NCBI GenBank assembly: GCA_030740155.1
Contig: JASLXV010000100.1
Location: 1-36,062, forward strand
Source of the DNA: Dehalococcoidia bacterium
GTDB taxonomy: Bacteria > Chloroflexota > Dehalococcoidia > Lucifugimonadales > UBA3495
DNA: 36,062 nucleotides
Direction of reading: 5' to 3'
Shown here piece by piece: positions 1-36,062 of this stretch; position 1 is the stretch's first letter; each line of letters opens with the position of its first letter. The notes under the pieces were generated by a model. It did no database searches and was not told where the DNA came from. It saw only the letters and a program-made list of their open reading frames with translations. The translations under genes were made by a program, and so were the position numbers.

Positions 1-1
1 G

Positions 2-133
2 TTAGCGTCCCTGGAATTGAAACACCAATTCGAGGGTCGTTGCCCTGACTGCCCAGTTGATCTAGAAAAGGCAGAGACGAACGTCGGATTGTCGCTTGGG
101 GGCGGGCAAGGTGAGGCCGAAGGTACGTCTTGA
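2..133 (+). CDS. Possible 3' end of a truncated hypothetical protein (island cargo) with a CxxC motif
   Basis: Frame 2 is open from the window edge to TGA at 131-133: LASLELKHQFEGRCPDCPVDLEKAETNVGLSLGGGQGEAEGTS. It converges on the integrase. Short, and it could be chance. Confidence 0.3.
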   Translation, partial: LASLELKHQFEGRCPDCPVDLEKAETNVGLSLGGGQGEAEGTS

Positions 134-275
134 ACCGCGGCAAAATCCGCTGCCGGATCGCGAACTATCAAGTTGCTCGACCATTGGGAATCGGATCGGT
201 TGGTACAGATCCGTAAGCGTCTCACCGGGGTGGGCAACGGAAAATGCCTGAACGGATGACCAACAAGCCCGCAGA

Positions 276-1220
276 TTAGCGAACGTTCAGCCGGTCCCCT
301 GGGCTCAACTTCTTATGCGCCGCGATGGCCCGTTCACCGGCGTTAGCCTTGGCGTACCTCGAGACCATGGCGTAGTCCTGCCAGCCGCCAAGTTCCTTGA
401 GATCGCCCTCCTGCCCGCCAGCCGCCAGATACTCCATGGCAAAGCCTCGGCGGAAGGCATGGGCACCGCGAAACTTCACACCAGCGTCCTTGAATCGGCG
501 CTGAAGCATCATTCGAAGCCCGTTCGTGTTTAGCGGCATGCTGCCAGAGCCTAGCCACAGCCAATCGGACTTGGTTCCTCGTTTTCTCAGGTATCGTTCA
601 ATCGCCATCGCCGACTTGCTGCCGATACTCACCCGTCGCTGCTTGCTGGCCTTGCCGGTGACCAGGATGGTGCGGTCACGCCAATCTAGGTCCTCGGCTT
701 TCATGCCGCACAGTTCGGCCGCCCGAACTCCGCTGTCATACAGGACCATGACCATTGCGGCGTCCCGGAGATTGTGGGGAGTGCTGCGGCCAATAGACTT
801 GACCACCTTCTCGACATCGTCGGGCTGGTAATATGCTTGAATTTCGCTTGGTATTCGCGGTGGGTCCACCCGGTCCATTGGGTTATCGCTCCGCTCTTCC
901 TCAGTTACGCACCAACCAAAAAACCGATTCAAGCTCCTGTAGCGGATGGAGACGGTAGCGGGTTTGTTGCCTTTTTGGTGGAGTGAGGAAAGCCAGTGGC
1001 GGATGTGGGTTCGGTCCATGGTGGCCAAGCTGGGCAGGCCAAGATTTCGGGCGAAGTCGGAAAGGCTCCGGATGCTGTCCTCGTAGATAAAGAGGGTCCG
1101 AGACTTGCGGCCCCCGGCTCCCAATGCCATGATGAAGCCTCGGATTAGGTCATCATCAGAGATGAGTCCGCGGCCAGAGTTAGGCGCATTAACATCCGAA
1201 CTAGACGGTTTGGCAACCAT
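276..1220 (-). CDS. Tyrosine recombinase/integrase (XerC/phage integrase family)
   Basis: N-terminal SAM-like region followed by catalytic motifs SGVRAAEL (R), GKASK (K), AHAFRR (HxxR), LGGW (H/W position) and SRY (Y nucleophile). Starts about 57 nt downstream of a tRNA 3' end. Confidence 0.93.
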   Translation of the reverse strand: MVAKPSSSDVNAPNSGRGLISDDDLIRGFIMALGAGGRKSRTLFIYEDSIRSLSDFARNLGLPSLATMDRTHIRHWLSSLHQKGNKPATVSIRYRSLNRFFGWCVTEEERSDNPMDRVDPPRIPSEIQAYYQPDDVEKVVKSIGRSTPHNLRDAAMVMVLYDSGVRAAELCGMKAEDLDWRDRTILVTGKASKQRRVSIGSKSAMAIERYLRKRGTKSDWLWLGSGSMPLNTNGLRMMLQRRFKDAGVKFRGAHAFRRGFAMEYLAAGGQEGDLKELGGWQDYAMVSRYAKANAGERAIAAHKKLSPGDRLNVR

Positions 1221-1277
1221 GGCAGCCCTCCTGGTAAAGCTGCCTTTAGCTTCACAATTGTGCGGCTATTTGTCAAA

Positions 1278-1352
1278 TGGTGGCAACGAAGGGATTCGAA
1301 CCCATGACCTAGCGCTTATGAAGCGCCCGCTCTGCCGCTGAGCTACGTTGCC
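1278..1352 (-). tRNA. tRNA-Met (CAT), elongator type
   Basis: Minus strand reads GGCAACG TA GCTC AGCGGCA GAGC G GGCGC TTCATAA GCGCT AGGTC ATGGG TTCGAAT CCCTT CGTTGCC A CCA. It has a full cloverleaf, encoded CCA and a paired 1:72 (so not initiator). The acceptor stem resembles elongator Met rather than Ile2. Confidence 0.93.
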
Positions 1353-1400
1353 ACCTTGAAACGCCCCGGCCAGCCGCCAGGGAGCGTTCCGACGTGAGTA

Positions 1401-1429
1401 ATGGTAATCTGGCTCCGGCGGGCTGTCAA
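1401..1429 (-). promoter_or_regulatory. Sigma70-type promoter for tRNA-Met
   Basis: Minus strand TTGACA (1429-1424), 17-nt spacer, TACCAT (1406-1401). Confidence 0.7.
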
Positions 1430-1537
1430 ACGACGGCTGGACGGGAATCACGGGCGTTGGCCCCGGCCTTGCCTGCGAAATCCACCTGCGGGCCGGGACT
1501 TGGCTCCAGGCGAGCGCCGTATTATCATGGAGCGGAT

Positions 1538-1924
1538 ATGGATTCGATGGGCGAGACCAAAGGACAGCAAACCCCGAGCGGTGATAGCTCTATCGTCGAG
1601 GCGGCTTCCTGCCTTCACCGGGTGCTTGCCGGTCTCGCATCCCGCCTTCGCCCCTTCCCGGCGTTCTTGAACATGACGTCGCTCCAGGCAGTCGAGCTTG
1701 ACCTGATGCCTGAGGGAATGCCGGACCGGGGATGCGTGGTTGTGCTGCCCGGCGGGGAGATTCGTGAGCTGGACCTGAAGGTCTTGCCGGGCATCGAAGG
1801 AGTAACCGAGTCGGACCAACTCGAGGAGTTCCGCGAGATGGACCTCTCTCCAGAGGTATACATAATGTATGCCGCCAGCGCCATCCGGTTACTGTGCCAG
1901 GAGCTGCGCCAGAGGGGACAGTAG
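1538..1924 (+). CDS. Hypothetical protein (~128 aa)
   Basis: Within ORF 1394..1924. The ATG at 1538 follows GGAG (ATG at 1547 is an alternative), while the upstream extension overlaps the tRNA promoter. Protein-like composition; no family recognised. Confidence 0.65.
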   Translation: MDSMGETKGQQTPSGDSSIVEAASCLHRVLAGLASRLRPFPAFLNMTSLQAVELDLMPEGMPDRGCVVVLPGGEIRELDLKVLPGIEGVTESDQLEEFREMDLSPEVYIMYAASAIRLLCQELRQRGQ

Positions 1925-1946
1925 CGCGCCGGGTGCCCGCCCGCGG

Positions 1947-2684
1947 CTAGCGCCGGAAGAAGGAACGGGGCCAGCGAGTCACCGATTTCCACCGGGGCGA
2001 TAGCCAGGAATAGCTTTCAAGCATCTCCCCCAGCCTCAGTGCTGCCCCCTGGCGCAGCGGCTTGCCGTGACCGACGCAGGCCGTCTCGAAGGGCAATTGG
2101 GCCAGCCTCTCCACGGACGCCCGGTAGTCCCGGAGGTTGGTGCCCGGAAAGGCCACGGGGCGGTGGAAACGGTGGCCGTCGGCGAGCAGCGTGTCCCCGG
2201 TGAACAGTACCTTTGGTCCGGCCAGGTAGAGGCACACGCTGCCCGGTGTGTGGCCCGGAGTGTGCAACACCTGGAGTCCCCCCAACACCGGCAATACCTG
2301 GCCGTCCTCGATCAGCTCGTGGGCGGGAATCCGGTGCAGGAAGGGCTGGTTCCAATCGAAGGCCGGAGGCTGGGCCGGGTAGTGCAGCCAACGGGAGTTG
2401 GTTTCTTCCCGGTAGCGAGTGTCTGATGGGTGGACCGCGATGACGGCGCCGGTGAGCCGGGACAACCCTTTCAAGGGGCCGGTATGGTCCGGGTGGCCGT
2501 GGGTGACGATCAGCCGCTGCAGCTCCAAAGGGCTTCGGCCGAGGTGTTGAATATAGGCGATGATCTTCTTGCCGTCTCCCGGCAGGCCGGAATCGATGAG
2601 CGTCAATCGGTCCGGTTCCACCAGCAGGTAGGCGTTGCTCCATCTCAGGCCGGGGACTTGGTGGACGCCGGGGCAGATCTCCAC
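1947..2684 (-). CDS. MBL-fold metallo-hydrolase
   Basis: LIDSG, THGHPDH (HxHxDH), [13 protein letters not shown] and VGHG motifs. GTG start after GAGGAG. Confidence 0.92.
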
Positions 2685-2690
2685 CGGGTT

Positions 2691-3599
2691 CTACTCCTCC
2701 AGTGCTATATCGCCGCTCCTGCCGCCCTTTTTTCGGACCAGCCGGATACCCTCGATGCGGATGCCGCGGTCTACTGCCTTGCACATGTCGTACACGGTCA
2801 GCGCGGCTATCGAAACCGCGGTTAGCGCCTCCATTTCAACGCCGGTCTTGGCCGAGGTGCGGGCACTGGCCGTGATGTTGATCCGGTTGCGGGTCTCATC
2901 CAGCTCCAGTTCCACGTCCACCCGGTCCAGGGGCAGGGAATGGCAAAGAGGGATCAATTCGGACGTCCGTTTGGCCCCCATGATACCGGCCAACTGAGCG
3001 ACGGACAGCACGTCACCCTTCTTCATCAGCCCCTCTTTTATCAGCTGCAGAGTTTCGGGTAGCACCGATAGGTATCCCCGAGCCATTGCCTCCCGGTCGG
3101 TAGTCGGTTTCTCGCCCACGTCCACCATCCGGGCCCGGCCCTGCTCGTCCAGGTGGGTAAGGGCTGTGGAGGTCCCTCCACCCGGGTTGCCGCCCGCCGC
3201 CAACTTCGTCGCGGCGACGGCCAGCTGGTCCGCTTCCTCGTTCCAGCGGTCCCCGGCATGACCTCGCACCCAATGCCAGCTTATGGTGCGCCCGGCGGCG
3301 AGGGAATCGAGTTGGCTCCAGAGGTCGTGGTTGGCGCGGCGCTTCCAGTTCTTGGTCATGGTGTTGACCAGGTAGACGCTGTCGCTGTGGAGCGCGACGA
3401 AGGCTCCGGCGGGCGTCGACTCTAGGCCCTTGATGGCGGCGGTCAGCTCCATGCGGTTGTTGGTGGTTTGGGGCTCGGGACCGGAGAGGCGCAGGGGTTC
3501 ACCCTGCTCCCGCAGGACGACGGCGCCCCAGCCGCCGGGGCCGGGATTGCCCTGGCAGGAGCCATCGGTGTATATGGTTATGGTGTCGGTTGGTGACAA
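2691..3599 (-). CDS. rnhA-moaC: Fusion protein: ribonuclease HI (aa 1-~132) + cyclic pyranopterin monophosphate synthase MoaC (aa ~147-302)
   Basis: N-half has [28 protein letters not shown] and WVRGHAG..NEEAD. C-half has [38 protein letters not shown] and YDMCKAVD. Single uninterrupted frame. Confidence 0.9.
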
Positions 3600-3604
3600 A
3601 TTAA

Positions 3605-3646
3605 GCCATCGGCGTTCAGCGTTCGGCGGTCAGCTATCAGCTGTCG
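3605..3646. repeat. Tandem heptamer array (GCnnTCA/G) x6
   Basis: gccatcg gcgttca gcgttcg gcggtca gctatca gctgtcg. Confidence 0.75.
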
Positions 3647-3661
3647 GTTTGAAGCAGCTGC

Positions 3662-4675
3662 CTATCCCCCGATATGATACATCTCCACCTTTTTTCGGGC
3701 GTTCTGTTCCGGAGTCAGCTCGGCCCTCTCCTCGGAGTAGCGGTCGACGCGGCGGCCCCAGAGGCCGGTAACCAGCTCCCGTAACTCATCGTCGCCGGCC
3801 CCCGCCCGTAGCGGGCCTCGCAGGCTGAGGCCGGAGGAGGCGAAGAGGCAGGTGTAGAGCATCCCGTCGGGGGATAGCCGGGAGCGGGTACAATCGCCGC
3901 AGAAGGGCATCGTGACCGAGGCGATAACGCCGATCTCTCCGCAGCCGTCGCGGTAGCGGTAGCGCTTGGCCACCTCGCCCCGGTAGCCGCTCTCCACGGG
4001 CTCCAACGGCATCTCGGCATCGATCCGCCGGACGATTTCCTCGGCGGGCACCACCTCATCCAATTTCCAGCCGTTGCGGTTGCCCACGTCCATGTACTCG
4101 ATGAACCGGACCACGTGGCCGGTGCCCTTGAAATACCGGGCCAGGTCGACCACCGTGTGGTCGTTGACGCCTTTTTGCACCACCGAGTTGATCTTGATCG
4201 GGGTCAGCCCCACCGCCGCGGCCCTTTCTATGGCGAGGAGGACCCGGCGGGAGCCGAAGCCCCGGCCGTTCATCGTCTTGAAAACCTCGTCGTCCAGGCT
4301 GTCCAGGCTCACCGTCAACCGGTTCAGGCCGGCGTCTTTGAGCTGTTGCGCCTGCTGGACCAGCAGGGTACCGTTGGTGGTGATGGTCAGGTCCTCGACG
4401 CCGTCGATGCCCGCCAGCATGCCGATCAGCCGGTGGAGGTCATTGCGCAACAGGGGTTCACCGCCGGTGATGCGCACCTTGTTGACCCCCAGGCCCACGA
4501 AGATGCGGGCCAGCCGGGTAATCTCTTCGAAAGTGAGGATCTCCTCTTTGGGCAGGAACCGGTAGCTTTCCCCGAAAATCTCGGCGGGCATGCAATAGGG
4601 GCACCGGAAGTTGCACCGGTCGGTGACTGATATCCGCAGGTCCCGCACCGGCCTGCCGAACTGGTCGGTAATCAT
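3662..4675 (-). CDS. moaA: GTP 3',8-cyclase MoaA (radical SAM)
   Basis: [18 protein letters not shown] (CxxxCxxC), [20 protein letters not shown]...TCLF and a C-terminal IGG. Confidence 0.97.
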
Positions 4676-4722
4676 CCGGAGATGTTGCTCGCTTCAGCTA
4701 TCAGGGGTCAGCCAGTCTCTGG

Positions 4723-5448
4723 TTACCGGCCCCTAAAAATGCTTTTCAACAAGGCTTCAGCTTTCCGGGCCGCGTCGGCCCGGTGGCTGATCAGGTTCTT
4801 TTCCTCCAGGGAGAGTTGGGCCATGGTCAAACCGTGGGACGGAAGGTAGAACACCGGATCGTAGCCAAAACCCTCTTCTCCCAGCGGTTCATATTGTATC
4901 ATTCCCTCCACCGCACCGGCCACCAGCGCAAAAGCCTCGGCCCCCTCTCTCGTCGACTCCGGCGTCTCTCGCCTTGCTGAATAGGGGCCAGCGGGGTTCG
5001 CCAGAACAATAACGCACCGGAATCGGGCGGTGCGCCGTTCCCAGGGCACGTCTCGCAGGTTGTGCAGCAGCAGCTCCAACCGGTCCCGGTCGGTTCTTTT
5101 CCCAGCCGTTATTTGGCTGGGCTGAGAAGTGGGGGATGTCTCACCGTAGCGGGCGGAGCGGACGCCGGGCTTGCCACCCAGGGCGTCGACCTCCAACCCT
5201 GAATCGTCGGCCAGGGTCAGCAACCCGCCGAGGGCGGCGTAGGAGCACGCTTTGAGCCGGGCGTTTTCCTCGAAAGTCGCTCCCGTCTCCTCCACCTCTT
5301 CGGTGATCCCGAGATCGCCCAGAGAGACCAGTTCAAAGGGACAGTCCCGGAGCAGCCGGCGGAACTCCCGCACTTTCCCCGGGTTTCGAGTAGCGATCAA
5401 GAGTCTACCTTGAGACACTCCAGCTTCACACACGTTCAAATCCTGCAT
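4723..5448 (-). CDS. rdgB: Non-canonical purine NTP pyrophosphatase (RdgB/HAM1 family)
   Basis: IATRNPGK, EETGATFEENARLKA, ADDSGLEVDALGGKPGVRSARY, GFGYDPVF and EKNLISHR. Exact start uncertain. Confidence 0.93.
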   Translation of the reverse strand: MQDLNVCEAGVSQGRLLIATRNPGKVREFRRLLRDCPFELVSLGDLGITEEVEETGATFEENARLKACSYAALGGLLTLADDSGLEVDALGGKPGVRSARYGETSPTSQPSQITAGKRTDRDRLELLLHNLRDVPWERRTARFRCVIVLANPAGPYSARRETPESTREGAEAFALVAGAVEGMIQYEPLGEEGFGYDPVFYLPSHGLTMAQLSLEEKNLISHRADAARKAEALLKSIFRGR

Positions 5449-5500
5449 TAAGAGCCTGACTCATTTCACAACATCGGGTTTGATAGAAGCCTCCCATGTA

Positions 5501-5563
5501 TCCCCCTTTCATAAAGGGGGACTAGGGGGATTTCCTCTCGTAAAAAGGGGACCAGGGGGATTT
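5501..5563. repeat. Two tandem REP-like palindromes (CCCCCTT-n-AAGGGGG..AGGGGGATTT family)
   Basis: tccccctttcataaagggggactagggggattt followed by the degenerate copy cctctcgtaaaaaggggaccagggggattt. Confidence 0.75.
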
Positions 5564-5569
5564 CAACCC

Positions 5570-6460
5570 TCACTCCTTCGGCGAAGCCTCTCCGGCCGGG
5601 TCCTCCAGCAGGAGAAGGAGGCTGGCGAGGGTGGTGTTCTCCGGCCAACCGCTGGCAAGCCTCTGAAAAACATCTAGGGCCATGTTCCCCGCCGGGAGCG
5701 GGGCGGCGACTTCCTTGGCCACCCCATGGGCCAGAGCCAGGTCTTTGATGAAAATCTGCACCAGTGAGCTGCTCGATCCGAACTGCCGGGCCAGCAGCGA
5801 GGGCCCCATGGTATCCAGCACGTAGCTCTGCCCAGAGCTTTTGCCCATAACATCCAGCAAGACCTCCGGGTCGGCGCCCAGCCGAACGCCCAGGTTGAAC
5901 GATTCCACGGCCCCCACGGTGTTGATGGCCAGCGCCAAATTGTTGGCCAACTTGACGGCGCTGGCCATACCCGAACGACCCAGATGGAAGACGTTGGTGC
6001 CCATGCCTTGGAAGACGGGAAGGGCTGTTTCGTACGCTTCACGGGGACCAGCCACCATCACGGTCAGTTTCCCCGACCGCGCTCGCCCCGTTCCGCCGCT
6101 CACCGGGGCGTCTAGGAAGAGCGCGCCCCGGGCTTCGGCCGCATCGGCGATCTTCCTGGATGTGGCGGGTCCAACGGTGCTGTGGTCGGCGAGCACCTGG
6201 CCGCGGCGGGCGTTGGCCACGATTCCGTCATCTCCCAGGAAGACTTCCTCCACCGTCGGCACATCGGGGAGACAGGTGAGCACAATATCTGTTGCCTGAG
6301 TGATCTCGGCCGCTGAAGCCGCAGCCGCGGCCCCAAGCTGCACCATCTCCTCCACCTTCCCCCGGCTTCGGTTGTGGACGGTGAGCTGAATTCCGGCCCT
6401 CAGCAAGGATTTGGCCATGGGCATCCCGATGTCTCCCAATCCGATGAAACCTACCTTCAT
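5570..6460 (-). CDS. NAD(P)-dependent oxidoreductase, 3-hydroxyisobutyrate dehydrogenase/tartronate semialdehyde reductase family
   Basis: MKVGFIGLGDIGMPMA Rossmann motif, FLDAPVSGG, catalytic KLANN and FIKDL. GGAGGA upstream of ATG 6460, so the track ORF's extension to 6586 is probably non-coding. Confidence 0.92.
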   Translation of the reverse strand: MKVGFIGLGDIGMPMAKSLLRAGIQLTVHNRSRGKVEEMVQLGAAAAASAAEITQATDIVLTCLPDVPTVEEVFLGDDGIVANARRGQVLADHSTVGPATSRKIADAAEARGALFLDAPVSGGTGRARSGKLTVMVAGPREAYETALPVFQGMGTNVFHLGRSGMASAVKLANNLALAINTVGAVESFNLGVRLGADPEVLLDVMGKSSGQSYVLDTMGPSLLARQFGSSSSLVQIFIKDLALAHGVAKEVAAPLPAGNMALDVFQRLASGWPENTTLASLLLLLEDPAGEASPKE

Positions 6461-6652
6461 CACATCCTCCTGAGGCTGAGCGAGAACAGCCTTCGCGCGT
6501 TTCTCAAGTTGTGTTTCGGCTGACGGGCGCCGGTCGTATCCGGACCGGGGCCGTTCGTTCCGGTGGCTGGAGGGTCCGGCATACATAGTACCAGCCGATG
6601 CGGCGGCGCCGACAGACCCCGCGAGCCCTCTGGCAAATCGCGGGTTTGCGGA

Positions 6653-6670
6653 TTGTGCATCATTTCACTA
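6653..6670. promoter_or_regulatory. Candidate Rex (or CRP/FNR-family) operator upstream of the nuo promoter
   Basis: TTGTGCA-TCAT-TTCACTA matches 12/14 positions of the Rex consensus TTGTGAA-N4-TTCACAA. Confidence 0.55.
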
Positions 6671-6689
6671 TCAGGGCTGCCATCCCCTA

Positions 6690-6698
6690 TGTTATAAT
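6690..6698 (+). promoter_or_regulatory. Extended -10 promoter of nuo operon
   Basis: TGTTATAAT, 36 nt upstream of the nuoA ATG. Confidence 0.65.
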
Positions 6699-6734
6699 TC
6701 CACGTCGTACGTCTCTCCACCCGGGCCGAGGCAG

Positions 6735-7118
6735 ATGCTAGACGACTACTTCCGGCAATACGGTCTGATCGCCATATTCCTCGTCGTATCCTTCATGGTC
6801 CCCACCGGCATGCTGCTGATGTCCTGGATGATGTCGCGCATGGGAATTCGGCCCTCCAACCCCACTCCGGTCAAGTTGGAAACCTATGAATGCGGAATGG
6901 AGGCCCTGGGCGGCCGGTGGAACCAGTTCAACTTCCGATACTATATGTACGCGGTCCTGTTTGTCATCTTCGACGTCGAAGTGGTATTTCTCTATCCCTG
7001 GGCGGCCAAGTTCTCGCAGCTCAAGCTGTTTGCCCTCATCGAGATGGCGGCCTTCGTGATGATCCTGCTGGTTGCTTGGGCCTACGCCTGGCGAAAGCGG
7101 GACCTGGAGTGGGGATAA
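6735..7118 (+). CDS. nuoA: NADH-quinone oxidoreductase subunit A
   Basis: [29 protein letters not shown]; three TM helices. Confidence 0.96.
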
Positions 7119-7124
7119 AACATC

Positions 7125-7847
7125 ATGGCTCTGGAGATACCCATCGGGGACGGACCGCTGAACACCAGGACCTGGGAGGTCGACCGGGGCGAAGGGCGCA
7201 CCGTCCAGCACCTTAAAGACACCTCCCTCGAACCCCTTGCCGAGCCCTTGATCGAGGTGCCGGACGACCTGAAGAGCAGCCTGCTGGTGACCTCGGTCGA
7301 CGCCGTAATTAACTGGGGCCGCAAGTCGGCCCTCTGGCCGGTGACCTTCGGCCTGGCCTGCTGCGCCTTTGAGATGATCGCGGCCGCCATGGGCCGGTAT
7401 GACCTCGCCCGCTTCGGCATGGAGGTCTTCCGCGCTTCCCCCAGGCAGGCCGACCTGATGATCGTGGCCGGCACCGTGACCTGGAAGATGGCCCCGGCCA
7501 TTCGAAGGATCTACGACCAGATGGGCGACCCAAAATGGGTCATCTCTATGGGAGTCTGCGCCACCAGCGGCGGCCCCTATTACGGCTCTTACAGCGTGGT
7601 GCCCGGCGTGGACCACATCGTTCCGGTGGACGTCTACGTTCCTGGTTGCCCGCCCCGGCCCGACGCCCTGATCTACGGGATCATGTCGCTCCACGAGAAG
7701 ATCAAGAGATACCACAACCTGGGTGATCTTCCCAAACTCCCCCTGTCCCGGAAAAAAGACGCGAAAAACCCTCCTTCCAACGGCACGGCCAGCCATGATT
7801 CTCCTCCCATCGGGGAGCCGCCAGTGGCCGGGAGGGAGGACACCTAA
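7125..7847 (+). CDS. nuoB: NADH-quinone oxidoreductase subunit B
   Basis: [34 protein letters not shown] and [10 protein letters not shown] (N2 ligands). Confidence 0.97.
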
Positions 7848-8290
7848 TGGCGGTCCAGTACCTGGAGGGGCAGTATCTGGCGGAGCGACTGGCGGACGGG
7901 GCACGCGATTCGGTCGAGGAGTGGGCCGGCGGCTCGGTATGGGTCAAGCCGTCCTCGGTGGAGGTTGTGGCGCGCTTTCTGCGAGACAACCCGGAGCTGG
8001 ACTTCCAATTCTTGAACTCCATCAGCGCCGTCGACTACATCGAGCACTTCGAGGTGGTATATCACCTGACTTCGATACGGCGGCAGCACACGGCGGTGGT
8101 CAAGACCAGGGTCTACGGCCGAGAGGAGCTGTCTCTTCCTTCCGTCTACCATGTCTGGCGCGGCGCCGACCTACAGGAACGAGAGATCTGGGACTTGATG
8201 GGTATCCATTTTGAAGGCCACCCCAACATGAAACGGATCATGCTGTGGGAAGGCTTTGAAGGTCATCCCTTACGGAAAGACTATCTCTAG
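7847..8290 (+). CDS. nuoC: NADH-quinone oxidoreductase subunit C
   Basis: SAVDY, QEREIWDLMGIHFEGHPNMKRI, GHPLRKDY; TAATG overlap with nuoB. Confidence 0.96.
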   Translation: MAVQYLEGQYLAERLADGARDSVEEWAGGSVWVKPSSVEVVARFLRDNPELDFQFLNSISAVDYIEHFEVVYHLTSIRRQHTAVVKTRVYGREELSLPSVYHVWRGADLQEREIWDLMGIHFEGHPNMKRIMLWEGFEGHPLRKDYL

Positions 8291-8347
8291 CCATCGGCCG
8301 TCGGGGATCAGCCAGGGGTTGATCGCTGGTAGCCGATAGCTGAAGGC
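8290..8347. repeat. Inverted heptamer arrays between nuoC and nuoD
   Basis: gccatcg gccgtcg gggatca gc ... tgatcgc tggtagc cgatagc tgaaggc. Confidence 0.7.
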
Positions 8348-8357
8348 TCGAAAATCC

Positions 8358-9464
8358 ATGCCGATTCGTACTGAGCCGCTGACGGTGAACATTGGGCCGC
8401 AGCACCCCAGCACTCACGGGGTATTCCGGCTTCGGGTCACCTTCGACGGCGAGGAAATCCTGGAGGTGGAGCCCATCTTCGGGTACCTCCACCGCGGGAC
8501 CGAAAAGCTGGCAGAGGAACGCACCTACGTTCAAATAGTCACCCTGACCGACCGGCTCGACTACGTCTCCTCCATGATCAACAACCAAGCGTACTGCCTG
8601 GGCGTGGAAAAGCTGTTGGGAGTGGAGGCGCCACCCCGGGCCAAGTACTTGCGAACCCTCTCCGCCGAGCTTCAGCGTATCGCCAGCCACCTGATGGCAA
8701 TCGGGTTCTTCATGCAAGACCTGGGCACCCTGGGCACGCCCTTGATGTACTGCTTTCGGACCAGGGAGAGGATCCTGGACCTGTTCGAGATGCTGTGCGG
8801 CGCCCGGGTCACGGTGAGCTACTCCCGGCCCGGTGGAGTCTTTTTCGATGCTCCAGCCGAGTTCTGGCCTGCCCTGGACAGCTTCATGAGGGTGTTCCGC
8901 TCCGAGTTCCGCGAGATCGAGCAATTGGTGCTGGAAAACGAGATCGTCATGGTGCGTACCCGGGGCGTGAGTGTGCTGCCCCTGGACCTGGCGATCAACA
9001 ACTCGGTCAGCGGGCCGCCGCTCCGGGCCAGCGGCCTGGCCTGGGACTGGCGCAAGATGGACCCCTACGACGCCTACGACAAAGTGGAGTTCGACGTGCC
9101 CGTGGGGAAAAACGGTGACAACTACGACCGGTTCTGGGTGCGTATGCAGGAAGTGCATCAGAGCGCCCGCATCATCGAGCAGTGTATCGAGCAGATAGAG
9201 CCGGGACCCGTTCGGGAGGTACTGCCCATGGTGCTCCGGCCGGAGTCCGGGGCCGAGGCCTACAGCCGGGTGGAAGCCTCCAAGGGAGAACTGGCCTTCT
9301 ACCTGATCAGTGACGGTGGTGTCAGCCCCTACCGCTGCAAGATCCGGTCACCATCCTTGATTAACTTGACGGTGATCGAACACCTGTTGGTCGGCTGGAA
9401 ACTGGCCGACATGGTCGTGACCCTGGGCAGCATGGACATCAACCTGGGAGAAGTCGACCGTTGA
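8358..9464 (+). CDS. nuoD: NADH-quinone oxidoreductase subunit D
   Basis: NIGPQHPSTHGVFR, GYLHRGTEK, DRLDY and a C-terminal GEVDR. No NiFe CxxC motifs. Confidence 0.97.
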   Translation: MPIRTEPLTVNIGPQHPSTHGVFRLRVTFDGEEILEVEPIFGYLHRGTEKLAEERTYVQIVTLTDRLDYVSSMINNQAYCLGVEKLLGVEAPPRAKYLRTLSAELQRIASHLMAIGFFMQDLGTLGTPLMYCFRTRERILDLFEMLCGARVTVSYSRPGGVFFDAPAEFWPALDSFMRVFRSEFREIEQLVLENEIVMVRTRGVSVLPLDLAINNSVSGPPLRASGLAWDWRKMDPYDAYDKVEFDVPVGKNGDNYDRFWVRMQEVHQSARIIEQCIEQIEPGPVREVLPMVLRPESGAEAYSRVEASKGELAFYLISDGGVSPYRCKIRSPSLINLTVIEHLLVGWKLADMVVTLGSMDINLGEVDR

Positions 9465-10720
9465 GCTGCGTTCTAGCCCCCGACAACATACTGCATGACA
9501 CGGCCCTCTTCCGGGTGGTCTACGAGAGCGCGGGCGAGGTCCTTCCCTGCTCGATGGCCTACGTCGCGGCCGGCCTGACAATCATGATGATCCTGGTGAA
9601 CGCCGTGCTCCTGGGCGCCGCGGTGATCTCATGGCTGGAGCGGCGCCTCATCGGCCGTTTCCAGAACCGGATCGGCCCCAACCGGTGGGGGCCCTTCGGT
9701 CTGCTCCAACCAATCGCCGACCTGATCAAGCTGCTGGCGAAGGAGGACCTGATTCCGGGCAACGCCGACCGGCTCGCCTTCCGTTTGGTCCCCTTCCTCA
9801 TGCTGATGCCGGTCATCCTGATGCTGGCGGTGGTGCCCTTCGCCAAGGATACCGCCCTGGCCGACCTCAACGTCGGCGTCCTGTACGTGCTGGCGGTCAG
9901 CTCGATTAGCGCCTTGGCGGTGCTGATAGCCGGGTGGTCATCCAACAACCGGTACGCCATGTTCGGGGCCGCCCGGGGTGTCGCCGTGCTCATCAGCTAC
10001 GAGGTGCCGGTGGTGCTCTGCCTGCTGGGCGTGGTATTGGTCGCCGGCTCCATGTCCCTGGCCGAGATCGTGGATGCCCAAACGGTCCCGTTCCTGTTGG
10101 TCCAACCTCTGGCCCTGTTCGTCTTCCTGGCGGGTACCTCCGCCGAGCTGAACCGCACACCCTTCGACGTGGCGGAGGCGGAGTCGGAGATCATCGCCGG
10201 GTATCACATCGAGTACAGCGGCGTAAAGTTCGCCTTGATTCAGGCCGCGGAGTTCGGGGCGATGCTGGCGGCTTCCGCGGTAATCGTCACCCTATTCCTC
10301 GGCGGCTGGTCCGGGCCCGCCTCCACCTACATCGGCTGGCTGTGGTTCCTGCTGAAAATGGGCGTCGTCGCGTTTGCCTTTATCTGGATCCGGGCCACTT
10401 TCCCCCGGGTGCGCATCGATCAACTGATGGCCCTGGCCTGGAAGTTCCTGCTGCCCCTGAGCCTGATCAACCTGTTCGCCACCGCTCTGGAGGTGTATTG
10501 GCTCCGGAATGGCGCGGGAGAGCTGAGCACCAATGACCTGTGGATAATGGCCGGAATCAACCTCGCCCTGGCGGGGGCGTCCATTCTCCTGTTCGGCGCC
10601 CTGAACCGGGAAAAGGTCAAAGTGGTGAAGTGGCGACCGTCAAGCACGGAGACTGCTGGGGTCCCGGCGGAAGCGCGGCCTTCGCCGGTTCGGCCTTCGT
10701 CGGTTCAGATGGGAGAGTGA
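9461..10720 (+). CDS. nuoH: NADH-quinone oxidoreductase subunit H
   Basis: LERRLIGRFQNRIGPNRWGPFGLLQPIADLIK, NRTPFDVAEAESEI, RATFPRVRIDQLM. Start codon (TTG) uncertain. Confidence 0.96.
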   Translation: MSCVLAPDNILHDTALFRVVYESAGEVLPCSMAYVAAGLTIMMILVNAVLLGAAVISWLERRLIGRFQNRIGPNRWGPFGLLQPIADLIKLLAKEDLIPGNADRLAFRLVPFLMLMPVILMLAVVPFAKDTALADLNVGVLYVLAVSSISALAVLIAGWSSNNRYAMFGAARGVAVLISYEVPVVLCLLGVVLVAGSMSLAEIVDAQTVPFLLVQPLALFVFLAGTSAELNRTPFDVAEAESEIIAGYHIEYSGVKFALIQAAEFGAMLAASAVIVTLFLGGWSGPASTYIGWLWFLLKMGVVAFAFIWIRATFPRVRIDQLMALAWKFLLPLSLINLFATALEVYWLRNGAGELSTNDLWIMAGINLALAGASILLFGALNREKVKVVKWRPSSTETAGVPAEARPSPVRPSSVQMGE

Positions 10721-10726
10721 TGTAGC

Positions 10727-11362
10727 ATGTATGGTCTGGCAATGGCCAAGGGCTTGATGGTCACCCTGAAAAACCTGACCAAGAAGCCTTTCACCGTCCA
10801 ATATCCCGAAGAGCGGCTGAAGCAGCACCCGCGGTTTCGGGGAGAGGAGTTCGTGTGGTACGAAGAGCGGTGCACGGGCTGCGCTTCCTGCGCCAAGTAT
10901 TGCCCGCTGGGCATCATCAAGATCGTGACCAGCCCCAGCCAGACCGCTCCGATGAAGGGAGACAAGTACCGGCTGGAGGTCTTCGACATCCAGCTTTCCC
11001 GTTGCATGTTCTGCGGACTGTGCGTCGAGGCGTGCCCCTATGACGCCCTGTTCATGGGCAGCGGCTTTGAGCAAGGCCAGTACTCCCGGAAGGGGATGAT
11101 CATCGATATCAATCAGCTTCGCCAGGCCGAGAAGCACCCCAGCACCTATTTTCGGCCTCAGTTGGAAAGCGCGGGCTATGACCCCAGGGGGGGACGCCCT
11201 CTGGACTGGAAAGACGTGGGACGCGAGCCATGGCGCTGGCACCAGCGAGAGAAGGCCGGCATGCGCCAGGCCGTGGCTTCGTCACTTGAGGGGATCGACC
11301 CCTCATTGCCCCCCCTTCACAAGGGGGAGGATGGCCCACCTTCTACCGAGGGTAACGAGTAG
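10727..11362 (+). CDS. nuoI: NADH-quinone oxidoreductase subunit I (2x[4Fe-4S])
   Basis: TVQYPEE, CTGCASCAKYCP and CMFCGLCVEACP; extended C-terminus. Confidence 0.96.
   Translation: MYGLAMAKGLMVTLKNLTKKPFTVQYPEERLKQHPRFRGEEFVWYEERCTGCASCAKYCPLGIIKIVTSPSQTAPMKGDKYRLEVFDIQLSRCMFCGLCVEACPYDALFMGSGFEQGQYSRKGMIIDINQLRQAEKHPSTYFRPQLESAGYDPRGGRPLDWKDVGREPWRWHQREKAGMRQAVASSLEGIDPSLPPLHKGEDGPPSTEGNE
11287..11330. repeat. REP-like double hairpin inside the nuoI 3' end
   Basis: tgagggg-atcga-cccctca followed by ccccctt-cac-aaggggg; same family as 5501-5563. Confidence 0.6.
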
Positions 11363-11941
11363 ATGACAATCCAGGACATTGCGTTTTGGTTCTTGTCAGT
11401 CGTGGCGATTGGCGCCGCCCTGGGGGTGGTCTTGGTGAAAGACCTCTTCCGCGCGGCGCTTCTGCTGGTGCTGGTGTTCATGGCGGTCGCGGGGTTTTTC
11501 GTCCTGCTGAGCGCGGAATTCCTCGCGGTGGTCCAGGTGCTGATCTACGCCGGGGCCATCTCCATACTCGTCATTTTCGCGATCATGCTCACCCGCGACG
11601 TGCAGCGGGGCAACCTGCCGAACCGGTTGCAAATCCCGGCTGTGCTGTTCTCGGCCCTCCTGCTGTCCGCCCTGGTGATGGTGGCCACGGACACCGGCTG
11701 GAACCTGATTTCGGAGGAAGACCAGACGCGAGTCGAGCTGATACAGACCGGCGCCGTCGCCACCGTGACCGAGGAGAACCTGGACGAATCGGGATTTACC
11801 ACTCAACCAGAGCGGGAGGCGGCCAAGAACGCGGGCCTGGCCGACCTGCTGATCGGGGATTTTGTGTTACCCTTCGAGGCGGTGTCCGTACTGCTCCTGG
11901 CCTCTGTCATCGGCGCCCTGGTGCTGGTGAGGCCGAGGTAA
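11363..11941 (+). CDS. nuoJ: NADH-quinone oxidoreductase subunit J
   Basis: AEFLAVVQVLIYAGAISILVIFAIML, LPFEAVSVLLL. Confidence 0.95.
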   Translation: MTIQDIAFWFLSVVAIGAALGVVLVKDLFRAALLLVLVFMAVAGFFVLLSAEFLAVVQVLIYAGAISILVIFAIMLTRDVQRGNLPNRLQIPAVLFSALLLSALVMVATDTGWNLISEEDQTRVELIQTGAVATVTEENLDESGFTTQPEREAAKNAGLADLLIGDFVLPFEAVSVLLLASVIGALVLVRPR

Positions 11942-11947
11942 CTGAAC

Positions 11948-12289
11948 GTGTCCCTTGAATCCTTGCTCATAGTCGCGGCGGTCCTGTTCGTCATAGGAAT
12001 GTACGGGACGCTGGCTCGGCGGAACGCCCTGGCCGTCTTGATGTCCCTCGAACTGATGTTCAACGCCGTAAACCTGACTTTGGTCGCATTCGGGAAGTAC
12101 GTGGCCCCGGTGGGGCTCACGGATAACCTGGCGGAAAACCTCGGCGGGGTGCTGACGGGGCAGGTGTTTGCCGTTTTCATAATCACGGTGGCCGCCGCGG
12201 AGATCGCTCTGGGCCTGGGCATCGTGTTCGCCATGTACCGGACCAACGGGTCGGTGGACCTGACCCAAGCTTCGGAGATGCGGAATTAG
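11948..12289 (+). CDS. nuoK: NADH-quinone oxidoreductase subunit K
   Basis: RRNALAVLMSLELMFNAVNL, GQVFAVFIITVAAAEIALGL; GTG start. Confidence 0.96.
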   Translation: MSLESLLIVAAVLFVIGMYGTLARRNALAVLMSLELMFNAVNLTLVAFGKYVAPVGLTDNLAENLGGVLTGQVFAVFIITVAAAEIALGLGIVFAMYRTNGSVDLTQASEMRN

Positions 12290-12293
12290 GATA

Positions 12294-12390
12294 GCGGTCG
12301 GCACACAGCGGTTAACATTCAGCCCCACGGCTGATAACGGCAGCCGAGTGCTGATAGCTGAGAGCCGAAAGCTGAGAGCTGGTATCTGAC
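12294..12390. repeat. Inverted heptamer arrays between nuoK and the small ORF
   Basis: gcggtcg gcacaca gcggtta acattca gc ... gccgagt gctgata gctgaga gccgaaa gctgaga gctggta tctgac. Confidence 0.75.
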
Positions 12391-12585
12391 ATGTGGGTCG
12401 AATTCAAACGGGCGCCCAACCTGATGATGGCGGAGATGTGGAAGGAAGCCCTGGAAGGGGAAGGCCTGCCGTCTCGCATTCTGCCCGACGGGGACATCCG
12501 GAACTGGGGAGAGCGGGTGCCATTTAGGGTGTACATCCCACGTGGGAAGGAACACGTGGCCGAAGAGATAATGAGGAAACTGTAG
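12391..12585 (+). CDS. Small hypothetical protein, DUF2007-like (putative signal-transducing, PII-like fold)
   Basis: MWVEFKRAPNLMMAEMWKEALEGEGLPSRI...FRVYIPRGKEHVAEEIMRKL fits the A-x6-L-x2-EGI/L...V-V..A..I pattern of DUF2007. Its stop abuts the nuoL ATG (TAGATG). Confidence 0.75.
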   Translation: MWVEFKRAPNLMMAEMWKEALEGEGLPSRILPDGDIRNWGERVPFRVYIPRGKEHVAEEIMRKL

Positions 12586-14685
12586 ATGACCGGCGAAGCC
12601 CAGATTTGGGCGATCCTGTTCCTGCCTTTGGGGTCTTTCGCGTTCATCGGGCTGATCATCAGGCCGTTTTTGAATCGCTTTTCCCTGCTCAGCGGGTTGG
12701 TGCTGATTGCCGCCCTCGGGGTGGCGCTGTACCTGTCCATCATGACCCTGCGGGCGGTGATCTTGGGCGACGATCTGACCTTCGAAGCCCGCGAATGGCT
12801 GGTCGTCGGGAGCGCCACCATCGAGATGGGCCTGCTGGTGGACCAGTTGACCGCCATCATGCTGGTCGTGGTCACCGGCGTCAGCCTGGTGGTACAGATA
12901 TACTCCCTGGGATACATACACCGGGACCCCGGTTTCTCCAGATACTTCGCCTTCATGGCCCTGTTCACCGCCGCCATGCTGGGTGTGGTGCTGGCCACCA
13001 ACATCGTCCAGCTCTACGTTTTCTGGGAGCTGGTGGGCGTCTCGTCATTCTTGCTGATAGGTTTCTGGCACCAGCGCCCAGCTGCCGCGGCCGCGGCCAA
13101 GAAGGCTTTCATCATCACCCGGATCGGCGACGTGGGCCTTCTGATCGCCATTCTCTACCTCTTTCTGCGGGCGGACGACTTTGCAGCGGCCGGGCTCAAC
13201 GCCTTCCACATCCCGGACATCTGGCAGGCGGCCCAGCCGGTCGCCCTGGGCGGGATGGGTATCCTGGCAGGCTCGGCCTTGACCTGGCTGACATTGGGTA
13301 TCTTCGCGGGCGCGGCAGGCAAGTCCGGCCAATTCCCCCTGCACGCCTGGTTGCCCGACGCCATGGAGGGCCCGACCCCGGTGAGTGCCCTGATTCACGC
13401 GGCTACCATGGTTGCCGCCGGGGTGTTCCTGGTGGCGCGGTTCTACCCGGTGTTTCAGGCAGCGGAGCACACCCTCTCCGTGGTGGCCCTCGTCGGCGCC
13501 TTCACCGCGCTGATGGCGGCTGCGATGGGTCTGGTAATGAACGACATCAAGCGGGTGATGGCCTACTCCACCATCAGCCAGCTTGGATACATGATGGCCG
13601 CCTTGGGTGTCGGGGCCTACGACGCCGCCGTGTTCCATCTGTTCACCCACGCTTCCTTCAAGGCACTGCTCTTCCTGGGCGCGGGCAGCGTGAACCACGC
13701 CACCGGGACCTTCGACATGCGGTACATGGGCGGCCTATGGCGTCACATGCCCGTGACCTACCTGCTGACCGCCATCGGCGGGATGAGCCTGGTGGGCATC
13801 ATTCCCCTGGCCGGGTTCTGGAGCAAGGACGAGATACTGGCCGGGGCCTGGAATGGGACCGGCCTGGTCGAACCGTGGGTCAGCCAGTTGACCTTCGCCG
13901 TGCTGTTGGCCGCGGTGCTGCTTACCGCTTTTTACACTTTCCGGATGCTCTATATGACCTTCCACGGCCAATTCCGAGGTGGGGCGGAGCAGGAGATGGA
14001 GGACCGGTCGGCAGAGCCGAGGCAAGCCACCTCATTGCCGGTCCCGGCGGGAGCGGCCCATGATTCAGATGATTCGAAGGGCTCTGGCGGCGTCCACCTG
14101 GCTGAGTCGCCGATAGTCATGTGGTTCCCCATGCTGATCCTGGGAGCCGCGGCGGTTTCCTCCGGCTACCTGGCCAACATTCAATGGGGAGATGTTTTCG
14201 GTATCACCGGCCACTGGGTCACCGAGTTCTTGGGGTCCGGTTTGGAGGAGGCGGTACCGGGCATTGCCGAGATACTGGGGCATCACGGGTTTAGCTGGGG
14301 GCTGGCCGGGGTCTCAACCGGGGTTGCGCTGTCGGGGATGGCTTTGGCCGCCGCGTTGTACGTGCGTCGCCGGCAGGGCTCGGGACGGGAGTTCCGGGAG
14401 CCCTTGAAAGCCCTGAAACCGGTCCACACCCTCTTGTCACAGAAGTACTATATCGACGCGTTGTACGAAAACGTGGTGGTTCGCCGGGCATTCTACCGGC
14501 TCTTCGTTGGAGCTGCCGACTGGCTGGACCGGAACGTGATCGATGGCGTGGTGGACACGATCGGCTGGATGTTCCGCAACATCGGGTGGGCCATCGGCCG
14601 CCTCCAGACCGGGCAGGTCCAGACCTACGGGGCGGCCGTCGTTTTCGGGAGTTTACTCATTATGGTCTGGTTCCTGCTGTGGTGA
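12586..14685 (+). CDS. nuoL: NADH-quinone oxidoreductase subunit L
   Basis: FWELVGVSSFLLIGFW, GKSGQFPLHAWLPDAMEGPTPVSALIHAATMV, HLFTHASFKALLFLGAGSV, QTGQVQTY. Confidence 0.97.
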   Translation: MTGEAQIWAILFLPLGSFAFIGLIIRPFLNRFSLLSGLVLIAALGVALYLSIMTLRAVILGDDLTFEAREWLVVGSATIEMGLLVDQLTAIMLVVVTGVSLVVQIYSLGYIHRDPGFSRYFAFMALFTAAMLGVVLATNIVQLYVFWELVGVSSFLLIGFWHQRPAAAAAAKKAFIITRIGDVGLLIAILYLFLRADDFAAAGLNAFHIPDIWQAAQPVALGGMGILAGSALTWLTLGIFAGAAGKSGQFPLHAWLPDAMEGPTPVSALIHAATMVAAGVFLVARFYPVFQAAEHTLSVVALVGAFTALMAAAMGLVMNDIKRVMAYSTISQLGYMMAALGVGAYDAAVFHLFTHASFKALLFLGAGSVNHATGTFDMRYMGGLWRHMPVTYLLTAIGGMSLVGIIPLAGFWSKDEILAGAWNGTGLVEPWVSQLTFAVLLAAVLLTAFYTFRMLYMTFHGQFRGGAEQEMEDRSAEPRQATSLPVPAGAAHDSDDSKGSGGVHLAESPIVMWFPMLILGAAAVSSGYLANIQWGDVFGITGHWVTEFLGSGLEEAVPGIAEILGHHGFSWGLAGVSTGVALSGMALAAALYVRRRQGSGREFREPLKALKPVHTLLSQKYYIDALYENVVVRRAFYRLFVGAADWLDRNVIDGVVDTIGWMFRNIGWAIGRLQTGQVQTYGAAVVFGSLLIMVWFLLW

Positions 14686-14715
14686 ACAGCTTGAATGAGA
14701 AGCGGGGGCGATATA

Positions 14716-14863
14716 GCCACAGAGGCACCGAGCCACAGAGGCTTTCTGACGGTTCATCGACTTCGTTTATGGTTCACGAGAGGCGAAAGATAAGGAAGCA
14801 TCACGGGTGGAGACAACCTAAGCCCGTTGCCCGTCTTTCTCCGTGCCTCTGTGCCTCTGTGGC
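14716..14863. repeat. 148-bp element with 13-bp terminal inverted repeats between nuoL and nuoM
   Basis: gccacagaggcac (14716-14728) and gtgcctctgtggc (14851-14863), each with an adjacent internal partial copy. Confidence 0.75.
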
Positions 14864-14896
14864 GAAACTTAACCGTGAGTACTCAAAGGCAACGAA

Positions 14897-16423
14897 TTGG
14901 TGACAGGCTTTTCCGGGTTACTAACTGCGACGGTATTCCTGCCCGCCGCCGGAGCGCTGGCGATCTTGCTGGTGGTCCGCGGCGACCGCAATGTTCGCGC
15001 TTTCGCGGTGCTGGTGGCGCTGGCGGACCTGGTGCTGTCCCTGGTGGTCTTTGGCCTCTTCGAGCAGGGAGACGGCGCCGACCGGTTCCAGTTGATCGAC
15101 CGGTTTACCTGGATACCGGCCGAGACGCTCCGGGCCAGCTTCTTCCTGGGGGTAGACGGGCTCAACACTCCCCTGGTAGCCCTGACCGGGATATTGGGGT
15201 TCTGCGCGGTCCTGGCCTCTTGGCGAATCAAGCTGCGGGTCCGCGAGTACTTCATCTGGCTATTGGTGCTCCAGACTGCCGTCATGGGGGTCTTCTCCGC
15301 CCTCGACCTGCTGCTGTTCTTCTTCTTCTGGGAGCTGGAGCTGGTCCCGATGTACATGCTCATTTCTATCTGGGGCTCCGGGCGCAAAGAGTACTCGGCC
15401 ATGAAGTTCATGGTCTTCACCCTCCTGGGCAGCGCCTTGATGCTGGTGGCCATCGTGGCGGTGTACGCGACACCGGGCGTCGGCACCTTCGACATGGTCG
15501 AGCTTTCGACCAAGGGCGCCATGCTGGCCTCGGCCGCGGTGCTGATACCGATGTCGGGCCTGTTCTGGCTGTTCTTCGTCGCGTTCGCCATCAAATTGCC
15601 CTCCTGGCCGGTGCACACTTGGCTGCCCGATGCCCATACCGACGCGCCCACCGCCGCCAGCGTGATGCTGGCGGGGGTGCTGCTGAAGATGGGCGGCTAC
15701 GGACTGCTGCGCATCAACCTGGGGATGTTCCCCGGACAGACGGACAAGTTCGCCTGTGCCCTGGTGGCTCTGGGGGTGGTCAGCGTGCTGTACGGGGCGG
15801 TGGTTACCCTCCGCCAGACCGATCTGAAGCGGCTCATCGCCTTCTCCAGCGTCAGCCACATGGGGCTGGTGATGCTGGGGATCGGCTCGATCGGGGTCGC
15901 CAAGGGCGAACTGACCATGGCCGGCCTGAACGGGGCTGCCATGCAGCTATTCACCCACGGCACCATCACCGGGCTGCTCTTCCTGGCGGTCGGCCTGGTC
16001 TACGACAAGACTCACACCCGCTACATTCCCGACCTGGGCGGCTTGGCGGGCCGAATGCCGGTGATCGCCACGGCCATCCTGATCGCCGGCCTGGCCTCCC
16101 TGGGGCTGCCCGGCCTCAGCGGATTCGTATCTGAGTTGCTGGTGTTCACCGGGGCCTTCCAGGCCTTTGCCTGGCCCACGGTGCTCGCAGTCCTGAGCAT
16201 CGTGCTGGCCGCCGGGTACATTCTCTGGATGATGGAGCGTACCTTCTTCGGCGTGCAGCGGGAGCGGTTCGCCGAGGTGACGGACGCGTCATTCGTCGAG
16301 GCCGTCCCCCTGGCCATCCTGGTGATCACCATCGTGGGAATCGGGGTGTACCCCTCGTTCCTGACCGACGTTTTCCAGTCCGGCCTGGAGCCTATTGCGG
16401 CCTTACTGCCGGGAAGCGGGTAG
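14897..16423 (+). CDS. nuoM: NADH-quinone oxidoreductase subunit M
   Basis: FFFFWELELVPMY, AFAIKLPSWPVHTWLPDAHTDAPT, LLKMGGYG, DLKRLIAFSSVSHMG. Start is TTG 14897 or GTG 14900. Confidence 0.96.
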   Translation: MVTGFSGLLTATVFLPAAGALAILLVVRGDRNVRAFAVLVALADLVLSLVVFGLFEQGDGADRFQLIDRFTWIPAETLRASFFLGVDGLNTPLVALTGILGFCAVLASWRIKLRVREYFIWLLVLQTAVMGVFSALDLLLFFFFWELELVPMYMLISIWGSGRKEYSAMKFMVFTLLGSALMLVAIVAVYATPGVGTFDMVELSTKGAMLASAAVLIPMSGLFWLFFVAFAIKLPSWPVHTWLPDAHTDAPTAASVMLAGVLLKMGGYGLLRINLGMFPGQTDKFACALVALGVVSVLYGAVVTLRQTDLKRLIAFSSVSHMGLVMLGIGSIGVAKGELTMAGLNGAAMQLFTHGTITGLLFLAVGLVYDKTHTRYIPDLGGLAGRMPVIATAILIAGLASLGLPGLSGFVSELLVFTGAFQAFAWPTVLAVLSIVLAAGYILWMMERTFFGVQRERFAEVTDASFVEAVPLAILVITIVGIGVYPSFLTDVFQSGLEPIAALLPGSG

Positions 16424-16429
16424 GCGACT

Positions 16430-17965
16430 ATGACCACCCACGACCTATACGTTCTATCGCCGTACCTGGGTGTGGCGGGAGTCGCCATCCTGGTCATCCT
16501 GCTGGACCTGGTGGTCAGGCGGAAGGGCCTGCTGCCGGTGTTCGCCCTGCTGGGGTTGCTGGCGCCGCTGGCCATGAGCCTGATCCAGGCCTTCGACCTG
16601 GAAGACTCCGTCAGCTTGCTGCAGGGCTCCGATCCCCTGTCCTCCGGGCAGGCCAGCATACTGCTGGGAAGCCTGTCCGTGGACCGGTTCGCCCTGTTCT
16701 TCAATTTCCTGATATTGGCCGCGTCTGGCTTGGTAATCCTGGCCTCGACGGACTACGTCCGGAAGATGGAACGGTTCCAGGGTGAGTATTACGGGCTGAT
16801 CCTGTTCTCGGCTACCGGGATGATGCTGCTGGCCGCCGCCACCGAGCTGATTACCATTTACATTTCGCTGGAGTTGGCCACCTTACCACTGGCGGCGCTG
16901 ACCGCCTTCTTGATGACCTCGAAATCCAGCGAGGCCGGAATAAAATTCTTGATAGTCGGCGCGATCAGCTCCGCCATCATGCTCTACGGAATGGCGCTGA
17001 TCTTCGGCTTCACCGGCACCACCCAACTGTCCGAGATATCCGCCAGCGTCGCGGCTACCTCCGGGGGTCTGTCGTCCGCCAATTACGCCCTGTTGGTGGG
17101 AGTGATCCTGATGCTGGTCGGGTTTGGGTTCAAGATTTCCTCAGTCCCCTTCCAGATGTGGGTGCCGGACATCTACGAAGGGGCTCCCACGCCGGTGGTG
17201 GCCTTTCTTTCGGTAGCCAGCAAAGCCGCCGCCTTCGCCCTATTGCTCAGAGTATTCTATTCCGGGTTCTTCGACGTGAGTCTGGACTGGGCCGCCCTGA
17301 TTGCTGTCCTGGCCGCCGCGTCCATGGTAATCGGCAACCTGGTGGCGGTCAGCCAGACCAACATCAAGAGGCTATTCGGTTACAGCGCCGTCGCCCACGC
17401 GGGCTACCTGCTGATTGGAGTGGCGGCGGGCGTGAAGGCTGCCGGCCCGGACTCGAGCTTCCCGGAGTTTCTGCCCGTGGGCCCAGACAGCGTCCTGTTC
17501 TATCTAGTCGCTTACGCGGCGGCCAACCTGACGGCCTTCTTCGCCATCGTGGCCATTGGCAACCGAATCGGCAGCGACCGGATCGAGGACTACGCCGGCG
17601 TGGCCCGCCGGGCCCCATTCCTGGCGATAGCCCTGGCCCTGGCCCTGGTGGCCTTGATCGGCGTGCCCCCCACCAGCATCTTCATCGCCAAGCTGTACAT
17701 CTTCACGGCGGCGATCCAGGCCGACTTGACGTGGCTGGTCGTTCTGGGGGTGGCCAACAGCGTGGTTTCGGCCTACTACTACGTGCGAATCATCCGTGTC
17801 GTGTCCCTGCAACGGGCGCCCACAGACCAAGAAGAGCGCATTTCCACGCCCCCCGCATCTCTGCTGGCCCTGACCATCGCCGGCGGGGCCATGCTCTGGA
17901 TCGGCATCGCGCCGGGCACCATTCTCGAGTATTCGAAGATTGCCGTGGGGCCGTTGATCCCCTGA
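16430..17965 (+). CDS. nuoN: NADH-quinone oxidoreductase subunit N
   Basis: SSEAGIKF, FKISSVPFQMWVPDIYEGAPTPV, QTNIKRLFGYSAVAHAGY, SAYYYVRII. Confidence 0.96.
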   Translation: MTTHDLYVLSPYLGVAGVAILVILLDLVVRRKGLLPVFALLGLLAPLAMSLIQAFDLEDSVSLLQGSDPLSSGQASILLGSLSVDRFALFFNFLILAASGLVILASTDYVRKMERFQGEYYGLILFSATGMMLLAAATELITIYISLELATLPLAALTAFLMTSKSSEAGIKFLIVGAISSAIMLYGMALIFGFTGTTQLSEISASVAATSGGLSSANYALLVGVILMLVGFGFKISSVPFQMWVPDIYEGAPTPVVAFLSVASKAAAFALLLRVFYSGFFDVSLDWAALIAVLAAASMVIGNLVAVSQTNIKRLFGYSAVAHAGYLLIGVAAGVKAAGPDSSFPEFLPVGPDSVLFYLVAYAAANLTAFFAIVAIGNRIGSDRIEDYAGVARRAPFLAIALALALVALIGVPPTSIFIAKLYIFTAAIQADLTWLVVLGVANSVVSAYYYVRIIRVVSLQRAPTDQEERISTPPASLLALTIAGGAMLWIGIAPGTILEYSKIAVGPLIP

Positions 17966-18047
17966 GCAGCTTTCAAGCGACAACCGCCGCCTTTAGAGGT
18001 GGCCTCCGCTTTGGATGGAGGCGGACACCCTGCTCTGCCGGACATGA

Positions 18048-18077
18048 TTGACACCAATTTGAACGCGGTGCTAGACT
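18048..18077 (+). promoter_or_regulatory. Sigma70-type promoter for nadK-nudix
   Basis: TTGACA (18048-18053), 18-nt spacer ending TGc, TAGACT (18072-18077). Confidence 0.6.
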
Positions 18078-18146
18078 GCCCCTGCTTCGCAGCCGGCGGC
18101 TCATGGGCTAAGTGATGAACGCAGCTGGCTGGCCGCTCGTACCAAA

Positions 18147-19016
18147 ATGAAAAACATCGGCATAATCTACAACGCCGGAATTCCCGAAGCCCAGGAACTG
18201 GCTACAACTATCCTGAAAAAGCTGGCCGTGCCGGGCGAAAGCTGGATGTCGCCGGCGGAGAACCTGGAAACCCTCCGCGAGCGGGCTGCTCAGACCGGAC
18301 TGGTGATCACCGTTGGCGGTGACGGCACCATCTTGAGGGCCGCGCAGGTGACGGCTCCCAGCGCGATTCCCGTGGTCGGGATCAACATGGGCCGGCTGGG
18401 GTTCATGACGGAACTCCGGGTGCATGAGGCCCTGGAAAAACTGCCCCTCTACTTCAGCGGGACCCACCGGGTCGAAGAGCGCAATATGCTCCAGGCCGAG
18501 GTGTTCAAGGCCGGCGATGGCTCCGGTCCCACGGTCGAGGGGCCGTTCCACGCCCTCAACGACGCGGTCATGGCCCGAGGCGTGGCCTCCCGGTTGGTGA
18601 CCATCTCCGTCCACATCGATGGGGCCCAATTGACCACCTTTCGCGCCGACGCCATCATCTTCTCTACCGCCACGGGCAGCACCGGGTACAGCTTGGCCGC
18701 CGGTGGACCCATTCTCGATCCTGCATCGGAGTCGCTGATACTGAAACCGGTGGCCGCCCACCTGGGCCTTTCCGCGGGGCTGGTGTTGGCTCCCACGGTG
18801 AAGGTGACCCTTACCCTGGAGGGACGCCAACAGGCCATTCTGAGCGTCGACGGATACGTAGAGTATCCTCTGGAACCCGGCGGCTGGGTAGAGCTGAAGC
18901 AGAGTCCCTACAAAGCCAGGTTCCTTCGCGCTAATCCGCCCAGCTATTTCTACGGGACGCTACGTCGCCGGCTCGGCTTGGGTGTCAGCGGGCAGGAAGG
19001 GATGCCGGCCCGATGA
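18147..19016 (+). CDS. nadK: NAD(+) kinase
   Basis: VGGDGTILRA, GINMGRLGFM, ALNDAV, STATGSTGYSLAAGGPI. Confidence 0.96.
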   Translation: MKNIGIIYNAGIPEAQELATTILKKLAVPGESWMSPAENLETLRERAAQTGLVITVGGDGTILRAAQVTAPSAIPVVGINMGRLGFMTELRVHEALEKLPLYFSGTHRVEERNMLQAEVFKAGDGSGPTVEGPFHALNDAVMARGVASRLVTISVHIDGAQLTTFRADAIIFSTATGSTGYSLAAGGPILDPASESLILKPVAAHLGLSAGLVLAPTVKVTLTLEGRQQAILSVDGYVEYPLEPGGWVELKQSPYKARFLRANPPSYFYGTLRRRLGLGVSGQEGMPAR

Positions 19017-19558
19017 CAGATGCCCAATCTGAACCCACCATGGAGACCCGGCGCCTGTATGAGGGGAAAATCCTCAACCTCCGAGTGGACACGGTCCGGA
19101 TGCCTAACGGCCACGCGGCGACCAGGGAGATCGTAGAACACTGTCCGGCCGTTTGCATCGTACCCGTAGACTGTCATGGCAACGTGCTGCTGGTTCGGCA
19201 ATACCGGAAGCCCGCCGAAGCCGAGCTGCTAGAAGTACCCGCCGGCGGCATGGATGACGGTGAGACGCCCGAGGAGGCGGCACTTCGGGAGCTTCAGGAG
19301 GAGATCGGTTTTACCGCCGGCACGTTGCGTCATCTGTCCAGGTTCTGGGTGGCACCCGGCTGGTGCACCGAGTTGCTCCACGGCTACCTGGCGACGGACT
19401 TGAGACCGTCGAGGCTTGCGCCCGACGAGGATGAAAACATCACGGTGGTACCGGTTCCCCTGGACCGCATTCCAGGGATGATAGAGAACGGCGAGATTCA
19501 GGATATGAAGAGTATCGCCTGCCTGCTGCTGGCCCTTCCCTTCACGGGCAACGAGTGA
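19013..19558 (+). CDS. nudF: Nudix hydrolase, ADP-ribose pyrophosphatase-like
   Basis: Nudix box GGMDDGETPEEAALRELQEEIG, plus REIVEH, LVRQYR and DEDE; ATGA overlap with nadK. Confidence 0.88.
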   Translation: MTDAQSEPTMETRRLYEGKILNLRVDTVRMPNGHAATREIVEHCPAVCIVPVDCHGNVLLVRQYRKPAEAELLEVPAGGMDDGETPEEAALRELQEEIGFTAGTLRHLSRFWVAPGWCTELLHGYLATDLRPSRLAPDEDENITVVPVPLDRIPGMIENGEIQDMKSIACLLLALPFTGNE

Positions 19559-19703
19559 GGCCGGCCCCGAGGCGCCGGGGATCAGCCTGGGTTCAGGTAG
19601 AAAGGGCGCACCGTTTTTGTTATATTGATGGGCAGAGTGACTGAGTCTGCAATCTTGTGAGCCGGCCTGCCTCGGCGGCTGGCAGTTCGAGGAAGGTTCA
19701 TCC

Positions 19704-21383
19704 ATGCTGGAGCACGATGTCTTGGTTGTTGGAGCCGGCCTGGCGGGCATGCGCGCGGCCATCGCGGCGCGAGACAATGGCGCCAACGTCGCAATCATCA
19801 GCAAAGTCCATCCGGTGCGCAGCCACTCTAACGCGGCCCAGGGCGGGATCAACGCCGCGCTCACCGATCGCGGAGACGACTGGAAGGACCACGCCTACGA
19901 CACGGTGAAAGGTAGCGATTTCCTGGGTGACCAGGACGCCATCGAGGTCATGTGCCAGGCGGCGGGTAAGGCCTTGATCGACATGGAGCACATGGGCGTG
20001 ACCTTCAACCGCGACGATGAAGGCCACCTGGGCACCAGGGCTTTCGGGGGCCAACGGAAGGCGAGGACCTTCTTCGTTGGCGACTTCACCGGCCAGGCAA
20101 TGCTCCACGTCATGTTCGAGCAGCTGGTTAAATCCGGGATCCGCAGCTACGAGGAGTGGTTTGTTACCGGTCTGATCCGGGAGGGCGGACAGATCTGCGG
20201 CGTGACGGCCATCGAGTTCCGCACCGGACAGGTTTACGCGATTCGAGCCAAGACCGTCATTTTCTGCACCGGCGGGCTGGGCCGCGTATTCGAGCCGAGC
20301 ACCAACGCTTTGATCGTCACCGGCGACGGCATCGCCTTGGCCTACAACGCCGGCGCCCGCTTGATGGACATGGAAATGGTCCAATACCACCCGACGACCT
20401 TGACGGGCAGCGGGGTGCTGATCTCCGAAGCGGCCCGTGGTGAGGGCGCCTACCTTCTGGACAAGAACGGCGACCGGTTCATGGAGAAGTACGCACCCAA
20501 TTATATGGAGCTGGCCTCTCGGGACGTGGTCTCCCGGGCCGAGCAGACCGAGATCAACGCCGGCAACGGCATCAACGGTTGCGTCCTCCTAGACTGCCGC
20601 CACCTCGGTGAGGCCCTGATCATGGAGAAACTCAGCCAGATTCGCGAGATCGGGATCGACCTGATCGGGAAAGACATGATCAAGGAGCCGATCCCCATCC
20701 AGCCCGGGATGCACTACATAATGGGCGGCATCAAGACCGATGTCGACGGCCAGACCAACATACCCGGAGTGTACGCGGCCGGCGAGTGCGCCTGCGTCAG
20801 CGTCCACGGCGGCAACCGATTGGGGGCCAACTCTTTACTGGACACTATCGTGTTCGGCGAACGCTCCGGCACCCACGCCGCCGCGGCTACCAAGGACATG
20901 GAGTACGTCAATTTCGACGTGGACGCGGTGGTGAAACGGGAGCAAGAACGTCTCCAGAGCATGCTGGACCGGCCTCAAAACGGCGACCGGGTAGCCTCGG
21001 TTCGGCTGGGCCTCGGGCAATCGATGAACAAGAACTTGGCGGTTTACCGGGACCAGGCCGGTATGGAGGAGACCCTGCGGGACTTGGTGGGGCTCAGGGA
21101 GCGCTACGCCACCGTGCCGGTGGACAACAAAGGCCGCGTTTTCAACACCGATCTGGTGTTCGCTCTTGAGTTGGGCTTCTTGTTGGATTGCGGCGAGGCC
21201 CTCGCGCTCAGCGCCCTGGACCGGAAGGACAGCCGGGGCGCCCAGTCTCGCACCGACTACCCCGACCGGGACGACGAGAACTGGATGAAGCACATTGTGG
21301 TGACCAAGAGCGAGGGAGGACCGGAGATCTCCTATCTGCCGGTATCCATCACCCAATGGACACCCGAAGAGAGGAAGTACTAA
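19704..21383 (+). CDS. sdhA: Succinate dehydrogenase/fumarate reductase flavoprotein subunit
   Basis: VVGAGLAG, RSHSNAAQGG (covalent FAD His), QYHPT, LISEAARGEG, HYIMGG and SVHGGNRLGANSL; no Tat signal. Confidence 0.96.
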   Translation: MLEHDVLVVGAGLAGMRAAIAARDNGANVAIISKVHPVRSHSNAAQGGINAALTDRGDDWKDHAYDTVKGSDFLGDQDAIEVMCQAAGKALIDMEHMGVTFNRDDEGHLGTRAFGGQRKARTFFVGDFTGQAMLHVMFEQLVKSGIRSYEEWFVTGLIREGGQICGVTAIEFRTGQVYAIRAKTVIFCTGGLGRVFEPSTNALIVTGDGIALAYNAGARLMDMEMVQYHPTTLTGSGVLISEAARGEGAYLLDKNGDRFMEKYAPNYMELASRDVVSRAEQTEINAGNGINGCVLLDCRHLGEALIMEKLSQIREIGIDLIGKDMIKEPIPIQPGMHYIMGGIKTDVDGQTNIPGVYAAGECACVSVHGGNRLGANSLLDTIVFGERSGTHAAAATKDMEYVNFDVDAVVKREQERLQSMLDRPQNGDRVASVRLGLGQSMNKNLAVYRDQAGMEETLRDLVGLRERYATVPVDNKGRVFNTDLVFALELGFLLDCGEALALSALDRKDSRGAQSRTDYPDRDDENWMKHIVVTKSEGGPEISYLPVSITQWTPEERKY

Positions 21384-21386
21384 CCC

Positions 21387-22358
21387 ATGGACGTCACAAT
21401 CAAGGTACGACGCTACGACCCTGAAGCCGAAAACCCGGAAGCCTACTGGCAAGAGTTCACCGTAGCCGCCGAGGATAAGTCCACGGTCCTGGACGCCTTG
21501 ATCAAGATTCGGGAGGACATGGACGGCACGTTGAGCCTTCGTTGCTCCTGCCGAAGCTCCATCTGCGGCTCCTGCGCCGTGCGGGTCAACGGCCAGGCCC
21601 GCCTGGCCTGCAAGACCCAAGTTAGCGAGGTCTCCGGCCCGGACAACGCCATCGTCGTGGAGCCGGCGGGGAACATGGGGACCATCAAAGACCTGGTGGT
21701 TGACTTTGGGACATTCTGGGACAAGATCGTTGCCATCGAGCCCTATCTCCAGCCCCAGGGCCCCGAACCGGAAGGCGAGTACCTTGCCTCAAATGAGTCC
21801 ATGCTGCACCTCTCCGCGGTAACCGCCTGCATCATGTGCGGCTGCTGCGTTTCCGATTGCACGGTTCTTGAGGTCGACCCCACGTTCCTGGGCCCGGCGG
21901 CACTGGCCAAGGCCTACCGGTTCACCGCCGACCCCAGGGATGGCGACGCCGGCGGGGTTTCCAAGGAACGCCTGGAAAAGCTGGGCCAGGTCACCGGCAT
22001 GTGGGACTGCACCCGTTGCGCCGAGTGCGTCGAGGTGTGCCCGAAGGGAATCGCCCCCATGGAGCGCATCATGGCCCTTCGGGAGCAGGCGATGGCCGCC
22101 GGCTTCAACAATTGCAACGGCGCCCGTCACGCCGAGGTATTCGTGGACTTGGTGGCCCATAGCGGCCGGCTGGACGAACTCCGACTGCCGGTCAAGACGG
22201 TGGGAATCACCAACATTCCAGCGTTGATGGGCTTCCTCCCGGTTGGGATCCGGGCTTTCACCCACGGGAAGATGCCGCCCATTATCCACAAGAAGATCGA
22301 AGGCGCCCACAACGTCCAAAAGCTCGTAGAGAAACTGGAAAAGCCCGAGAAGGTATAA
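21387..22358 (+). CDS. sdhB: Succinate dehydrogenase/fumarate reductase Fe-S subunit (long form)
   Basis: SCRSSICGSC...LAC (2Fe-2S), CIMCGCCVSDC and CTRCAECVEVCP; C-terminal extension. Confidence 0.95.
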   Translation: MDVTIKVRRYDPEAENPEAYWQEFTVAAEDKSTVLDALIKIREDMDGTLSLRCSCRSSICGSCAVRVNGQARLACKTQVSEVSGPDNAIVVEPAGNMGTIKDLVVDFGTFWDKIVAIEPYLQPQGPEPEGEYLASNESMLHLSAVTACIMCGCCVSDCTVLEVDPTFLGPAALAKAYRFTADPRDGDAGGVSKERLEKLGQVTGMWDCTRCAECVEVCPKGIAPMERIMALREQAMAAGFNNCNGARHAEVFVDLVAHSGRLDELRLPVKTVGITNIPALMGFLPVGIRAFTHGKMPPIIHKKIEGAHNVQKLVEKLEKPEKV

Positions 22359-22381
22359 CCGGAGGTAAACTCCGGTTATAC
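22353..22381. terminator. Perfect 12-bp hairpin at the sdhB stop (terminator or mRNA stability element)
   Basis: gtataaccggag-gtaaa-ctccggttatac; no clear U-tract on the + strand. Confidence 0.45.
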
Positions 22382-22420
22382 AAACCATCTGATGCACTGA
22401 ACCCTTCCCACACTCCCGGT

Positions 22421-22441
22421 CCTTCTCCCTGAGGGAGAAGG
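22421..22441. repeat. REP-like palindrome
   Basis: ccttctccc-tga-gggagaagg, flanked by C-rich and G-rich arms. Confidence 0.6.
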
Positions 22442-22498
22442 GTGGCCAAAGGCCGGGGTGGGGCCAAATAGGCTAATTAACGGACCCGGAGGCCCAAG

Positions 22499-23383
22499 TT
22501 GAAGTACGCTTACTTCCCAGGTTGTGTAGCCCAAGGCGGTTGCCCGGAACTGAACATGGCCACCAAGCTGATCTGCCAAAAGCTCGGCATCGAGATTCAG
22601 GTGATGCCCGGCGCTTCGTGCACCGGAGCCGGCGTCCTGCAGGAAAAGAACGAGGTCCTGGGCGACTCTCTCAACGCTAGGACCTTCGCCATGGCGGAGA
22701 ACCTGGGCCTGCCCATCATGACCATCTGCAGCACCTGCCAGGGGGTGATGAGCCAGGCCAACCGGCGCATGAAAGCGAGCCCGGAGTATCTGGCTCGAAT
22801 CAACTCGTACCTGGCTGAAGAGGGCCTGGAATACAAGGGGACCGCCGAGCCCAAGCACCTGCTCTGGATACTTATCGAGGACTACGGTCTAGACAAGCTG
22901 GTGCAGCAGATAACCCGGCCCCTGGGAGGGGTGAGGGTTGCACCTTTCTACGGTTGTTACCTGGTGCGTCCCGCCGATGCGCTGGACATGGAAGAGCACC
23001 CGGAGCGGCAGACCGCCCTGGAAACGCTGATCGAGACGGTGGGAGCCACGGTGGTGGACTACGCCGGCAAGACCCGTTGTTGCGGTTTCCCCATCCTAAC
23101 CATCAACGAGAAGAACTCCCTGGCGATGGTGGCCAAGCATACCGCCGACGTCAAGGACCTGGGTGCAGACGCGATGGTGACACCATGCCCCCTATGCCAT
23201 CTGAACCTGGACGGCTTCCAACCGAAGGCCGCCGCTCAGGCCCAACGGAAGATCGACATACCCATCCTGCACCTGTCCCAGGTGATCGGGCTTGCCATGG
23301 GCATCAGTTCCAGTGACCTGGGCCTGCGGAAGCACATAATGACCGCCAAGCCCCTCATCACGAAGCTGGCGGTGGCGAAGTAG
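22499..23383 (+). CDS. HdrB-like CCG-domain protein (SdhE-type third subunit of a non-classical SDH)
   Basis: YAYFPGC..SCTG..TICSTC and PFYGC..RCCG..TPCPLC (two CCG domains). TTG start after GGAGG; directly follows sdhAB. Confidence 0.9.
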   Translation: MKYAYFPGCVAQGGCPELNMATKLICQKLGIEIQVMPGASCTGAGVLQEKNEVLGDSLNARTFAMAENLGLPIMTICSTCQGVMSQANRRMKASPEYLARINSYLAEEGLEYKGTAEPKHLLWILIEDYGLDKLVQQITRPLGGVRVAPFYGCYLVRPADALDMEEHPERQTALETLIETVGATVVDYAGKTRCCGFPILTINEKNSLAMVAKHTADVKDLGADAMVTPCPLCHLNLDGFQPKAAAQAQRKIDIPILHLSQVIGLAMGISSSDLGLRKHIMTAKPLITKLAVAK

Positions 23384-23388
23384 CGGCG

Positions 23389-23510
23389 CTCAGTCAACCA
23401 AACACCGTTGATTGTCATTCTGAGCGAAGCGAAGAATCTCGTTGTTACGCTGAGATTCTTCGTCGCTTCGCTCCTCAGAATGACATCCGGTCAAAATCAA
23501 GTTGACTGAG
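23389..23510. repeat. MITE-like nested palindrome between convergent genes
   Basis: Outer inverted repeat ctcagtcaac/gttgactgag. Inner hairpin tgtcattctgagcgaagcgaagaatctc...gagattcttcgtcgcttcgctcctcagaatgaca (23413-23485). Confidence 0.8.
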
Positions 23511-23513
23511 TAA

Positions 23514-24806
23514 CTAGTCCTGTAGCGTCGAGATTACTTCCCGGAAAGCCGCAATGGTCTTGTCGACATCTTCGCCGGTGTGGACCGCGGAGGGGTAGAA
23601 CTTCGGGGCGCCCTTCAGAATCCCCTGTTCCAACAGCCCGGCGTTGAACCGGTTGAACATCCCGGCATCTCCCGCGAGCCCGTCCCGGTAGTTGAAGACC
23701 GGCTGCCCGGTGAAGTACACGTCAAAGACGGAATCCTCACCGCAGACCTGGACGCCAATCCCGTTCTCGGCGCAGATATCCACCAGGGCCCGGCGCAACC
23801 GGGCGCCGGCGGCGCGCAACCCTTCATAGGCGCCTGGTTTACGCAATTCAGCGAGGGTGGCCAGCCCGGCGGCGCAAGCAATGGGATTGCCGTTGAGGGT
23901 GCCAATCTGGTTGACATAACTATCGGCAGCGGCGATGCTCCGGTGATAGACGGACAGAATGTCGCCCCGGCCCAGCACCGCCGCCAGGGGGTAGCCTCCG
24001 CCCATTATCTTGCCCATGCAGCACAAGTCTGGAATTACCCCATAGTGTTCCTGGGCGCCGCCGTAAGCCAGGCGGAGGCCGGTCACCACCTCGTCGAAAA
24101 TCAGCGGGATATCGTGCTGGGCCGTGACCTGGCGCAACCCTTGAAGGAACCCCGGCTGGGGCGCCAGCATCCGCTGTAAAGGTTCCACGATAACCGCGGC
24201 CAACTCGTCGTGATGGGCCTCGATGATGGCCGATGTGGTGTCCAGGTCATTAAAAGGGGCGATTAGCATCAACTCTTGGACGGCCTTGGGGATGCCGCCG
24301 CTACTGGGCGATGCCTGGGGAAATTCTTCCCCGGCCGACGGGGTGACGCTCATCATGGCGTAGTCGCTGGTGCCGTGGAAGCCACCCTCGAACTTCAGCA
24401 CCTTTTCCCGTTTCCGGTAGGACCGGGCCGCCCGCATGGCCTGGAAGCAGGCGTCGGTGCCGCTGGTGGTGAACCGGATCTGCTCGGCGCAGGGGACGGC
24501 TTCAACCAGCTCCTCGGCCAGCAGCACCGCTCGCTCGTTGGTGGTGAAGAAGGTGCTCCCCTGCTCCACCGCTTTCATCACCGCTTCGACCACGGCGGGA
24601 TGAGCGTGGCCCAGGATCATGGGGCCCGAGCCCATTAACCAATCGACGTACTCGTTGCCGCTGACATCCCAGATACGGGAGCCCCGTCCTTCCTTGACCA
24701 GGAAGTCGAGGTCGCCCTGGAGCGAGAGGTTGCCGAGATTGCCTCCGGGCAGATACCGGGCCGCCTTTGCCAGTAGCGCCCGTTCCAGCGATGTCCGCTT
24801 GAGCAT
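23514..24806 (-). CDS. Class III PLP aminotransferase, glutamate-1-semialdehyde aminomutase-like
   Basis: GSRIWDVSGNEYVD, GPMILGHAHP, KFEGGFHG, LIFDEVVTGLR, MGKIMGGGYP (PLP Lys), GTLNGNP. Divergent from canonical HemL, so the substrate is uncertain. Confidence 0.88.
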   Translation of the reverse strand: MLKRTSLERALLAKAARYLPGGNLGNLSLQGDLDFLVKEGRGSRIWDVSGNEYVDWLMGSGPMILGHAHPAVVEAVMKAVEQGSTFFTTNERAVLLAEELVEAVPCAEQIRFTTSGTDACFQAMRAARSYRKREKVLKFEGGFHGTSDYAMMSVTPSAGEEFPQASPSSGGIPKAVQELMLIAPFNDLDTTSAIIEAHHDELAAVIVEPLQRMLAPQPGFLQGLRQVTAQHDIPLIFDEVVTGLRLAYGGAQEHYGVIPDLCCMGKIMGGGYPLAAVLGRGDILSVYHRSIAAADSYVNQIGTLNGNPIACAAGLATLAELRKPGAYEGLRAAGARLRRALVDICAENGIGVQVCGEDSVFDVYFTGQPVFNYRDGLAGDAGMFNRFNAGLLEQGILKGAPKFYPSAVHTGEDVDKTIAAFREVISTLQD

Positions 24807-24929
24807 TTGCTCGACTCCCTTCTTCTTGTTAAGGAATCCCTGCCACTGACGCGGGCGGCTTCAAGAACCTATCTGATACTCGGGCCGGACCAGCATACCG
24901 AGAAGCAAGAAACGATGTTGCGATGCTGC

Positions 24930-24997
24930 CCCACTCTAACTCTCCCCTTCACCAACGGGGAGGGGACCAGTTGCTTCCTCTTACGAAGGGGAAGGCC
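24930..24997. repeat. REP-like palindrome pair
   Basis: cccactctaactctccccttcaccaacggggagggg...cttcctcttacgaaggggaagg...ggggg; same family as 5501-5563. Confidence 0.6.
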
Positions 24998-25043
24998 AAG
25001 ACGGGGGCGCCGGGCGGTCCGTCGACACCAAGTCGACGCTGGA

Positions 25044-25988
25044 CTACCCTGCCTCGGCCCTGGCCTTTCGCATCACGTCGACCAACTCCTGAACGCTGGC
25101 CGCGGAGCTTTGCAGCGCGGTCTTTTCCGCATCGGTGAGGCCGACCTCGATGACTTTTTCCATGCCTCCGGCTCCCAGCTTCACCGGGACGCCCACGCAG
25201 AGGCCATTGATTCCGTACTCCCCTTCCAGGTAGGCGCAGCAGGGAAGGATGCGCTTCTTGTCTAACAGCACAGCCTCAACCATCTGAGTGATAGCCGCGG
25301 AGGGAGCGTAGTAGGCGCTTCCGGCCTTGAGCAGGGCAACGATCTCACCGCCGCCGCCTCGGGTGCGCTTCACCAACTGGTCGATTGTCTCCTGGGACAT
25401 CAACTCGCTGATGGGGATGCCGCCCGCCGAAGTGTACCGGACCAGGGGCACCATGTCGTCCCCGTGGCCGCCCAACACCAGGGCCTGCACGTCCTCCACG
25501 GAAACGTCCAGCTCCTGGGCGATGAAGGTGCGGAAACGGGCCGTGTCCAGTATCCCGGCCATCCCGAACACCCGGTTGCGGGGAAACCCGCTGGCCTCGA
25601 ACACGTTCTGCACCATGGCATCCAGGGGGTTGGTCACCGCGATGATGATGCAGTTGGGCGAGTATTTGACCACATCTGCCGTGACCGACGCCGTAATCTT
25701 CATGTTGGTCAGGAGCAGGTCATCCCGGCTCATGCCGGGCTTGCGGGCGATACCGGCGGTGATGACGACCACATCGGAGTCGGCAGACTCAGCGTAGCCA
25801 TTGCTGCCGGTGATGCTGGCGTCGGTGCCCAGCACCGGCCCGGACTCCAACATGTCCAACGCTTTGCCCTGGGGAAGGTCCTCGACGACGTCAACCAGCA
25901 GCACGTCTGCGATTCCCAACTGATGAATCCTCTGGGCGGCCGTGGCGCCCACGTTGCCAGCCCCGATTACCGTTACCTTACTGCGCAT
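25044..25988 (-). CDS. mdh: Malate dehydrogenase (LDH-like)
   Basis: [62 protein letters not shown]. Confidence 0.97.
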
Positions 25989-26015
25989 ATGCCGATCATT
26001 CCTCCGTATTGTTTA

Positions 26016-26159
26016 GCGTTCAGCTATCAGCACCCAGCTGTCAGCGTCGTGAAATAGGCCAATATGTCACAGACCGAGCCACATGACCACAGTACCCGAT
26101 CCACGAGTCATACGCGGCCCTTACCCTCAAGTCGAAGGCTGGAACTGAAAGCTGATGGC
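26016..26159. repeat. Inverted heptamer arrays upstream of mdh
   Basis: gcgttca gctatca gcaccca gctgtca gc (26016-26045) and gctgga actgaaa gctgatg gc (26138-26159). Confidence 0.65.
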
Positions 26160-26439
26160 GTGCCGCTGACGAGCCTCGCCTTATGAGGCGTGGACGAATA
26201 TCTCCCACTTGATTCCACGTTGGAGTCTTCCACCGTTTCCATCAAGTATTTGCCGAACTCGGCGCCGGTGTCGCGGCCGTTAAATGCGACTTCGGGCCGC
26301 CATTCGCAAGACTGCTGTAACACCGTCGGGCTGCCTCCGGCGTCTTTCCCGACTTGCACGGCAGGCATGGTGCGGCTCGTATTGCCAGAGGAATTGACGT
26401 TGCCAGATGGAGCCGCCAGGTCGATTTGGAGCCGGGATT

Positions 26440-26445
26440 ATTATA
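26440..26445 (-). promoter_or_regulatory. -10 element, probable mdh-direction promoter
   Basis: Perfect TATAAT on the minus strand in otherwise GC-rich DNA; no clear -35. Confidence 0.45.
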
Positions 26446-26683
26446 CATCCCCTGCCCTCCGGGCGGTAGCCCCGGTGCTCGTCCGGCGCACACGAGACAC
26501 CCCGGCCGTTGATGATCGAGGTCTAGTGACCCGCCCCTGAAGCCACATTGGCAGACCGCCTGATTCTTGCCCTTGTGGGCCTGACATAACAAGTGGTACA
26601 AAGACCGAGGGCCGGTCGCAGCAATAGTCAGAATTCACGGTCAGGATTAGGTGCGGGACTAGGCAATGTCAATTTAGCTGGCT

Positions 26684-26689
26684 TATAAT
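26684..26689 (+). promoter_or_regulatory. -10 element for icd
   Basis: TATAAT about 90 nt upstream of the icd ATG; AAGGAG RBS at 26767-26772. Confidence 0.5.
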
Positions 26690-26778
26690 CGGCATTGATT
26701 CATGTGGCCGGGACTATCGTTAATCCTCCCTTTGCAACTCGTAGCAGCCCGTGAAACTTATTTGTTAAGGAGAAGAAT

Positions 26779-29007
26779 ATGCCAGAAGCGTCCCAGATTA
26801 TTTATACCAAGATTGATGAGGCTCCGGCCCTGGCCACACACTCGTTGCTGCCAATTCTCCGGGCCTTTACCAAGGGATCCGGCATTGAACTGGCGGCCTG
26901 GGATATCTCTTTGACTGGCCGCATTATCGCCAATTTCCCAGACAAGCTGACAGATGAGCAAAAAGTCCCCGACTATCTGACCATGTCCGGTGAGTTGTGC
27001 GAGGACCCGGCGGCGAACATTGTCAAGCTGCCCAATATCAGTGCCTCTATTCCCCAGCTAAAAGGCGCGATCAAAGAGTTGCAGGACAAGGGATATGATA
27101 TTCCCGACTACCCCGATGTGCCTGCAACCGACCAAGAACGCGAACTGCACGTGCGCTTTTCCAGGGTGTTGGGTAGTGCGGTCAACCCGGTTCTGCGAGA
27201 AGGGAACTCCGATCGCCGGTCGGCCACCTCGGTCAAAGAGCACGGGAAGCGCAATCCCCATCGGATGATGCGGGACTGGCCGGAAGTGTCCAAAACCCGC
27301 GTTGCCCACATGAGCAGTGGTGATTTCTACGGTAGTGAACAGGCCGTGACGGTCGCGGCAGCGGGATCGGCTGCTATCGAGTTTGTGGCCGGCGATGGTA
27401 GTGTGACCGTACTGAAAGCCGATATCCCCCTGTTAGCCGATGAAATCATCGACTGTACCGCGATGAATGTGAAGGCGCTGCGCCAGTTTTACGCTGACCA
27501 GATGGAAAAGGCTAAAGCCGATGGCGTGTTGCTTTCTTTGCATCTGAAGTCGACCATGATGCGCGTCTCCGATCCGATTATTTTCGGCCATTGCGTGTCG
27601 GTTTACTACCAGGACGTGTTGGCCAAACACGCGGCTGTGCTGGGTGAACTCGGGGTGAACCCCGACAACGGAGTGGCTGAACTCTACACCAAAATTGAAT
27701 CTCTGCCTGAAGCCAAACGAGCGGAAATCGAGGCAGATATACAGGCGGTCTACAGTGCCCGCCCGGAGCTGATGATGGTGAACTCCAATCGAGGTATCAC
27801 CAATCTGCATGTGCCGAGTGATGTGATTATCGATGCTACCATGCCCGTGATTGTCCGCGATGGCGGCCGCACGTGGGGTCCCGACAACGAGTTGCACGAC
27901 ACGATCGCGATGATTCCTGATCGCTCTTATGCGACTCTATATCAGGCGATTATCGAAGATTGTCAGAATCATGGGGCTTTCGACCCGTCTACCATCGGCA
28001 GTGTCGCCAATGTGGGGCTGATGGCCCAGAAAGCCGAAGAGTATGGGTCTCACGACAAGACCTTCAAAGCTCCCGGTAAAGGGGCGATTTGGGTCGTGGA
28101 CACATCGGGCACAACTCTGATGGAACAGAGCGTCGAGGAAGGCGATATCTTTCGGATGTGCCAGACCAAAGACGCGGCGATCCGGGACTGGGTCAAACTT
28201 GGGGTCAATCGGGCTAGAGCCACCGGCTCGCCGGCCATCGTTTGGTTGGACCCGAACCGGGCTCACGACGCTGAACTCATTAAGAAAGTGGACCAATATC
28301 TGCCTACCCACGACACCGCCGGGTTGGACATTCGCACCATGTCTCCTATCGACGCGATGAAGTCCACAATAGCACGCAGCCGGGCCGGCCAGGACACGAT
28401 TTCCGTCACTGGCAACATCCTGCGTGATTATCTGACTGACCTCTTCCCCATCCTCGAATTAGGCACCAGCGCCAAGATGCTTTCTGTCGTCCCCCTGCTT
28501 CAGGGTGGTGGGATGTTTGAGACGGGCGCTGGCGGGTCGGCCCCCAGGCACGTACAGCAGTTCCTTGAGGAGGGTCATTTGCGGTGGGATTCTCTGGGTG
28601 AATTCTGTGCCCTCGTCGCATCCTTCGAGCATCTCGGCGAGGTCTTTAAGAACGACAAGGCGAAACTCATGGCTGAGACCCTGGACCAAGCGATCGGGCA
28701 GCATTTGGAAAACCGCCGGGCGCCATCGCGCCGGGTGAACGAACTGGACACCCGAGGCAGTCATTTCTACCTCGCTCTGTACTGGGCGGAAGCGCTGGCC
28801 AAGCAGACCCAGGACCCAGAGCTGCAAGCTCGCTTTGTCGAGGTGGCCCAGCAGTTGGCCGCCAACGAAGACAAGATCGTGCAGGAGCTTAACGACGCTC
28901 AGGGACAGCCGGTGGATATCGGTGGTTATTACCATCCCAATGATGAGCTGGCCGCCAAAGCCATGCGTCCCAGCGCCACTCTGAATGCGATCGTGGACGC
29001 GATCTAG
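26779..29007 (+). CDS. icd: Monomeric NADP-dependent isocitrate dehydrogenase
   Basis: 742 aa; [89 protein letters not shown]. Confidence 0.97.
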
Positions 29008-29014
29008 TAACCTG

Positions 29015-29051
29015 CCGGCTGGCTGAGGCGCGGTCTTCAGCCAGCCGGTTT
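29015..29051 (+). terminator. Intrinsic terminator after icd
   Basis: ccggctggctgagg-cgcggt-cttcagccagccgg followed by ttt. Confidence 0.65.
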
Positions 29052-29182
29052 ACCGGTGTCTGAGTGCTCAAGGGCTGAAAGCTGATTTCCCTTGCGAGAA
29101 GGGCTTCCCTGGTCAGTAGCCGAACCCGTGGGCGTGGTGGCGGAGCAGCGCCGGCCCCTTCTTCCTCCCGATTCCGCGGAGG

Positions 29183-31264
29183 TCAGCCCGCGAGCTGCTT
29201 CGACAGCGCCTCTACCTCGGTGACCGGAAGCTGGCACGCGTAATTCTGGCACACGTAGGCCGTTGGCTTGCCGTCGACCATTCCCCGGTCACGGAGGAGA
29301 GGGGGGTCGATGGGGTGCTTGACCCCCTCTTGCCCTCCTTCCGCAGGAGGGAGTGATGAGGCTCCCACCACCACTCTATTGGGCAGGTAGCGGTTGAATA
29401 CGGTGTCGACCAGGGCCTGGGTGGCCGGGTCCTCGGGAGGGCCGATGATGGCGATCTCTTTGGGCGCGGCGAGGTGGAAGTCCAGGGCCCCCAGCCAGTG
29501 CCCGGTGCCCGCCGGGGCCCGGCCCATTAGGTCGCCGAGGGCTTTCAGTGGCGCAGCTCCTTTGACGGCATATTCCTGGTTGCCGGTGATCACCGCCAGC
29601 CGCAGCAGGACGTCGGCGGCCACCGACCCGCCGCAGGGCTGAGCGTTGTCGAAGATATCCCTGGGCCTGACCACCAGCGCCTCGTGGTCCGAGCCGGTGT
29701 CGTAGAAGCCGCCGTCCGTATCGTCCCAGAACAGCTTTATCATGGAATCAGCCAACCCGGTAGCCTCGGCCAGCCATCGGGGGTTGAAAGTAGCTTCGTA
29801 GAGAGCCAGGAGCCCGTCGGCAATGCAAGCGTAGTCCTCCAGGTAACCCAGAAGCTTGGCCTGTCCAGCCCGGTAGGTGCGGAGCAGGCGACCCGCTGGT
29901 TTCATGGTCTCCATCAGAAAGCTGGCATTCCTGATCGCGGCCTGCAGGTAGTCGGCCCGGCCCAGGGCCACCGCCGCCTCGGCGAAGCTGCGCAGCATGA
30001 GGCCGTTCCAGGAAGCGAGCACCTTGTCGTCCCGCAGCGGGTGGACCCGGCGCTCCCGCGTTTCCCGGAGGACCGTTTTGCCCCGGTCTACGACTCGCTG
30101 CAGCCGCTCCGGAGAGAGCCCGTGCCCTTCGGCATAGGGGGCCACCTCCTGTGATATGTTGAGGATGTTCTTTCCCTCGAAATTTCCGGCGCCGGTGACC
30201 CCGAAAAAACCGTTGAAGATGTCGCCTTCCTCGTCTCCCAGCGCGGCCCGGATTTCCTCCGGAGACCAGACGAAAAACTTGCCCTCCACTCCCTCGCTGG
30301 CGGCGTCCTGGGCCGAGTAGAAACCGCCACTTGGGTCGGTCATCTCCCGCAGGACGTAGTCCAGAGTCTCCTCGGCTATCCGGCGATATAGAGGGCGACG
30401 CGTGACCAGGTGGGCGTGCAGGTAGAGCCGGGCCAGCAGGGCGTTATCGTAGAGCATCTTCTCGAAGTGGGGGACCAGCCAGAGGTCATCGGTGGAGTAC
30501 CGGTGAAAGCCCCCGCCGATCTGGTCGTAGATGCCGCCTTGGGCCATCTTCTCCAGGGTAAGCTCCACCATCTCTAGGGCGCGCCTCGATGCGTTGGGGT
30601 AGCCGTGGTGGTGGTAGCGAAGCAGGAATTCCAACGACATGGGCTGGGGGAATTTTGGGGCGGCGCCGAGGCCGCCGTTCTCAAAGTCGAAGCCGGCGGC
30701 CAGGTTGGAGTAGGCTTCGTGTAAGATCTCCTCCGTTGGTGGAGTCTCCCCCTGAAGCATCTGGCCGGAGCGGCCCATCCTCTCGGCGAGCTGCTGGGTG
30801 ACCCGGCCGATCTCCCCCTGGCTATTCGCGTACGCTTCAGAGAGAGACCGGAGCAGCCTGGGGAAACCCGGCATGCCGTGGCGGTCCTCCGGCGGGAAGT
30901 AGGTGCCGCCGTAGAACGCTCTGCCCTCCGGGGTGAGGAAAACGGTCATCGGCCAGCCGCCGCTGCCCGTCAGCATCTGCACCGCCTCCATGTACACCGC
31001 GTCCAGGTCGGGCCGCTCCTCCCGGTCCACCTTGATGCTGACGAAGCCCTCGTTCATCAGGGCGGCGATGGTTTCATTTTCGAAGGATTCCCGCTCCATG
31101 ACGTGGCACCAGTGGCAGGCAGAATACCCGATGCTGAGCAGGATGGGTTTGTCCTCGGCTTTGGCGCGGGCCAGGGCCTCTTCACCCCATGGGTACCAGT
31201 CCACCGGGTTTTGGGCGTGTTGCAACAGGTAGGGGCTGGTCTCGTGGATCAGACGGTTGGGCAT
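29183..31264 (-). CDS. YyaL/SSP411-family thioredoxin-domain protein
   Basis: [89 protein letters not shown] precedes ATG 31264, so the track ORF's extension to 31501 is spurious. Confidence 0.95.
29298..29352. repeat. REP-like double hairpin in-frame inside the YyaL-family gene
   Basis: agaggggggtcga-tggggtgc-ttgaccccctct followed by ccctcctt-ccgc-aggaggg; similar to the nuoI copy. Confidence 0.6.
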
Positions 31265-31375
31265 GGGGACTCCTATGTGAACCCGCTTGAGAGGCGGGAG
31301 AGTTTTCCATATCTCCATTGTCAACCACAACGCCGCGGAACACCACAGCGTTTGGGTGTCGATACCTGGGAGCCG

Positions 31376-31528
31376 GCCAATTCTTTCAAGAAAGACACGC
31401 GGGTGAACATCCGGGTATTCAGGAAGGAACTGGAAGCCCTCCGGAAGAGGGCGCTGGAGGAGGGCATTCCCTACCAGACCTTGACGGGCAGCGTTCTGCA
31501 CAAGATCGTAGCAGGTCGGCTGGTTTAG
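31376..31528 (+). pseudogene. C-terminal fragment of a CopG/RHH-type antitoxin
   Basis: [50 protein letters not shown] matches the RINIR...[12 protein letters not shown] motif of BrnT/DUF4258-associated antitoxins. No convincing N-terminus or toxin gene. Confidence 0.7.
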
Positions 31529-31540
31529 AAGAGGCGGTAG

Positions 31541-31617
31541 TACTCAGTCAACTCAATTGCTGAAAGGTGTCATTCCTCAACAGCCCCGGTTGAATTGCAA
31601 CCGGCCTGAGAATGGCG
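31541..31617. repeat. Degenerate copy of the 23389-23510 element
   Basis: tactcagtcaac (reverse complement of 23501-23512), then tgtcattc...ccggttg-aattg-caaccgg...gagaatggc. Confidence 0.6.
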
Positions 31618-31645
31618 CCGGGGAAACCATTTTCCGGCCTTCGCC

Positions 31646-33400
31646 TTACCCGCCCAACTCCCCGTTCAGCCGCTCCACCAAACCTGAAAGCGGCATCTTT
31701 CCCAGGTCGCCTTCTTCCCGGTGCCGCACCGCAACGGCTCCCTCTTTCTGCTCTCTGTCCCCCACGACCAGCATGTAAGGGATTTTCTGCATCTGGGCGT
31801 TGCGTATCTTTAGGTTCATCCGCTCGCCGCGAGAGTCGACTTCCACCCGGAATCCGCCAGCCTCCAGCTTGCCTTTCAGTGACTCGGCGTAATCCAGGTG
31901 CCGGTCGGCGATGGGGATGACCACCGCCTGGACGGGGGCCAGCCACAGGGGGAAGGCCCCGGCGTAGTGCTCGATCAGCACTCCCAGGAACCGCTCCATG
32001 GACCCCAGGATGGCCCGGTGCACCATGTAGGGGCGGCTCCGGCCTCCTTCGGCGTCCTGGAAGGTCAGGTCGAACCGTTCCGGCAGGTTGAAGTCGAACT
32101 GGACCGTGGTGCATTGCCAGGCCCGGCCCAGGGCGTCGGTGATCTTGATGTCTATCTTGGGGCCGTAGAAGGCCCCGCCGCCTTCGTCGATGTCGAAGGT
32201 TAGATGCCGTTGCTCCAGGGCCAGCCTGAGGGACTGGGTAGCATGGTCCCACGTCTCCGGGTCGCCCACGTACTTCTCGGGCCGGGTGGACAGAGATATG
32301 GAGTAATCGGCGAACCCGAAGGCCTCCAGAAGCTCGAAAGTCAGGTCCAGCACGCCGCCGACTTCGGCTTCCACCTGGTCCGGGCGGCAGAAGATATGGG
32401 CGTCGTCCTGGGTGAACCCCCGCACGCGCATCAGCCCGTGGAGCACCCCGCTGCGTTCGTAGCGGTAGACCGTGCCCAGCTCGGCGAAGCGCAGGGGCAG
32501 TTCCCGGTAGCTCCGCAGCGCCGAGCGGTACACCATGATGTGGAACGGGCAGTTCATCGGCTTCAGGAAATACTCCTGCTCGTCCACCACCAGGGGGGCG
32601 TACATGCTGTCTCGGTAGAAATCCAGATGGCCGCTCGTCTGCCAAAGCTGGGCGCGGCCTATATGGGGCGAGTAGATGATGTCGTAGCCCAGGCGGTAGT
32701 GAAGCGCCCGCCAGTAGTCCTCGATGAGGGTGCGAATCCGGCCTCCCTTGGGGTGCCACACGACCAGTCCGGAGCCGATCTCCTCGTGGACCGTGAAGAG
32801 GCCCAGTTGGCGCCCCAGGGTGCGGTGGTCGCGTTTCTCCGCCTCTTCCAGCCGGGCCAGATAGGCATCCAACTCCTCCTGGCTCTCGAAGGCGGTGCCG
32901 TAGATGCGTTGGAGCATCGGGCGGTGTTCGTCGCCCCGCCAGTAGGCCCCGGCCAGTTGGAGCAGCTTCACCGCAACTATCTCGGAGGTGTTGGCCACGT
33001 GGGGCCCCTGGCAGAGGTCCACAAACTCGGCGTGCCGGTAGACCGACAGCGTCTCGGCGTTGGCCAGACTGTCGATGATCTCCAGCTTGTAGGGCTGATC
33101 GGCAAAAAGGTTCTTGGCTTCCCCCCGGCCGATCTCCTCCCGGAGGAAGTCATGACCGCCGGCGATGCTCCGGAGCATCAACTTTTCGATTTGCTCCAGG
33201 TCCTCGGGGGTGAACGGGCGGGAAACGTCGAAATCGTAGTAGAAACCGTCCGCCGTGGGTGGCCCGATGGCTATCTTTGCTTCTGGAAACAGCTCGGTGA
33301 CTGCCTCAGCCATGACGTGGGCCGCGGAGTGGCGCATTCGGTGGCGCCGGGCCTCTACCGGATCGGCGTTGCCGCTTTCGAGGGTACCGTGATCTAGCAT
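31646..33400 (-). CDS. thrS: Threonine--tRNA ligase (no TGS/N1 domain)
   Basis: RHSAAHVMAEAV, DLCQGPHV, GAYWRGDE, RDHRTLG, LKPMNCPFH, RVRGFTQDDAH, FYGPKID, HRAILGSMERF. ATG 33400 preferred; 33448 possible. Confidence 0.97.
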   Translation of the reverse strand: MLDHGTLESGNADPVEARRHRMRHSAAHVMAEAVTELFPEAKIAIGPPTADGFYYDFDVSRPFTPEDLEQIEKLMLRSIAGGHDFLREEIGRGEAKNLFADQPYKLEIIDSLANAETLSVYRHAEFVDLCQGPHVANTSEIVAVKLLQLAGAYWRGDEHRPMLQRIYGTAFESQEELDAYLARLEEAEKRDHRTLGRQLGLFTVHEEIGSGLVVWHPKGGRIRTLIEDYWRALHYRLGYDIIYSPHIGRAQLWQTSGHLDFYRDSMYAPLVVDEQEYFLKPMNCPFHIMVYRSALRSYRELPLRFAELGTVYRYERSGVLHGLMRVRGFTQDDAHIFCRPDQVEAEVGGVLDLTFELLEAFGFADYSISLSTRPEKYVGDPETWDHATQSLRLALEQRHLTFDIDEGGGAFYGPKIDIKITDALGRAWQCTTVQFDFNLPERFDLTFQDAEGGRSRPYMVHRAILGSMERFLGVLIEHYAGAFPLWLAPVQAVVIPIADRHLDYAESLKGKLEAGGFRVEVDSRGERMNLKIRNAQMQKIPYMLVVGDREQKEGAVAVRHREEGDLGKMPLSGLVERLNGELGG

Positions 33401-33535
33401 AATTCGGCCTGCATGAAAATTTCGGAGGTCCGTGGATGCCTCTGGCACGAGCGTTCGGCTAGCGATTCTGTCACCGGCCGCCGCCTGCCTCCCAGCGCGG
33501 CTTCCACGGGGCTTGGAGTTAAGAACTCCCGGTAC

Positions 33536-33541
33536 ATTATA
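33536..33541 (-). promoter_or_regulatory. -10 element for thrS
   Basis: Perfect TATAAT on the minus strand about 135 nt upstream of the start. Confidence 0.55.
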
Positions 33542-33674
33542 GCCTAATGGGCTGGCCCGCTGTACGGAAAACGTCGCGGTTGCCCGTTGGATTTTCCAGA
33601 CCTGATGGAGTCTCGGGGCCTTTTCTCGCCCGGACCGGCAGACCGCGAGGGGATTCGAAGGCCGGTGCGACCGG

Positions 33675-34301
33675 TCAGGGCAAACGGTTGAACAGCCCGC
33701 GCCATTGGCGGGTCTTGAATGCCGTGAGTAATTGCTCCCGGATACCGATGGAGTAGGTCACAACTACCATTACCGTCAACGACGCGCACAGGATGATCTG
33801 CACGGCGCCCTGGCCGGTGACCACCAACATGACGTTCAAGAATACAAATCCGACGCCCGCGCCGGTTACGACGTTGCGGGTCAAGAATATGACCAAAGCC
33901 ACCGGGAGAATGGTGACGAGGGTTGGCACGAGTACCAGGGCCAGAGAAATACCGAAGATAGCCGCCGCCCCTTTTCCGCCCTGAAAACGAAGGAATACCG
34001 TCCAGTTATGGCCCGCCACGACCAGCGGAGTCGTCAGGAAAAGGACCTCGTCCGGCGCGCCAAGCCAGCCGGGGATCAGCACGGCCAAGGCCCCTTTGCC
34101 GGCGTCCACGAAGAGCACGAACAGCCCGCCAAAGGCTCCGACTTGCTGGTAGGTGTTCAGGGCTCCCACGTTCTTGGTGCCCACCTGCCGTATGTCGACG
34201 CCCTTGACCAGGCGAACCACCAGGTAGCCGGTGGGTAGTGAGCCCAGCAGGTACGCTCCAAAGCTTAGCGGGATAGCCAGCAGCCAATCCAAGGCCGGCA
34301 C
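33675..34301 (-). CDS. plsY: Glycerol-3-phosphate acyltransferase PlsY
   Basis: AYLLGSLPTG, DIRQVGTKNVGALN, DAGKG, GHNWTVFLRFQGGKGAA; multiple TM helices. Confidence 0.9.
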   Translation of the reverse strand: MPALDWLLAIPLSFGAYLLGSLPTGYLVVRLVKGVDIRQVGTKNVGALNTYQQVGAFGGLFVLFVDAGKGALAVLIPGWLGAPDEVLFLTTPLVVAGHNWTVFLRFQGGKGAAAIFGISLALVLVPTLVTILPVALVIFLTRNVVTGAGVGFVFLNVMLVVTGQGAVQIILCASLTVMVVVTYSIGIREQLLTAFKTRQWRGLFNRLP

Positions 34302-34502
34302 CTCCAGGTGGGCGGACAGACGCCCTCATCTACAGCAAACAGTTTGCCCGGTAGAGCATACCCCTACCCCCTCCGCATTTGTCAACTCAGGCCGTCACTG
34401 GCGATCCGCCTAACTGGCTTCGGCAGCCTCCTTGGTCTGGGAAATGTGCCGGGGAAAGTTGTACGCCGGGGTACCGTTTCTCCGCCTCAACGACCGGTTT
34501 CT

Positions 34503-34511
34503 TGCTATAAT
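34503..34511 (+). promoter_or_regulatory. Extended -10 promoter upstream of prfB
   Basis: TGCTATAAT. Confidence 0.55.
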
Positions 34512-34796
34512 GGGGCGGCGGTATCCGTAGCGTGAATCCAGGTAGTCTGTCGCCCAGGCTCCGGCGCGGCCGCCGGTCAAATATGCCCAAGGGACAACAT
34601 TGACCCGTCGTGCTGGTGGCAGTGCGGGCAGCGGGGCGAAGTTTCTCACGCAACTGGAGGCGCAATCGGCCGTCCGAAAAGGACAGGCCGTTACAGTTGG
34701 CAACTCTTTTCGAGCCCGAAAAGCCCCCGATCAGACCGGCCCGAAAAGCAGACGCCCGGCTTGCCGGGCACTCAGTCCGGGGGAATAGGAGAGAGC

Positions 34797-35904
34797 ATGG
34801 AACAACTCAAGCTGAACCTGCAAACCGTTTGTAAGAAGATAGATTCCGTGGTGGAGCGTCTTTGACCTCGCTGACAAAGAAATTGCGATTGCCCGCATGG
34901 AGCTGGAATCGGCCACTCCCGGCTTTTGGGACGACCCCCGGGAAGCCCAACGGAAAATGCAGCAGTTGGGCCGCCTCAAAGACGCGGTGACCCTTTGGCG
35001 AGGCCTTCAAACGGGCTCCAAGAACCTACTGGAGTTGACCGAACTGGCCCTGGCGGAGGAGGACTATTCCCTACAGGAAGAGTTGGAGGCCGAGGCCCGC
35101 ACGATCACCCGGTCCTTGGCCCGGGAAGAGGTCAACCTGACCTTGTCCGGACCCTTCGACGACCGGCCGGCTATCGTCACCATCCACGCCGGAGCCGGGG
35201 GCACCGACTCTCAGGACTGGGCAGAGATGCTGCTGCGCATGTACGCCAAATGGGCGGAAATACAGGGCCGCCCGGTTCAGATAATGGACCTCTCCTACGG
35301 AGATGAAGCCGGCCTCCGCAACGCCACCCTGGAAGTCGGAGGCCCTCACGCCTTCGGCTACGCGAGCGCCGAGCGGGGCGTCCACCGGCTGGTCCGCCTG
35401 TCGCCCTATGACCCTAACCACTTGCGGCACACCTCTTTCGCCGTGGTGGAGGTTATTCCGGTCTCAGACGAAGAAGCCGAAGTGACGGTGCGGTCCGAAG
35501 ACCTGAAGTTGGACTTCTTCCGGGCCAGTGGCCCCGGGGGGCAGAACGTGCAGAAAGTGGCTTCCGCGGTACGCTTGACCCACGTCCCATCAGGCATCGT
35601 CATTAGCTGCCAGAACGAGCGGTCCCAGCATCAGAACCGGGAATTTGCCCTGCGCATCCTGAGGGCCAAACTCCTGGCCCGGCAGAACGAGCAGCGGGCC
35701 GAGGAGCTAGCGAAACTCCGGGGCCAGAGGGTAAGCCCGGAATGGGGAAACCAGATTCGCAGCTACGTGCTGCATCCGTACAAGTCGGTGAAAGACCACC
35801 GGACCAACCACCAGAGCACCAACCCGGATGCGGTGCTCGCCGGAAACGTGGATGAGTTCATCCAGGCCTATCTCATGTCCAAGGTCGGAAAAGAGACAGG
35901 CTAG
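34797..35904 (+). CDS. prfB: Peptide chain release factor 2, with programmed +1 frameshift
   Basis: ATG 34797 after AGGAGA gives MEQLKLNLQTVCKKIDSVVERL, then CTT TGA C (34860-34866). The +1 frame continues DLADKEIAIARMELES... and contains GAGGTDSQDWA, RLVRLSPY (SPF-like), GPGGQNV and WGNQIRSYV. Confidence 0.96.
34853..34866 (+). promoter_or_regulatory. RF2 autoregulatory frameshift cassette
   Basis: Internal SD-like GGAG, 3-nt spacer, CTT TGA C. Confidence 0.92.
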
Positions 35905-36062
35905 AGAAGGACGGCCGGAACAGCGTAGGGGCGCCCGGCCGGTCGCCCCGACTGGGAGGCAATAGACGGGGTATGAAATTGGCGGGCCTAAGGGGGGAAG
36001 GCCCGGCGCGAGCCACACCGGGTGTTGTGCCCCATCCGCGCGCGGGTGGTCGGGAGGTAGCC

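Follow-up and report, generated by a model that had tools for sequence, protein, structure and literature searches.

An in-frame RNase HI-MoaC fusion in Dehalococcoidia and the changeable state of its junction among relatives

Results

Organization of the RNase HI-MoaC locus

The window, i.e., the whole stretch of 36,062 nucleotides analyzed here (contig JASLXV010000100.1 of a Dehalococcoidia bacterium), carries on its minus strand an open frame of 302 codons (positions 2691-3599, TTG start, TAG stop) in which RNase HI is joined to MoaC, and the plus strand of the same interval is interrupted by stops. The fusion and its neighbors are listed below.

4723..5448, minus strand: RdgB/HAM1 non-canonical purine NTP pyrophosphatase, upstream neighbor (TIGR00042, above cut-off)
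3662..4675, minus strand: moaA (GTP 3',8-cyclase), directly upstream of the fusion (TIGR02666, 388 bits against a cut-off of 284)
3204..3599, minus strand: RNase HI domain, residues 1-132 of the fusion (PF00075, alignment to the E. coli and Chlorobium RNase HI, fold match)
3162..3203, minus strand: Gly-rich linker of 14 residues (sequence; disordered in the model)
2691..3161, minus strand: MoaC domain (cyclic pyranopterin monophosphate synthase), residues 147-302 and the stop (TIGR00581, alignment)
1947..2684, minus strand: metallo-beta-lactamase-fold hydrolase, beginning 6 bases past the fusion stop (Pfam Lactamase_B)

The hydrolase scored under every NCBIfam cut-off shown, and is a probable operon neighbor of the fusion. 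The gene order moaA-rnhA-moaC was found to be the common frame across the relatives; within flanks of limited length, moaA was located at 99 of the 128 fused loci, at 55 of the 64 split ones, and at 28 of the 32 that lack rnh. One RNA run covered the contig only at 2538-2745 and 4421-4661, and a scan of the window for promoters and terminators stayed at chance level.

Further along the window, a tyrosine recombinase/integrase was identified by Pfam at the contig start (276-1220, minus strand), and a 176-aa protein that matched neither Pfam nor NCBIfam is encoded at 1394-1924 (plus strand). Look-alikes of the latter were observed in two loci of relatives (L146:2483-3025 and L227:4039-4455), where they directly follow moaC and are encoded on the opposite strand.

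Authenticity of the fusion

A Pfam search with the 302-aa protein located RNase_H at residues 6-130 (E 7e-33) and MoaC at residues 158-293 (E 2e-58) within the single minus-strand frame, in agreement with the original prediction of an in-frame fusion. The linker likewise proved to be as described there, with neither a stop nor an ATG between the two domains. The same prediction had raised the possibility of an assembly error. The linker region (3110-3230) was spanned free of indels by contigs of three DNA runs from three studies, one run being possibly the source of the window, and the sole difference inside the gene among these contigs was a synonymous one at position 2703. Moreover, both Pfam domains were present in all 120 of the listed top homologues of the 302-aa protein. 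An assembly artefact was thus ruled out, and the RNase HI-MoaC fusion is genuine.

In the structure model of the monomer (pTM 0.52), two well-folded domains were connected by a disordered linker (pLDDT below 50 at residues 138-150), and the model matched MoaC structures and RNase HI structures separately. In the host genome, which is 93.7% complete, the fusion was the only RNase HI match (PF00075/PF13456) as well as the only MoaC match, and no second rnhA, for which the original prediction had proposed a check, was found with these two profiles; a separate RNase HII is present. Related loci and seawater runs suggest that the host is a marine Dehalococcoidia of the SAR202 type. The linker DNA also contains a short perfect inverted repeat (3168-3183) including GGAGG, which may possibly be the relic of a ribosome-binding site and is followed by no start codon.

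Properties of the RNase HI domain

Alignment with the E. coli RNase HI placed D12, E51, D73, D124, and H114 of the fusion at D10, E48, D70, D134, and H124 of that enzyme, which substantiated the four acidic catalytic positions proposed at the outset. Among 58 fused homologues, D12, E51, and D73 were conserved in at least 90%, and D124 was less so, being replaced by N or H in some. The monomer model matched RNase HI chains at E values of about 1e-15, and the His loop with H114 is present. The domain therefore shares the fold, the DEDD tetrad, and the His loop of the E. coli-type RNase HI (PF00075; PDB 1rnh, 3h08), but differs from it in carrying a C-terminal MoaC, in staying below the cut-off of the E. 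coli-type model PRK00203 (135.5 bits against 160), and in a deletion of 13 residues within the basic protrusion. The protrusion, most of which had been described as lost, is hence trimmed rather than gone: the 13 residues are indeed missing, but NWKRR is retained, and W85, K86, R87, and N90 were invariant across 40 close homologues. Judging from these residues and from its status as the sole PF00075/PF13456 match, the domain would be expected to cleave RNA in RNA/DNA hybrids.

Properties of the MoaC domain

The MoaC part reached 208 bits with TIGR00581 (cut-off 141.5) and 232 bits with PRK09364 (cut-off 162), and it aligned without gaps to residues 3-158 of the E. coli MoaC with approximately 51% identity. 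The active-site residues of the latter, given as K51, E112, D128, and K131 in the available part of PMC9026282, correspond to K194, E255, D271, and K274 here, and these were invariant in the 58 fused homologues (49-87% identity). Like typical MoaC proteins (TIGR00581; PDB 4pyd, 1ekr), the domain is full-length, keeps the catalytic positions, and has moaA upstream. MoaC is a hexamer according to the same partial source, and by analogy with its family the MoaC of the fusion would be a trimer of dimers.

The molybdenum cofactor (Moco) context of the host genome comprises the adjacent moaA, the sole MoaC, a MoaE, and 14 molybdopterin-oxidoreductase matches, a genomic setting in which this MoaC presumably works with MoaA in the Moco pathway. 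The MoaC fusions listed in NCBIfam (MoaC-MoaB, MoaC-MOSC, and MoaC-MobA) have other Moco proteins as partners, whereas the present one carries an unrelated nuclease, attached at the MoaC N-terminal loop.

Distribution of the fused and split states

The state of the slot between moaA and moaC was compared among relatives, all tallies of fused, split, trimmed, and full forms being counted by hand from the result tables. In the order sample of 151 genomes, 101 were fused, 33 had adjacent but split genes, 12 lacked rnh before moaC, one was unresolved, and four gave no match; 90 of the 101 fused cases were confirmed on DNA, and the remaining 11 were assigned from a single stop-free match, which in one case is truncated at the end of a contig. 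In the window's own family (81 genomes), 20 were fused, 36 were split, 16 had no rnh at the slot, and one was frameshifted inside RNase H, with eight unclassed (two without a match, one without a MoaC match, and five not retrieved). The fusion also occurs beyond the order, in at least 22 of the 143 class genomes sampled there (nine families), a count that leaves out loci L322-L327. Among 107 genomes of the phylum outside the class, with G404 set aside, no full-length match was found under a limit of E 1e-40, which could hide a two-piece fusion with a long linker. A Bacteroidia candidate (L075) turned out to be a plain MoaC, and the long frames preceding RNase H in 10 loci, considered as triple fusions with MoaA or other proteins, appeared by eye to be off-frame run-ins of the upstream gene.

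As most genomes of the order sample are fused and the fusion extends into other orders, it is either old or favored, which counts against the run-on origin discussed below. It is nevertheless not the fixed lineage-specific fusion that had been proposed, since it spans several Dehalococcoidia orders, is mostly split in the family to which the window belongs, and changes state within genera. Six genera (g36, g54, g58, g66, g109, and g110) contained both fused and split members, and in one genus the junctions of a split member (G140) and a fused member (G032) differed by a one-base indel; in the former, moaC is provided with an ATG of its own, which overlaps the rnhA end. Other split loci exhibited start-stop overlaps or ribosome-binding sites of their own, and are thus functional as two genes rather than broken fusions. 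The fused linkers ranged from about 0 to 65 residues and were unconserved in sequence. Where the slot was empty or filled by an unrelated gene, MoaC stood alone, and each of the 12 order genomes that lack rnh there had a full-length-type RNase HI elsewhere.

Variant genes at the slot

Several other occupants of the slot were also observed. In genera g5, g3, and g107, the place between moaA and moaC is taken by a small Cys/His protein (L147:3604-3978, minus; L146:3651-3917, minus; L227:2895-3422, plus), one of the three matching an Ada zinc-binding domain. Nine family genomes from genera g94, g98, and g101 carry before moaC an RNase H-like gene that is degenerate but still open (L216:1882-2409, minus; L239:2949-3524, plus; L222, L229, L234, L235, L237, L242, and L243). 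The first catalytic Asp was changed in seven of the nine, the His loop was lost in both of those fully read, and a second, longer RNase HI was found elsewhere in all nine genomes. A C-terminal MEAGL stretch common to two of the genera hints at a retained hybrid binder without cutting activity rather than at plain decay. In L222 (G226), tandem repeats of approximately 1.1 kb extend the degenerate frame between RNase H and moaC. In addition, L195 (G038) encodes RNase H, a degenerate RNase H, and MoaC in a single frame, L302 (G367) is a fusion whose RNase H catalytic acids are lost, and L313:2110-3483 (minus; G141) encodes, ahead of a fused gene, a 457-aa protein that matched RNase H twice.

Relationship between the trimmed protrusion and fusion

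The RNase HI forms at the slot were sorted by the length from the D73 motif to the last strand, which was 37 residues in the trimmed form (38-43 in a few) and 51 in the full form. In the order sample, fusion was seen for 100 of 117 trimmed enzymes as against one of 17 full ones (genome counts with kin among them); the corresponding values in the family sample were 20 of 28 and none of 19, with nine degenerate copies set aside. Such a skew would be accounted for if the MoaC hexamer displayed up to six trimmed RNase HI domains and thereby offset their weak hybrid binding, an advantage that would be selected without being essential. Along this line, the hexamer would have been repeatedly co-opted as a multivalent scaffold, the resulting six-headed hybrid nuclease would gain in affinity or processivity on long R-loops, and standalone trimmed enzymes would be weaker or would bind MoaC in trans. 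The hexameric nature of MoaC is in keeping with this, as are the available portions of earlier reports, in which RNases H without the protrusion often rely on a partner domain (PMC3305377, PMC1950709) and the RNase H of the actinobacterial Rv2228c is reported to be slower in vitro without its CobC partner (PMC7466739). Of the 101 fused order genomes, 24 keep the fusion despite a second RNase H match (the other 77 had none), which counts against the run-on origin discussed below.

These relatives are, however, not independent, because the full copies could have arrived recently by in-place replacement, too late for a fusion to have arisen. The trimmed but unfused enzyme was the only PF00075 match in all 17 such order genomes (11 families), and those that were read kept all four acids; the genomes are incomplete, however, and being the sole match does not make an enzyme active. 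The full form is also able to fuse, as a distinct full-protrusion RNase HI joined to MoaC in G141 points to a separate fusion event and broke the rule, which had held in the first loci, that full-protrusion enzymes never fuse. The conserved basic W-K-R stretch retained in the trimmed enzyme and the wide range of linker lengths likewise speak against scaffolding. A predicted complex between the RNase H domain and a MoaC dimer (score 0.15, mark 0.32) favored neither reading. The original idea of compensation for the lost protrusion held as far as the preference of fusion for the trimmed form is concerned, but not for the trimmed enzymes standing alone or the full-form fusion in G141. We therefore regard avidity scaffolding as unlikely, and a repeated co-option of the hexamer for it as doubtful to the same degree.

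Discussion

Proposed origin of the fusion

The locus is probably best understood as encoding a bifunctional housekeeping protein that arose by run-on fusion of coupled operon neighbors and whose domains work independently. In an ancestor of a Dehalococcoidia radiation, rnhA would have lain between moaA and moaC, with its stop at or overlapping the moaC start. One indel or lost stop would have joined the two genes and another would have split them; as a single such change is enough to toggle the junction, fusion and fission would recur, the direction of each event being our reconstruction. In the protein, the MoaC part would assemble as usual and make cPMP from the MoaA product, the RNase HI parts would cut RNA in RNA/DNA hybrids on their flexible linkers, and neither domain would depend on the other. 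Given that the relatives, a large group of uncultivated Chloroflexota, split and rejoin rnhA and moaC so freely, the two domains most likely merely share one chain. Of the readings put forward originally, a neutral fusion of neighbors fitted best, with a state that is labile within genera, an unconserved linker, and a trimmed enzyme that is unfused elsewhere; the fusion is thus probably neutral.

Two separate products might also be released from the fused gene, either through an internal start or through cutting of the exposed linker. The disorder of the linker in the model, its GGAGG, and a Met in the linkers of some long-linker homologues are compatible with this. It is nonetheless highly improbable, since no ATG, GTG, or TTG lies between the linker GGAGG and the LTH motif of MoaC, and the linkers of many homologues are too short for a start signal. 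Less credible still is a regulatory coupling in which RNase H is tied to the mobile N-terminal loop of MoaC and a ligand at one domain tunes the other: by alignment, the fusion point lies just before that loop, which orders together with loop 3 in the closed state (available part of PMC9026282), and the operon also contains a purine NTP sanitizer, but the linker is unconserved and variable in length, the two genes separate freely among members of one genus, an unrelated gene can occupy the slot, no conserved residues were noticed beyond those of the two families, and no evidence was found for the originally suggested coupling of R-loop processing to GTP/Moco status.

Comparison with known systems

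Among the systems that have been studied, the nearest is the actinobacterial RNase HI-CobC/acid phosphatase (Rv2228c, MSMEG_4305, SCO2299; PRK07238). Both proteins have an N-terminal type 1 RNase H without the full basic protrusion, a highly variable linker, and a cofactor-biosynthesis enzyme as the partner. For the actinobacterial protein, the hypothesis of compensation was raised in vitro but mattered little in vivo, and the fusion was ascribed to drift, as stated in the accessible part of PMC7466739. The present protein differs in that a C-terminal MoaC replaces the histidine phosphatase (CobC) (PRK07238, 41 bits against 326), in that its RNase H is of the E. coli type with a His loop, and in that its partner is hexameric and the fusion labile within genera. 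By this analogy, it most likely resembles RNase HI-CobC in its working while standing outside that family.

The same architecture was found in automatic clusters of the ESM Atlas named "MoaC family/RNase H domain-containing protein" (12 of 30 matches, best score 0.98, commonest phylum Chloroflexota), whose names are machine-made and have no study attached. A search of titles and listings, mostly open-access and excluding supplements, found no paper on an RNase HI-MoaC fusion, and the available part of PMC9719913 offered general background only. The architecture is therefore widespread in one class and undescribed in the literature searched.

Significance

In many abundant marine Dehalococcoidia, the fusion supplies the only RNase HI together with the only MoaC, and its automatic annotation as MoaC alone hides the nuclease. 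The locus also constitutes a natural experiment, in which all four combinations of fused or split with trimmed or full occur at one place and a pair from the same genus stands one base apart. With these combinations and this pair, a long-standing question becomes directly testable, namely whether a partner domain takes over the role of the RNase HI basic protrusion or such fusions are fixed by drift. If the two domains are independent, the locus would represent a tidy case of recurrent run-on fusion within an operon.
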